DNA from: Candidatus Saccharimonadota bacterium
Lineage (GTDB): Bacteria; Patescibacteriota; Saccharimonadia; Saccharimonadales; Saccharimonadaceae
Reading direction: 5' to 3'
Length of the DNA: 32,000 nucleotides
NCBI GenBank assembly: GCA_002421785.1
Contig: DIRZ01000003.1
Coordinates: forward strand, 210,001 to 242,000
Shown: positions 1-32,000 of the stretch, piece by piece
Layout of the letters: each line of letters begins with the position of its first letter
Numbering within the stretch: position 1 is the first letter of the stretch
The notes under the pieces: model-generated
What the model saw: only the letters and a program-made list of their open reading frames with translations
Told to the model about the DNA's origin: nothing
Database searches by the model: none
Translations under genes and position numbers: made by a program

Positions 1-532
1 TATAGTTTTCCAGACTGAATTTGCTGTCAACCGGAAGAATCTGGCCCTTATCAAGAAATATCACCGCATCGGCTATGTCGCCATTTGAAAACTTGTACTG
101 CATTTGAAACTGCGTCGTAGATAACACATTCTCGAGCACACTCTGCAAGTAGTATTCGCCAAACACGCCACGCTGTTTCGGGTTGCTCAGCACGTTCTGC
201 AGTGTTTTCAGCTCATCGGCGACATCAACTACTCTTCGGTTTGTTTCATCAAGCTTCGCAAGACGCTGAGTCACATCCGCAACAAGCTTAGCGCTTTCGC
301 TCAATTGTTTTTGAACCGAAGTCTGTACGCTCAAGCTACTTCGTTCCAGTTTATCGCCCATAGACTGCTGTAACATGGCAATAGTCCGAGAAAGCTCAGT
401 CACGTCGCTCTTCATCATGTCCACCGAGCTATGCTGTTTGAGCTCGTTGAGTTTCTGAGTGAGAATATACATGATAGCTCCCAGACCAAAAACGAGCAGT
501 AAGAGTACGATAATAAGCAATGTTTGTTCCAT
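1..532 (-). CDS. rmuC: DNA recombination protein RmuC, N-terminal part (continues beyond window start)
   Basis: Manual minus-strand translation from ATG at 532..530 gives MEQTLLIIVLLLLVFGLGAIMY (TM anchor), a long coiled-coil-like stretch, then NPKQRGVFGEYYLQSVLENVL...PVDSKFSLENY. This resembles the conserved RmuC core. It is absent from the ORF track because the window edge cuts it. Confidence 0.7.
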   Translation of the reverse strand, partial: MEQTLLIIVLLLLVFGLGAIMYILTQKLNELKQHSSVDMMKSDVTELSRTIAMLQQSMGDKLERSSLSVQTSVQKQLSESAKLVADVTQRLAKLDETNRRVVDVADELKTLQNVLSNPKQRGVFGEYYLQSVLENVLSTTQFQMQYKFSNGDIADAVIFLDKGQILPVDSKFSLENY

Positions 533-570
533 ATGCTTATTGTAGCATTGTAACCAGAAGGGCCTACACG

Positions 571-1074
571 CTAGGCAACAAGCACATAACGGATCGCAAC
601 AATAAGCACGATAACAACGACAATCGCCAGGATGAAGGAGCGTAGCCGGCTAGCCCATGAAAACAACCCGTAAGCCAGTCCGAAAATTACTGCCAAGATT
701 GCGACGAACCAGTACCACGCAAGGCCACTAAGCATAGCGCTCACACCCCATAACGCAATCGTTGCTGCAATGACAATCAGAAGCGGACGATACACGCGTA
801 GTCGAGCAAGCGCAACAACCCCCGCTATCGCGCCGACAATCATTGCGACAATCGCGGCATAATGAGGCGCTTGGCCGCACTCGGCGCTAGATTGCGGGCG
901 ACACAGGACAACACCAAACACAAACGTATTCATAAGGTATGATACCAGCGCAACAAGCAAACCCACTCCTACGCCTACAGCAATCGTTGCCATAAGCTCT
1001 CGCCCCGGCATAGATACAATCGGCGATACACGCGCAACAGACCCTGATTCATCACCAACTACTTCTCTATTCAT
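571..1074 (-). CDS. polytopic membrane protein, unknown function
   Basis: The track ORF is 571..1089. I prefer the internal ATG at 1074, which is preceded by gggag 5 nt upstream. The protein is very hydrophobic with several predicted TM segments. Confidence 0.5.
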   Translation of the reverse strand: MNREVVGDESGSVARVSPIVSMPGRELMATIAVGVGVGLLVALVSYLMNTFVFGVVLCRPQSSAECGQAPHYAAIVAMIVGAIAGVVALARLRVYRPLLIVIAATIALWGVSAMLSGLAWYWFVAILAVIFGLAYGLFSWASRLRSFILAIVVVIVLIVAIRYVLVA

Positions 1075-1108
1075 TACAACTCCCTGCAAACTAATTGTAT
1101 GTATTGTA

Positions 1109-1606
1109 CTATTTTTTTGCTTTTTTAGCTAGTCTCGGCGCAAGCTTAGTTTTTGCATAGGGCAAGTACCAAGCAGCTCCGAGCACGGCAAAACCGAGAC
1201 CTGCCATAACATCGAGTGGCGTGTGCACCTGCGCGAGGACACGTCCAATCGCGACAAGAACCGTCATTACGGCAAGAATGACAGCGTACTTTGAATTGCG
1301 AGTTGCAAACCACACCGCGAGCGTTAAAAAGCCCGCAAACAACGTATGGTCAGAGGGAAAGCCAGGGTTATCGAGGTACGCCGCGCCAGCTTGCACACCC
1401 AGTTGCTCAAAAGGGCGCAATTCTTGCGGCTGCCAAACCGCCGACACAAACTTAGCGAGCATATATGAAGTGATCCCTGCCATTAGCACACGCGTGTAAA
1501 TATCGTAGCGATGCGCGCCCGGTACTCTCATTAGTAACGCGTATGCCGCCAACAGTACAATGGGAAGCATCATTCCATCCGCAATTAATCGTATAAGGGT
1601 TTCCAT
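1109..1606 (-). CDS. PAP2-family lipid phosphate phosphatase (undecaprenyl-diphosphatase / phosphatidic acid phosphatase-like)
   Basis: Membrane protein carrying PAP2 motifs PSDHT and GRVLAQVHTPLDV (SRxxxxxHxxxD-like). Confidence 0.65.
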   Translation of the reverse strand: METLIRLIADGMMLPIVLLAAYALLMRVPGAHRYDIYTRVLMAGITSYMLAKFVSAVWQPQELRPFEQLGVQAGAAYLDNPGFPSDHTLFAGFLTLAVWFATRNSKYAVILAVMTVLVAIGRVLAQVHTPLDVMAGLGFAVLGAAWYLPYAKTKLAPRLAKKAKK

Positions 1607-1618
1607 AGCATTAGTATA

Positions 1619-2077
1619 CTACTTTTTTGCACGAGCTTTTTTTATTGAATTTACTCCAAACATATCCATAATGACATCAGCAACCTTTTCGGGCATAGAC
1701 TCGTCAACTTCTGCTCGCCGTGCTGCAACGAGCTTTCTTCGAACTAACTGTTGGTTCTTCGCCTGCTCAGGTGGCCTGCTGATAGCCGGTTGCGGCTTCG
1801 AGGCCTGGGTTACACGCTTTGGCGTCGCCATCACCACCGGCTTGTTGTCATCGAGCAACTCTTTCAGATACGACCTTGGTCTTTCGGGCACATCCGCAAC
1901 TTGCTCAAGTATGCCGTCATGCTGCTGAATTTCCGGGGGGCAACTGCCGGGTTGTTTTGTGGTGCAAAATTTTGCCATCGGGCACCCCTCACAGAGCGCT
2001 ACCGCTCGTGCTGCCATTGAAGGAAGCGCCTTCGCCGCGGGAACGCCCATCTCGTGCGCCATTACTCGTTCACTCAT
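1619..2077 (-). CDS. hypothetical protein with N-terminal Cys cluster, distal gene of the nrd operon
   Basis: Its ATG overlaps the stop of the upstream FNR-like gene (ATGA at 2074-2077). It has a CEGCPMAKFC...SCPP cysteine cluster and a basic C-terminus. No family recognised. Confidence 0.45.
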   Translation of the reverse strand: MSERVMAHEMGVPAAKALPSMAARAVALCEGCPMAKFCTTKQPGSCPPEIQQHDGILEQVADVPERPRSYLKELLDDNKPVVMATPKRVTQASKPQPAISRPPEQAKNQQLVRRKLVAARRAEVDESMPEKVADVIMDMFGVNSIKKARAKK

Positions 2078-2763
2078 TCAAAAAACGTCTCCGTGCTAAT
2101 ACGTTCAGCGGCGATACCATGCGTCATCAACTCCTTCCAGATGTCACGGACGAAACTCACCGACCCACAGACCAAATATATCGCCTCTTCTTCTGCTGCC
2201 TGCAAACATTTCTCGATATCAATTCTACCGCGCGACATTAGAGCTGGCACCTCTTGCTGCCGAGTAATGTGATGACGCACCCGTAGGCTCGTTGCGTCTG
2301 ACGCCTCGGCAAGTTCATCGAGGAATGCAACGTCATCAACCGTTTTATTGCTATAAAAGAGCTGAGCGACGCGCTGGGCGTCATGCTGATACTCATGCTT
2401 AATAACGCTCCATAGCGGAGCGATTCCGACACCCGCACCGATGCATACCAATGGCTTCGTTGTCATAGGGTTAAAGTGCCCGTATGCGTCCGAAATCGTG
2501 AATGTGTTTCCCGCGGCAAGACCGTGCAAACGCCCACTATACTCACCAATTTTTTTTACCGTTATGCTCATCAGGGGTTCTGAGGGGGCGCTACTTAGGC
2601 TATACGCCTTCCCCTCTGGCGTTGACGTTGCATCAAAATACACAGTGATGTATTGGCCTGCAGCATAGGGCAAGACTGAACCGTCTTGTAGGCAAAAGTA
2701 CAGCGTCACCACGTCATGTGATTGACGCTGTACTCTTACGATGCGAGCCTGGTGTCGACGCAT
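2074..2763 (-). CDS. FNR-family FAD/NAD(P)-binding oxidoreductase (flavodoxin/ferredoxin reductase-like)
   Basis: FAD motif KAYSLSS (RxYS-type), NAD(P) motif GAGVGIAP, and C-terminal CGSVSF. I chose the start at ATG 2763 (M31 of the track ORF) because it sits one nt after the nrdG stop (2765-2767). The longer track ORF would overlap nrdG. Confidence 0.7.
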   Translation of the reverse strand: MRRHQARIVRVQRQSHDVVTLYFCLQDGSVLPYAAGQYITVYFDATSTPEGKAYSLSSAPSEPLMSITVKKIGEYSGRLHGLAAGNTFTISDAYGHFNPMTTKPLVCIGAGVGIAPLWSVIKHEYQHDAQRVAQLFYSNKTVDDVAFLDELAEASDATSLRVRHHITRQQEVPALMSRGRIDIEKCLQAAEEEAIYLVCGSVSFVRDIWKELMTHGIAAERISTETFFE

Positions 2764-2764
2764 A

Positions 2765-3451
2765 TTAGTGCACCACGCATTCCGCAACATATCGTTGCAT
2801 GATACGCCTGGCGGCATCCATCTCATCCGTCGTGAAGCTTGACGCACCCGCAAACTGCGTACTAACAGTTCGTCCGGCTACAAATTTTTGTAATGCATAA
2901 CGCTGGGCGCCCTTAACCAATTTACCGATACCTGTAAAATCGCTCACCTCAAGCTGCCCCGCAACAATGGTCGTTCTGAATTCATGGGGAACCGATTTGA
3001 TAATCCGAATGCTCTCCTGTATCGCATCTGTGTCGATGGGACGAGCTGCGATTTGTTGATACTTTTCGAGGGGCCCCTTAATGTCCATCGCAATGAAGTC
3101 TACCAATTGTTCGGTAATCAGCTTCTGCACCATACCCGGATTTGTGCCATTTGTATCTAACTTGACCCGGAGCCCCATAGCTTTAATCTTCGCGATAAAT
3201 TGCGGCAGATCCGCCTGCATTGTTGGTTCTCCGCCACTGATCGCCACCCCGTCGAGCTTGCCTACACGCGTTGCCAAAAACTCCAGTATCTCATGTTCAG
3301 GAATCGTATCAGCAAGCTGCTCCGGCAGCACAAGCTCTGGGTTGTGGCAGTAGCCGCAGCGCATATTGCAGCCAATCGTAAAGATACTAGCAACCACATA
3401 GCCGGGATAATCGACCGTACTAAACTTTACAATGCCGCCTATCGCTACCAT
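2765..3451 (-). CDS. nrdG: anaerobic ribonucleoside-triphosphate reductase activating protein (radical SAM)
   Basis: Radical-SAM CNMRCGYCHN motif close to the N-terminus (MVAIGGIVKFSTVDYPG...). The ATG at 3451 lies immediately after the nrdD stop (3453-3455). The 5' extension in the track ORF overlaps nrdD and was rejected. Confidence 0.85.
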   Translation of the reverse strand: MVAIGGIVKFSTVDYPGYVVASIFTIGCNMRCGYCHNPELVLPEQLADTIPEHEILEFLATRVGKLDGVAISGGEPTMQADLPQFIAKIKAMGLRVKLDTNGTNPGMVQKLITEQLVDFIAMDIKGPLEKYQQIAARPIDTDAIQESIRIIKSVPHEFRTTIVAGQLEVSDFTGIGKLVKGAQRYALQKFVAGRTVSTQFAGASSFTTDEMDAARRIMQRYVAECVVH

Positions 3452-3452
3452 A

Positions 3453-5549
3453 CTATCCTGCAACTTTGTCGTAGGTTTCACGCATAGCAAATTCTGCTTG
3501 CTTGCCCTTGTTCCACTGCTGTACTGGCCGCAAGAACCCGACCACACGCGAATACACCTCACATGGTTCGCCACATGTTGCACATGTTGCATTTTCGCCA
3601 GCCATGTAGCCATGATTCTTACACACACTAAAGCTCGGGCTAAAAGTAAAGTATGGCAACTTGTAGTTTTTACAAATCGTCTTTACAAGTCCCTTGAGTG
3701 CCTTGGCGTCCGCCATACGCTCGCCTAGGAAGAAGTGAATGACCGTTCCACCCGTATACTTTGTTTGCAACTCGTCCTGCAGGTCGAGCAGCTCAAACAA
3801 ATCATCGGTGTAATTTACCGGGAGGTGTGTGCTGTTGGTGTAAAATGGATGGTCAACCTGAGCGCCCAAACCATTCGCAAAATGCGCAGTTTTCGGATAA
3901 TCCTTTTTGTCGATTTGCGCCAAGCGGTAGGTAGTCCCTTCAGCCGGAGTTGCTTCGAGGTTATAATTGTTTCCTGTCTCTTTTTGGAATTCCAGCAGTG
4001 TGTCGCGCATATAATCAAGCGTTCGCTCAGCAAACTCCCTACCCTCGGGGCTTCCTATGTCGGCGCCAATTAGGTTAAGAGCGGCTTCATTCATGCCGAT
4101 TAGCCCAATGGTACTAAAGTGGTTCTTCCAGTACTGATTGAAGCGCTTCTTAATATCACGCAGGTAAAATTTTGTGTAAGGGTAAAGATTCGCATCTGTG
4201 AGTCGCTCTAGCGTCTTTCGCTTCACCTCAAGCGAATCCTTTGCTTTTTCCATCAGGTACGCGAGGCCAGCGCGAAACTCTGCCTCATCCTTGCTTTTAA
4301 GTGCAAGCCTAGGCAGGTTAATCGTTACGACGCCCACGCTTCCGGTCATCGGGTTACTTCCGAACAACCCACCACCACGATACTCGAGCTGACGATTATC
4401 GATACGCAACCGACAACACATACTTCGCGCATCTTCGGGGCTCATGTCGCTGTTCACAAAATTACTAAAGTACGGAATGCCATACTTGGCACTTGCTTCC
4501 CATAGATTTTCAATCACTGGATTATCCCAGTTGAAGTCAGGGGTAATGTTATAGGTTGGAATAGGGAACGTAAAGACTCGCCCATTCGCATCGCCCTCAC
4601 AGAGCACTTCAAGTAGCGCTTTGTTAAATATATCCATTTGCTTCTGGTGGTCATCGTAGTTCGTGTCAGCAATGTTGCCACCGATGATAACCGGTGTTCC
4701 CGCCATGTGCTTTGGACACTCGAGGTCGAGAGTGATGTTTGTGAACGGCGTCTGGAAACCAACTCGCGTTGGAACGTTAACATTAAACACGAACTCTTGT
4801 AGCGCTTGCTTTACTTCTTTGTAGGTAAGCTTATCGTAAGAAATAAATGGCGCGAGCAGTGTATCGAAGTTACTAAACGCCTGTGCACCAGCCGCCTCTC
4901 CTTGTAGGGTATAAAAGAAGTTAACCACTTGCCCGAGTGCTGTGCGGAAGTGCTTGGCAGGCCGGCTTGCCACTTTATTAGGCACACCAGTAAAGCCTTC
5001 GCGCAGGACGTCTGTTAGGTCCCATCCGACACAGTAGACACTAACAAGATTCAGGTCATGAATGTGCATGTCACCCTGCTTGTGCAGGCGACCAATTTCG
5101 GGGGTGTAGATTTTATTAAGCCAGTAGGTCTTGCTTACCTCGCTGCTCACATAGTTATTCAGACCTTGCAGGCTATAGTCCATATTGCTATTTTCGTTAA
5201 CGCGCCAATCGAGGCGCGACAAGTACTGGTCAATAAGATCTACATGTGTTGCATCAGAGATTTCACGAATCTTCTTGTGCTGATCACGATAAATAATATA
5301 TGCTTTTGCCGTCGCCTTATAGCGGCTATCAAGCAACACTTCTTCGACGATATCCTGAATTTGTTCAACCGTAGGCACTTTAGCGGCAATCTCTTTTTCT
5401 GCACGAGCGACTACCTGACCGGCCAATTTGCCTGCCTCGGTTTCCGCTAGTTCACCCGAGTCTAAGCCAGCACGCTCAATAGCGCTCATAATCTTTTGCT
5501 CGGTAAACTTAACGATTCTTCCGTCTCGTTTCTTAATCTTTGTATACAT
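3453..5549 (-). CDS. nrdD: anaerobic (class III) ribonucleoside-triphosphate reductase
   Basis: 698 aa. N-terminal ATP-cone (KIKKRDGRIVKFTEQKI), a C-terminal Cys-rich Zn site (CKNHGY...CATCGEPC) and a glycyl-radical motif (RVVGFLRPVQQWNKGK). Confidence 0.95.
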   Translation of the reverse strand: MYTKIKKRDGRIVKFTEQKIMSAIERAGLDSGELAETEAGKLAGQVVARAEKEIAAKVPTVEQIQDIVEEVLLDSRYKATAKAYIIYRDQHKKIREISDATHVDLIDQYLSRLDWRVNENSNMDYSLQGLNNYVSSEVSKTYWLNKIYTPEIGRLHKQGDMHIHDLNLVSVYCVGWDLTDVLREGFTGVPNKVASRPAKHFRTALGQVVNFFYTLQGEAAGAQAFSNFDTLLAPFISYDKLTYKEVKQALQEFVFNVNVPTRVGFQTPFTNITLDLECPKHMAGTPVIIGGNIADTNYDDHQKQMDIFNKALLEVLCEGDANGRVFTFPIPTYNITPDFNWDNPVIENLWEASAKYGIPYFSNFVNSDMSPEDARSMCCRLRIDNRQLEYRGGGLFGSNPMTGSVGVVTINLPRLALKSKDEAEFRAGLAYLMEKAKDSLEVKRKTLERLTDANLYPYTKFYLRDIKKRFNQYWKNHFSTIGLIGMNEAALNLIGADIGSPEGREFAERTLDYMRDTLLEFQKETGNNYNLEATPAEGTTYRLAQIDKKDYPKTAHFANGLGAQVDHPFYTNSTHLPVNYTDDLFELLDLQDELQTKYTGGTVIHFFLGERMADAKALKGLVKTICKNYKLPYFTFSPSFSVCKNHGYMAGENATCATCGEPCEVYSRVVGFLRPVQQWNKGKQAEFAMRETYDKVAG

Positions 5550-5678
5550 ATACCCTCCTACGATTACAAGTTCCGCGGAGCATCAAAAAAGACACAGGCG
5601 TGTCGTTCTGGGCGCGCGAATAATGATTGATATTGTTGGTGTTGATGATGCCGCATGACCTCCCAGCCGGCGACTGTG

Positions 5679-5694
5679 ACACTACATATAGTGC
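5679..5694. promoter_or_regulatory. candidate NrdR box (operator) in nrdD leader
   Basis: acactacatatagtgc matches the published NrdR-box consensus acaCwAtATaTwGtgt at 14 of 16 positions. It lies just downstream of the predicted -10 of the nrdD promoter. Confidence 0.45.
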
Positions 5695-5702
5695 TTACCC
5701 TC

Positions 5703-5731
5703 AATATAATCCTGTACCGCTAGTGCGTCAA
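5703..5731 (-). promoter_or_regulatory. candidate sigma70 promoter of nrdD operon
   Basis: On the minus strand: TTGACG (5731..5726), a 17-nt spacer, then TATATT (5708..5703). Confidence 0.45.
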
Positions 5732-5818
5732 CACTTGAAATTTCACATTTTTAGTATTGTGACACTAGCACTAGCGGCACATTTATATCGTAATACACTA
5801 GTCATAGCGTGTCACAGT

Positions 5819-5847
5819 AAAAACCGCCCCATAACGAGGCGGTTTTT
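5819..5847. terminator. bidirectional rho-independent terminator
   Basis: aaaaaccgcc-ccataacga-ggcggttttt: a GC stem flanked by an A-run and a T-run, directly downstream of the 5861..6226 gene. Confidence 0.7.
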
Positions 5848-5860
5848 ACACTAAGACTGC

Positions 5861-6226
5861 TTACGCAAACCGCGTTGCTCTCATCATGACATATGAATCG
5901 ATCCGCGTGCGGCTCCATCCGCGTGCAAGTAACTCGCTACGCAAATAACCAAGTAAGGCAATGCGAAAATCCCGCTTACTGAGCAGGCCACAATGCTGAA
6001 TTACCTCCTCGAACGTCATCTTCTTTGTTAATTGTTTGAATTCGTGTGGTGTGAGGCCGAGAATCTCTGACCTTAGCTCCCCTTTTCGATCGTGGGTTGC
6101 TAGCAGTTTATCGAACTGTGATTCGCGACGTTTTTTGGGGATGCTGATTTGGCTAAGGCCAGGTACTGCAGCGGCTACTGCTGTTACGACCAGCAGGCTC
6201 GCTACCGTCTTTGTCGATAGCTTCAT
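5861..6226 (-). CDS. secreted/exported hypothetical protein
   Basis: N-terminal signal-peptide-like MKLSTKTVASLLVVTAVAAAVPG. A gaggag RBS lies upstream. No family recognised. Confidence 0.5.
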   Translation of the reverse strand: MKLSTKTVASLLVVTAVAAAVPGLSQISIPKKRRESQFDKLLATHDRKGELRSEILGLTPHEFKQLTKKMTFEEVIQHCGLLSKRDFRIALLGYLRSELLARGWSRTRIDSYVMMRATRFA

Positions 6227-6345
6227 ATTTATCTCCTCTCATTTATGTTGCATGAGCACCTGTTTCCGCTCATGCTCATACTATATCGCGTGAAAAGACG
6301 TGAAAATAAAGTAGTTTTTGCAACAAGCAAAGCGAACAATCTTTG

Positions 6346-7086
6346 CTATGCGTGTTTTACGAAGAGGACACGATCTTCATTAATGTCATCGACTGCGTGT
6401 ACGAACTCATCGCTAAGCGTATTAGGAAGTCCGCGCGTAGCATTTCGTACAGATCTTTTGCCCATTATCTGCGTAAAACCTGCGGTCATTGCGGTGTTAT
6501 ACATTGCACTCCTGCGACTAGTCCTCTGGAGAACGTCCAGCCCTCGATCATGCGCAAAGTTAAGGCGTCTCTGAATAAATTGATCACTGTAGTGGCGCCC
6601 ACGATACTGGGGCAAAATACCAGTCTCCGAAAGATAGTAGAATGGCCCATGGAGCCCTACAGATGCTAGTGCTTGCGTCACCTTCGCGCGAGTTGAAATC
6701 ATTTCCGCCGACTCGCCTGCGTATTTGGCCGCCAAGAATTCGTCAATCGAAGCGTATGAGTAGCCCCAGCTAAAACCAGCAATTCCCTCATCACCTTCTA
6801 GCAAATAAAATGCTGCGTCAGGTTTTTCCGACTCTGTCTTGATATGCTCAACTGTTTCATCTAACGGATATGCTGGAGTACGCACTGTCGCGTGAATATC
6901 GCACAGTGACCCAACCGGTTGATCTGAAAACCCGTCTTCATGCTGGCAGCGAGAAACCTCTTTCCATGGTTCACCCGCAAACACATCAGCATACGTAACC
7001 GCCAGCCTTGAAAGTTCATCTCCTACAAAGCGTGGTGGTTCACCTTCAATTCGTCGTATAGTAGCAGGTACTTCTAATTTTGACAT
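6346..7086 (-). CDS. GNAT-like acetyltransferase (tentative)
   Basis: The SETGILPQYRGRHYSDQF segment resembles GNAT motif A (Q/RxxGxG/A). The start is 3 nt after the M20 gene stop. Confidence 0.45.
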   Translation of the reverse strand: MSKLEVPATIRRIEGEPPRFVGDELSRLAVTYADVFAGEPWKEVSRCQHEDGFSDQPVGSLCDIHATVRTPAYPLDETVEHIKTESEKPDAAFYLLEGDEGIAGFSWGYSYASIDEFLAAKYAGESAEMISTRAKVTQALASVGLHGPFYYLSETGILPQYRGRHYSDQFIQRRLNFAHDRGLDVLQRTSRRSAMYNTAMTAGFTQIMGKRSVRNATRGLPNTLSDEFVHAVDDINEDRVLFVKHA

Positions 7087-7089
7087 TCT

Positions 7090-8271
7090 CTATTTCTCCG
7101 CAAAAAAGTTATTAATCAGTATTTTATATAACTCCATCGCCTTGTCAAGGTCTTCAAGTGGAGTATACTCATTCGCGCCATGCCTGTTTACACCACCCGC
7201 GCCAATCACGTATGTTGGAGTATCGACTACTTCACATAGCATTTGCACGTCGATAAACCCGATGTACTGTGGGTCGGCAGGTTCCCACGCTATGCCAGCC
7301 TGGCTATACCCCTTTTCTATAAACGACGTCCACGACGAATCGAAAGAGCCGAGCCACGCACCTAGATCATGCTTCACAGCTAGCTTCTTTACTTCAAGCC
7401 CACGTGCGAGGAGTCTTTCTTGAATTATTCTTGTGGCTTCTTCACCATTAAATCGCGGCGTTGCGGGGCGGAACTCCACAATACAGTCAGCATAGTTAGG
7501 AATAACGTTCCCGGCTTTTTGCATTTGCTCGGGGTTATCGACATCTTCAACTGCACCGGCACGCATATAGGCAACGTTCATCGTTGTTTTTCCAAGCGAA
7601 TCGCTGCCATATTCGGGAAGCAGGCTCTCTACTTCACGTAGTGCGTCGGTTAAATGAGTAATCACATTGATACCGTTCGCCGGATTGCTCGCGTGACCAC
7701 TCTTTCCGATTACTTCCATGTCTATTTTCAAAAGCCCGCGACAGCCACTCAGTACGCTTAGGCCGCCGTCTAGTGAGATGATGAGCTCAGGTTGGTTGGC
7801 CTTCGTATAGAGCTTATCGCGCAGTAGTTGATACATTCCCGCAAAACTGTACTCCTCATCTAAATACAGAAGTACGGCGGTCTCATCGAGTAACGATGTA
7901 TCTACCTGCTGTAACGCAATAAGTAATGATGCGATAGAGCCCTTCATATCCGCGATACCCAGGCCATACATAGCGCCGCTTTTGACAACCGGGTCAAGTG
8001 GACTTGTATCCCAGCCATCACTTGGCATGACAGTGTCGACATGTCCTACAAATAGAAGTCTCGTCGGCTTCTTCCCTGTCAGATATAAGTTGCTGCGCGA
8101 CTCGCCCTCGAGTACGCTCCTTTTACACTCATACGTAGGCAATTTTTCCTTTACGTAGGCTTCAAGAAAGTCGATCACCTGCTGTTCATCATGACCGTCG
8201 CTCACATAGCTAGGTATCTCAACCAGCCTCTTTGCAAGCTCGCCTACTTCACTTAACACATCGCCGCTCAT
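7090..8271 (-). CDS. M20-family metallopeptidase/deacylase (ArgE/DapE/PepV-like)
   Basis: FVGHVDTVMP and GLGIADMKGS metal-binding motifs, 393 aa. Its ATG overlaps the hisS stop (8268-8271). Confidence 0.8.
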   Translation of the reverse strand: MSGDVLSEVGELAKRLVEIPSYVSDGHDEQQVIDFLEAYVKEKLPTYECKRSVLEGESRSNLYLTGKKPTRLLFVGHVDTVMPSDGWDTSPLDPVVKSGAMYGLGIADMKGSIASLLIALQQVDTSLLDETAVLLYLDEEYSFAGMYQLLRDKLYTKANQPELIISLDGGLSVLSGCRGLLKIDMEVIGKSGHASNPANGINVITHLTDALREVESLLPEYGSDSLGKTTMNVAYMRAGAVEDVDNPEQMQKAGNVIPNYADCIVEFRPATPRFNGEEATRIIQERLLARGLEVKKLAVKHDLGAWLGSFDSSWTSFIEKGYSQAGIAWEPADPQYIGFIDVQMLCEVVDTPTYVIGAGGVNRHGANEYTPLEDLDKAMELYKILINNFFAEK

Positions 8272-9587
8272 TCTGACACCTCCCGTTGCATTACCTCGAT
8301 AAGTTGGCTTGACGTCATGCTCTTTGACTCACTATTGTGCATATTCTTTACGGCAAGCGTATTGTTTTTCGTCTCATCGTCACCGATCACGACGACATAC
8401 TTGCAGCCCATCCGATCCGCATACTTCATCTTCTTCTTCATTGATACAGGCTCTGTGTATAGAATAGCTGGTATTCCCGCCGATCGTAGCAGAGAAGCAA
8501 CCTTAAGCGCACGCGGCATCTGCTCATCGCCGAACGGCATGAGCACAACATCTGCCAGGCTTTGCTTTGTAGCCTTAATTACTCCTGCCTCACGCAGCTT
8601 GTAGAACAGACGCGACAGCCCAATCGATATCCCAACACCAGTTAGTTTGGTATTTGTATAGTGGCTCGCTAGGTCATCGTAACGGCCACCCGAGCACACA
8701 CTACCAACGCCTGGCAGATCGTTCAGTGTCGTTTCGTAAACGGTCCCAGTATAATAGTCCAAACCACGCGCAATACGCAAATCGACTTTAAATCGTTTCT
8801 CCGGCACCTTCATGGTACGAAGCGCCTCAACGAGCTCACGCAACTTCACTACGCCACTCTGGAATTGCTCTGAAGTAACCTTAAGGTCTTCAAGTTTTTG
8901 TAATACCTCGTCATTTGTGCCGCTAATTTCCGTGAATTCTAGCACGTGGTCTACTTGCACAGCAGAAAGACCAAGGATCTTCAATTCTGCAACTAGCTCG
9001 TCCCGCGATATCTTCTCCATTTTATCAATAATGCGCAGAACCTCCGCAGAAACCTCCCTCAGGCCGATGCCCTCGAAGAACCCATTCAGTACCAGTCGGT
9101 TATTAATTCGAATCGTGAACTCACCAAAACCAAATTTATCAAAAATTTCATTAATAACGGCAGGAAATTCCGCATCTATAATGGAGCTATCGGAGCCAAT
9201 CACATCAATGTCGCACTGATAAAACTCTCGGAAACGTCCCGCCTGAGCACGCTCAGCGCGATGAACTTTGCCGATATGATAGCGACGGAATGGAAACACC
9301 AAGTCGTTTTCGTGCTCTGCGGCGTAGCGAGCCAGTGGCACGGTCAAGTCAAAACGCAAGCTAAGATCATTGCGACCGCGAGTGAACCGATAGATTTGCT
9401 GCTCGGTTTCGCCGCCACCTTTTGCAAGGAGGACCTCGGATAGTTCAATATCTGGTGTGTCAATCGGTGAATAACCGTACTTTTCGTACGTGCTGCGGAT
9501 AATATCCATTAGTCGATTAAACTCAATTTGATCACCAGGAAGATACTCTCCGAATCCGCTTGGTGTGCGTGGTGTAACCTTTGCCAC
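8268..9587 (-). CDS. hisS: histidine--tRNA ligase
   Basis: Class II aaRS motifs LRFDLTVPLARY, RRYHIGKVHRAERAQAGRFREFYQCD and GGRYDDL, plus a C-terminal anticodon-binding domain. GTG start with an aggag RBS. Confidence 0.95.
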   Translation of the reverse strand: MAKVTPRTPSGFGEYLPGDQIEFNRLMDIIRSTYEKYGYSPIDTPDIELSEVLLAKGGGETEQQIYRFTRGRNDLSLRFDLTVPLARYAAEHENDLVFPFRRYHIGKVHRAERAQAGRFREFYQCDIDVIGSDSSIIDAEFPAVINEIFDKFGFGEFTIRINNRLVLNGFFEGIGLREVSAEVLRIIDKMEKISRDELVAELKILGLSAVQVDHVLEFTEISGTNDEVLQKLEDLKVTSEQFQSGVVKLRELVEALRTMKVPEKRFKVDLRIARGLDYYTGTVYETTLNDLPGVGSVCSGGRYDDLASHYTNTKLTGVGISIGLSRLFYKLREAGVIKATKQSLADVVLMPFGDEQMPRALKVASLLRSAGIPAILYTEPVSMKKKMKYADRMGCKYVVVIGDDETKNNTLAVKNMHNSESKSMTSSQLIEVMQREVSE

Positions 9588-9703
9588 TTATTGCTCCTAT
9601 CTTGCGCGCTACTATTACTCTCATTAAACACTAGTCGGCCCCTGTTGCCTAGGCCTATGCTCGCCGCCGTGCACCCATTGCGACTCGAGCCGGGCTGATG
9701 ACA

Positions 9704-10258
9704 CTAGCCCTGATCTTCTTCGGCTTTACGATATGCCGCGGCTTCGCGGAGTGCAATCTCAACAGCTTCCTGCGGCGTGGACGCCCCAAATGCATACCTA
9801 CGCTTGCGCTCGTCAAGATAGTTATCAGCTAACTTCTCACTCCAGCCGCCTACATTCTTCATGGCAATCATCGGGATGTCCGCTTGATAGGCGATCGCCA
9901 TCTCGGTCAGCGTACCTGACCCGCCACTAACTGCGATGACCGCATCGCATGACAGGACGAGCACCGTCTCGCGCCCTCCACCGCGCTCTAGCCCTGACGC
10001 AACGATAAAATCCGCTTCGTTCCGCTCCCATACCCTTTTACCCTTTCCGTACGTAATGCCAACCGTTAAGCCTCCTGCCGATTTTGCCCCCCGACAGGCT
10101 GCCGTTGAAAGCGAGTCACTATCTTTCTCGGCTCCAAATACGAGTGTTGCTCCATTCTTTGCAATCAATACACCAATCTCTTCTGCCAGCTTCTCAACAC
10201 TATCACCATAGCCTAAGTCGGCCGCTGACCCCATTACGCCGATTTGTAGTTGTCTCAT
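9704..10258 (-). CDS. LOG / TIGR00725-family Rossmann protein (lysine-decarboxylase-like)
   Basis: IGVMGSA N-terminus and a SGGSGTLTE motif (PGGxGTxxE-type). Confidence 0.6.
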   Translation of the reverse strand: MRQLQIGVMGSAADLGYGDSVEKLAEEIGVLIAKNGATLVFGAEKDSDSLSTAACRGAKSAGGLTVGITYGKGKRVWERNEADFIVASGLERGGGRETVLVLSCDAVIAVSGGSGTLTEMAIAYQADIPMIAMKNVGGWSEKLADNYLDERKRRYAFGASTPQEAVEIALREAAAYRKAEEDQG

Positions 10259-10354
10259 ACTGTTCCTTTCGTCAAACTGCTACTAGTATACAGTGCACCT
10301 TCACATATATCCTACATCTTCCGCCTCGATCACGGCCATATTCTCATGGGGTCG

Positions 10355-10383
10355 TTGAGATTCTGTAGCTTCGGTGGTATAAT
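10355..10383 (+). promoter_or_regulatory. promoter of tRNA-Gln
   Basis: TTGAGA, 17-nt spacer, TATAAT with an extended -10 (tggtataat). The -10 ends 11 nt before the mature tRNA 5' end. Confidence 0.6.
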
Positions 10384-10394
10384 CAAGAACGTCT

Positions 10395-10469
10395 TGGGGT
10401 GTCGCCAAGTGGTAAGGCACTGGGTTCTGGTTCCAGCATTCGGGGGTTCGAATCCCTCCACCCCAGCCA
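10395..10469 (+). tRNA. tRNA-Gln (anticodon CTG)
   Basis: Manual cloverleaf. The sequence is close to E. coli tRNA-Gln, with anticodon loop ttCTGgt, T-loop ttcgaat and an encoded CCA. Confidence 0.9.
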
Positions 10470-10506
10470 AATTAAACGTCGGTGCGGCTGCACCGACGTT
10501 TAATTT
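10470..10506 (+). terminator. long hairpin terminator after tRNA-Gln
   Basis: aattaaacgtcggtgc-ggct-gcaccgacgtttaattt: a perfect 16-bp stem. Confidence 0.6.
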
Positions 10507-10569
10507 GGACATAACATCTATCTAGCTATTCACGCAGTGCAGCAATGGCCCACAACGCCCTGCTATACT

Positions 10570-11139
10570 ATGCGTATGAATAATTCATCATCAAAGTTGA
10601 TGCCCTTACCACTTTGGCTCTACCTCGTCGGGTTGATATTCTTCATCTATCTATTTGTAGCCATCTGGGGCTTTTCAGCAGAGAATTCGAGCAACCTCAT
10701 ACTATCCGGCATGTACCTCGTCAATTTTGGCGTCCACGAAGTCTCACACATTATATTATTCTTCCTGCCAGCCATCTACGTAGCCGCCGCAGGCTCGGTC
10801 GGCGAGGTGGGCTTTACTGTACTCGTACTAGCCGCCACACTCAAAACAAAGTCGTATTTTGCAGCAGTCTTTGCTGGCCTATGGGTCATGCTGGGCCTGA
10901 TGAGTGCCGGCCGATATATGGCGGATGCTCGCACCCAAATCCTGCCCCTCATAGGGCCCGGAGAAACTGTTCAGCATGACTGGCACTATGTATTCTCGCA
11001 ACTCGGCTGGCTTAACGCCGACACCACAATCGGAGGCAGCGTACAAGCTGTCGGAATAGTTGTCGGCGTACTCAGCCTACTTTTTGGTGCGTACCTGATC
11101 GCGCTGAAGCTCTATAAGTCCACCGCTGTCAAGAACTAG
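10570..11139 (+). CDS. membrane protein with intramembrane HExxH motif (putative zincin-like peptidase, DUF3267-like)
   Basis: About 5 TM segments, with VHEVSHI inside a hydrophobic segment. I prefer the ATG at 10570 (MRMNNSSS) over the GTG at 10537. The 3' end overlaps the convergent Erm-like gene by about 60 nt. Confidence 0.5.
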   Translation: MRMNNSSSKLMPLPLWLYLVGLIFFIYLFVAIWGFSAENSSNLILSGMYLVNFGVHEVSHIILFFLPAIYVAAAGSVGEVGFTVLVLAATLKTKSYFAAVFAGLWVMLGLMSAGRYMADARTQILPLIGPGETVQHDWHYVFSQLGWLNADTTIGGSVQAVGIVVGVLSLLFGAYLIALKLYKSTAVKN

Positions 11140-11853
11140 TCGGTGAAGCGTCACCCACTGCGCCAGAGTAAGCTCAGAGGGTTTTCGCTCTGGCGATACC
11201 CCCACGCTCGCACGTGGCAGCTTAGCGAACACCTTAGGATCATGGAAGCTCTGCTCAATGAGGGTTCTATACAACGGCATATCTTTCTGGGGCAGCAGCT
11301 GCCCTGCACGACGAGTCATTGCGAGCAGTACTGTGTCAACATTTGGATGTGGCCAGTAGTCGGTCCGACGCAATTCCCTCAATATCTTCACGTCGTACAA
11401 AGGCCCAACAATCATGCCAAGTGCACCAGTAAAGTGACTATCACTTTGTACCAGTTTTTTTGCGAACTGCTTTTGAACTATTAAATATATCGCATCTGGC
11501 GGATTATCTGCTTCTGTCAGTCGGCGTACAATCTGTGAGCTCAGATGAAACGGAATGTTAGAGAATACCTTATACTTGCTCGTTGGTAGCTCCATGGTCA
11601 GAAAGTCGCCGACGACTACCACTACATTGTCTAAACGAGTCATATTATCGCGTAGTTTCGCAGCTGCGCCTGGTTCATATTCCACCGCAATCACTTTCCC
11701 TGCGCGCGCCGCTAGTGCACTCGCAATCACACCGCTACCCGCACCAATATCGTACACGATATCATCGCGGGTTATCGAGGTCTTGCGCACAAGCTGCGCC
11801 ACGAAACCAGGGTTTCGTAAAAAATACTGTGAATATTCAGCAAGTCGTTTCAT
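11077..11853 (-). CDS. Erm-like 23S rRNA (adenine-N6)-methyltransferase (Erm/KsgA family)
   Basis: SQYFL, the SAM motif DIGAGSG, YKVFSNIPFHLSSQIVRRL, AIYLIVQKQFAKKL and YWPHPNVDTVLL align by eye with the ErmC blocks SQNFI, EIGSGKG, YKIFGNIPYNISTDIIRKI, EIYLIVEYGFAKRL and FHPKPKVNSSLI. Confidence 0.75.
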   Translation of the reverse strand: MKRLAEYSQYFLRNPGFVAQLVRKTSITRDDIVYDIGAGSGVIASALAARAGKVIAVEYEPGAAAKLRDNMTRLDNVVVVVGDFLTMELPTSKYKVFSNIPFHLSSQIVRRLTEADNPPDAIYLIVQKQFAKKLVQSDSHFTGALGMIVGPLYDVKILRELRRTDYWPHPNVDTVLLAMTRRAGQLLPQKDMPLYRTLIEQSFHDPKVFAKLPRASVGVSPERKPSELTLAQWVTLHRLVLDSGGLIELQRDQVRTKK

Positions 11854-11854
11854 A

Positions 11855-12322
11855 TTATTTCCGTTTTGGCAGTTCGCGCACCACCAACACCGCGCTCCAA
11901 AGCAATAAACTGGCGAAAGCCACCAGCCACCAACCGTTCATGGTCGGGATTGTTGCTCCAAGCAGCCCAGAATTTATGCCATCACTCGCGACAATATTTG
12001 ATACAATCGCCACAAGTAGCCATAGGATAGGCACAGCAAATACAGCGAGTCTGCTAATTTGACGGGGCGCCGCACTGAATTTCATGCTCAGCAAATACGG
12101 CAACGCAAGCACCTCGAGGAGTGGCAACAAAGCAGCTATTATAACGACAGTCGCCTCACCGCCCGCAAATCCATACCCCGCAACGACATCCCCAAAATCC
12201 TCATACGAGAATAGCTGCGCGACAGCCATCACAAGGTACACACAAGCAAGCGTAAACCCTCGCCAATACGCGGCGTTTTTGTAAAATTCCGCTGGAAATA
12301 TATCAATGATTTGCTGCTTCAT
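11855..12322 (-). CDS. membrane protein, unknown function
   Basis: 4 TM segments. The stop is 1 nt upstream of the Erm-like start, so the two are probably co-transcribed. Confidence 0.5.
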   Translation of the reverse strand: MKQQIIDIFPAEFYKNAAYWRGFTLACVYLVMAVAQLFSYEDFGDVVAGYGFAGGEATVVIIAALLPLLEVLALPYLLSMKFSAAPRQISRLAVFAVPILWLLVAIVSNIVASDGINSGLLGATIPTMNGWWLVAFASLLLWSAVLVVRELPKRK

Positions 12323-12487
12323 ACCCCTAGTATAAGGCTTCTAAAGATTTTTTTACATTTTTTACAGAAACGCTTGCGTTAAAGAAACATAAGGTGTATT
12401 GTACTGATAGCGAAGTTACAAAAACAAACACACCAAAAAAACTTGTAGCATCTCGCTCTACGATATATCCACCACAACATATCTTTG

Positions 12488-12514
12488 AAATACCCCACAT
12501 CTCGTGGGGTATTT
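12488..12514 (-). terminator. hairpin downstream of trmD
   Basis: aaataccccac-atctc-gtggggtattt: an 11-bp stem with short U tails on both strands. Confidence 0.5.
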
Positions 12515-12529
12515 CGCTGATGTCAGGAG

Positions 12530-13183
12530 TTATTCTGCGCGTTTACTGTTTTGTGCCCGCCAGGCGGCGATATCAGCGTGATGACCGCTGAGTAGTACGG
12601 ATGGCACCTTACGGCCATTCCAGTCCTCTGGACGTGTATATTGTGGGAATTCAAGCGTCTCTCCATCACTGAAGCTCTCAATGCTGGCGCTTTCCGCCCC
12701 ACCCAGTACACCGGGGATTAGACGTACGATACTATCAATAATTGTCATCGCGGGCAATTCGCCGCCCGTCAGCACGTAATCACCGACGCTTAGCTCGGCA
12801 TCGATCAGCTCCAGTATACGCTCGTCATAGCCCTCGTAACGCCCGCACACAAATATATAGCCCTGCTCTGCCTCGCTGTACTCCTGTGCCATTGACTGCT
12901 TCCAGCGCTGCCCCCGTGGAGTCATTAGCAATACCTTCGCTTGGGGATCATTCTGCTTTGCCGCTGTGATTGCGTTCCATAGTGGCTCCACCATCAGCAA
13001 CATGCCGTCACCGCCACCATAGGGCGTATCGTCAACTTGTCGGCGCGGGCCCAGGCCGTATTCGCGTAAATCAACCGTCGACAGCTCCACAATACCGTCT
13101 TTTTGGGCCTTCCACATCATAGAATTGCCAAATACACCCTTAAACATGTCGGGAAATAAGGTGACTACTTGAAATTTTCTCAT
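12530..13183 (-). CDS. trmD: tRNA (guanine37-N1)-methyltransferase
   Basis: 217 aa. MRKFQVVTLFPDMF N-terminus, YGGGDGMLL, CGRYEGYDERI and VLTGGELPAM are typical TrmD blocks. Confidence 0.95.
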   Translation of the reverse strand: MRKFQVVTLFPDMFKGVFGNSMMWKAQKDGIVELSTVDLREYGLGPRRQVDDTPYGGGDGMLLMVEPLWNAITAAKQNDPQAKVLLMTPRGQRWKQSMAQEYSEAEQGYIFVCGRYEGYDERILELIDAELSVGDYVLTGGELPAMTIIDSIVRLIPGVLGGAESASIESFSDGETLEFPQYTRPEDWNGRKVPSVLLSGHHADIAAWRAQNSKRAE

Positions 13184-13203
13184 CTGTTATAGTATCGCAT
13201 GTA

Positions 13204-13232
13204 TTGACTTTTTTGTCTATATATGCTAATAT
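13204..13232 (+). promoter_or_regulatory. near-consensus sigma70 promoter of small GC3-rich ORF (module A)
   Basis: TTGACT (13204-13209), 17-nt spacer, TAATAT (13227-13232). Confidence 0.6.
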
Positions 13233-13288
13233 GTCGTTAGCTTTCGACACATTCCAGTCGACTGCGTCCCTACGAACAAGGAGAAAAG

Positions 13289-13543
13289 ATGCTCAATGCA
13301 GTCCTGGAGTACTGCTCACCAACGATGACCACACTCGCACTCCTGAGCAAGGAGCCCGACGAGAACGGGGTGATCGCACTCATCTTCAACTACATCCCGA
13401 CGTGGAAGCGGCCCCTGCTCAGGCTCCAGATCAAGAGGAACTTCCTCGTCAAGACGAAGAAGAAGGTCGAGGTACACTTCGACCGACTGATCATGCCTGG
13501 CGAGCCCCTCGCAACAGGCATACGCCTTGTGCCGCGGGCCTAA
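13289..13543 (+). CDS. orphan 84-aa protein with strongly GC3-biased codon usage
   Basis: aaggag RBS 6-7 nt upstream. By hand count about 70 of 84 codons end in G/C. No family recognised. Confidence 0.55.
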   Translation: MLNAVLEYCSPTMTTLALLSKEPDENGVIALIFNYIPTWKRPLLRLQIKRNFLVKTKKKVEVHFDRLIMPGEPLATGIRLVPRA

Positions 13544-13550
13544 GCCCTAA

Positions 13551-13651
13551 GCCCACCAAAAACTGCTTTGCCGAATTGGCTCGATCTGATTGAGAGACCT
13601 CGTTTCTCTCGGGTCGCCACAAACCCAATTCAGACGAGCCAATCGGTGGGC
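13551..13651 (+). other. about 100-nt highly structured element (complex terminator or ncRNA) after the 84-aa ORF
   Basis: Nested pairings: gcccacc/ggtgggc (outer), ccga(a)ttggctcg/cgagccaatcgg (12-13 bp) and gagaga-cctcgtt-tctctc (apical), followed by tatttt. An alternative pairing is gaattgg/ccaattc. Confidence 0.45.
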
Positions 13652-13687
13652 TATTTTCGTGCCCGAAATATGGTATTATATAAGCAC

Positions 13688-14020
13688 ATGGGTGAGGATT
13701 TTCAATCAACAACTACCAACGTAAGTGGGGTTACGGATGCGGAACGGCTTGAAGCTAGCACGCGACAAGTTTTCATTGCGCCCGTACATGATGACGTGGT
13801 CGCAGATGATTTGCCCGATGAGGTTATCGTCACCCGCCACCTCGTACAGCCACCAATCGGCAATATTCCTACCGACTCCGAATTAACCACTTCATCATCC
13901 GCACAGCAACACATCGACCAAAAAAATCACCGTTTTGCCCTGACTGTTAGCTTAGTCACGGTAGCTATCGTCAGTGGCGTATCGCTCGTCGCCTACCTGA
14001 CTGTCGCGCACCTTAGTTAA
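13688..14020 (+). CDS. tail-anchored hypothetical membrane protein (110 aa)
   Basis: Acidic N-terminal region plus a C-terminal TM (FALTVSLVTVAIVSGVSLVAYLTV). The ATG at 13688 lies 8 nt after an extended -10 (tggtattat, 13671-13679), so the mRNA may be leaderless. The track ORF starts earlier, at TTG 13568 inside the structured element. Confidence 0.45.
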   Translation: MGEDFQSTTTNVSGVTDAERLEASTRQVFIAPVHDDVVADDLPDEVIVTRHLVQPPIGNIPTDSELTTSSSAQQHIDQKNHRFALTVSLVTVAIVSGVSLVAYLTVAHLS

Positions 14021-14043
14021 CCCATCAATTTGCAGCCACCAAA

Positions 14044-14071
14044 AAACCCACTCTAATTTTGGAGTGGGTTT
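14044..14071. terminator. bidirectional rho-independent terminator
   Basis: aaacccactc-taattttg-gagtgggttt: a 10-bp stem between the convergent plus-strand ORF and the KH gene. Confidence 0.7.
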
Positions 14072-14150
14072 CTTAGACATATAAGGCTCTCAAACCTTGT
14101 GGTTTGCTCGCATGAGCTGGTTCAGTGTTCTCGCATTGAACTGTTTATGA

Positions 14151-14579
14151 TTATATATCGAGGTCGTCTAGTTCCGCAAGCTCTTTGCGAGACTTTTTTG
14201 CGAAGTCCGATTCTTCAGGTTCGTCGTTATCCACACTTACAGCGGTTGAATTATCCACAACGTCTACTATTTCGCCATCTTCGGTCGCCGCGTCATCGCT
14301 TGAAATAACAGTTGATTCGTCAGGATTGTCGTTATTGACGATCTTTAAGTTGTACCTCGCAGCGTTTTTTGTCCCAAGCGCACGAAGCAACGTGCGCAAG
14401 CTTTGCGCCGTAACGCCACGCCGGCCAATCACTCGGCCAAGATCTTCTGGGTTTACGGTCAGTGTGAGTAGCACACCTTTTTCGTCAACAATGCGGTCAA
14501 CGATAACGTCGTCCGGGTTGCCGACAAGTGATTTTACGATATATTCTACGAATTGCTGGTCAATAGTTGACATGCCCAC
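14151..14579 (-). CDS. KH-domain RNA-binding protein (KhpA/YlqC-like) with long acidic C-terminal tail
   Basis: The N-terminal 75 aa (LVGNPDDV...GRVIGRRGVTAQSLRTLL) match the UPF0109/KhpA KH fold and the usual position after rpsP. The extra 60 aa or so are D/E-rich. Confidence 0.8.
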   Translation of the reverse strand: MGMSTIDQQFVEYIVKSLVGNPDDVIVDRIVDEKGVLLTLTVNPEDLGRVIGRRGVTAQSLRTLLRALGTKNAARYNLKIVNNDNPDESTVISSDDAATEDGEIVDVVDNSTAVSVDNDEPEESDFAKKSRKELAELDDLDI

Positions 14580-14666
14580 TGGTCTCCTTTTCTGTCTCTC
14601 TGTTAGTATCGTACGCCTTTATTGTATCACGGTTTTACATTTCTCAGAATTGCGCGTTATATAGCT

Positions 14667-14689
14667 AAAACCCCCGGCATCGCCAGGGG
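14667..14689 (-). terminator. hairpin/attenuator between rpsP and KH gene
   Basis: On the minus strand: cccctgg-cgatg-ccggggg followed by tttt. Confidence 0.5.
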
Positions 14690-14711
14690 TTAAAAATATA
14701 CAGCGAATTGA

Positions 14712-15086
14712 TTATTCAGCCGCGACTTCTGCTAGCGCTTCGGCTGCAGGTGCTTCAACAACTTCTTCTTTCGGCTGGTTTTTGCGTAGCTTTTCAGCAT
14801 TGCGAATAGGCTTCTGTTTGTCCTCAGATGCTTGTTTGACCCATTTTGGAAGCTTCACGCCTGCTGTCTTAAGGAGCTTAACGACACGTGGAGTTGGCTG
14901 TGCGCCGTTGTCAAGGAACTTCTGCGCTTCCTCAACCTGAACATTTGCTTCTTTTGTGTGTGGGTTGTAGCTACCAACATAGGCAACAACACGTCCACTG
15001 CTAGGATGGCGCTGTGACTCTTGCACGGCGAGGCGATAAACTGGATATCCCTTGCGGCCAAGGCGTTGCAAACGAATTGCGAGCAT
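14712..15086 (-). CDS. rpsP: 30S ribosomal protein S16 (with Lys/Ala/Glu-rich C-terminal extension)
   Basis: MLAIRLQRLGRKGYPVYRLAVQESQ... is a canonical S16 N-terminus. Confidence 0.95.
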   Translation of the reverse strand: MLAIRLQRLGRKGYPVYRLAVQESQRHPSSGRVVAYVGSYNPHTKEANVQVEEAQKFLDNGAQPTPRVVKLLKTAGVKLPKWVKQASEDKQKPIRNAEKLRKNQPKEEVVEAPAAEALAEVAAE

Positions 15087-15144
15087 AAAATCTAATTTTC
15101 CTTCTTTATTACTTCACTTATAGGTTGTTTTTTACTTCTGTACC

Positions 15145-15173
15145 ATTTTACACTTTTTTTACAGTAGTGTCAA
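15145..15173 (-). promoter_or_regulatory. consensus sigma70 promoter of rpsP
   Basis: On the minus strand: TTGACA (15173..15168), 17-nt spacer, TAAAAT (15150..15145). Confidence 0.6.
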
Positions 15174-15177
15174 TCTG

Positions 15178-15894
15178 TTATTTGCTTTGACGCTTTTCAT
15201 ACGTCTGCAGGGCGGCACGGGCGGCTTCTTGCTGCGCATTCTGCTTACTAGGCCCAACACCTTTGCCCATAAGCTGTCCATTGACATATGCTCCCAGTGT
15301 AAACACTTTGTCGTGATCCGGGCCAACCTCTTCGATAACTTTATATAGTGGTGTCGCACCATCAACTCGCTGGCTGACTTCCTGTAGGTGGCTCTTCGGG
15401 TCGCGCCACGTGCCTTCGTTCAGAATAACCTCAAGCTTACTGATGATGTGCGTGTGAATGAACACACTGGCGGCATCGTAGCCTTGGTCGAGATAGATTG
15501 ATCCGATGGTAGCCTCGAACGCGTTTGCCAGTATCTGTAGTCGAGCACGTGGAGTGCCGTTCTTTTCACCCCTACTCATACGGACAAGTGACTCGTACCC
15601 TAGTTTGTCACCTGCTGCACCGATACTTTCCGTGCGCACCAAAGCAGCACGCCAACTGGTCAATATACCTTCTGGCTCGGTAAAGGTCCTGAACAAATAG
15701 TCAGTTACAACCAGCTCGAGCACAGCGTCACCTAGGAATTCCAGTCGTTCATTGTGGTCGGTCACGCTTTTTTTGTGCTCATTCACATAGCTACGGTGCG
15801 TCAATGCCGTAATAAGTAGCTGAATATCCTTAAATTCAAACCCGAGCTTTTCGCGCGCAAAATCTTGGTAAGGGCCGATGGGCATCCCTGTCAT
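15178..15894 (-). CDS. rnc: ribonuclease III
   Basis: RNase III signature NERLEFLGDAVLELVV plus a C-terminal dsRBD. Confidence 0.95.
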   Translation of the reverse strand: MTGMPIGPYQDFAREKLGFEFKDIQLLITALTHRSYVNEHKKSVTDHNERLEFLGDAVLELVVTDYLFRTFTEPEGILTSWRAALVRTESIGAAGDKLGYESLVRMSRGEKNGTPRARLQILANAFEATIGSIYLDQGYDAASVFIHTHIISKLEVILNEGTWRDPKSHLQEVSQRVDGATPLYKVIEEVGPDHDKVFTLGAYVNGQLMGKGVGPSKQNAQQEAARAALQTYEKRQSK

Positions 15895-16383
15895 TTATAG
15901 TTTCTCCTGCCGAATCCGCTTCATAGCGAGCAGCATTAATTTACCAATGTCTTCATATTCAATCAGGTCGAGCGCCTCACTAAACGGAAACCACCTGATT
16001 CCGTTCATCCATTCTTCTTTTTGGATTTCGTTACCATCAGAACGGACTCGTACCAAATAAATCTGGGTCGTCATGAGCACGAGCCGGTCGATACGGCGGT
16101 ATCGAAAGTGGATCTTGCCCAACCATCCCAACATATCAAGCTGGTGCAAGCCGGTTTCTTCGCCAATTTCACGGCGGGCAGTGTCGACAGCCTTCTCGCC
16201 GTCTTCAATGTGCCCTTTAGGAATCGTCCAACGGTCCTTAGCGTCCTGAATCAACAGGATCTCGATGCCATCTTTCCCGTGGCGAAATACGATGCCACCA
16301 CTCGTGGGTTCGCGGACGATTTCCTGAATTGAAGCCTTTGGTTTAAAATATTTCTTGAATTTATCAAGCTTCGGCGCTGGCAT
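15895..16383 (-). CDS. NUDIX hydrolase
   Basis: Nudix box [23 protein letters not shown] prefer the ATG at 16383 (MPAPKLDKF), which overlaps the nusB 3' end by 20 nt. The stop abuts the rnc start. Confidence 0.8.
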
Positions 16384-16825
16384 TGTCTGGTTTCTCCTCC
16401 ACAAGCGTCCTAAATGCAGTGCCGAGCACTCCATTTATAAACTTGCTTGAGTTATCAGAACCAAATGCTTTGGCGAGTTCAACAGCTTCGTTGATAGCGA
16501 CCTTCGGCGGTACTTTATCACCACGGAAGAGTAGTTCATACAAGCCCAGCCGCAATACAGTACGATCAATACGAGAAATCTGCTCAATCGGCCATTCTGG
16601 CGCAATTGGTTGAATCTTTGCATCGAGACCCGGCTGCTCTTGCACAACGCCAGTCACTAAATCTTTCACGAAATCAGTGTCATCAATCGCCGTTTCGTAT
16701 CGCTCTAGGTTACGAGTCAGTACTTCGTCGGCGTCCACAGAAGTATCGCCTGCCTGCAAGCGGAACTCATACTCATACAGAGTTTGAAGTGCGACGATGC
16801 GTCCTAAGTGACGGTTACTTGCCAT
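16364..16825 (-). CDS. nusB: transcription antitermination factor NusB
   Basis: [13 protein letters not shown]...[14 protein letters not shown]... are typical NusB blocks. Confidence 0.9.
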
Positions 16826-16876
16826 TGTCTCTTGGTTCTTTCTTTGTTAATATCCACCCTAACAGAGGTAGACGTG

Positions 16877-17053
16877 CTACTTCTTGGTAACGGTTTCTTT
16901 TTTGACTGCTTTAAGCTTTTTGCCAGTTTCGTTCTTGGTTGTCTTAACCTTGACAGGTGATTTTGCGTTCACACGACGTGCGAGCTCAAGTACAAGGTGG
17001 CTGCGGCGTAGACCGGTTTTGCGCGGGCTCGACTGCTTCTTTGGCTGTGCCAT
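16877..17053 (-). CDS. rpmF: 50S ribosomal protein L32
   Basis: Manual translation gives MAQPKKQSSPRKTGLRRSHLVLELARRVN... (58 aa), with the L32 signature MAxPKxKxSxxRxxxRRSH and a ggagaa RBS. It falls below the ORF-track length cutoff. Confidence 0.85.
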   Translation of the reverse strand: MAQPKKQSSPRKTGLRRSHLVLELARRVNAKSPVKVKTTKNETGKKLKAVKKETVTKK

Positions 17054-17094
17054 GAAATGTTCTCCTTTTTCGGATTCTAATAAAACTTAGTGTT

Positions 17095-17123
17095 ATTATA
17101 CCTCAGTTTGACTGGCAACTCAA
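17095..17123 (-). promoter_or_regulatory. candidate promoter of rpmF
   Basis: On the minus strand: TTGAGT, 17-nt spacer, TATAAT. Confidence 0.5.
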
Positions 17124-17159
17124 TACATTGACAAATATTAGTTATAGCGCTTATGTATA

Positions 17160-17188
17160 TTGACTTATAGTAATACTTATGCTATAAT
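17160..17188 (+). promoter_or_regulatory. consensus sigma70 promoter of small GC3-rich ORF (module B)
   Basis: TTGACT (17160-17165), 17-nt spacer, TATAAT (17183-17188). The flanks resemble the module A promoter. Confidence 0.6.
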
Positions 17189-17242
17189 GTTATTGTTAGG
17201 CACTTCGTCTAACCCTCGTACTTCCCCAATCCGAAGGAAAAC

Positions 17243-17548
17243 ATGTTCACGAACATCGTCATCACCCTGGCCTTCCTCGCCCTCGAGTTCGGCGTACTGC
17301 ACCTGTGCTACAGGTACAACACCCCTCTCGCGCGGCGACAGTACTCGGTCGCCGTCTTCGGAGCAATGGCGCTCCTCAGCCTCGGCAGCTACTGGTTGTC
17401 GCCCATCCGTGGCGCCGACTTCGTAGGTGATGTGCTGATGCCCAACCTGTGGCTCGGATGGATCAACATGATCCTCCTGGCCCTCTACATGATCGCCCTG
17501 GTCATCCGGGGCATCAAGAAGTACGGGCTCACCCCCGCCTCATTGTAG
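17243..17548 (+). CDS. orphan 101-aa membrane protein with extreme GC3 codon usage
   Basis: 3 predicted TM segments. By hand count about 90 of 101 codons end in G/C. It sits between its own promoter and terminator. No family recognised. Confidence 0.55.
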   Translation: MFTNIVITLAFLALEFGVLHLCYRYNTPLARRQYSVAVFGAMALLSLGSYWLSPIRGADFVGDVLMPNLWLGWINMILLALYMIALVIRGIKKYGLTPASL

Positions 17549-17569
17549 GCGGGGGTTTCCCCTTTTTGA
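17532..17569 (+). terminator. rho-independent terminator
   Basis: cccccgcc-tcattgta-ggcggggg followed by tttcccctttttg. The ORF stop codon lies within the hairpin. Confidence 0.7.
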
Positions 17570-17576
17570 GGCCAGG

Positions 17577-20012
17577 TTAGGCAACAATGCTGACGAGTTT
17601 GCCGGTAATGTAGATGACTTTCTTCGGTTCGCTAACAACAAATTTCTTTACATTTTCGTCCGCAAGGGCGAGCTTTTTAATTTCATCTTCGGCCGTATCT
17701 TTTGCCACGTCCAGTTTCGCGCGCAACTTACCATTAACTTGCACGATGATTGTCATCGTATCACCGGTTAGATACTGCTTATCCCATTGTGGCCAGCTGT
17801 CCTTTTGGGCGCTGGTTTCGTGGCCAAGGTCATGCCACAGCTCATCGGCCATATGTGGGGCAAACGGCGCCACAAGCGCGACCAAACTGTCCAGCGCAAA
17901 CTGCCAGCTATTGCCGCCAGCAAACCCCTTTGCCTTGAGAGCATACAAGCCGTTGGTGCATTCCATCATGGCGGCGATTGCCGTATTATACTTTTGGTCT
18001 TCTAGGTCGGCAGTTACTTTACGAATAGCCGGGTGGATCGTTCGCAGCACCTCAACGTTCTGTTCGTCATCGTGCCCAGCCTCTAGAAATTCCTGTACCA
18101 AGTTCCATATGCGATTGAGGAAACGATAGGTTCCGGGCACTCCCTGTGGGTCCCAACGAGCCCAGACGTCGAGCGGTGCAGCGAACATCAGGTAGGTACG
18201 AAGCGAATCGGCGCCATAGCCGCTGTTGATGATTTCGAGCGGATCAACACCATTACCCTTGCTCTTACTAAACATCGTTCCATCACTCGCAGTCACTTTA
18301 CCGTTAAACAGGAACTTCTTGAACGGCTCCGGGTTTTCTACGAGACCCTGGTGCCAGAAGAACCTGGTCATAAAGCGCGCATACATCATGTGCGCAGTGG
18401 CGTGATCACCACCGTTATAGAAATCAATCGGCATCCACTTGTTTGCAATCGCACTATCAAAGATGCGAGATTCATTGGCGCCGTCCAGGTAGCGCAGGAA
18501 GTACCAGCTACTGCAGATGTACGTGTCGAGCGTATCAGTTTCGCGCGTTGCAGGGCCGCCACAGGTCGGACATGTCGTATTCATCCACTCTGTCGCTCGT
18601 GCGAGCGCACTTCGCCCGTCGCCACTCGGCGCAAAATCGTCAAGCAAAGGCAGCTCAACAGGTAGTTGCTCGTCAGGAACAAGCACGGTGCCGTCTTTTT
18701 CGCAGTGAATAATCGGAATTGGCGCACCCCAGTATCGCTGACGACTCACGCTCCAGTCGCGGACTTTATAGGTCGTTTTGGCTGCGCCCCGCTGTTCTTG
18801 CTCGAGCCATGCCACAATCTCTTCGCGGGCATCGCTGCTCGCCATGCCGTCATAGTGGCCACTATTCATTAGTGGTCCCTCGCCGTGATAACACTGCTCG
18901 GCTACATCATGCGGCTTAGTCACTACTTCGATAATCGGTAGGTTGAACTTCTCGGCAAATTCAAAGTCACGCTCGTCGTGCGCCGGCACTGCCATAATTG
19001 CACCCGTGCCGTAACCGCTCAGCACATAGTCGGCCACCCATATAGGTACCTTCGCACCGGTCGCAGGATTAATCGCATACGAACCAGTTGCAATACCCGT
19101 CTTTTCTTTCGTTTCCTGGCGTTCTAGCTCACTCTTCTTCAAGCTATCTTTCACATACGCCATCACTGCGTCGCGGGTGCCGTCATTCACCAATTGCTCC
19201 ACCAGTTCGTGCTCTGGGGCAATTACAAGGAACGTCGCACCAAACAACGTGTCGGGGCGAGTCGTAAACACCGTAACAGCGTCATCGCGACCATCGAGAG
19301 CGAATTCCACCTCTGCGCCAACGCTTTTACCAATCCAGTTCTTCTGTGCGGCCTTTACTACTTCACTCCAGTCAAGCGCATCTGTCGCCTCGAGCATTTC
19401 ATCGGCATACTCAGTAACCTTAAAGAACCACTGCTTCACTTCTTTTTTGGCGACTTCAGGGTCATCAACGCTATCATGCCGCCAGCATTTTCCATCAATC
19501 ACTTGCTCATTAGCAAGCACGGTTTGGCACTTTGTACACCACCACTGCATACGTGAATCCTGGTATGCCAGGCCCGCCCGATACATTTCACTAAATATCC
19601 ACTGCGTCCATTTGTAATAGACGGGCAAATGCGTACTGATTTCCTTGCTCCAGTCGTTACTCCAGCCCATCGCTTTGTACTGCGTATGATAGCTAGGAAT
19701 AATCTTTGCCATACTTTCCTGGGGCGAAATACCGCTTTTAATGGCAAAGTTTTCGGCCGGTAGTCCAAATGCATCCCAGCCTACAGGGTGATAACTCTCG
19801 TATCCTTGCTGTCGCTTAAATCGTGCCATCACGTCACTAATGGTATAGTTCATCGCATGCCCAATGTGGATACCAGCCCCACTAGGGTAGTTAAACATGC
19901 TCATGGCGATGTATTTTTGCTTATCGGACGATAGGTCCGCACGGTAAACCTGTTGTTCATCCCAGGCTTGCTGCCACTTTGGCTCAATTTCAGTTGGATT
20001 ATAGCGCTTCAT
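17577..20012 (-). CDS. leuS: leucine--tRNA ligase
   Basis: 811 aa. HIGH-type motif (SGAGIHIGHAMNY), KMSKS-type motif (MFSKSKGN) and a CP1 editing domain. Confidence 0.97.
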   Translation of the reverse strand: MKRYNPTEIEPKWQQAWDEQQVYRADLSSDKQKYIAMSMFNYPSGAGIHIGHAMNYTISDVMARFKRQQGYESYHPVGWDAFGLPAENFAIKSGISPQESMAKIIPSYHTQYKAMGWSNDWSKEISTHLPVYYKWTQWIFSEMYRAGLAYQDSRMQWWCTKCQTVLANEQVIDGKCWRHDSVDDPEVAKKEVKQWFFKVTEYADEMLEATDALDWSEVVKAAQKNWIGKSVGAEVEFALDGRDDAVTVFTTRPDTLFGATFLVIAPEHELVEQLVNDGTRDAVMAYVKDSLKKSELERQETKEKTGIATGSYAINPATGAKVPIWVADYVLSGYGTGAIMAVPAHDERDFEFAEKFNLPIIEVVTKPHDVAEQCYHGEGPLMNSGHYDGMASSDAREEIVAWLEQEQRGAAKTTYKVRDWSVSRQRYWGAPIPIIHCEKDGTVLVPDEQLPVELPLLDDFAPSGDGRSALARATEWMNTTCPTCGGPATRETDTLDTYICSSWYFLRYLDGANESRIFDSAIANKWMPIDFYNGGDHATAHMMYARFMTRFFWHQGLVENPEPFKKFLFNGKVTASDGTMFSKSKGNGVDPLEIINSGYGADSLRTYLMFAAPLDVWARWDPQGVPGTYRFLNRIWNLVQEFLEAGHDDEQNVEVLRTIHPAIRKVTADLEDQKYNTAIAAMMECTNGLYALKAKGFAGGNSWQFALDSLVALVAPFAPHMADELWHDLGHETSAQKDSWPQWDKQYLTGDTMTIIVQVNGKLRAKLDVAKDTAEDEIKKLALADENVKKFVVSEPKKVIYITGKLVSIVA

Positions 20013-20074
20013 TAGCTACTAGTATAGCAAACTCTACCCCTATCGTTAAGGGTGCCTACTGCATCAGTGCGGCA

Positions 20075-21355
20075 TTAGCTGTAGCGTTCAAAGTATGCGT
20101 CTTTTTGCTTCTGCCAGCTCGGTGATTGCCGGACCAGTTGCACATCTTCGCTCATATCACATAATATCTTGACTGTTTCTTCTAGGAATATCGTGTTTTG
20201 TGAACCTTTAGCCAAAATCACTGCACCATCTTGGGTAATAGAGCGGACAAACTCGCCTGCGGTTATTGCGTTCGACGCGATATGCACTTGGCAGCCGCGA
20301 CTCCTTGCGACTGGCGCGAGGAACTTTTCGCAATCCGGCCCCACCAGTACCACCCAGCTTAGTAGGCTCGGATCACAAAGCGCTCCTAGCTTTTCGTGCT
20401 CCACCTGGCTACTTGCCCCAAGCTCTCGCATGTCACCGAGCACGGCAATACGCTGGGGCGCTTCTGTAAAACTATAGAGTGTTTGGAGTGCAGCGGCTGC
20501 AGCGGCGGGACTGGAATTATACGTATCATCAATGATAGTCGTGCCCTGAATACCGCGCAGTACATTCATCCGCCCCGGTACCGGGCGTATCAGGCTAAGC
20601 CCTGACACGATGTCTTGATCTGTTAGGCCAAGGAGCATACCCACAGCCACGGCGCCCATCACTGGCCGCAAGCTATGCTCGCCTACCACCTTAATCGTGG
20701 CATCGAAGGGCTCATGGTTCACCGCAATAATCGAACCTCTATATCCTTCGTCCACAGTAAAGTCTTGCTGCTCGAACCGATATTCAGCGGCTCCCGTGGT
20801 GCCATAGGTGCTGAAATTAGGGTTCGTTTCATAATCAGCGAACCGGCCCTCTACGTCATCGCGATTAATCAGCACATACTTCGCGTAAGCGCTCACTGCC
20901 ATCTCCTCCTTCGCAACGGCTTCGATGGTTCCAAAAAACTCCATGTGTTCAGGAGTAATCGCCGTCACAAGCGCGATATCTGGCACAAGGTATTTGCCAA
21001 AAGCTGCTATCTCGCCCGGCTTATCCGTACCAAGTTCCTGCACAATCACATCGACATCAGTCGGCTGCTTGATACGGAGCCGTGCTGCGCGGAAAACAGT
21101 CAGCCATATGAATGGATTACGAATATTATCTGGAAAGTCGATGCCCAAAATAGCCAGTGGCGCTGAAATATCCGAGTTGTGGTTGCCGTCGTGCATGCGA
21201 ATCCGGTAACGGCGTGACAGCAAATCAGCAACAGCCCGCTTAGTGCTCGTTTTGCCGACGCTTCCTACTACTGCAACCAACTTTACTTCTGGGTGTTTCG
21301 CAAAGTATTTCCGAACATAGCGTTCAAGCTTTTTTTGTATGAACAATTTGAACAT
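20075..21355 (-). CDS. murF: UDP-N-acetylmuramoyl-tripeptide--D-alanyl-D-alanine ligase
   Basis: Mur ligase P-loop VGSVGKTSTK, plus ELGTDKPGEI and DDTYNSSP, which are MurF-type blocks. The ATG at 21355 (MFKLFIQKK) avoids overlap with the upstream HD gene. Confidence 0.8.
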   Translation of the reverse strand: MFKLFIQKKLERYVRKYFAKHPEVKLVAVVGSVGKTSTKRAVADLLSRRYRIRMHDGNHNSDISAPLAILGIDFPDNIRNPFIWLTVFRAARLRIKQPTDVDVIVQELGTDKPGEIAAFGKYLVPDIALVTAITPEHMEFFGTIEAVAKEEMAVSAYAKYVLINRDDVEGRFADYETNPNFSTYGTTGAAEYRFEQQDFTVDEGYRGSIIAVNHEPFDATIKVVGEHSLRPVMGAVAVGMLLGLTDQDIVSGLSLIRPVPGRMNVLRGIQGTTIIDDTYNSSPAAAAAALQTLYSFTEAPQRIAVLGDMRELGASSQVEHEKLGALCDPSLLSWVVLVGPDCEKFLAPVARSRGCQVHIASNAITAGEFVRSITQDGAVILAKGSQNTIFLEETVKILCDMSEDVQLVRQSPSWQKQKDAYFERYS

Positions 21356-21377
21356 AGTCCCATCATACCGCATATGC

Positions 21378-22016
21378 TCACAACTCGGAAGCCGCGGCAC
21401 GCTTCTGCGCGATATCACTCACCACTTCTATGCAAAACGCTTCGATAAGCGCTTCGAGTTCAGCGTTAAGAGGGCAATCCGGCACGCGTTTTTTTGCCAC
21501 CTGCAATACTGACGTATACCACCATAGCTGCTCAAGCGGCTGCAAGTTAAAATGTTGCCAGAATTCGCTTCCGTATCTTTGATGGTTCCGGATCATATCT
21601 GTCAGGTTGCTAACTTTATCGGCCAGCGCGATTATCACCGAACCGTCACCGGCTTCAAATTCCAGACGGGTTAGGTAAGCGGTGTTTCGATCGTGCCAGT
21701 TCTCAATGTCATCGTTTTTTGAAACTCCCCAGACCAAAAAAGCAACGTTTGATCCGAACTCAGCTTCGAGCTCCTCGAACGTCACCGGAGTATCCTCAAC
21801 GGTATCGTGTAAAACTGCTGCAATTTGCGTGTCCGGGTCGTCAGTAACGGCACGTACACGTTCCATCACGTCGAACGGATGCACAATGTACGGCTGCAGC
21901 TCTGCTTTTCGTAGTTGATTCTCATGTGCTTTGGCGGCGAAGTTCATCGCCACCCACAGGGGCTCCTCGTAGCGCTCAATAATTGGTAGTGTGTGGAGGT
22001 GGTCATGCTTGGGCAT
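21378..22016 (-). CDS. HD-domain protein, RelA/SpoT-hydrolase-like (small alarmone hydrolase-like)
   Basis: HPFDV...AAVLHDTVEDT HD motif of the (p)ppGpp hydrolase fold. No synthetase domain. Confidence 0.65.
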   Translation of the reverse strand: MPKHDHLHTLPIIERYEEPLWVAMNFAAKAHENQLRKAELQPYIVHPFDVMERVRAVTDDPDTQIAAVLHDTVEDTPVTFEELEAEFGSNVAFLVWGVSKNDDIENWHDRNTAYLTRLEFEAGDGSVIIALADKVSNLTDMIRNHQRYGSEFWQHFNLQPLEQLWWYTSVLQVAKKRVPDCPLNAELEALIEAFCIEVVSDIAQKRAAASEL

Positions 22017-22243
22017 GTGCTTTTCCTTTCTTTTACCGCTGAGTTATAAAAAACGGCCAGCGAATTAATAGATAATTCGTAGCCGCAATGGTCGCTTATT
22101 GTAAAGCCGCTGTCCTACATACTCAGTATGCGCCTGCGATGTCTGCAATGCAAGTGCACTTTTGCACGAAGTACCGGGCGACTGTAAACATTTTCATAGT
22201 CAAACGGCTCATATGCGGTTATGATGAGGACAAAAGGAGTTAT

Positions 22244-22546
22244 ATGATAGCAAGTATTATTTATGCAATTGGTGGTTTTATAGAAGCACTTGTTGGTTTA
22301 CGGTTCGTACTACGGCTCGTAGGGGCAAACCCTGACAATGCGCTTGTCAGCTGGATTTATGCATGGAGCACACCGTTCGTTGCGCCATTTTCGGGTATTT
22401 TCGGCCAAGACGCCACTATTGTTAGTGGCGTAGGTGCCGTGACGACAAGCGTGTTCGATTGGACCGCCCTCGTCGCGCTGATCGTCATTGGTATCGTCGT
22501 GGGGATTATTGGCTCCTTGCTTGGCCGTCACTACGCAGTACGATAA
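22244..22546 (+). CDS. YggT-family membrane protein
   Basis: The ATG at 22244 is preceded by aaaggag. FIEALVGLRFVLRLVGANP...PFSGIFG is typical of YggT. The longer track ORF (from 22088) has no RBS. Confidence 0.65.
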   Translation: MIASIIYAIGGFIEALVGLRFVLRLVGANPDNALVSWIYAWSTPFVAPFSGIFGQDATIVSGVGAVTTSVFDWTALVALIVIGIVVGIIGSLLGRHYAVR

Positions 22547-22559
22547 TCCACGCTAACAC

Positions 22560-22588
22560 TTGAAATTCAGCACCAAATCCCGTATACT
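22560..22588 (+). promoter_or_regulatory. promoter positioned as for a tRNA gene, upstream of the tRNA-Gly 5' fragment
   Basis: TTGAAA, 17-nt spacer, TATACT. The -10 ends 11 nt before position 22600, the same spacing seen at tRNA-Gln and tRNA-Gly(CCC). Confidence 0.55.
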
Positions 22589-22599
22589 TTCTCATTGAC

Positions 22600-22623
22600 G
22601 CGGGTATAGCTCAGTTGTTAGAG
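22600..22623 (+). pseudogene. 24-nt duplicate of the 5' end (acceptor arm plus D-arm) of tRNA-Gly(GCC)
   Basis: gcgggtatagctcagttgttagag is identical to 22777-22800. No matching T-arm or 3' acceptor strand follows. Confidence 0.8.
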
Positions 22624-22776
22624 TGAGAACCTTCAGCGAAGGTTCGCAAGGCAACGTCACAAATGAACTCGTTCATTTGCCTGACTTGCGGGGTCGCGGA
22701 ACGTGACCAAACTTGCCAGGCCAAGGATGCTTCTAACAAGTGCGGTATAATCGTGAAGTAAATTCATTTTACATAT
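22624..22776 (+). ncRNA. structured 153-nt spacer, candidate co-transcribed ncRNA or integration relic
   Basis: Hairpins gaacctt-cagcg-aaggttc and caaatgaa-ctcg-ttcatttg, plus a gtcac...gtgac closure. There is a degenerate inverted copy of the tRNA 5' part (cttctaacaagtgcggtata) and an anticodon-arm-like cttgccaggccaaggatg. Confidence 0.3.
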
Positions 22777-22852
22777 GCGGGTATAGCTCAGTTGTTAGAG
22801 CGCATCCTTGCCAAGGATGAGGCCACGAGTTAGAGTCTCGTTACCCGCACCA
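22777..22852 (+). tRNA. tRNA-Gly (anticodon GCC)
   Basis: Complete cloverleaf with anticodon loop ttGCCaa and an encoded CCA. The D-loop (agttgtta) and T-loop (ttagagt) are unusual. Confidence 0.85.
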
Positions 22853-22865
22853 ACGTCTTTATTTT

Positions 22866-22891
22866 AAAACACACCCAGGTGGGTGTGTTTT
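22866..22891. terminator. bidirectional terminator between tRNA-Gly(GCC) and rdgB
   Basis: aaaacacaccc-aggt-gggtgtgtttt. Confidence 0.75.
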
Positions 22892-22931
22892 GCTTTACAA
22901 ATAACCAGTCCCTGGAGACCACTCGCCCCCA

Positions 22932-23486
22932 CTACGCGAGCGAATTAAGGTAGTCACGAACTTCGCGGAACGGCTTCATGACTTCAGCATATGTCAATTC
23001 ATTTGTCGCCTGGTCCATTTCGGCGCGAGTTATTTCGTATCCGTCGTTGACAAATATCTTGTCCCATCCGAATCCATTCTCGCCACGTGGGTGCTCGGCA
23101 ATTGTACCTTTGGCACGAGATTGGAAATAGCGGAACGACTCTCCGTCGTAATACCCAAAGGTACATATTGCTTCAGCCTTGCGGCTAGTAAAGCCGTCGA
23201 GCATGCGGCAACATGCTTCAGCGCCAGCCTGATCGATAAACCATTTAATATACGGACCAGGAAGTCCGTTCAGCGCATCAAAGCTTAGGCTGACGTCCTC
23301 TACCAGTACGGGGGCACCGACAACGGCATACGCCTGCTGAAGTTTATGCTCAAGCAGCCGCTCTGGGTCAGTTTCCTGGATTTCGTCCAGCTCCACTTTC
23401 TGATGCTCGAGGGCTATTCCAAGTTGTCGAGACAAGTAGTCTGCTTTGTCTTTATTGCCAGTGATAAATACGGGTAGTGTTGCCAT
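22932..23486 (-). CDS. rdgB: non-canonical purine NTP pyrophosphatase (RdgB/HAM1 family)
   Basis: FITGNKDKADY N-terminus and LNGLPGPYIKWF, a typical ITPase fold. 184 aa. Confidence 0.8.
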   Translation of the reverse strand: MATLPVFITGNKDKADYLSRQLGIALEHQKVELDEIQETDPERLLEHKLQQAYAVVGAPVLVEDVSLSFDALNGLPGPYIKWFIDQAGAEACCRMLDGFTSRKAEAICTFGYYDGESFRYFQSRAKGTIAEHPRGENGFGWDKIFVNDGYEITRAEMDQATNELTYAEVMKPFREVRDYLNSLA

Positions 23487-23602
23487 GCTTTCTCCTATTT
23501 TGACTAGTATACCAAATTATGCCTACACTCCGGTAGATTAATATAAAACTATAGACATTAATGCGGTTAAGTGATATAGTATGTAAAACTAACGGTTGCC
23601 TT

Positions 23603-24482
23603 AAGTACGGTCATTACTAGGACGCTACGTCCAGCAATAAACCTTTCTCTACTGCACATTGTAACGCACTTTTAAAGCCGAGGCACTGCCTCGGCTTGTT
23701 GTTTATGCGAGTAACAACTTCGTCTATCTCCGCTTGGCTCACTGTGCTAAAGCCACTGCCCTTAGGGAAGTAATGTCGGAGCATTTTGTCAGCATTCTCT
23801 ACGCCACCCTTCTGCCAACTGGAGTATGGGCCTGTAAAGAAGTCGGGCGCACCCGTCTTCTTAGTAATGAGCTCGTGCTGTTTGTTCTCGATGCCGTTGT
23901 CGGTTGTCATGGTTCGTATGCGTAGATCTCTGGCTAGTCTAACTATTGCTTGAGCATACGGATCGGGCCTAAGGGTTAGAGCGAGTCTTGCTCTTACTGA
24001 CCGCGTTGTCCTTTCTTGGAGCACTGCGAGCGCAGCTGCCATCTGGAGCTATATAGCCAAGCGTAAATCTGCGTAGTGCTGACATATGGCAGTGTAGTCT
24101 GCTGAGCTCTTAAATAGCCTGAGATTGCTCGCGGGCTTCAGTCGTATGGAGGAGCTAAGCGCTCAGCTACAAACAATCAGAGCGCTGGATACTTCTCAAT
24201 CTTTTGCCACTGGCACCGTCGACTGCGTCTGGATACTCGGCTCTTCGCCTTAGCTTTCTTAGCGATATATTCACCAGCCACACTACTAAACTTGATCTCT
24301 CGGCTAATGGTACTCGGGCTTCGCCCGAGCACCTCCGCTATCTTACGTATGCTGTATCCTCTACCTTTAAGATCTCTATTTCGCTCCGCTCCGCGTCGCT
24401 CAAACCAATGTATTTCTTAGCCTGCATGTACCTATTTTAGTTGCTGAAATTTTAGTGAGTGTCCTAGTGTATTCCGTACTTT
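23603..24482 (-). mobile_element. decayed IS30-family insertion sequence with recognisable terminal inverted repeats
   Basis: Ends aagtacgg-tcatt-actaggac (23603-23623) and gtcctagt-gtatt-ccgtactt (24461-24482) match in inverted orientation at 16 of 21 positions. The interior encodes only fragments of an IS30 transposase. Confidence 0.7.
23617..24427 (-). pseudogene. IS30-family transposase pseudogene (frameshifted and internally deleted)
   Basis: From ATG 24427: MQAKKYIGLSDAERSEIEILK, then a frameshift to GRGYSIRKIAEVLGRSPSTISREIK (the IS30 HTH), with further stops. The intact C-terminal piece (23617..24042) has TTDNGIENKQHE...PYSSWQKGGVENADKMLRHYFPKG...NNKPRQCLGF. About 270 codons remain, against more than 300 for intact IS30 transposases. 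Confidence 0.8.
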
Positions 24483-24512
24483 GTGGGTTGACAGTATCAG
24501 GCCGCAGGGGCG

Positions 24513-25556
24513 CTACCGAACCTGACTGATTGGCCCAACTAGCTCTTCCAATACATCTTCGAGCATAATAACGCCGACTGTCACGCCATCACTCGTTTGT
24601 ACCTGTAAAATATGTGATTCGAGCGTTTTCATAAGGCCTAGCGCGCTCATGAGCGTAGATGCGGGAGTTACCACCCCAAGCGCGCGTACGCGGCTGGCAG
24701 AAAGCTTGGCTGTATAGGCGCGCGACGTAACACCCAAGATATCTTTGAGGTGTACATAGCCCTTAAACCCGCCCTTGCCGTTACTAATCGGAAAACGCGA
24801 AAAACCCGTTTGCACACTTAGCTGTTCAATGTCGTATGCCGTCGCGGCCGCAGGTGCCACAATCACATCTTTAGTCGGCAAAATAATACTTTCAATCGTG
24901 CGGTATTCGAAATCCAAACTTCCGCTCAGTCGATACTCTTCATCTTTTGTGATTAAGCCTTCTCGCTGTGATTCCTTCACGAACCCCGCAACCTCATCAC
25001 GGGAAAAGCTTGAGCGTACTTCGCGGCGCGGCTTAAGGCCAAGCATTCGAACCACCCCATTCGAAATACCATTAAGCATCCCGATAACCGGTTTCATAAT
25101 GCGCACAAAGCGGAAGAGCGGCGGTACCAAACGTAACGCGGCCTTTGTCGGGTCGGCCAGTGAAAGATTCTTTGGTATCATTTCACCAATTACCACGTGA
25201 ATCGAAACCATCAACACCAGTGCAATCGACAGTGCAATCGGGTGCAACAAGTATTCCGGCATCCCCGTTGCTTCAAGTATAGGTTCGAGCGCATGAGCAA
25301 CCAGCGGTTCGCTAATCGCACCAAAAATCAGGCTACATAGCGTTACCCCCAGCTGCCCCCCAGCAAGCGCCAGTGATACGTCATCCATCGCCTTCAACGA
25401 AATCCGCGCAGCTGCACTCCCCTTGAGCGCCAGTAGTTCAATTTGCGTCCTACGTGCCGACAGGAGCGCAAACTCAGCGCCGACAAAAAAAGCATTTCCA
25501 ACGAGTGACAATACGGCGATAATAAGCGAATATTCGATACTCATACTATGCTCCAT
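24513..25556 (-). CDS. CNNM/CorC-family transporter (DUF21 plus CBS pair, no CorC_HlyC domain)
   Basis: N-terminal 4-TM DUF21 (GAEFALLS), GEMIPKN and a CBS pair. 347 aa. Confidence 0.8.
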   Translation of the reverse strand: MEHSMSIEYSLIIAVLSLVGNAFFVGAEFALLSARRTQIELLALKGSAAARISLKAMDDVSLALAGGQLGVTLCSLIFGAISEPLVAHALEPILEATGMPEYLLHPIALSIALVLMVSIHVVIGEMIPKNLSLADPTKAALRLVPPLFRFVRIMKPVIGMLNGISNGVVRMLGLKPRREVRSSFSRDEVAGFVKESQREGLITKDEEYRLSGSLDFEYRTIESIILPTKDVIVAPAAATAYDIEQLSVQTGFSRFPISNGKGGFKGYVHLKDILGVTSRAYTAKLSASRVRALGVVTPASTLMSALGLMKTLESHILQVQTSDGVTVGVIMLEDVLEELVGPISQVR

Positions 25557-26892
25557 TCCTCCGAACTGGTCGCGATACGCTCATAATCAGTTCATCAACT
25601 CGTCGACCTTCCATTTTTTCTACCTTTAGGCGCACTTCGACGGTATTACCAGAGCGATCAATAGCCGCAATTGTAACCGCATCGCCTTTTTTCGGCACCC
25701 GCTCAAGTTCATGCATACACAGACCACCGATTGTTTCTACGTCGTCTTCTTCCGGAAGTGCGTACCCCAAGCTCTGGGCAATTTCATCGGGTCGCAACAG
25801 CCCCGAAACGTTCCATGTACGCGTCGCAATCTTTCGTATTACAGTGTCATCATCCGTATCATGCTCATCATACATATCACCCACCAGCTCCTCAAGTAGG
25901 TCTTCGATTGTCACCACGCCGTCAAATCCGCCAAACTCATCAACCACAACCGCAAGATGCGGCTTGCCTTTTTTCAGAATATTTAACAATGGGCCGAGTT
26001 CAATGGTAGAGGGCACGAATTGCGGTTCAATCATAAGGTCTTTTACCTGAACGTGCGCACGCTGGTCGCGTGCGACTTCCATTGCGTGCTTTATCCGCAC
26101 CACGCCGACAATATTGTCGACAGTGCCCCGATACACAGGAAAACGCGAAAAACCTGTTCGCTTCGTTAGCTTACTAACGTACTCGGCAGTTTCCGTGTCT
26201 TTTACCGCCTTTACCTGCACGCGTGGCGTCATGATGTCGAGGGCTGTCAACTCACGGAAATTCAGGGAGCGTTCAAGCATGAGCGCAGTCTTTTTGGTAA
26301 GGGTCCCCTTTTCAGCAGAGCGACGCACGAGCGAGAGAAGCTCGTCTGCAGACCGCGCACTCGACAGCTCTTCCTGAGGAGATACGCCGCGCCAATGGAG
26401 AAACGCATTTGCGCTACCGTTGAGTACTTTAATGAGTGGCATGGCGACAGCAGTAAATGCGCGTAGTGGTAGTTGCAACGCGCGGAGCGTTGCAAGTGGG
26501 CTAATAATGGCTATATTTTTCGGGACAAGTTCACCGAATACCATGGTTATCGCTGTCGCTAAAGTGATTGCCAGTACCGTTGCAATACCGTGAATAGCCG
26601 CTTGGCTAATCGCTGTCCACTCAAAGAAAGGAGTAATTAATCGCGCGATTGACGGTTCGGCTAAATAACCAATACCAAGGTTCGTCACGGTAATTCCAAT
26701 CTGGACACTCGACAGCTGCGTCGACAGCGAGCGCAACGCGTGCAAAATACCCACCGCACTACCGTCCCCAGACTCCGCAAGCTTCTCTACTGTCGAGCGA
26801 TTGACTGCAAGCAACGCAAATTCAACAGCAACAAATGCGCCGCACACCAGAACAAGGATTATCGACAACAACAAAAACCACAATTCAGTCAT
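25546..26892 (-). CDS. CNNM/CorC/TlyC-family transporter (DUF21 plus CBS pair plus CorC_HlyC)
   Basis: DUF21 (AVEFALLAV), GELVPKN, a CBS pair and a C-terminal transporter-associated domain. 448 aa. Overlaps the downstream paralogue by 11 nt. Confidence 0.85.
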   Translation of the reverse strand: MTELWFLLLSIILVLVCGAFVAVEFALLAVNRSTVEKLAESGDGSAVGILHALRSLSTQLSSVQIGITVTNLGIGYLAEPSIARLITPFFEWTAISQAAIHGIATVLAITLATAITMVFGELVPKNIAIISPLATLRALQLPLRAFTAVAMPLIKVLNGSANAFLHWRGVSPQEELSSARSADELLSLVRRSAEKGTLTKKTALMLERSLNFRELTALDIMTPRVQVKAVKDTETAEYVSKLTKRTGFSRFPVYRGTVDNIVGVVRIKHAMEVARDQRAHVQVKDLMIEPQFVPSTIELGPLLNILKKGKPHLAVVVDEFGGFDGVVTIEDLLEELVGDMYDEHDTDDDTVIRKIATRTWNVSGLLRPDEIAQSLGYALPEEDDVETIGGLCMHELERVPKKGDAVTIAAIDRSGNTVEVRLKVEKMEGRRVDELIMSVSRPVRRNGA

Positions 26893-26989
26893 ACGAAGCG
26901 GTTTACGTTAATTTTGTATTCATAATAATTACTTATACTATAGCATGGTTACGGCTTGTTGTATAGCATATACACGTTGCCCTATCGCC

Positions 26990-27367
26990 CTACGGACGCT
27001 TCTCAACACGGTCTATGTCTGCATGATTCATACCATAATGATGGGCGATTTCGTGCCAGAGTGTCCGCTTGATACTTGCACGTAATGCATCGTCACTCCC
27101 CGATATCGATACAAGCGGATGCTTGAAAAGCGTAATTTTGTCAGGCAACACGAATTGATAGCCTGCCCCTCGCTGCGTTAGCGGCACGCCCTCATACAAC
27201 CCGAGCAACAAATGCCCGTGACGCACACCCTGGCGAGTGAGTTGCTCGGCGCTTGGTTCATCTGCCATTACAACGGCAACGTTATTAAGATTGCGTATGT
27301 ACTGCTGCGGCAGCTCGTTCATCGCTGCCGTAATGAGTTCATCGAATTGCTGATCGCTTAATTCCAT
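26990..27367 (-). CDS. minimal zinc metallopeptidase-like protein (COG3824 / MMP-like family)
   Basis: 125 aa with LLGLYEGVPLTQR and the HExxH-type WHEIAHHYGM. Confidence 0.7.
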   Translation of the reverse strand: MELSDQQFDELITAAMNELPQQYIRNLNNVAVVMADEPSAEQLTRQGVRHGHLLLGLYEGVPLTQRGAGYQFVLPDKITLFKHPLVSISGSDDALRASIKRTLWHEIAHHYGMNHADIDRVEKRP

Positions 27368-27762
27368 TATTCTTCCGAGAAGTCACATACAGAATAATCG
27401 TACAATTCGTCGTACGTAACTTTACCGATTAAGTCGGCTTTTGCTGCGACTTTCTGCTGACGACACTCGTCTGACTTTTGACTCGCAACTCGAGCACGCT
27501 CTTCCTTTACTTTAGCGGCCGCCTGGCGCTCTTTAGCTTGCTGTTGCTGATAATACGCATACCCGGCCGTTCCTATCATAAAAAAGACCACAAGCCCGGC
27601 AAACAGCGCATAGTGAACACGCGTCGGCCGCCAAATAAACGCAACCTTTCGGCGTTGCTTCGGTGCGGCATTCATTTTACGTTCGAGTAGTAAAGAGGTG
27701 CGCGAAAGCGCCATGGCTTTTTTGCCAATACGTCGACGATTTACCCGGTATTGCCCGGTCAT
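27367..27762 (-). CDS. single-pass membrane protein, unknown function
   Basis: I prefer the ATG at 27762, which is preceded by gaggggga. One TM (HYALFAGLVVFFMIGTAGYAY) is followed by a Q/K/A-rich helix. Its TAA shares one base with the ATG of the downstream peptidase gene (TAATG). Confidence 0.5.
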   Translation of the reverse strand: MTGQYRVNRRRIGKKAMALSRTSLLLERKMNAAPKQRRKVAFIWRPTRVHYALFAGLVVFFMIGTAGYAYYQQQQAKERQAAAKVKEERARVASQKSDECRQQKVAAKADLIGKVTYDELYDYSVCDFSEE

Positions 27763-27941
27763 TTGTCCCCCTCGCTGCATTATCATTATCATATCAATCG
27801 CAGCGACCCGAAGCAAGCCCAACCCACTGGTATCAGCGTACGAGCTAAGTCCGCATAAATAACCTGCGTCGATCGGCTGAACTATCATCGAACTACACTC
27901 TGTGTGTGCGTTGAACATCTTGGCCCAACAAACCCTCGCCC

Positions 27942-27970
27942 TTGATACTTTGCCCTAACTCTAGTAAAAT
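27942..27970 (+). promoter_or_regulatory. promoter of tRNA-Phe
   Basis: TTGATA, 17-nt spacer, TAAAAT. Confidence 0.55.
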
Positions 27971-27984
27971 ACAAATACCGTTCT

Positions 27985-28060
27985 GGCTCTTTAGCTCAGT
28001 TGGTAGAGCAGCGGCCTGAAGAGCCGCGTGTCCCCAGTTCAAGTCTGGGAGGAGCCACCA
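27985..28060 (+). tRNA. tRNA-Phe (anticodon GAA)
   Basis: Canonical cloverleaf with D-loop agttggta, anticodon loop ctGAAga, T-loop ttcaagt and an encoded CCA. Confidence 0.92.
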
Positions 28061-28066
28061 AGTAAA

Positions 28067-28091
28067 CATCTCACCGTTCGGTGGGATTTTT
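28067..28091 (+). terminator. terminator after tRNA-Phe
   Basis: atctcacc-gttc-ggtgggat followed by ttttt. Confidence 0.65.
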
Positions 28092-28188
28092 GCTATAAGT
28101 AACTTAGCCGTCGTGTGCTTAGTATCGCAAGGCCAACGACTTAGCACGATTCGCACCCAGGAGTATTGCTCATAAGCCCTCCATTCTT

Positions 28189-28197
28189 TGGTATAAT
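28189..28197 (+). promoter_or_regulatory. extended -10 promoter element of tRNA-Gly(CCC)
   Basis: tggtataat ends 10 nt before the mature 5' end. No good -35 was found. Confidence 0.5.
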
Positions 28198-28207
28198 AGT
28201 CTCTAGC

Positions 28208-28282
28208 GCGGGTATCGTATAACGGCTATTATGCTACCTTCCCAAGGTAGAAACGAGAGTTCGACTCTCTCTACCCGCACCA
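28208..28282 (+). tRNA. tRNA-Gly (anticodon CCC)
   Basis: Acceptor gcgggta/tacccgc, anticodon arm ctacc-ttCCCaa-ggtag, T-arm gagag-ttcgact-ctctc and an encoded CCA. Confidence 0.88.
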
Positions 28283-28304
28283 AATCGGAACTAGAACGGA
28301 AATT

Positions 28305-28329
28305 GTGGCGCGAATGTGCCGCTTTTTCT
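28305..28329 (+). terminator. terminator after tRNA-Gly(CCC)
   Basis: gtggcgc-gaat-gtgccgc (includes two G-U pairs) followed by tttttcttt. Confidence 0.55.
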
Positions 28330-28331
28330 TT

Positions 28332-28446
28332 AGCCGCGCCGCCTGTCCGCCGCATGAGGACACATCCCACCAGCCGTCCCCTTTGCCTTTTTCTGAGATT
28401 TCCCCCGCCGAATTTATTTTTTAGCTGAAAAGGGATTGGCGGGTGG
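28332..28446. repeat. left copy of long inverted repeat (IR-L)
   Basis: 28378-28446 is the exact reverse complement of 30678-30746 (69 bp). Imperfect similarity extends outward to about 28332. Confidence 0.9.
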
Positions 28447-28526
28447 GTGCGGTGTCGCTTTAGCGACATTGGCAGGTCGCTATATTTACTAGATATAGTG
28501 CGTATTTTCGATGTTCTTGACGGATA

Positions 28527-28535
28527 TGATATTAT
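28527..28535 (+). promoter_or_regulatory. candidate extended -10 promoter for the protease gene
   Basis: tgatattat (TGnTATTAT) lies about 60 nt upstream of the ATG. A TTGACG at 28517 is too close to serve as its -35. Confidence 0.35.
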
Positions 28536-28594
28536 GAATATGAGGTAGATGGTATCTTGTACCTTGCAAATAGCAATAATTAAAGGGAGGGCGT

Positions 28595-29212
28595 ATGAAA
28601 ATATTAAAAAATAAACTCATTGGCGCAGTCGTAGCGATAGCTGCACTGTGTTTATTCCCGACGAGTAGTGCGTTTGCAGCGACACCGCTTTTCGGATACA
28701 AATATCAAAATGGCGTAGGAAGCATAAACGCCTGGATCAATTACGGATCGGGTGTTGGATACTGGCAAACTTATATCAACGGAGCAACAAATAATTGGAT
28801 GTACACAGGCTGGGCGAACCCAGTCTATATTAATTATGTGAGCAGTAATTATGGCTCCAATTTGGATTTTCACCAGAATAATAATGCTTATTTCATGTCC
28901 CCTCCTGGTACAGTTACTCTCGCATGGACTAGGTTCTTCAATGGCAGTGGAATTGAAATCTACCCATGGAACGCAAACTGGTATTACGCAGAAGTCCATA
29001 TTAATAATGATGCCTATAGGGATCCTGGCTTTTCTAATAGCCAAGCACAAGGCACTACAACTCACGAAGTTGGTCATGCTCTCGGCCTCGCTCACTACAA
29101 TACTAATCCCTATAGCATAATGTGCCAGACGTACCCTGGCCCGGGTGTTCCGGGCAGAGCCGTACAGACCGTTCAAAAAGTTGATAATGACGCGATAAAT
29201 AGCCTGTATTAA
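28595..29212 (+). CDS. secreted matrixin-like (M10/metzincin) zinc metalloprotease
   Basis: Signal peptide MKILKNKLIGAVVAIAALCLFPTSSAFA, metzincin motif HEVGHALGLAH (HExxHxxGxxH), a candidate Met-turn SIM, and C-terminal DNDAINSLY resembling the MMP DDxxGIQxLY. Strong RBS agggaggg. Confidence 0.8.
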   Translation: MKILKNKLIGAVVAIAALCLFPTSSAFAATPLFGYKYQNGVGSINAWINYGSGVGYWQTYINGATNNWMYTGWANPVYINYVSSNYGSNLDFHQNNNAYFMSPPGTVTLAWTRFFNGSGIEIYPWNANWYYAEVHINNDAYRDPGFSNSQAQGTTTHEVGHALGLAHYNTNPYSIMCQTYPGPGVPGRAVQTVQKVDNDAINSLY

Positions 29213-29228
29213 TAAAAGGAAGGAAGTC

Positions 29229-29981
29229 ATGGACATGGTAAAAAATACTAACCAAAAAATGAGTAAGCCAAAGATATACACGCTCGCAATTGCAGTTGTG
29301 CTGGCAGTGGGTGGAGTCGCGTCATACGTGTTAATCTCATCTCATACCGCAAATGACCAGACGAATAAGAGGGGGCAAGTTGTGGTGGCGCAGCAAGGAG
29401 ATAGAGAGTATAACGCATATGCAAGCATTTCTGACAGTGACATTCAACGCACAGGAAGTGATGTTGACTTTATGTGGAAGCCTGAGCTATATCCCATTGT
29501 GGCACTAGTTCATATTGATTCGATTGATGGTGGGCGAACGTACAGTCCGGTTTATGAGCAATATGTCGCTCCGCATACCTATGGCAAGATGACTGTTAAA
29601 GAAGCATACCGTGGCGATGTAAAGCTCGGACAAGAATTGAACTACGCGCGTCTTGGTGGAACAGTGACGTATGAAGACTACTGGAAGAGTCTGAATAAAC
29701 AGCAGCAAGATAAGATTCTTCACTTGAATAATGGTAAGCAACCTGCCCACAAAAAATATGTTAAGGCCACAATCTCCGATGACATTGATATAGAGTCGGG
29801 CAAGGACTATGTCGCTTTTATTTCGCCGCAATCTTCTAAGGACGGAAAAGTTACAGAATATATCATTGGCGGATACCAGCTCGGCCTTAGAGAAGTTAAG
29901 GGATCGGGTGCCGATGCTACAGTCCTCAATAATAGCACTAAGCAGTGGGATAAACTAGATAGTGTCATAAAACAAGACTAA
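29229..29981 (+). CDS. membrane-anchored orphan protein co-transcribed with the protease
   Basis: RBS aaggaaggaag, starting 16 nt after the protease stop. N-terminal TM (IYTLAIAVVLAVGGVASYVLI) followed by a soluble domain of about 210 aa. No family recognised. Confidence 0.6.
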   Translation: MDMVKNTNQKMSKPKIYTLAIAVVLAVGGVASYVLISSHTANDQTNKRGQVVVAQQGDREYNAYASISDSDIQRTGSDVDFMWKPELYPIVALVHIDSIDGGRTYSPVYEQYVAPHTYGKMTVKEAYRGDVKLGQELNYARLGGTVTYEDYWKSLNKQQQDKILHLNNGKQPAHKKYVKATISDDIDIESGKDYVAFISPQSSKDGKVTEYIIGGYQLGLREVKGSGADATVLNNSTKQWDKLDSVIKQD

Positions 29982-30024
29982 CTGCTTCCTATCTATCTAA
30001 GAGTAGCGTAGTAGATAAAAATAC

Positions 30025-30062
30025 AAATAGAAATGAGCGGCACTAGCCGCTCATTTCTATTT
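30025..30062. terminator. bidirectional terminator, perfect 16-bp stem
   Basis: aaatagaaatgagcgg-cactag-ccgctcatttctattt. Confidence 0.75.
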
Positions 30063-30154
30063 AGTAGCCTTAGCCTCTAATTAAAGACACTAAACTCTTG
30101 CAGTCCGTCTCTTGTCATTTTTGAGTGGAATTAATTTGTGTTGACTTCCACCCA

Positions 30155-30532
30155 CTAACATTCTTTTACGAGACCAAGCAGTTGTTCTGAGAGTTGCTCT
30201 AGTTCCTTGCTGGTAAGCTTATCAGTACTATACGGCCTGACGCCGAACGGCGTCTTCTCAGTATGATGCTCGATATTGTCAATATTGTCAATATTCTTGC
30301 CTCCTTGTAAAGCACTAATGATATTTGAAAGCGTGTCCTTGTTCTCAAGATCGGAGTTTTCGTATTTACTTAGATTCTTCTCATCTACTGAATTGTCAGT
30401 TTATTTTACTGTTTGGTTTGACTGCTTGCCTACAAAGTAGGCTGCGCCGAGGCATGTACCCACAAAAGCAGGCAGATAACGGCTCAGATTAATATAAGCT
30501 GTTGACTTGTCAATTGTTATTTTACTAGACAT
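30155..30532 (-). pseudogene. small membrane-anchored ORF interrupted by an in-frame TAA
   Basis: Minus strand: 43 codons from ATG 30532 (MSSKITIDKSTAYINLSRYLPAFVGTCLGAAYFVGKQSNQTVK), then TAA at 30403..30401. The same frame stays open for 81 more codons, to TAG at 30157..30155. Confidence 0.5.
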
Positions 30533-30677
30533 GTAGAATACTCTTTTTCGGATTATACGTTTCTATATTCCATATTATACAACTGTAGTTAATCACATAA
30601 TCTACATGATAAGGAGGCGTAGCGCGTCGGCTACGCCGACTAGAGCCGCGCTGCCTCTGCCATTTATGGCAAGCGAA

Positions 30678-30792
30678 CCACCCGCCAATCCCTTTTCAGC
30701 TAAAAAATAAATTCGGCGGGGGAAATCTCAGAAAAAGGCAAAGGGGGCGGCTGGTGGGGCGCGTCCAGCTTTGCTGGACAGACGGCGCGGCT
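30678..30792. repeat. right copy of long inverted repeat (IR-R)
   Basis: Reverse complement of IR-L. See IR-L for details. The unit 30641-30796 is itself quasi-palindromic. Confidence 0.9.
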
Positions 30793-30850
30793 CAGAGATT
30801 AGTTTTTGTGTTAAAATGGGTTCGAGCTTTGGAATACAGAGCCACCAATA

Positions 30851-30873
30851 TAAAACCCCCACCGACGTGAGGG
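30851..30873 (-). terminator. terminator downstream of DUF4342 gene
   Basis: On the minus strand: ccctcac-gtcg-gtggggg followed by tttta. Confidence 0.55.
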
Positions 30874-30900
30874 CTTTATATTATACAGCCAATAGTTAGG

Positions 30901-31146
30901 TTATTTGCGCTCGACAATGATTTTACATTCAGTCACAAGTGCAGCAATTGCCCCAATACCTGCAAGCGCAGGCACCAGCACAGCCCCAACAACCCCGACA
31001 GTCAAAGGCAACTCAACAATCGTCTCGTCATCCTTGCTTTTGATGACAATGCGTCGAACATTCCCTTCCGCGATTAGTTCTTTGACTTTTTTCAGGAGCC
31101 GTTCGCCGTCAACCACAAATTCTTCAGTATTCTTTTGTTCAGTCAT
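30901..31146 (-). CDS. DUF4342-domain protein
   Basis: 81 aa. VKELIAEGNVRRIVIKSKDDETIVELPLTVGVVGAVLVPALAGIGAIAALVTECKIIVER matches the DUF4342 pattern as I recall it. Confidence 0.65.
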   Translation of the reverse strand: MTEQKNTEEFVVDGERLLKKVKELIAEGNVRRIVIKSKDDETIVELPLTVGVVGAVLVPALAGIGAIAALVTECKIIVERK

Positions 31147-31155
31147 TATGATTCC

Positions 31156-31920
31156 TTATTTGCTAAAAATATCTTTAAGATTCGTAAGTTCGCTCGGTAG
31201 AACAACCAGCGTCTTCTGGCTCGGCTCGACAGATATTTTTTCGAGGGTTTGCAGCGTACGGATATTGATACCCCCGGGAGTTTGCGAAAGCAACTTAGCC
31301 GCTTCCGAAACAGCCTGGGCTGCTTGCTTCTCTCCCTCGGCATTAATCACGACAGCGCGTCGCTCACGCTCTGCTTCTGCCTGCTTGGCCATTGCACGCT
31401 TCATGTCTTGCGGAAGCTCGATGTTCTGGACCTTTACGTTTTCAACGTCAATACCCCACTTGTCAGTCTCGGCGTCAACGATTGTTTTAATTTGCTGCGA
31501 AATCTCTTCGCGTTTTGCAAGCAAATCATCCAGATCGACGTTTCCCGTAACATCACGTAGTGCAGCCTGTGCAAACTGACTTGTTGCATAAATATAATTA
31601 GTGGTTTCGAGTATTGCCTTTTGCGCGTCGATAACACGGAAGTAAACGACCGCATCAACACCCACCGTAACATTATCTTTTGTAATGACTTCCTGTTTTG
31701 GTACGTCAATAGGAGTGCTGCGAACATCAACGCGACTCAACTTCTGAATGACAGGAAACACGTAGCGCAGACCCGGTTCGCGAATGCCGCTAAATTTACC
31801 AAGGGTAAGCACCACGCCTCGTTCGTACTGGTTAATTACCTTAATTCCACCGAGCAAAAAGATAGCCACAAATATAAACCCAGGGAAAATAAGTGTTGCT
31901 AGCGCTACGATAATTTCCAT
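31156..31920 (-). CDS. SPFH/Band-7 (stomatin/prohibitin-like) membrane protein
   Basis: N-terminal TM, then VINQYERGVVLTLGKF...TKDNVTVGVDAVVYFRV...AEGEKQAA, typical of SPFH domains. Confidence 0.85.
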   Translation of the reverse strand: MEIIVALATLIFPGFIFVAIFLLGGIKVINQYERGVVLTLGKFSGIREPGLRYVFPVIQKLSRVDVRSTPIDVPKQEVITKDNVTVGVDAVVYFRVIDAQKAILETTNYIYATSQFAQAALRDVTGNVDLDDLLAKREEISQQIKTIVDAETDKWGIDVENVKVQNIELPQDMKRAMAKQAEAERERRAVVINAEGEKQAAQAVSEAAKLLSQTPGGINIRTLQTLEKISVEPSQKTLVVLPSELTNLKDIFSK

Positions 31921-32000
31921 TTTTTCTCCTTATCTATTATATGTTCAGTATAGCACTGCGACTACTTTGCTGCGCTATCAATCAGTGCTTCTATGAGCTC

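Follow-up and report, generated by a model that had tools for sequence, protein, structure and literature searches.

Module A, which consists of an 84-codon open reading frame (ORF A) with its own promoter, leader and 3' element, is supported as an expression cassette, since in related contigs the same frame is kept while the ORF that it carries differs. The whole stretch of DNA that was analysed, referred to here as the window, is 32,000 nucleotides long, and a preliminary description of it had interpreted ORF A and a second small gene, ORF B, as horizontally acquired coding sequences placed behind related promoters and leaders; its observations were confirmed in part, and its interpretation is partly supported. 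The explanation which best accommodates our results, and which we would put at about an even chance of being right, is that of a self-contained unit whose frame is inherited, whose cargo is exchanged or deleted between lineages, and whose cargo has taken its composition from a regime other than the resident one. Such a unit would be transcribed from a near-consensus sigma-70 promoter and would carry a single small ORF, preceded by a short structured leader with a strong ribosome-binding site and followed by a long conserved hairpin terminator, and its place would be a fixed slot flanked by trmD and a KH-domain gene.

Organization of Module A

The features of the two modules are collected in Table 1. 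The promoter and the ribosome-binding site had been proposed in the preliminary description and are present as claimed, with TTGACT at 13204-13209, TAATAT at 13227-13232 preceded by an extended -10 TG at 13224-13225, and AAGGAG at 13278-13283, which leaves 5 nt to the ATG of ORF A. The conserved sequence ATTGACTTTTTTGT...TAtAAT recurs at the corresponding position of contigs L001, L016, L024, L026, and L027. The small hairpin of the leader is formed by pairing of 13244-13248 with 13257-13261; the start of the leader is common to the L029 and L027 frames, and some hairpin precedes the ribosome-binding site in every frame. On the other strand, trmD has its start codon at 13183 and a promoter-like TAGACA-17-GATACT, the -10-like word of which is conserved in L001, L016, L026, and L027. 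This word falls within the spacer that separates trmD from the cassette promoter, so that trmD may, judging from the position of the word, be leaderless or nearly so.

Table 1. Position and main characteristics of the features of modules A and B in the window
Feature	Position	Strand	Remarks
Spacer common to the divergent trmD	13184..13203		Contains CTGTTATAGTAT; -10-like word for trmD on the opposite strand
Putative sigma-70-type cassette promoter	13204..13232	+	TTGACT, 17-nt spacer, TAATAT
Leader, 56 nt	13233..13288	+	Conserved start TTAGCTTTCG, small hairpin, AAGGAG
ORF A, cassette cargo	13289..13543	+	84 codons; GC3 0.83; alpha/beta fold predicted
Conserved 3' element of about 115 nt	13549..13664	+	Outer stem, inner stem, apical hairpin, T-run
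Promoter-like TGGTATTAT	13665..13687	+	Directly upstream of the 110-aa gene
110-aa gene	13688..14020	+	GC3 0.50, ordinary; C-terminal hydrophobic stretch
Putative module B promoter	17160..17188	+	TTGACT, 17-nt spacer, TATAAT, extended -10 TG
ORF B	17243..17548	+	101-aa hydrophobic protein, GC3 0.89, hypervariable mosaic alleles
Simple hairpin terminator of ORF B	17532..17568	+	CCCCCGCC, 8 nt, GGCGGGGG, T-rich run

When the window was searched for further promoter copies (TTGACW, a spacer of 16-18 nt and TAnnnT with the TG extension), just two sites were found, and these are the promoters of ORF A and ORF B that had already been singled out. The resemblance claimed between the two upstream regions proved weaker than described. 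Local alignment of 13184-13288 with 17140-17242 gave a score of 14.5, compared to 9.2 +/- 1.6 for dinucleotide shuffles, of which 11 in 2000 reached the score; the signal lies entirely in the promoter (GTTATAG, TATTGACTT, TATGCTA.AAT), and the promoter part alone was equalled by 149 of 2000 shuffles. The leaders alone scored below the shuffle mean, with 1566 of 2000 shuffles scoring as well, and because they do no better than shuffles their similarity is not real. A leader common to modules A and B was thus rejected, and the promoter words that the two have in common are largely the sigma-70 consensus.

The 3' element begins 0-11 nt past the stop codon of every cargo. In its outer stem AGCCCACCaAAA pairs with aTCGGTGGGCT, in its inner stem GGCTCGAtCTGA pairs with TCAGaCGAGCC, and in an alignment of nine sequences 96% of the cells are paired, with few covariations. 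Sequence conservation of the element is high, given that the lineages include ones with saturated synonymous sites. When metagenome contigs were scanned for the element by means of a DNA pattern, six contigs were returned, and a covariance model (R1) recognised eleven loci at 95-134 bits, i.e., the window at 103.5 bits and ten others; a diverged copy (30 bits, E ~1e-5) follows a remote ORF A homologue in L018, a genome of lower GC content. An Rfam scan at gathering and at lax thresholds gave no match at the 3' element or at ORF A. The element would most simply be a long intrinsic terminator. The transcript of the unit is expected to run from about 13239 to about 13660.

The promoter-like stretch downstream of the element (13665..13687) forms, together with 13186-13197, an imperfect direct repeat around the cassette. 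The 110-aa gene that follows is the second, likewise variable, gene of the region between trmD and the KH-domain gene; its position is taken in L016 by a 73-aa gene and in L024 by a membrane ORF of 75 aa, which has a 3' element to itself.

A Kept Frame with Differing Cargo

The genes neighbouring ORF A are core genes on the opposite strand. They comprise trmD (12530-13183) and the KH-domain gene (14151-14579) as well as rpsP, rnc, nusB, leuS, a NUDIX gene, and an ORF for a basic protein of 58 aa. Both trmD and the KH-domain gene flank the unit in the window and in L016, L026, and L027, while a single flank is visible in L001 (the trmD side) and in L024 (the KH side); the contigs available for comparison are mostly short metagenome pieces from different samples. 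ORF A homologues are the cargo in the window, L001, L016, and L024. In other contigs the ORF enclosed by the same promoter and 3' element encodes a membrane protein, the length of which is 84 aa in L026, 56 aa in L027, and 112 aa in L025, L028, and L029; BLASTP of these membrane cargos against ORF A detected no similarity. The leader of L027 matches the leaders of L016 and L024 to about 15 nt before the ATG, and the cargo that follows it is a different one. The 3' element together with a cargo also adjoins the genes for EF-G (L014) and for an ABC-F ATPase (L029), and L024 contains two cassette units in tandem. For some of the cargos found in these frames GC3 is ordinary (0.54-0.61).

Two close relatives, L003 and L005 (trmD 92% identical), are devoid of the unit. 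What they have instead is a spacer of 61 nt, the alignment of which to 13648-13686 scores 17.5 (reached by 0 of 2000 shuffles). This spacer keeps the tail of the 3' element, i.e., its last bases, so that loss of the unit is the simpler reading for these relatives. An exchange of cargo, as suggested by the pattern across contigs of different samples, would most likely proceed by homologous recombination on the frame and on the flanking core genes after DNA uptake. The mosaic alleles of ORF B and the mosaic identity along L003, both described below, are indirect signs of such recombination. Natural competence has been reported for Saccharibacteria (PMC10633639), and this fits DNA uptake if the host is a member of that group and is, as we assume, itself competent.

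ORF A Is a Gene of an Orphan Family

The product of ORF A is a basic protein of 84 aa, with 13 lysines and arginines compared to seven aspartates and glutamates. Its GC content at the first, second and third codon positions is 0.56, 0.37 and 0.83, of which the first two are ordinary, and an enrichment which is specific to codon position in this way is the pattern expected of coding sequence. Homologues with 32-62% identity keep both frame and length. Within the group sharing the slot dN/dS is 0.21-0.46 (0.21 between the window and L016, and 0.46, from a dN of 0.30 and a dS of 0.65, between the window and L001), and it is 0.63 against L018; these are noisy estimates, as dS is near saturation and the comparisons extend over 73-84 codons only. 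The family amounts to 13 clusters of 76-103 aa, all of them metagenomic, as recovered by word-indexed and exhaustive searches; the distant member in L024, of 103 aa, was identified independently of these searches (hhalign 95.9%). The exhaustive profile search of 1.84 billion representative proteins returned three small relatives only, located on low- or mid-GC contigs, and searches of Pfam (E <= 0.1), PHROG, PADLOC and the PDB sequences gave no meaningful match. ORF A is therefore a real gene belonging to an orphan, fast-evolving family.

The shortness of ORF A, its orphan status and the absence of matches in the Pfam, PHROG, PADLOC, and PDB sequence searches are what one would see if a GC-rich patch happened to be open in one frame by chance, or if the patch were in fact a structured RNA. 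We regard either reading as next to impossible. The codon-position pattern, the maintenance of frame and length at the above values of dN/dS, and the confident structure prediction (see below) speak against the chance frame, and the conservation is the opposite of what the preliminary description had envisaged for such a case. A structured RNA is contradicted by the lack of any Rfam match and by the absence of excess RNA structure in the ORF.

An AlphaFold2 model computed from a five-member alignment reached a pLDDT of 89 and predicts the order helix, strand, helix, strand, strand. Foldseek comparison of the model with the PDB gave SpoVS-type proteins as the best matches, these being weak (E 0.007-0.04, TM 0.52-0.56). 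SpoVS and Alba-like proteins resemble ORF A in size (84-86 aa) and have the same order of helices and strands, but differ from it in that there is no sequence or profile similarity. Membership in the SpoVS family by sequence was rejected, as there is no Pfam profile match and no sequence support; hhalign of ORF A with an approximate SpoVS sequence returned nothing. The ORF A protein may bind nucleic acids. It does not fit the toxin of a type I toxin-antitoxin system, since ORF A is predicted to encode a soluble alpha/beta protein and not a small hydrophobic peptide.

ORF B and Other Slots

ORF B represents another cassette of the type seen with ORF A. Its stop codon sits in the loop of its terminator, which is unrelated to the 3' element of ORF A and gives no match with model R1. 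The promoter and leader of module B are identical between the window and L003, and the ORF B protein is 84% identical, which makes L003 a mosaic in which identity goes from 100% in rnc to 92% in trmD and 84% in ORF B. Divergence at nonsynonymous sites is 0.08-0.11 for ORF B compared to 0.011-0.015 for leuS, with a dN/dS of 0.38-0.94 for ORF B. The alleles of ORF B are block mosaics, and when six of them were subjected to the four-gamete test, 275 of the 561 informative site pairs failed (49%). Members of the family are 75-94% identical and have a GC3 of 0.87-0.95, and the GC3 of alleles differs by up to eight points.

At the ORF B slot L016 and L026 have a similar promoter and leader hairpin followed by other cargo, which in L026 is a 153-aa lipoprotein with a GC3 of 0.47. 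A third GC3-rich unit, encoding a 145-aa lipoprotein (GC3 0.79), is present in L002 and L004 and is absent from the window at 22017-22243. The YGGT gene of the window starts at 22244. The proposal that these genes sit in expression cassettes has thus held up, in that the frame of module A is kept around different ORFs in relatives, the slot of ORF B behaves alike and a third cassette has been found.

Composition of the Cargo

The hand count of about 70 G/C-ending codons and two AGG codons in ORF A proved exact, as G or C is the last base in 70 of the 84 codons (GC3 0.833) and AGG occurs twice. The estimate of about 50% for the flanking genes was equally close, as the 32 other genes of the window have a GC3 of 0.508 +/- 0.045 with a maximum of 0.60. 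With respect to these genes both ORFs are compositional outliers, as had been claimed, ORF A by 7.3 standard deviations and ORF B (90/101 = 0.891) by 8.6, and a scan of all ORFs of at least 35 aa in the window found no other plausible gene with a GC3 above 0.70. The break in GC3 is sharp at the ends of ORF A and ORF B and the excess does not extend beyond the ORF; with a GC content of 0.50-0.52, compared to 0.435 for intergenic DNA, the leader and 3' region are just mildly enriched, and they are structured anyway. GC3 skew is -0.10 in the resident genes of the plus strand, -0.06 in ORF A and -0.31 in ORF B, and as these values do not discriminate, strand skew was discarded as the source of the preference for C-ending codons.

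Across the ORF A family GC3 is 0.57-0.83 in backgrounds of 0.36 (L018), 0.45 (L024), and about 0.5 (window, L016, and L014). A GC3 that stays high across such differing backgrounds indicates that the cargo is marked by a compositional regime which is not that of the residents, and the excess of G/C-ending codons belongs to the cargo family and not to the resident genome.

Possible Sources of the GC3 Excess

No homologue of ORF A was found outside small-genome contexts in 1.84 billion representative proteins and 5.8 billion clusters, and the genomes of GTDB species and the collections of viruses, phages and plasmids gave none either. For ORF B a word-indexed search of the 5.8 billion clusters together with searches of GTDB, IMG/VR, phages and plasmids found no homologue elsewhere; the exhaustive search of representatives was carried out with ORF A only. 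Neither ORF matched any of 50,697 phage and 72,556 plasmid records by tblastn at E <= 1, and IMG/VR gave nothing for either. With these results, and with no meaningful match in PHROG or PADLOC, an origin from a phage or plasmid was rejected. All of the contexts that were recovered are low- or mid-GC contigs with the same kind of neighbours.

The capture of ORF A and ORF B from a high-GC organism, for example an actinobacterial host, and behind native promoters was the interpretation given in the preliminary description, and it is taken here as a recent event. This view is not without merit, as GC3 is 7-9 standard deviations above that of the residents with sharp boundaries at the ORF ends, and the presence of the genes among relatives is patchy. 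Genes acquired horizontally ameliorate with time toward the composition of their new genome (Lawrence and Ochman), and like such genes those studied here are compositional outliers of patchy distribution with synonymous changes toward the resident composition. Amelioration predicts that the younger ORF B (0.87-0.95) has a higher GC3 than the older ORF A family (0.57-0.83), as is the case, and among the derived synonymous third-position changes in the six alleles of ORF B about 16 go from GC to AT and one from AT to GC. The cargo differs from ameliorating acquired genes, however, in that GC3 alone looks foreign and a donor lineage is not detectable, none of the protein, GTDB, IMG/VR, phage and plasmid searches having placed a homologue in a high-GC context.

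Composition within the ORFs also speaks against such a donor. The five GC3-rich cargos have a GC1 of 0.46-0.63 and a GC2 of 0.35-0.46, with G+A+R+P at 0.21-0.29 and F+Y+M+I+N+K at 0.21-0.32 of the amino acids, and the corresponding values of the resident genes are 0.59, 0.40, 0.27 and 0.24. The high-GC control, a single genome, was mycobacteriophage Rosebush (68.6% GC, GC3 0.88), in which GC1 is 0.67, GC2 0.50, G+A+R+P 0.34-0.36 and F+Y+M+I+N+K 0.17; all five cargos lie at or beyond the Rosebush extreme and inside the resident range. Among G/C-ending codons the cargos prefer CTC, GTC, and CCC and use AGR for 21% of arginines, whereas in Rosebush CTG, GTG, and CCG are the favoured codons and AGR accounts for 1% of arginines. 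Finally, synonymous sites of trmD are saturated between lineages in which ORF A homologues share the slot and its frame, which is contrary to a recent date of acquisition. The source of the cargo regime is not a typical actinobacterium, and recent capture from a high-GC organism is in our view improbable.

A pool of imported cargo which is now decaying would still come first among the three candidates for the GC3 excess, the others being biased gene conversion and selection on the messenger. The ratio of about 16:1 observed in ORF B is close to the ratio of about 13:1 expected for unconstrained decay from a GC3 of about 0.93, and ORF B appears to be decaying toward the resident composition; it should be noted that young polymorphisms at a locus where GC is maintained by selection or biased conversion look alike, so that the decay of ORF B is not proven by this ratio. 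Since the cargos combine a GC3 of 0.83-0.95 with GC1, GC2 and amino acids which are resident-like and unlike those of Rosebush, the term "foreign pool" is to be read as a placeholder.

The excess could instead have been made in place, by GC-biased gene conversion at recombination hot spots with diverged alleles, where mismatch repair of heteroduplexes would push the weakly constrained third positions to G or C and leave amino acids and promoter unchanged. This would account for the shift of third positions alone with a resident-like amino-acid composition, for ORF B being both the most recombinant (49% of site pairs incompatible) and the highest in GC3, and for a family GC3 that is high over backgrounds from 0.36 (L018) to 0.51 (window). 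Recombining bacterial genes have been described as having a higher GC3 (PMC4450053), in passages which give the direction of the effect and no magnitude. Several observations made here nevertheless render the process an unlikely source. GC3 is ordinary in other cargos of the same frames, as it is in the lipoprotein of L026 (0.47), the leader and 3' region are just mildly enriched in GC, and in ORF B the derived changes are nearly all from GC to AT with alleles up to eight GC3 points apart. The shift seen in the cargos (+0.3 to +0.45) moreover far exceeds the magnitudes known for bacteria.

Selection on the messenger would favour G/C-ending codons if these made the mRNA more stable, or less accessible to A/U-directed ribonucleases, in concert with the 5' and 3' hairpins. 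The whole transcripts do fold far better than shuffles (z -4.6 and -5.7), but they do so because of leader and terminator, and the coding regions are no more structured than their own synonymous-codon shuffles (z -0.2 to -1.4, and -2.3 for one allele of ORF B), which excludes a specific mRNA structure inside the ORF as the cause of the high GC3. The coding parts reach -34 to -38 kcal per 100 nt compared to -26 to -31 in three of five neighbour genes; among the five tested, the YGGT-family gene has -35.6 kcal per 100 nt. The GC3 feature does persist over a deeply diverged family, which is in favour of such selection, yet other cargos in identical frames are without the bias, and rpsP, which is expected to be highly expressed, has a GC3 of 0.42. 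We consider selection on the messenger very improbable. Translational selection for GC3 was rejected on similar grounds, the GC3 of rpsP and of the gene for the 58-aa basic protein being 0.42-0.47.

Comparison with Known Systems

Phage morons (Hendrix and colleagues) are autonomous units of promoter, gene and terminator found in prophages. Like them, the unit described here consists of just one small gene equipped with a promoter and a terminator of its own; it is located between unrelated genes, differs from its flanks in composition and is variably present among relatives. Unlike morons it is flanked by core housekeeping genes (trmD and the KH-domain gene) with no prophage, it gives no match to PHROG or to viral contigs, and its frame is conserved while the gene changes.

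The unit resembles integron cassettes in that its one small ORF is directly followed by an imperfect inverted repeat, which is conserved and some 60-140 nt long, and in that the same type of repeat occurs behind unrelated ORFs. Integron cassettes form promoterless arrays, whereas here each unit has its own TTGACT promoter and at most two units are in tandem. Inspection of the alignment of the 3' element, the ends of which are GCCCACCGAAA and TTTCGGTGGGC, found no attC cores of the type RYYYAAC...GTTRRRY, and there is no integrase among the neighbouring genes scanned against Pfam.

The minimal mobile elements of Neisseria (PMC3082526; Snyder et al., 2007) are similar in that the same two conserved genes, here trmD and the KH-domain gene, flank the site across strains, and in that the content differs by whole genes, which in our case are a member of the ORF A family, an 84-aa or 56-aa membrane protein, or nothing. 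Among the genes adjoining the unit there is no evident transposase or integrase. In Neisseria exchange is attributed to homologous recombination in the flanks in a transformable organism, and the like would probably apply to the unit. The unit differs from the Neisseria elements in that the conserved part reaches inside the transcription unit (promoter, start of the leader and the 115-nt 3' hairpin), so that what is swapped is essentially the ribosome-binding site and one small ORF, in the recurrence of the 3' element at other loci, and in a cargo that is compositionally odd at third codon positions only.

Implications

High GC3 together with ordinary amino acids, maintained over genomes that differ in base composition, does not fit cleanly with transfer from a donor, with translational selection or with a specific mRNA structure, and this makes the locus a concrete test case for biased gene conversion in bacteria. 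A more far-reaching reading, which we consider rather unlikely, is that the frame is an integrase-free system for the exchange and expression of cassettes in small-genome, possibly epibiotic bacteria, in which GC-biased repair would bring the cargo to a GC3 of 0.8-0.95, and where the hairpin may be a target of the ORF A protein. If true, the runaway GC3 at recombination hot spots of eukaryotes would have its counterpart in bacteria.

Turning back to the inherited frame with exchanged cargo, the frames themselves represent ready-made expression sites for genetics in such bacteria. If the pattern is genome-wide, reduced genomes would hold a set of fixed, strongly expressed slots through which small membrane proteins and proteins resembling nucleic acid-binding ones are shuffled between lineages, and for organisms dependent on other cells this would be a compact means of varying functions of the surface or of regulation.

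Further cassettes and GC3-rich genes in related genomes

Two close relatives (L002 and L004) carry a third GC3-rich unit between an HD-domain gene and a YGGT-family gene; it has a TGCTATAAT promoter and a hairpin terminator of its own and encodes a 145-aa lipoprotein (GC3 0.79). At the corresponding site of the window (22017-22243) its place is taken by about 120 nt of unrelated sequence. In comparison contig L024 a second cassette follows the first in tandem, its TTGACT promoter lying immediately 3' of the terminator of the first; the cargo is a 75-aa membrane ORF and the copy of the 3' element is diverged (37 bits). It was also observed that a remote homologue of ORF A, in a lower-GC genome, is neighboured by a 140-aa orphan gene with a GC3 of 0.82 against a background of 0.33-0.39 (L018 2636-3058; also L021 3-440).

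Features in the window and comparison contigs, with protein identity to L003, a close relative without the ORF A unit
Feature	Location	Strand	Identity to L003
tRNA-Gly(GCC)	window 22777-22852
141-aa ORF	window 23617-24042	minus
Third GC3-rich unit	L002 5281-5718; L004 7877-8317
Second cassette in L024	843-1262	minus
rnc			100%
58-aa ORF			100%
nusB			99%
leuS			97%
trmD			92%
hisS			87%
200-aa ORF	10537		76%

Flanks and 3' element of the ORF A unit

The ORF A unit is bracketed by imperfect direct repeats, CTGTTATAGTAT and TGGTATTATAT (13186-13197 and 13673-13683), only one copy of which, CTGTTATAGTATAAGCA, is present in L003. Both repeats are -10-like words located a few bases from the start codons of trmD (on the other strand) and of a 110-aa gene, and thus both genes may be leaderless. 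At 13544-13560, and in all 3' elements aligned, two partners are available to the 3' arm TTCGGTGGGCT: AGCCCACCGAAA, with which it forms the outer stem, or, further in and using G-U pairs, CGCCGAA. Since the RNAalifold pairings differ between the four-sequence and nine-sequence runs, two alternative folds are possible.

Other features of the region

Within 22590-22852, an extra copy of the first ~24 bases of tRNA-Gly(GCC), GCGGGTATAGCTCAGTTGTTAGAG, which runs into unrelated sequence, is present about 180 nt upstream of the gene, and L002 has the same arrangement; the copy may be a tRNA fragment or the leftover of a rearrangement. The TDNGIENKQHE motif of the 141-aa ORF looks like a DDE transposase/integrase core, and the ORF may be a degraded fragment; no Pfam match was found for it at E <= 0.001.

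Allelic variation and mosaic identity

Comparison with L002, L003 and three further contigs (L031, L032 and L033) showed ORF B (17243-17548) to be a hypervariable locus. The window and L003 proteins are 84% identical, yet promoter and leader are identical. The ORF B alleles have a block-mosaic structure, with 49% of informative site pairs failing the four-gamete test. Compared with leuS, which lies next to it, ORF B has a dN about 7-10 times as high. The protein identities to L003 over 12530-20012 form a strong mosaic, a pattern which suggests recent recombination blocks.

What the first reader, a model, noticed from the sequence alone, without database searches (positions are those of the whole stretch)
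17160..17569. Second GC3-extreme orphan (101-aa, 3-TM protein) in a self-contained promoter-ORF-terminator module between rpmF and leuS (module B)
By hand count about 90 of 101 codons end in G or C. This is the most biased coding segment in the window.

The unit is complete and insulated:
- consensus promoter TTGACT-17-TATAAT
- 54-nt leader
- ORF
- GC hairpin terminator whose stem contains the stop codon

It is inserted on the plus strand between two minus-strand core genes. It shares a divergent promoter region with rpmF. The protein (MFTNIVITLAFLALEFGVLHLCY...) is a small polytopic membrane protein with no recognisable family. The promoter-leader similarity to module A is described under the finding at 13204-13543.
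Basis: partly seen in the sequence, partly recalled or inferred. Interest (0 to 1): 0.65.

Follow-up and report, generated by a model that had tools for sequence, protein, structure and literature searches.

The report
Small membrane gene with extreme GC3
A real, fast-evolving gene for a 101-residue three-helix membrane protein, found only in one subgroup of the tiny parasitic Saccharibacteria, keeps about 90% G or C at its silent codon positions in a 49% GC genome, and that bias is actively maintained rather than left over from a recent foreign insertion.

Summary
ORF 17243-17548 has 90 of 101 G/C-ending codons (GC3 0.89). That is 9.5 SD above 31 window genes. It has a full-consensus extended -10 promoter, a Shine-Dalgarno site, and a -21 kcal/mol hairpin terminator that holds the stop codon.

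The interpretation needs correcting:
- The window is from a Saccharibacteria genome.
- The gene is not a singleton orphan or a recent insert. It belongs to a tiny family of 89-101 aa proteins (8 clusters among 1.84 billion representatives).
- In every locus fetched for the family, the gene lies between rpmF and leuS.
- Promoter, 5'UTR and terminator are conserved, but the protein falls to about 27% identity between subtypes.
- The divergent promoter beside rpmF is older still. At least 11 distant species have it, and there it drives unrelated ORFs with ordinary GC3.

GC3 stays at 0.74-0.95 in all orthologs although leuS synonymous sites are saturated between the clades. Synonymous sites of the gene evolve slowly, and A/T variants are rare alleles. 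No donor, phage, plasmid or family match exists.

Sister strains carry further small GC3-rich genes in other slots. A neighbouring hypervariable gene with normal GC3 argues against simple explanations. Protein function and the cause of the bias remain unresolved.

The parts
17095..17123 (-). Promoter-like site for rpmF (TTGAGT-17-TATAAT). It forms the other half of the divergent promoter region.
   Evidence: Consensus scan, 10/12 matches; sequence read.
17160..17188 (+). Promoter of the small gene: -35 TTGACT (17160-17165), TG at 17180-17181, -10 TATAAT (17183-17188).
   Evidence: It is conserved in all orthologous loci. It is also present in the same spacer in distant Saccharibacteria.
17189..17242 (+). 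Leader / 5'UTR (46% GC) with Shine-Dalgarno GAAGGA at 17233-17238.
   Evidence: The stretch cgtacttccccaaYccgaagga is conserved between the 101-aa and 97-aa subtypes. It shows no Rfam match and no significant fold.
17243..17548 (+). ORF of 101 aa with GC3 0.89. It encodes a three-helix small membrane protein of a family restricted to one Saccharibacteria subclade.
17531..17567 (.). GC hairpin (17531-17540 / 17547-17556) plus U-tract (17556-17567). It overlaps the last four codons (TPAS) and the stop codon. It lies 21 nt from the leuS stop codon and is probably a shared bidirectional terminator.
   Evidence: An equivalent hairpin of -20 to -24 kcal/mol is present in every ortholog folded.
16877..17053 (-). 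rpmF (ribosomal protein L32), the left flank. It is transcribed divergently from the small gene.
   Evidence: 100% identical in the strains L002-L005.
17577..20012 (-). leuS, the right flank. It is convergent with the small gene.
13204..13657 (+). Module A, a second unit of the same type.
- Promoter 13204-13232.
- ORF 13289-13543 (84 aa, GC3 0.83).
- Long hairpin 13550-13657 followed by TATTTT.
It is strain-variable.
   Evidence: It is absent in L002/L004 and present at 62% aa identity in L096.
13688..14020 (+). orf110, the control gene. It is a hypervariable plus-strand tail-anchored membrane protein with ordinary GC3 (0.50).
   Evidence: window versus L002 gives aa identity 0.63, dN 0.24 and pS 0.89.

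Best explanation
This is a native, expressed, monocistronic gene of a Saccharibacteria (TM7) genome.

**Anatomy**
- An old, strong, extended -10 promoter sits about 100 nt upstream of rpmF and fires away from it.
- In this subclade that promoter drives a lineage-specific protein of about 100 aa with three transmembrane helices. The predicted topology is N-out/C-in, from the positive-inside rule.
- Transcription ends in a GC hairpin shared with the convergent leuS. The hairpin's 5' arm encodes the conserved C-terminal T-P-A-S.

**Evolution of the protein**
- The protein evolves very fast. dN is about 7-10 times that of leuS, and identity between subtypes is about 27%.
- Alleles look recombined.
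- It is still under purifying selection.
- This fits an envelope or host-interface (or phage-interface) component better than a housekeeping part.

**The GC3 bias**
- GC3 of about 0.9 is not a relic of recent transfer.
- A fixation bias towards G/C-ending codons holds it there. The bias acts on this gene and on a few other small, strongly promoted, strain-variable genes of the clade.
- My preferred cause is gene-specific selection on the mRNA or codons, for example transcript stability or translation of short, heavily expressed monocistronic messages.

**Shown versus inferred**
- Shown: gene reality, family, conservation of position and signals, persistence of GC3, and constraint on synonymous sites.
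- Inferred: expression level, topology, envelope role, and the cause of the bias.
For: **The gene is real**
- The reading frame is intact in more than 20 distinct sequences from independent assemblies.
- Promoter, SD and terminator are conserved.
- dN/dS is mostly 0.3-0.6.

**It is native and old**
- It has the same position and strand in the window clade, in the 97-aa clade (L008, L093-95) and in the 95-aa form (L086). LeuS identity across these runs from 75% to 98%.
- The subfamilies align by hhalign at E 2.4e-5.
- The promoter slot is conserved in at least 11 distant species.

**GC3 is maintained**
- GC3 is 0.87-0.95 in eight 101-aa alleles, 0.88-0.93 in the 97-aa forms and 0.74 in the 95-aa form.
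- leuS pS between the clades is 0.77-0.82, which is saturated.
- Synonymous sites of the gene are slow:
  - window versus L002: modB pS 0.17, leuS dS 0.50, orf110 pS 0.89;
  - L093 versus L094: B97 dS 0.58, with leuS saturated.
- Third-position variants: 24 have a G/C major allele and an A/T minor allele, against 5 the other way round. 12 are G<->C swaps.

**No foreign origin detected**
- The profile search of 1.84 billion representatives returned only 8 clusters, all 89-101 aa.
- There were no hits in phages, plasmids or IMG/VR.
- Serine codon family usage (AGY 18/31) resembles the native genes.

**Other simple causes are disfavoured**
- Ribosomal protein genes have GC3 of 0.42-0.53.
- orf110 is a plus-strand hypervariable neighbour with GC3 0.50.
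- The same strong promoter drives low-GC3 ORFs in other lineages.
Against: - No expression data exist, so promoter strength is inferred from consensus alone.
- No specific mRNA structure was found beyond composition. Synonymous-codon-shuffle z-scores run from +0.25 to -2.3 and are inconsistent across orthologs.
- The 5'UTR is not GC-rich (0.46). A pure transcript-stability model would not predict that.
- The polymorphism test uses 8 unpolarised metagenome alleles.
- Some apparent recombination may come from strain-mixed assemblies.
- Nothing indicates the protein's function. The AF2 model is of low confidence (pLDDT 65).
- Genomic context could not be fetched for the most divergent family members (P0019-P0024).
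Confidence: 0.45

Rival explanations
1. GC-biased gene conversion at a hyper-recombining, diversifying locus. Saccharibacteria are naturally competent. Frequent heteroduplex formation between divergent alleles, repaired with a bias towards G:C, would drive every weakly constrained site of the variable ORF to G/C. The invariant promoter, UTR and terminator would be left untouched.
For: - 451 of 1035 informative site pairs show all four gametes, and protein segments look shuffled among alleles.
- Divergence around the locus is mosaic. For window versus L002, rpmF-rnc dS is 0-0.04 while leuS, rpsP and murE-like give 0.5-0.8.
- G<->C swaps are common and no single codon per amino acid is preferred.
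- A/T variants are minor alleles.
- GC enrichment stops at the borders of the variable ORF.
- Competence is documented in Saccharibacteria (PMC10187176).
- A recombination-GC3 association is documented in bacteria (PMC4450053).
Against: - orf110 lies next to module A and is even more divergent between the same strains. Its GC3 is 0.50 and its synonymous sites are saturated.
- GC1 and GC2 of the fast-evolving protein are not raised (0.54/0.39).
- The reported bacterial gBGC effect is slight (R2 = 0.087 for rho versus GC3 in S. pyogenes, PMC4450053). Here the shift is 40 points.
- The recombination signal may partly be an assembly artefact.
Confidence: 0.2
2. A legacy of horizontal transfer from a high-GC donor. 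Candidates are the actinobacterial hosts of Saccharibacteria, or their phages, taken up by natural transformation. The foreign ORF would have been captured between a resident promoter and a resident terminator.
For: - Atypical composition in strain-variable accessory genes is the classical signature of transfer.
- Module A is present in the window and L096 but absent in L002/L004.
- Other GC3-rich units come and go between strains:
  - C58 and D48/65 in L093/94;
  - a 145-aa lipoprotein in L001/L003/L007 that replaces a non-homologous window gene.
- The preference for C-ending codons resembles high-GC bacteria (the comparison rests on my own knowledge).
- Competence is documented (PMC10187176).
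Against: - No homologue outside the small family appears among 5.8 billion and 1.84 billion sequences, or in phage, plasmid and viral collections.
- Module B is vertically conserved with co-diverging promoter, UTR and terminator. GC3 has not ameliorated although neighbouring synonymous sites are saturated.
- Its synonymous sites are slower than the neighbours', not relaxing towards them.
- Serine codon family usage looks native.
- No mobility genes, tRNA targets or terminal repeats lie at the unit.
Confidence: 0.15
3. A local mutational bias. A strongly transcribed gene lying head-on to replication (the plus strand has negative GC skew) would have a GC-biased mutation spectrum.
For: - All GC3-rich units lie on the strand opposite to the housekeeping genes, and the plus strand has negative GC skew.
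- dN is elevated.
- C3 exceeds G3 in all alleles.
Against: - dS is lower than in the neighbours, not higher.
- The 24:5 excess of rare A/T variants is not expected at mutational equilibrium.
- Other plus-strand genes (orf110; 22088-22546; 29229-29981) have ordinary GC3.
- The same promoter slot in other lineages gives GC3 below the genome mean.
Confidence: 0.05

Closest known systems
Lineage-specific small membrane proteins (bacterial small-protein ORFans)
   Same: - About 100 aa and hydrophobic, with no curated family.
- Monocistronic with its own promoter and terminator.
- Restricted to a narrow clade and fast evolving.
   Different: - Silent-site composition is extreme and persistent (GC3 about 0.9 in a 49% GC genome).
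- Several such units occur in neighbouring intergenic slots.
- The slot's promoter and terminator are much older than the ORF.
Compositionally atypical horizontally acquired genes (amelioration model)
   Same: - Codon usage is far from the host genome.
- Some units (module A, C58, D48/65) are strain-variable.
   Different: - The gene is GC-richer, not AT-richer, than the core genome.
- No donor was found.
- Module B is inherited vertically.
- The bias does not decay over saturating divergence, and synonymous sites are constrained.
GC-biased gene conversion in recombining bacterial genes (PMC4450053)
   Same: - GC enrichment is concentrated at third positions.
- It involves G- and C-ending codons regardless of optimality.
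- There are signs of recombination among alleles.
   Different: - The magnitude (+0.4 GC3) is far beyond reported effects.
- A neighbouring hypervariable gene is unaffected.
Class I holins (three TM helices, N-out/C-in, about 100 aa, basic C-terminus)
   Same: Size, number of predicted helices, predicted topology and a basic C-terminal tail (RGIKKY).
   Different: - No endolysin or phage genes nearby.
- No PHROG or Pfam holin match.
- Chromosomal position between rpmF and leuS is conserved.
- The promoter looks constitutive.
Type I toxin-antitoxin toxins (Hok, TisB, Fst-like)
   Same: Small hydrophobic protein encoded in an intergenic region with a strong terminator.
   Different: - Three helices and 101 aa, against one helix and under 60 aa.
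- No antisense promoter-like site was found inside or beside the ORF.
- No Rfam antitoxin RNA was found.

Membership tests
Any curated protein family (Pfam, NCBIfam, PHROGs, PADLOC, PDB sequences) | Score above the family's curated cut-off or a significant E-value | tested here: not met
   - Best hits are 10-19 bits against cut-offs of 25-100.
- They are scattered over unrelated hydrophobic families.
- No family is matched by more than 2 of 14 members.
Recently acquired foreign gene | Codon usage atypical for the recipient genome | tested here: met
   GC3 is 0.89 against 0.508 +/- 0.04.
Recently acquired foreign gene | Homologues in a plausible donor lineage | tested here: not met
   - Only 8 clusters of 89-101 aa proteins were found among 1.84 billion representatives.
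- Nothing was found in phages, plasmids or IMG/VR.
Recently acquired foreign gene | Patchy presence among close relatives; composition decaying towards the host's with time | tested here: not met
   - Module B is present at the same site in every relative fetched with LeuS at least 75% identical.
- GC3 is 0.74-0.95 although leuS pS is 0.77-0.82 between the clades.
- Module A, by contrast, is patchy.
Recently acquired foreign gene | Flanking mobility genes, tRNA target or terminal repeats | tested here: not met
   - The neighbours are rpmF, nusB, leuS and a Mur ligase, with no integrase or transposase.
- The nearest tRNA genes are at 10395 and 22777.
Sigma-70 promoter / intrinsic terminator transcription unit | -35 and -10 hexamers at 17 nt spacing; GC hairpin followed by a U-tract | tested here: met
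   - The promoter matches 11/12 of the consensus, plus TG.
- The pattern is unique to the two modules in the window.
- The hairpin has dG -21.3 kcal/mol and z -4.8, with a U-rich tail.
Sigma-70 promoter / intrinsic terminator transcription unit | Mapped transcript ends | not testable with these tools
   No RNA data are available.
Class I holin | Three transmembrane helices, N-out/C-in, charged C-terminus | tested here: inconclusive
   - There are three hydropathy peaks and three AF2 helices, but pLDDT is only 65.
- Topology comes from the positive-inside rule only (inference).
Class I holin | Phage or lysis-cassette context (adjacent endolysin) or a match to a holin family | tested here: not met
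   - The context is housekeeping genes in all loci.
- There is no significant PHROG match.
Type I toxin-antitoxin | Toxin under about 60 aa with a single TM helix; overlapping or adjacent antisense RNA with its own promoter | tested here: not met
   - The protein is 101 aa with three helices.
- No minus-strand promoter-like site lies between 17189 and 17600.
- There is no Rfam hit.
gBGC-affected recombining gene (sensu PMC4450053) | Evidence of recombination within the gene | tested here: met
   The four-gamete test gives 451/1035 incompatible site pairs among 8 alleles. Caveat: these are metagenome assemblies.
gBGC-affected recombining gene (sensu PMC4450053) | GC enrichment follows recombination or variability generally, not gene identity | tested here: not met
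   orf110 is a hypervariable neighbour (aa identity 0.63, pS 0.89) with GC3 0.50-0.54.
gBGC-affected recombining gene (sensu PMC4450053) | Fixation bias W->S in a polarised frequency spectrum | tested here: inconclusive
   The unpolarised major/minor count of 24 versus 5 points in the expected direction, but it rests on 8 sequences.

The most novel reading that the evidence does not exclude
One Saccharibacteria subclade keeps a set of 'slot genes'. These are small, strain-variable envelope genes placed between resident strong promoters and resident terminators. Their silent sites are driven to about 90% G/C by a locus-specific force. That force would be either gene conversion bias of a strength never documented in bacteria, or selection for a codon or mRNA property tied to life on high-GC actinobacterial hosts. 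A still more extreme version, which I put at no more than 5%, is that the host-like codon usage exists because these genes are translated in, or with components taken from, the host cell.
Probability: 0.2. Interest if true: 0.8.

Novelty: new variant of a known kind. Interest (0 to 1): 0.52.

Why it matters
**What this locus separates**
- Atypical codon usage is routinely read as a mark of recent horizontal transfer.
- Here the bias is as strong as any foreign gene's.
- Yet the gene is vertically inherited, has no detectable donor, and its bias persists across saturating divergence while its synonymous sites are constrained.

**What would follow if the cause is identified**
- It would either give the clearest bacterial case of a GC-favouring fixation bias acting gene by gene, or reveal an unknown layer of selection on silent sites in ultra-small episymbionts.

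**Wider leads**
- The fast-evolving, strongly promoted small membrane proteins are plausible players at the parasite-host or parasite-phage interface of Saccharibacteria. Very few molecular components of that interface are known.
- The 'old promoter, replaceable ORF' arrangement next to rpmF is a tidy natural example of gene turnover within a fixed regulatory slot.

Tried and rejected
**Searches that found nothing**
- Pfam, NCBIfam, PHROGs, PADLOC and PDB-sequence searches of the window protein, subtype representatives and the whole alignment gave only sub-threshold hydrophobic noise.
- Rfam on 12500-18200 found no match.
- tblastn against phages and plasmids, and a scan of IMG/VR, found nothing. 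This covered modules A and B, the D65 protein and the GC3-rich lipoprotein.

- The single metagenome scan used the conserved 5'UTR 15-mer CGTACTTCCCCAAYC.

**Structure tests**
- Specific mRNA structure as the cause of the bias is rejected as a general explanation. Synonymous-codon shuffles give inconsistent z-scores, from +0.25 to -2.3. The significant dinucleotide-shuffle z-scores mostly reflect the terminator and base composition.
- RNAalifold on an ungapped terminator alignment mis-paired the arms. Folding each hairpin separately was used instead.
- The AF2 model was too weak (pLDDT 65) to justify a fold search.

**Explanations rejected**
- Translational selection for optimal codons: rpsP and rpmF have GC3 of 0.42 and 0.53.
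- An antisense gene: antisense ORFs are short and not conserved.
- An assembly artefact: the gene recurs in many independent assemblies.

**Literature**
- Searches found no prior description of GC3-rich genes in Saccharibacteria.
Full report
**1. What is in the sequence**

The window has 48.9% GC.
- Its gene content is trmD, a KH-domain gene, rpsP, rnc, a NUDIX gene, nusB, rpmF, leuS and a Mur ligase gene.
- LeuS has its best matches in Candidatus Saccharibacteria MAGs: 87% identity to UBA1944 and 75% or less to all others.
- Together these place the window in Saccharibacteria (TM7).
- It comes from an 812,921-bp contig.

ORF 17243-17548 on the plus strand encodes 101 aa.
- Exactly 90 of its 101 sense codons end in G or C. 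GC1/2/3 = 0.54/0.39/0.89.
- Thirty-one reference genes of the window have GC3 0.508 +/- 0.04, so z = 9.5.
- Back-translating the protein 100,000 times with the window's codon usage gives 53.5 +/- 4.75 G/C-ending codons, and never more than 72.

The enrichment is confined to the ORF and terminator.
- The promoter is 21% GC, the 5'UTR 46% and the ORF 61%.
- The adjacent end of leuS has GC3 0.57-0.64 and rpmF has 0.53.

- The promoter TTGACT-17-TATAAT with an upstream TG lies at 17160-17188.
- The stricter pattern TTGACW-N13-16-TGNTAWWAT occurs only at modules A and B in 32 kb. Zero matches are expected from shuffles.
- The Shine-Dalgarno sequence GAAGGA is at 17233-17238.
- A 10-bp GC hairpin (17531-17540 / 17547-17556; -21.3 kcal/mol; z -4.8) is followed by UUUCCCCUUUUU. 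The stop codon straddles the loop and the 3' arm.
- A minus-strand promoter-like site for rpmF lies at 17123-17095.

**2. The gene is real and belongs to a small family**

- The first homology search found ten relatives at 75-94% identity.
- The contigs that carry them show the same arrangement, rpmF | gene | leuS.
- None of 80 species-representative Saccharibacteria genomes gave a tblastn hit.
- Even so, two of them have an ORF on the same strand in the same gap:
  - L008 (UBA1944): 97 aa, GC3 0.93.
  - L086 (UBA1949): 95 aa, GC3 0.74.
- These ORFs align to the window protein at 27-31% identity and share a K-Y-G-x-T/A-P-A C-terminus.
- Profile searches added more 97-aa forms and intermediates (P0012-P0024). 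In total there are only 8 clusters at 50% identity among 1.84 billion representatives, all 89-101 aa.
- hhalign between the 101-aa and 97-aa subfamilies gives E = 2.4e-5 over 79 columns.
- The non-coding signals are much better conserved than the protein. These are the promoter (tatattgactt...tatgctataat), the 5'UTR (cgtacttccccaaYccgaagga) and the terminator hairpin.
- Every ortholog folded has a -20 to -24 kcal/mol hairpin over its last codons. The conserved C-terminal T-P-A-S is therefore at least partly the footprint of the terminator's 5' arm.
- Pfam, NCBIfam, PHROGs, PADLOC and PDB give nothing significant.
- AlphaFold2 predicts three helices at low confidence (pLDDT 65). Hydropathy has three peaks.
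- The basic loop (residues 24-34) and basic tail suggest N-out/C-in. This is an inference.

**3. The slot is older than the gene**

- The consensus extended -10 promoter recurs on the equivalent strand, 77-182 nt upstream of rpmF.
- It does so in at least 11 distant Saccharibacteria: L012, L014, L016, L017, L021, L022, L025, L031, L032, L048 and L060.
- There it precedes unrelated ORFs of 60-220 aa, mostly single-helix, with GC3 of 0.32-0.48.
- So a strong promoter divergent from rpmF is an ancient resident of this spacer. The ORF it drives has turned over, and the three-helix GC3-rich gene is the occupant in one subclade.

**4. The GC3 bias is maintained, not inherited passively**

- All eight 101-aa alleles have GC3 0.87-0.95, with C3 0.58-0.64. 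The 97-aa forms have 0.88-0.93.
- Between these clades the synonymous sites of leuS and rnc are saturated (pS 0.77-0.83). Unconstrained foreign composition would therefore have decayed.
- Within pairs of strains, the gene's synonymous sites are slower than the neighbours':

| Pair | GC3-rich gene | Comparison genes |
|---|---|---|
| window vs L002 | module B pS 0.17, dS 0.20 | leuS dS 0.50; orf110 pS 0.89 |
| L093 vs L094 | 97-aa gene dS 0.58 | leuS and orf110 saturated |
| window vs L096 | module A dS 0.63 | trmD dS 2.3 |

- Nonsynonymous change, in contrast, is fast. dN is 0.06-0.19 against 0.011-0.015 for leuS, and dN/dS is mostly 0.3-0.6.
- Among third-position variants, 24 have a G/C major allele and an A/T minor allele, 5 are the reverse, and 12 are G<->C swaps.
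- A/T mutations therefore arise but stay rare. Any G- or C-ending codon appears acceptable.
- The bias holds in two-fold and four-fold codon families alike.

**5. It is one of a class**

- Module A (13204-13657; ORF 13289-13543; 84 aa; GC3 0.83) has the same build.
  - It is absent from strains L002 and L004.
  - It is present at 62% identity in L096.
- In the sister clade, two further small plus-strand genes have GC3 0.74-0.83:
  - a 58-aa two-helix protein between the MauE-like gene and trmD;
  - a 48-65-aa soluble protein between the KH-domain gene and rpsP.
- Each of these has its own promoter and ends at a hairpin.
- The empty sites in the window and L002 contain the hairpin only.
- Strains L001, L003 and L007 carry a 145-aa lipoprotein with GC3 0.79. 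It sits where the window has a non-homologous gene with GC3 0.48.
- Such outliers are rare. About 1 Mb of leuS neighbourhoods from other Saccharibacteria gave only one other candidate (L045). A further 10 kb of the window's own genome gave none.

**6. Explanations weighed**

| Explanation | Main evidence against |
|---|---|
| Recent transfer | No donor; vertical conservation; no decay of the bias; native-looking serine codon usage (AGY 18/31) |
| Translational optimisation | rpsP GC3 0.42 and rpmF GC3 0.53 |
| Specific RNA structure | Synonymous-shuffle z-scores inconsistent |
| Head-on mutation bias | Low dS; the 24:5 asymmetry; ordinary plus-strand neighbours |

Biased gene conversion is the most serious rival.
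- In its favour:
  - The four-gamete test gives 451 of 1035 incompatible site pairs.
  - Divergence around the locus is mosaic.
  - G and C are interchangeable at third positions.
  - Saccharibacteria are naturally competent (PMC10187176).
- Against it:
  - orf110 is a plus-strand hypervariable gene beside module A. It has ordinary GC3 and saturated synonymous sites.
  - GC1 and GC2 are not raised.
  - The effect would be far larger than the slight association reported for bacteria (PMC4450053).

I therefore favour a gene-specific fixation bias of unresolved cause. The most likely form is selection on the codons or mRNA of a few heavily expressed short monocistronic genes. gBGC is the main alternative.

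**7. Function**

- Nothing identifies the function.
- Several features fit an envelope component exposed to a changing partner such as the host surface or a phage:
  - small size and three helices;
  - a strong constitutive-looking promoter;
  - rapid but constrained protein evolution;
  - apparent allele shuffling;
  - restriction to one clade of an episymbiont.
- Holin and type I toxin readings fail their context tests. This function assignment is an inference.

**8. Verdict**

- The 'inserted orphan' reading is only partly right.
- The protein family is new but small.
- The persistent, constrained GC3 extreme in a native gene is unusual and unexplained.
- I rate the finding moderately interesting.

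Noticed in passing
window 12530-17053 versus L002: Divergence between two strains is mosaic. The rpmF-nusB-NUDIX-rnc stretch is almost identical (dS 0-0.04). The flanking rpsP, KH-domain gene, leuS and Mur ligase gene have dS 0.5-0.8. This suggests a recent recombination or sweep of about 1.6-2 kb that ends beside the small gene.
   Followed up: partly
window 13688-14020 (+): orf110 is a tail-anchored 110-aa protein with a conserved acidic middle (DDLPDE...QP.IGNIP.DSE) and a C-terminal helix. It is extremely divergent between strains (63% identity where LeuS is 97%) and has saturated synonymous sites. This looks like ancient allelic lineages.
   Followed up: partly
L007 550-3315; L093 8329-11097: LeuS is 921-922 aa in some strains against 811 aa in the window and others. 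The extra segment has a weak ASCH-domain hit. In L003 the leuS region appears disrupted or poorly assembled.
   Followed up: no
L001 5281-5718, L007 5553-5990, L003 7877-8317 versus window 22088-22546: The slot after the HD-domain gene holds non-homologous lipoprotein-like genes in different strains. Both carry a CGYD lipobox-like motif. One has GC3 0.79 and the other 0.48.
   Followed up: partly
L093 3236-3412 and 5240-5386; L094 3195-3371 and 5191-5388: Two more small GC3-rich genes (58 aa with two helices; 48-65 aa soluble) have their own promoters. They are placed against pre-existing hairpin terminators. They are absent from the window, where only the hairpins remain at 12485-12510 and about 14670-14695.
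   Followed up: partly
leuS-rpmF gaps of L010, L023, L027, L029-L031, L042, L044, L048 and others: In other Saccharibacteria the same slot holds ORFs of 120-240 aa with one predicted helix. Several share a C-terminal motif resembling ...ALSDGLQ.HE(T/S)I.IPE(S/N)V. This is a different, apparently ancestral occupant family. Pfam gave no hit for the two tested.
   Followed up: no
L045 11570-11968 (-): This was the only other strong GC3 outlier (132 aa, GC3 0.83) in about 1 Mb of other Saccharibacteria leuS neighbourhoods. It has no Pfam match.
   Followed up: no
window 13550-13657: A long compound hairpin downstream of module A (-51.8 kcal/mol, z -4.9) ends in GGTGGGCTATTTT. It is conserved in L096 and has no Rfam match.
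   Followed up: no
P0006 / L091 863-1225: One allele has GTG in place of the ATG start. Gene callers therefore extended the ORF 19 codons into the 5'UTR, giving 120 aa.
   Followed up: no
window 3453-5549, 2765-3628: The window carries an anaerobic ribonucleotide reductase (NrdD) and its radical-SAM activase. It also carries four tRNA genes: Gln-CTG, Gly-GCC, Phe-GAA and Gly-CCC.
   Followed up: no

Follow-up and report, generated by a model that had tools for sequence, protein, structure and literature searches.

A 2.6-kb genomic island very probably occupies positions 28283-30847 of the window, the whole 32-kb stretch of Saccharibacteria DNA analysed here, having been placed site-specifically after the CCA of tRNA-Gly(CCC), and in all likelihood it belongs, as a decaying member without a recombinase, to a Saccharibacteria family that is apparently mobilised by a large serine recombinase (LSR). 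This unit is larger than the cassette bounded by inverted repeats (IRs) that an earlier note had proposed, while the link drawn there between the cassette and the adjacent tRNA is upheld by the insertion at the tRNA CCA end. The boundaries are defined by empty sites, carried by nine or more same-species contigs (L128-L136, SPFH 99% identical to the window), which read ...CCCGCACCA|ACATAAAAACCCTCACC...DUF4342, the tRNA CCA being joined straight to the terminator. The junctions of the window read ...CCCGCACCA|AATCGG... on the left and ...GCCACCA|ATATAAAACCCCCACC... on the right. Of the two copies of the att core, CACCA, the left one (28278-28282) forms the last 5 nt of tRNA-Gly(CCC) and the right one (30843-30847) the end of the island; the palindromic terminator beyond it (Table 1) is common to tRNA-Gly(CCC) and the convergent DUF4342 gene. 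The locus thus displays the precise insertion, the short repeated core and the empty site of an LSR island.

Table 1. Features of the island and its immediate flanks (positions in the window)
Feature	Position	Strand	Basis or remark
tRNA-Phe(GAA), conserved neighbour outside the island	27985..28060	+	ARAGORN; Rfam tRNA
tRNA-Gly(CCC), probable integration target	28208..28282	+	ARAGORN; empty sites
49-nt putative remnant 'a1' of recombinase module	28283..28331	+	Start of LSR-bracketing IR arm in intact elements
Left IR arm ('b2', L end)	28332..28446	+	Repeat search; homologous arms in other Saccharibacteria
L-type inner extension, hairpin TGTCGCTTTAGCGACA then TTGGCAGG	28447..28476	+	Comparison of 37 arms
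Cargo gene 1, 205-aa Zn protease of metzincin-like type, predicted to be secreted	28595..29212	+	Partial Pfam PF00413 match
Cargo gene 2, membrane-anchored 250-aa protein	29229..29981	+	No family match
Bidirectional terminator hairpin between convergent cargo genes	30024..30063	.	Repeat and terminator scans
Cargo gene 3, pseudogene, three in-frame stops	30070..30532	-	Homologue comparison
R-type inner extension: hairpins P4, P5, P6 and P0 3' strand	30611..30677	-	R-end alignment, consensus fold
Right IR arm ('b2', R end)	30678..30792	-	Repeat search
Outer arm segment 'b1', tRNA-3'-end-like, with GGGTTCGAGC, ends GCCACCA	30793..30847	-	
Palindromic terminator, original downstream sequence of tRNA-Gly(CCC)	30848..30882	.	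Directly after tRNA CCA in empty sites
DUF4342 gene, conserved right flank	30901..31146	-	Pfam PF14242; synteny

The long IR pair first recognised by eye (69 bp perfect, about 115 in total) was recovered by a repeat search as a 115-nt IR that is 90% complementary, with 2231 nt between its arms. Its perfect 69-nt core (28378-28446 on the plus strand, 30678-30746 on the minus strand) is present in exactly two copies; none would be expected from 100 shuffles, and no further copy turned up in the 32-kb window, either with as many as 3 mismatches allowed or by sensitive blastn. The weak similarity that had been noticed inward of the repeats is also real, and corresponds to a diverged inner extension of the arm. 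The left arm contains hairpin P1 and the boxes CCACCAGCC, CCCCCGCCGAA and GGCGGGTGG, and its extension is of a class that, among the 37 arms compared, marks the recombinase/tRNA-proximal end of most cassettes; the R-type extension includes AGGCAGCGCGGCT, the 3' strand of the closing stem P0. Windowed GC agrees with the AT-rich interior described previously, being 0.36-0.46 within the cassette and approximately 0.48-0.55 in the flanks.

The first cargo gene, described earlier as a matrixin-like Zn protease with a signal peptide, is a candidate of that kind. The 205-aa ORF has the motif HEVGHALGLAH and a signal-peptide-like N-terminus, but its match to Matrixin (PF00413; E 4e-7; 30.4 bits, above the cut-off of 24) is limited to residues 149-205, the C-terminal 57 residues, and its NCBIfam matches fall far under their cut-offs. 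A homologue of the protease (78% aa) resides within an arm-bounded cassette of L087. The 250-aa protein is indeed an orphan, matching no family in Pfam, NCBIfam or PADLOC, with homologues at 58% aa in L087 and L091. Two details of the original description needed correction: the bidirectional terminator has a stem of 17-18 bp, not 16, and the convergent small ORF is broken by three in-frame stops, not one. Homologues of this third gene are intact (at least 148 aa) in L087 and L091, and by that comparison the cassette is evidently decaying. PADLOC assigned none of the three cargo proteins of the window to a known defence family.

What ties the window island to a recombinase is homology with its relatives. 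Consistent with the earlier statement that no integrase, invertase or transposase lies inside the repeats, tblastn detected no recombinase homologue anywhere in the window; the 812,921-nt contig is the longest contig for none of the best 120 LSR homologues, which only hints that an LSR may be absent from the rest of the genome. At the same tRNA, L104 (SPFH 94%) harbours a complete element orthologous to the window island, in the order DUF4342, a 179-nt IR (100%) around a PPDK_N cargo, a 105-nt IR (100%) around an LSR gene (543 aa), and tRNA-Gly(CCC). The LSR gene that is found in the L104 island is lacking from that of the window. An empty site also occurs in L106, a contig with an SPFH protein identical to that of L104, and the two represent an occupied/empty polymorphism with the same flanks. 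The earlier note correctly placed the left repeat about 50 nt past tRNA-Gly, but had missed that the spacer is itself the 49-nt 'a1' remnant, a sequence that is missing from the empty sites and contains the tRNA-Gly terminator (28305-28322, terminator scan). The 62 nt at 28278-28339 match the first 62 nt of the L104 'a' arm, which follows the same tRNA, at 95% identity, and GCCGCGC is common to both sequences at the point where 'a' switches into 'b'; the start of the left arm is this deletion junction. The recombinase module of the window, as judged from the junction, was probably lost through a deletion of approximately 2 kb at the 7-nt microhomology. In the history that we propose, a deletion from one GCCGCGC copy ('a') to the other ('b') would have taken the LSR gene together with the internal core and left tRNA-a1|b2-cargo-b2'-b1'-CACCA; the left arm of the window cassette has lost the core sequence. 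As the LSR gene is missing while the 49-nt remnant is kept, we class the island as a degenerate member of the family.

The locus is a hypervariable hot spot, with seven or more alleles in the same species or close relatives, namely empty, a palindromic scar (L099, L127), protease, NTP-transferase/NUDIX/HIT (L006, L102), MTase+ResIII (L002), L137 and L103, so that the suggested synteny check past tRNA-Gly(CCC) returned empty, scar and different-cargo alleles alike. The a1|b2 junction is identical in the window, L006 and the scars, and different cargo stands between identical junctions in the window and L006, homology between the two stopping at 28473 and resuming at 30611. The L002 allele keeps the outer segment 'b1' down to 30805. 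In L099 and L127 a palindromic remnant of approximately 42 nt, comprising the outer parts of both arms, is left behind, and the recombinase module of L086 has undergone the same collapse. The swapping of cargo between identical junctions in the absence of a recombinase in cis might suggest a plain variable region, whose arms are core-genome intergenic DNA and whose cargo changes by ordinary recombination. This reading, however, is contradicted by the same-species empty sites, which lack the arms, and by the presence of arms at unrelated loci beside other tRNAs in other species, and we find it scarcely credible.

In Saccharibacteria the layout of the island family is seen again and again, with varying cargo, beside over ten different tRNA genes, the targets including tRNAs for Glu, Gly (three anticodons), Tyr, Lys, Met, Thr, Leu (two) and Val. 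Intact members have the order tRNA (core NCCA), 'a' IR with the LSR gene, inverted core, 'b' IR with the cargo, core and original terminator. The 'a' IR is 92-139 nt in length and the 'b' IR, the one first recognised by eye in the window, 170-210 nt; the IRs form a chain with overlaps of 4-17 nt (mostly 5-7 nt) at the core in L019, L021, L058, L064, L104, L110 and L114, and an 'a' IR around the LSR gene adjoins the tRNA in L046, L047, L056 and L112. The LSR gene, present in L104 and at least 13 other family members, mostly reads towards the tRNA and has its C-terminus encoded within the arm; the recombinases comprise Resolvase, Recombinase and Zn_ribbon_recom domains and weakly resemble XisF and CcrB in NCBIfam. 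Joining the two ends of the island would produce a junction whose exact reverse complement is the internal junction a'-core-b. The island thereby resembles a circle with two inverted att regions of approximately 300 bp that would have integrated through one of them, and the LSR would catalyse both integration and excision at the CCA core. Under the standard rules LSRs recombine attP with attB only, and these rules foresee no part for an attP-like site that lies inverted within the element. The idea that a cassette circle inserted at the core was rejected, since the two cores of the cassette have opposite orientations, an outcome that conservative recombination of a circle cannot give. The identity of the arms may be kept up by gene conversion; it needs no LSR in cis, as is seen in L002, where the IR is 100% identical and a recombinase is lacking.

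The distribution of the arm supports the view of a mobile cargo cassette marked by repeats, as the same modules occur at tRNA/LSR islands in relatives. Confirmed copies (11 Saccharibacteria loci in a genome scan and 15 metagenome contigs) number 1-4 per genome, always at tRNA/LSR islands, and viral contigs gave no match. With two copies in the window, the repeat is not the dispersed REP/MITE that had been named as the refuting outcome. A composite or MITE-mobilised cassette had been put forward as well, in which a MITE pair or composite transposon either flanks the DNA by chance or mobilises it through a transposase in trans. The R-end arm is indeed a hairpin-folding unit of approximately 150 nt with 13-nt terminal inverted sequences (AGCCGCGCCGCCT...AGGCGGCGCGGCT), and the scars are like those of nearly precise excision of IR-flanked transposons. 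However, the few confirmed copies are paired and never solitary in unrelated intergenic DNA, the arms lack a target-site duplication, the sole direct repeat, CACCA, being the att core that bounds the complete island, no transposase is associated with them, and their outer ends mimic tRNA 3' ends. We therefore consider this explanation very unlikely, and the proposal fails on copy number and target-site duplication. An integron gene cassette was also rejected: such cassettes carry attC sites in direct orientation and are moved by IntI, a tyrosine integrase, whereas the family has inverted arms and is associated with a serine recombinase.

The repeats had further been regarded as a substrate for DNA inversion that would render the protease module switchable. 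In such a phase-variable system the IRs would be crossover sites for frequent inversion, turning the protease operon on and off. In keeping with this, long IRs flank the unit, the IR-bracketed module adjoins a serine recombinase in relatives, and both orientations are seen among genomes, with a reversed cargo module in L089 and L086 and a reversed recombinase module in L114. The orientations are strongly biased, however, 12 of 14 cargo modules (12:2) and 12 of 13 recombinase modules (12:1) being alike, and a single orientation is present in the three assemblies spanning the cassette of the window, while assemblies at k=31 break at the repeat. Thus, the IRs can be viewed as an inversion substrate on an evolutionary time scale, as the related elements indicate, but not as a free switch. 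Furthermore, while IRs surround the segment as they do in invertons, inversion at this locus would alter neither a promoter-gene nor a coding junction. It would change no junction because the arm is the same at both ends, the cargo is placed between two terminators situated beyond the arms, and the promoter-like matches upstream of the cargo genes are all weak; with no promoter-like site facing the cassette in the arms or outer flanks, there is no external promoter to switch. The window also lacks a recombinase, and the core is gone from the left arm. A switch is thus highly improbable, and the idea of a switchable protease module falls: the window protease cassette is a stranded, partly decayed passenger, not a regulated switch. 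At present it would be inverted, deleted or replaced only via homologous recombination or replication slippage through the arms. Alternatively, excision by an LSR acting in trans is conceivable because attL- and attR-like ends survive, and the joints to be expected would link ...GCCACCA to AATCGGAAC in the circle and the tRNA CCA to ATATAAAA. For the flipped elements of relatives, alternative integration via either att copy was rejected as the cause, since L114 has flipped the recombinase module alone and L089 the cargo alone.

The arms are 81-91% identical (nt) between species, against 58-78% for the shared cargo proteins. In a consensus fold of the arms 97.3% of cells are paired, and double changes are observed at 10 pairs, mostly in P1 and P4, against 5.1 in shuffles, not one of 500 shuffles attaining the observed count; in the diverged arms of L104, L110, L114 and L002 every helix is kept and the sequence is different. 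The hairpin structure is therefore conserved with compensatory changes, and the arm may constitute a cis-acting signal of the cassette end. Uptake-signal sequences were considered and rejected, the conserved blocks being confined to the arms. The same fold, with its compensatory changes and its high conservation relative to the cargo, could instead mean that the arms are structured-RNA genes or leaders, for example 5' leaders reading into the cargo from each end or an sRNA serving the recombinase. G-U pairs exceed A-C mismatches on the inward-reading strand (67 versus 13), and the arm, read outward, resembles a tRNA gene in that it has a tRNA-like NCCA at its end and a terminator behind it. 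The strand bias, however, is weak (approximately 24 versus 13) once three positions at which most sequences have G-U are left aside, the two strands have equal fold energies, and only the R end shows the complete closed structure. A simple promoter scan identified no consensus promoter in or ahead of the arm. At a permissive Rfam threshold only tRNAs exceeded the threshold in 27500-31500, the best match besides the two tRNAs being sroE at 30606-30696 (28 bits versus the 51 required). An RNA function is thus rather unlikely, although it would be compatible with the island model.

LSR-integrated islands and prophages, which include those of phiC31/Bxb1/A118-type integrases, SCCmec with CcrAB, XisF and the LSR-bearing minority of tycheposons, resemble the Saccharibacteria family in their Resolvase/Recombinase/zinc-ribbon domains, precise insertion, short core repeat, clean empty sites, and accessory and defence cargo. 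In contrast to them, the family brackets the recombinase gene and the cargo each with long, often 100% identical IRs, keeps an intact attP-like junction inverted inside the integrated element, uses as its core the CCA end of more than ten different tRNAs, and has a conserved structured module of 150-190 nt at the cassette ends. Tycheposons occupy tRNA-proximal hot spots in a streamlined genome, and the paper on them describes no IR architecture (bioRxiv 10.1101/2020.12.28.424599). A literature search on Saccharibacteria/Patescibacteria serine-recombinase islands, IRs and inverted attP cassette exchange found no such layout described, and the arrangement of intact members is apparently unusual and undescribed.

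Serine-invertase segments (Hin, Gin/Cin/Pin, Min and shufflon-like) likewise consist of adjacent segments bounded by inverted sites; the recombinase gene is within one segment in Hin, as in the family, an ORF stays intact both ways since its end lies in the repeat, and both orientations are seen. The recombinases of these systems are small serine enzymes that act at 26-bp sites with the help of a Fis enhancer, and what is switched is a promoter or a coding end, whereas the family has an LSR, repeats of 100-200 nt, a strong orientation bias and no gene or promoter that is switched. The pdif modules of Acinetobacter plasmids and the inverted attP pairs of MiMIC also place cargo between inverted sequences bearing recombination sites, with the same module in different contexts and different cargo between the same ends. 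The pdif sites, however, are 28 bp and served by XerCD, and MiMIC is artificial; the left arm of the window cassette is without a core, and LSR-driven exchange in the family is hypothetical. If circularised, a family element would resemble the yeast 2-micron plasmid in having two unique arcs, one of them coding for the recombinase, split by an IR of approximately 300 bp with a recombinase target. That plasmid uses a tyrosine recombinase (Flp), carries replication genes and does not integrate, in contrast with the integrating family, which has a serine recombinase and whose circle is hypothetical. The palindromic remnants of L099 and L127 and the collapse in L086 are like the IR-stimulated 'nearly precise excision' of Tn10/Tn5, although the family repeats are not IS elements.

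It is possible, and we suggest this only tentatively, that the family represents an undescribed class of serine-recombinase element, in which IRs bracket the recombinase module and one or more cargo modules alike, whose long, homogenised repeats meet at tRNA-CCA-like cores, whose structured end-module is a functional cis signal and whose LSR recognises generic tRNA 3' ends. Recognition of generic tRNA 3' ends, if true, would account for the many target tRNAs. Saccharibacteria are naturally competent, and the end-module may serve as an accessory site for recombination, as a signal by which modules are inverted or exchanged, or as a fold-back on taken-up single-stranded DNA; in an exchange role it would be the natural equivalent of swapping cassettes between inverted att sites. 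The layout with two IRs calls into question the usual view of att-site organisation in serine integrases, and the highly conserved structured arm presents a well-defined cis element. Saccharibacteria and other Patescibacteria have tiny genomes in which few mobile elements have been characterised. The locus illustrates how accessory genes may be exchanged in Saccharibacteria, with a serine recombinase targeting tRNA CCA ends apparently delivering modular cargo into hot spots that then diversify by deletion, inversion and cassette replacement. That the recombinase family appears to take many tRNA 3' ends is of interest for genome engineering. The cargo of the family extends to restriction-modification, Abi and toxin-antitoxin genes, spare aminoacyl-tRNA synthetases and secreted proteases.

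The long inverted repeat that the earlier note described is borne out by a repeat search of the window, which recovered two arms of 115 nt that are 90% complementary and 2231 nt apart; the 69-mer reported within them occurs exactly twice, where chance would predict no copies. Windowed GC is about 0.50 in the flanks and 0.36-0.46 between the arms, and the enclosed DNA is thus AT-richer, as had been proposed. Its reading of the cargo was also correct with respect to a matrixin-like protease (205 aa, with a signal-peptide-like N-terminus, the metzincin motif HEVGHALGLAH and a partial match to Matrixin) and a membrane-anchored 250-aa orphan, to which family searches assigned no family. The bidirectional terminator exists, with a stem of 17-18 bp rather than 16, and the convergent third gene is indeed broken, by three in-frame stops rather than one. 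The reported lack of a recombinase between the repeats extends to the entire 32-kb window, in which no recombinase homologue was found. To judge by an SPFH protein of 100% identity, the source is Candidatus Saccharibacteria bacterium 32-49-10. Outside the repeats, an ORF upstream of Zincin_1 comprises 183 aa from its first ATG, compared with the 131 aa called in public assemblies, and its N-terminal 52 codons may be untranslated.

Coordinates of features in the window and, where a contig is named, in relatives (L-numbers)
Feature	Position	Strand	Remark
Terminators of tRNA-Gln, tRNA-Gly(GCC), tRNA-Phe	10470-10510, 22853-22900, 28061-28090		palindromic
ORF upstream of Zincin_1	27367-27918	-
tRNA-Phe	27985-28060		5' of left arm
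tRNA-Gly(CCC)	28208-28282		5' of left arm
Inserted DNA	28283-30847
Left arm	28332-28446
Third cargo gene	30070-30532	-	pseudogene, convergent, altered transmembrane segment
Sub-threshold sroE match	30606-30696	-	right-arm R-type extension
Right arm	30678-30792
Third cargo gene, L087	12228-12671		intact
Third cargo gene, L091	817-1260		intact
Cassette array, L021	1-8000
Cassette array, L097	1-5468
Insertion in b1, L112	5620-5740
Second variable region, L002	15680-17100
Second variable region, L104	12519-14765

A scan of single genomes, one for each species, with an 18-mer of the arm gave matches that in Saccharibacteria typically formed +/- pairs 1.5-4.8 kb apart; matches in other phyla are chance. 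By blastn, 11 of these loci and all 15 metagenome contigs carry arms 72-91% identical to those of the window; a search of viral contigs found none. The family loci share no synteny with the window and adjoin many different tRNA genes. In nine of them (L019, L021, L046, L047, L056, L058, L064, L097 and L098) there is a gene of 520-550 aa immediately beyond one arm, and its product, whose best matches, XisF and CcrB, are weak, contains Resolvase, Recombinase and zinc-ribbon domains, which identify it as a large serine recombinase (LSR). Homologues of this protein number more than 3000 at E <= 1e-20, and those with a named source among the best 120 come from Saccharibacteria/Patescibacteria. Many of the closest are known solely from contigs 1.8-2.3 kb or so in length, which is about as long as an inverted-repeat-bracketed recombinase module; this suggests that the repeats routinely interrupt assembly, leaving such islands under-assembled in metagenome-assembled genomes. 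De Bruijn assemblies at k=31 break at the repeat.

The recombinase gene is itself bracketed by a first inverted repeat, 'a' (92-139 nt, identity up to 100%), while the homologue of the window repeat forms a second, 'b', around the cargo (151-211 nt, identity up to 100%). Arm identity is 97-100% in most complete elements, as against 90% in the window. Neighbouring 'a' and 'b' arms have 4-17 nt (mostly 5-7 nt) in common, and comparison of the junctions identified the overlap as the tRNA 3' end NCCA (GCACCA / TGGTGC). Similarly, the outer 56 nt of 'b' (segment b1) look like a tRNA 3' end (GGTTCGA...NCCA), and at its far end the cargo module meets a palindromic terminator of the kind found 3' of native tRNA genes in the window. 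With O as the NCCA core and O' as its reverse complement, the integrated layout reads tRNA-O-a...LSR...a'-O'-b...cargo...b'-O-terminator, a layout that corresponds to attL and attR with an intact attP-like junction, inverted, between them. The recombinase C-terminus is encoded within arm 'a', so that the reading frame is intact in either orientation. The native Gln, Gly-GCC and Phe tRNA genes have near-perfect palindromic terminators 0-10 nt after the encoded CCA, the A/T-rich flanks of which are also complementary, a design equal to that of the sequence abutting the far end of every island. L021 and L097 contain arrays of more than one cargo cassette: in L021 the second has a 211-nt inverted repeat that takes in the terminator hairpin on both sides, while in L097 one cassette is on the recombinase side and another 5' of tRNA-Cys. 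No long ORF was listed for the L021 recombinase, which may be a pseudogene.

How the window cassette relates to these elements is evident from the same locus in relatives, retrieved through homologues of the flanking SPFH protein. Nine contigs of the same species (L128-L136, SPFH 99% identical) have a clean empty site, ...CTACCCGCACCA|ACATAAAAACCCTCACCGACGTGAGGG..., followed by DUF4342, while the window reads ...CCCGCACCA|AATCGGAAC... at the left boundary and ...GAGCCACCA|ATATAAAACCCCCACC... at the right, with CACCA repeated at both ends of the inserted DNA. This comparison sets the limits of the insertion, and the 49 nt directly 3' of the tRNA are missing from the empty sites. Thus insertion is site-specific at the tRNA CCA, with a clean presence/absence polymorphism. 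In L104 (SPFH 94% identical) the order is DUF4342, a 179-nt, 100% identical inverted repeat around a PPDK_N gene, a 105-nt, 100% identical inverted repeat around a 543-aa LSR, and tRNA-Gly(CCC); L106, with an SPFH protein identical to that of L104, is empty. Over 62 nt (28278-28339) the window matches the beginning of the L104 'a' arm at 95% identity, after which L104 continues GGCCGCGCGCAG... and the window AGCCGCGCCGCC..., the start of the inner 'b' arm (b2). In the window about 2 kb were deleted at the microhomology GCCGCGC, which took away the recombinase module together with the internal core and the outer 'b' segment. The orthologous locus in relatives proves the nature of the window cassette. 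The recombinase was lost differently elsewhere: L086 retains only a1-hairpin-a1', in L002 the tRNA CACCA is joined to a CCACC(C)A box inside the arm, and L092 has a further, different junction.

By gene content and behaviour the element is an LSR genomic island at a tRNA, with a modular architecture bracketed by inverted repeats, and the window copy, which lacks the recombinase by which such islands are recognized, is classed as a degenerate member. We propose that the LSR would use the b1'-NCCA-a1 junction as the recombination partner of attB (the tRNA 3' end plus terminator); as b1 is tRNA-like and many tRNAs are targeted, it may recognize generic tRNA 3' features. Two inverted copies of an att region of about 300 bp would separate the recombinase arc of a circular form from its cargo arc, with gene conversion keeping the arms alike, and the arms would help modules to invert, collapse to scars or be replaced. 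In the window, the cassette retains attL- and attR-like ends and could be excised only by an LSR acting in trans; if there is none, it is a stranded passenger starting to decay. These islands share certain features with invertase segments, pdif modules, inverted-attP cassette exchange and the 2-micron plasmid, yet belong to none of these groups. In the searchable literature we found no description of LSR elements that combine inverted-repeat-bracketed recombinase and cargo modules with an internal inverted attP-like site, a CCA core and a conserved structured end-module. While the window instance represents ordinary decay, the family behind it deserves follow-up.

Arm 'b' is common to both cassette ends as far as the box GGCTGGTGG, beyond which the inner extensions fall into two classes. 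The R end is a complete closed structure, in which stem P0 (AGCCGCGCCGCCT / AGGCGGCGCGGCT) encloses hairpin P1, the long hairpin P2 (CCACCAGCC...GGCTGGTGG) and hairpin P4, with P5 and P6 after it; the L end is a shortened form of this. The window has an L-class end on the left and an R-class end on the right. RNAalifold predicted 65 pairs in the consensus of 15 R ends, with 97.3% of cells paired compared with only 40-52% in shifted registers. Two-sided changes occur at 10 pairs against 5.1 in shuffles, none of 500 of which reached 10; they are mostly in P1 and P4 and derive from only a handful of independent events. The diverged arms of L104, L110, L114 and L002 keep every helix in a different sequence. 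The arm is thus, on the predicted fold, a conserved structured module with polarity. Fold stability is equal on both strands. On the inward strand G-U combinations number 67 against 13 A-C (about 24 against 13 without three positions that are G-U in most sequences), which tips the balance between RNA and single-stranded or cruciform DNA without deciding the matter. An Rfam search of the arms gave no family match and a promoter scan no consensus promoter. The sroE match to the right-arm extension (28 bits against a threshold of 51) is regarded as a chance likeness of GC-rich hairpins. In L112 an insertion of about 110 nt separates the closing stem from the tRNA-like end of b1, indicating that the spacing between core and structured module is not fixed.

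Could inversion switch the cassette, as the earlier note considered? Modules do invert among relatives, in which both orientations occur: L114 has the recombinase module alone flipped and L089 the cargo module alone, indicating that the two invert independently. Orientation is, however, strongly biased, the L end being recombinase/tRNA-proximal in 12 cassettes and the R end in L089 and L086, while the recombinase gene is directed at the tRNA in 12 elements and points the opposite way in L114. Junction sequences are, moreover, identical at both ends, terminators lie outside both arms, and no promoter-like site facing the window cassette was found outside the arms. These features argue against inversion of the window cassette as phase variation.

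The exact DUF4342 protein flanking the right arm identified same-locus contigs, some with the arrangement of the window; in L006 and L010 the same two arms, between DUF4342 and tRNA-Gly(CCC), enclose NTP-transferase, NUDIX and HIT genes. L002, a genome of the same species, lacks the window-type arm and has another inverted repeat (92 nt, 100% identical) around a methyltransferase and a ResIII helicase. In the species of the window or close relatives, the alleles include at least an empty site (L128-L136), a scar, a palindrome of about 42 nt derived from the outer portions of the two arms (L099, L127), the protease cassette (window, L001, L003), a NUDIX cassette (L006, L102), a restriction-modification-like cassette (L002), one with an aminoacyl-tRNA-synthetase fragment (L137) and a further form (L103); the site is a hypervariable hot spot. 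The a1|b2 deletion junction is identical in the window, L006 and the scars, so that cargo must have been exchanged or deleted after the recombinase and left core had been lost. This favours homologous recombination or slippage via the arms over site-specific recombination as the route. Homology between the window and L006 stops at 28473 and restarts at 30611.

The protease cassette travels as a unit: L087 and L091 carry homologues of all three cargo genes (protease 78%, 250-aa protein 58% and third gene about 69% aa identity) beside the same arm class; their intact third gene encodes at least 148 aa and weakly matches DUF4825. Among the cargo found elsewhere are type II and type III-like restriction-modification genes, an AbiU2 HEPN protein, a SocA-type antitoxin, DUF4411+M78, PadR+BtrH, TetR, methyltransferases, hydrolases, and TyrRS/TrpRS-like and class I synthetase genes. 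PadR with BtrH_N/DUF4872 occurs in four genomes, at different tRNAs and in both orientations, the copies of L035 and L058 being about 90% identical in nucleotide sequence and those of L086 and L096 assigned from matching R-end extensions; L058 has three extra cargo genes (an AraC-type regulator, a glyoxalase-like protein and one unknown). A second variable region lies beyond the tRNA pair, on its other side. L002 has an N_methyl (type IV pilin-like) gene and a 229-aa ORF between tRNA-Phe and the homologue of the 183-aa ORF, and L104 has an N_methyl gene as well as a 339-aa ORF that separates tRNA-Gly from tRNA-Phe. In the tRNA region L002 matches the window at only 81% identity, compared with 97-99% in the flanks.
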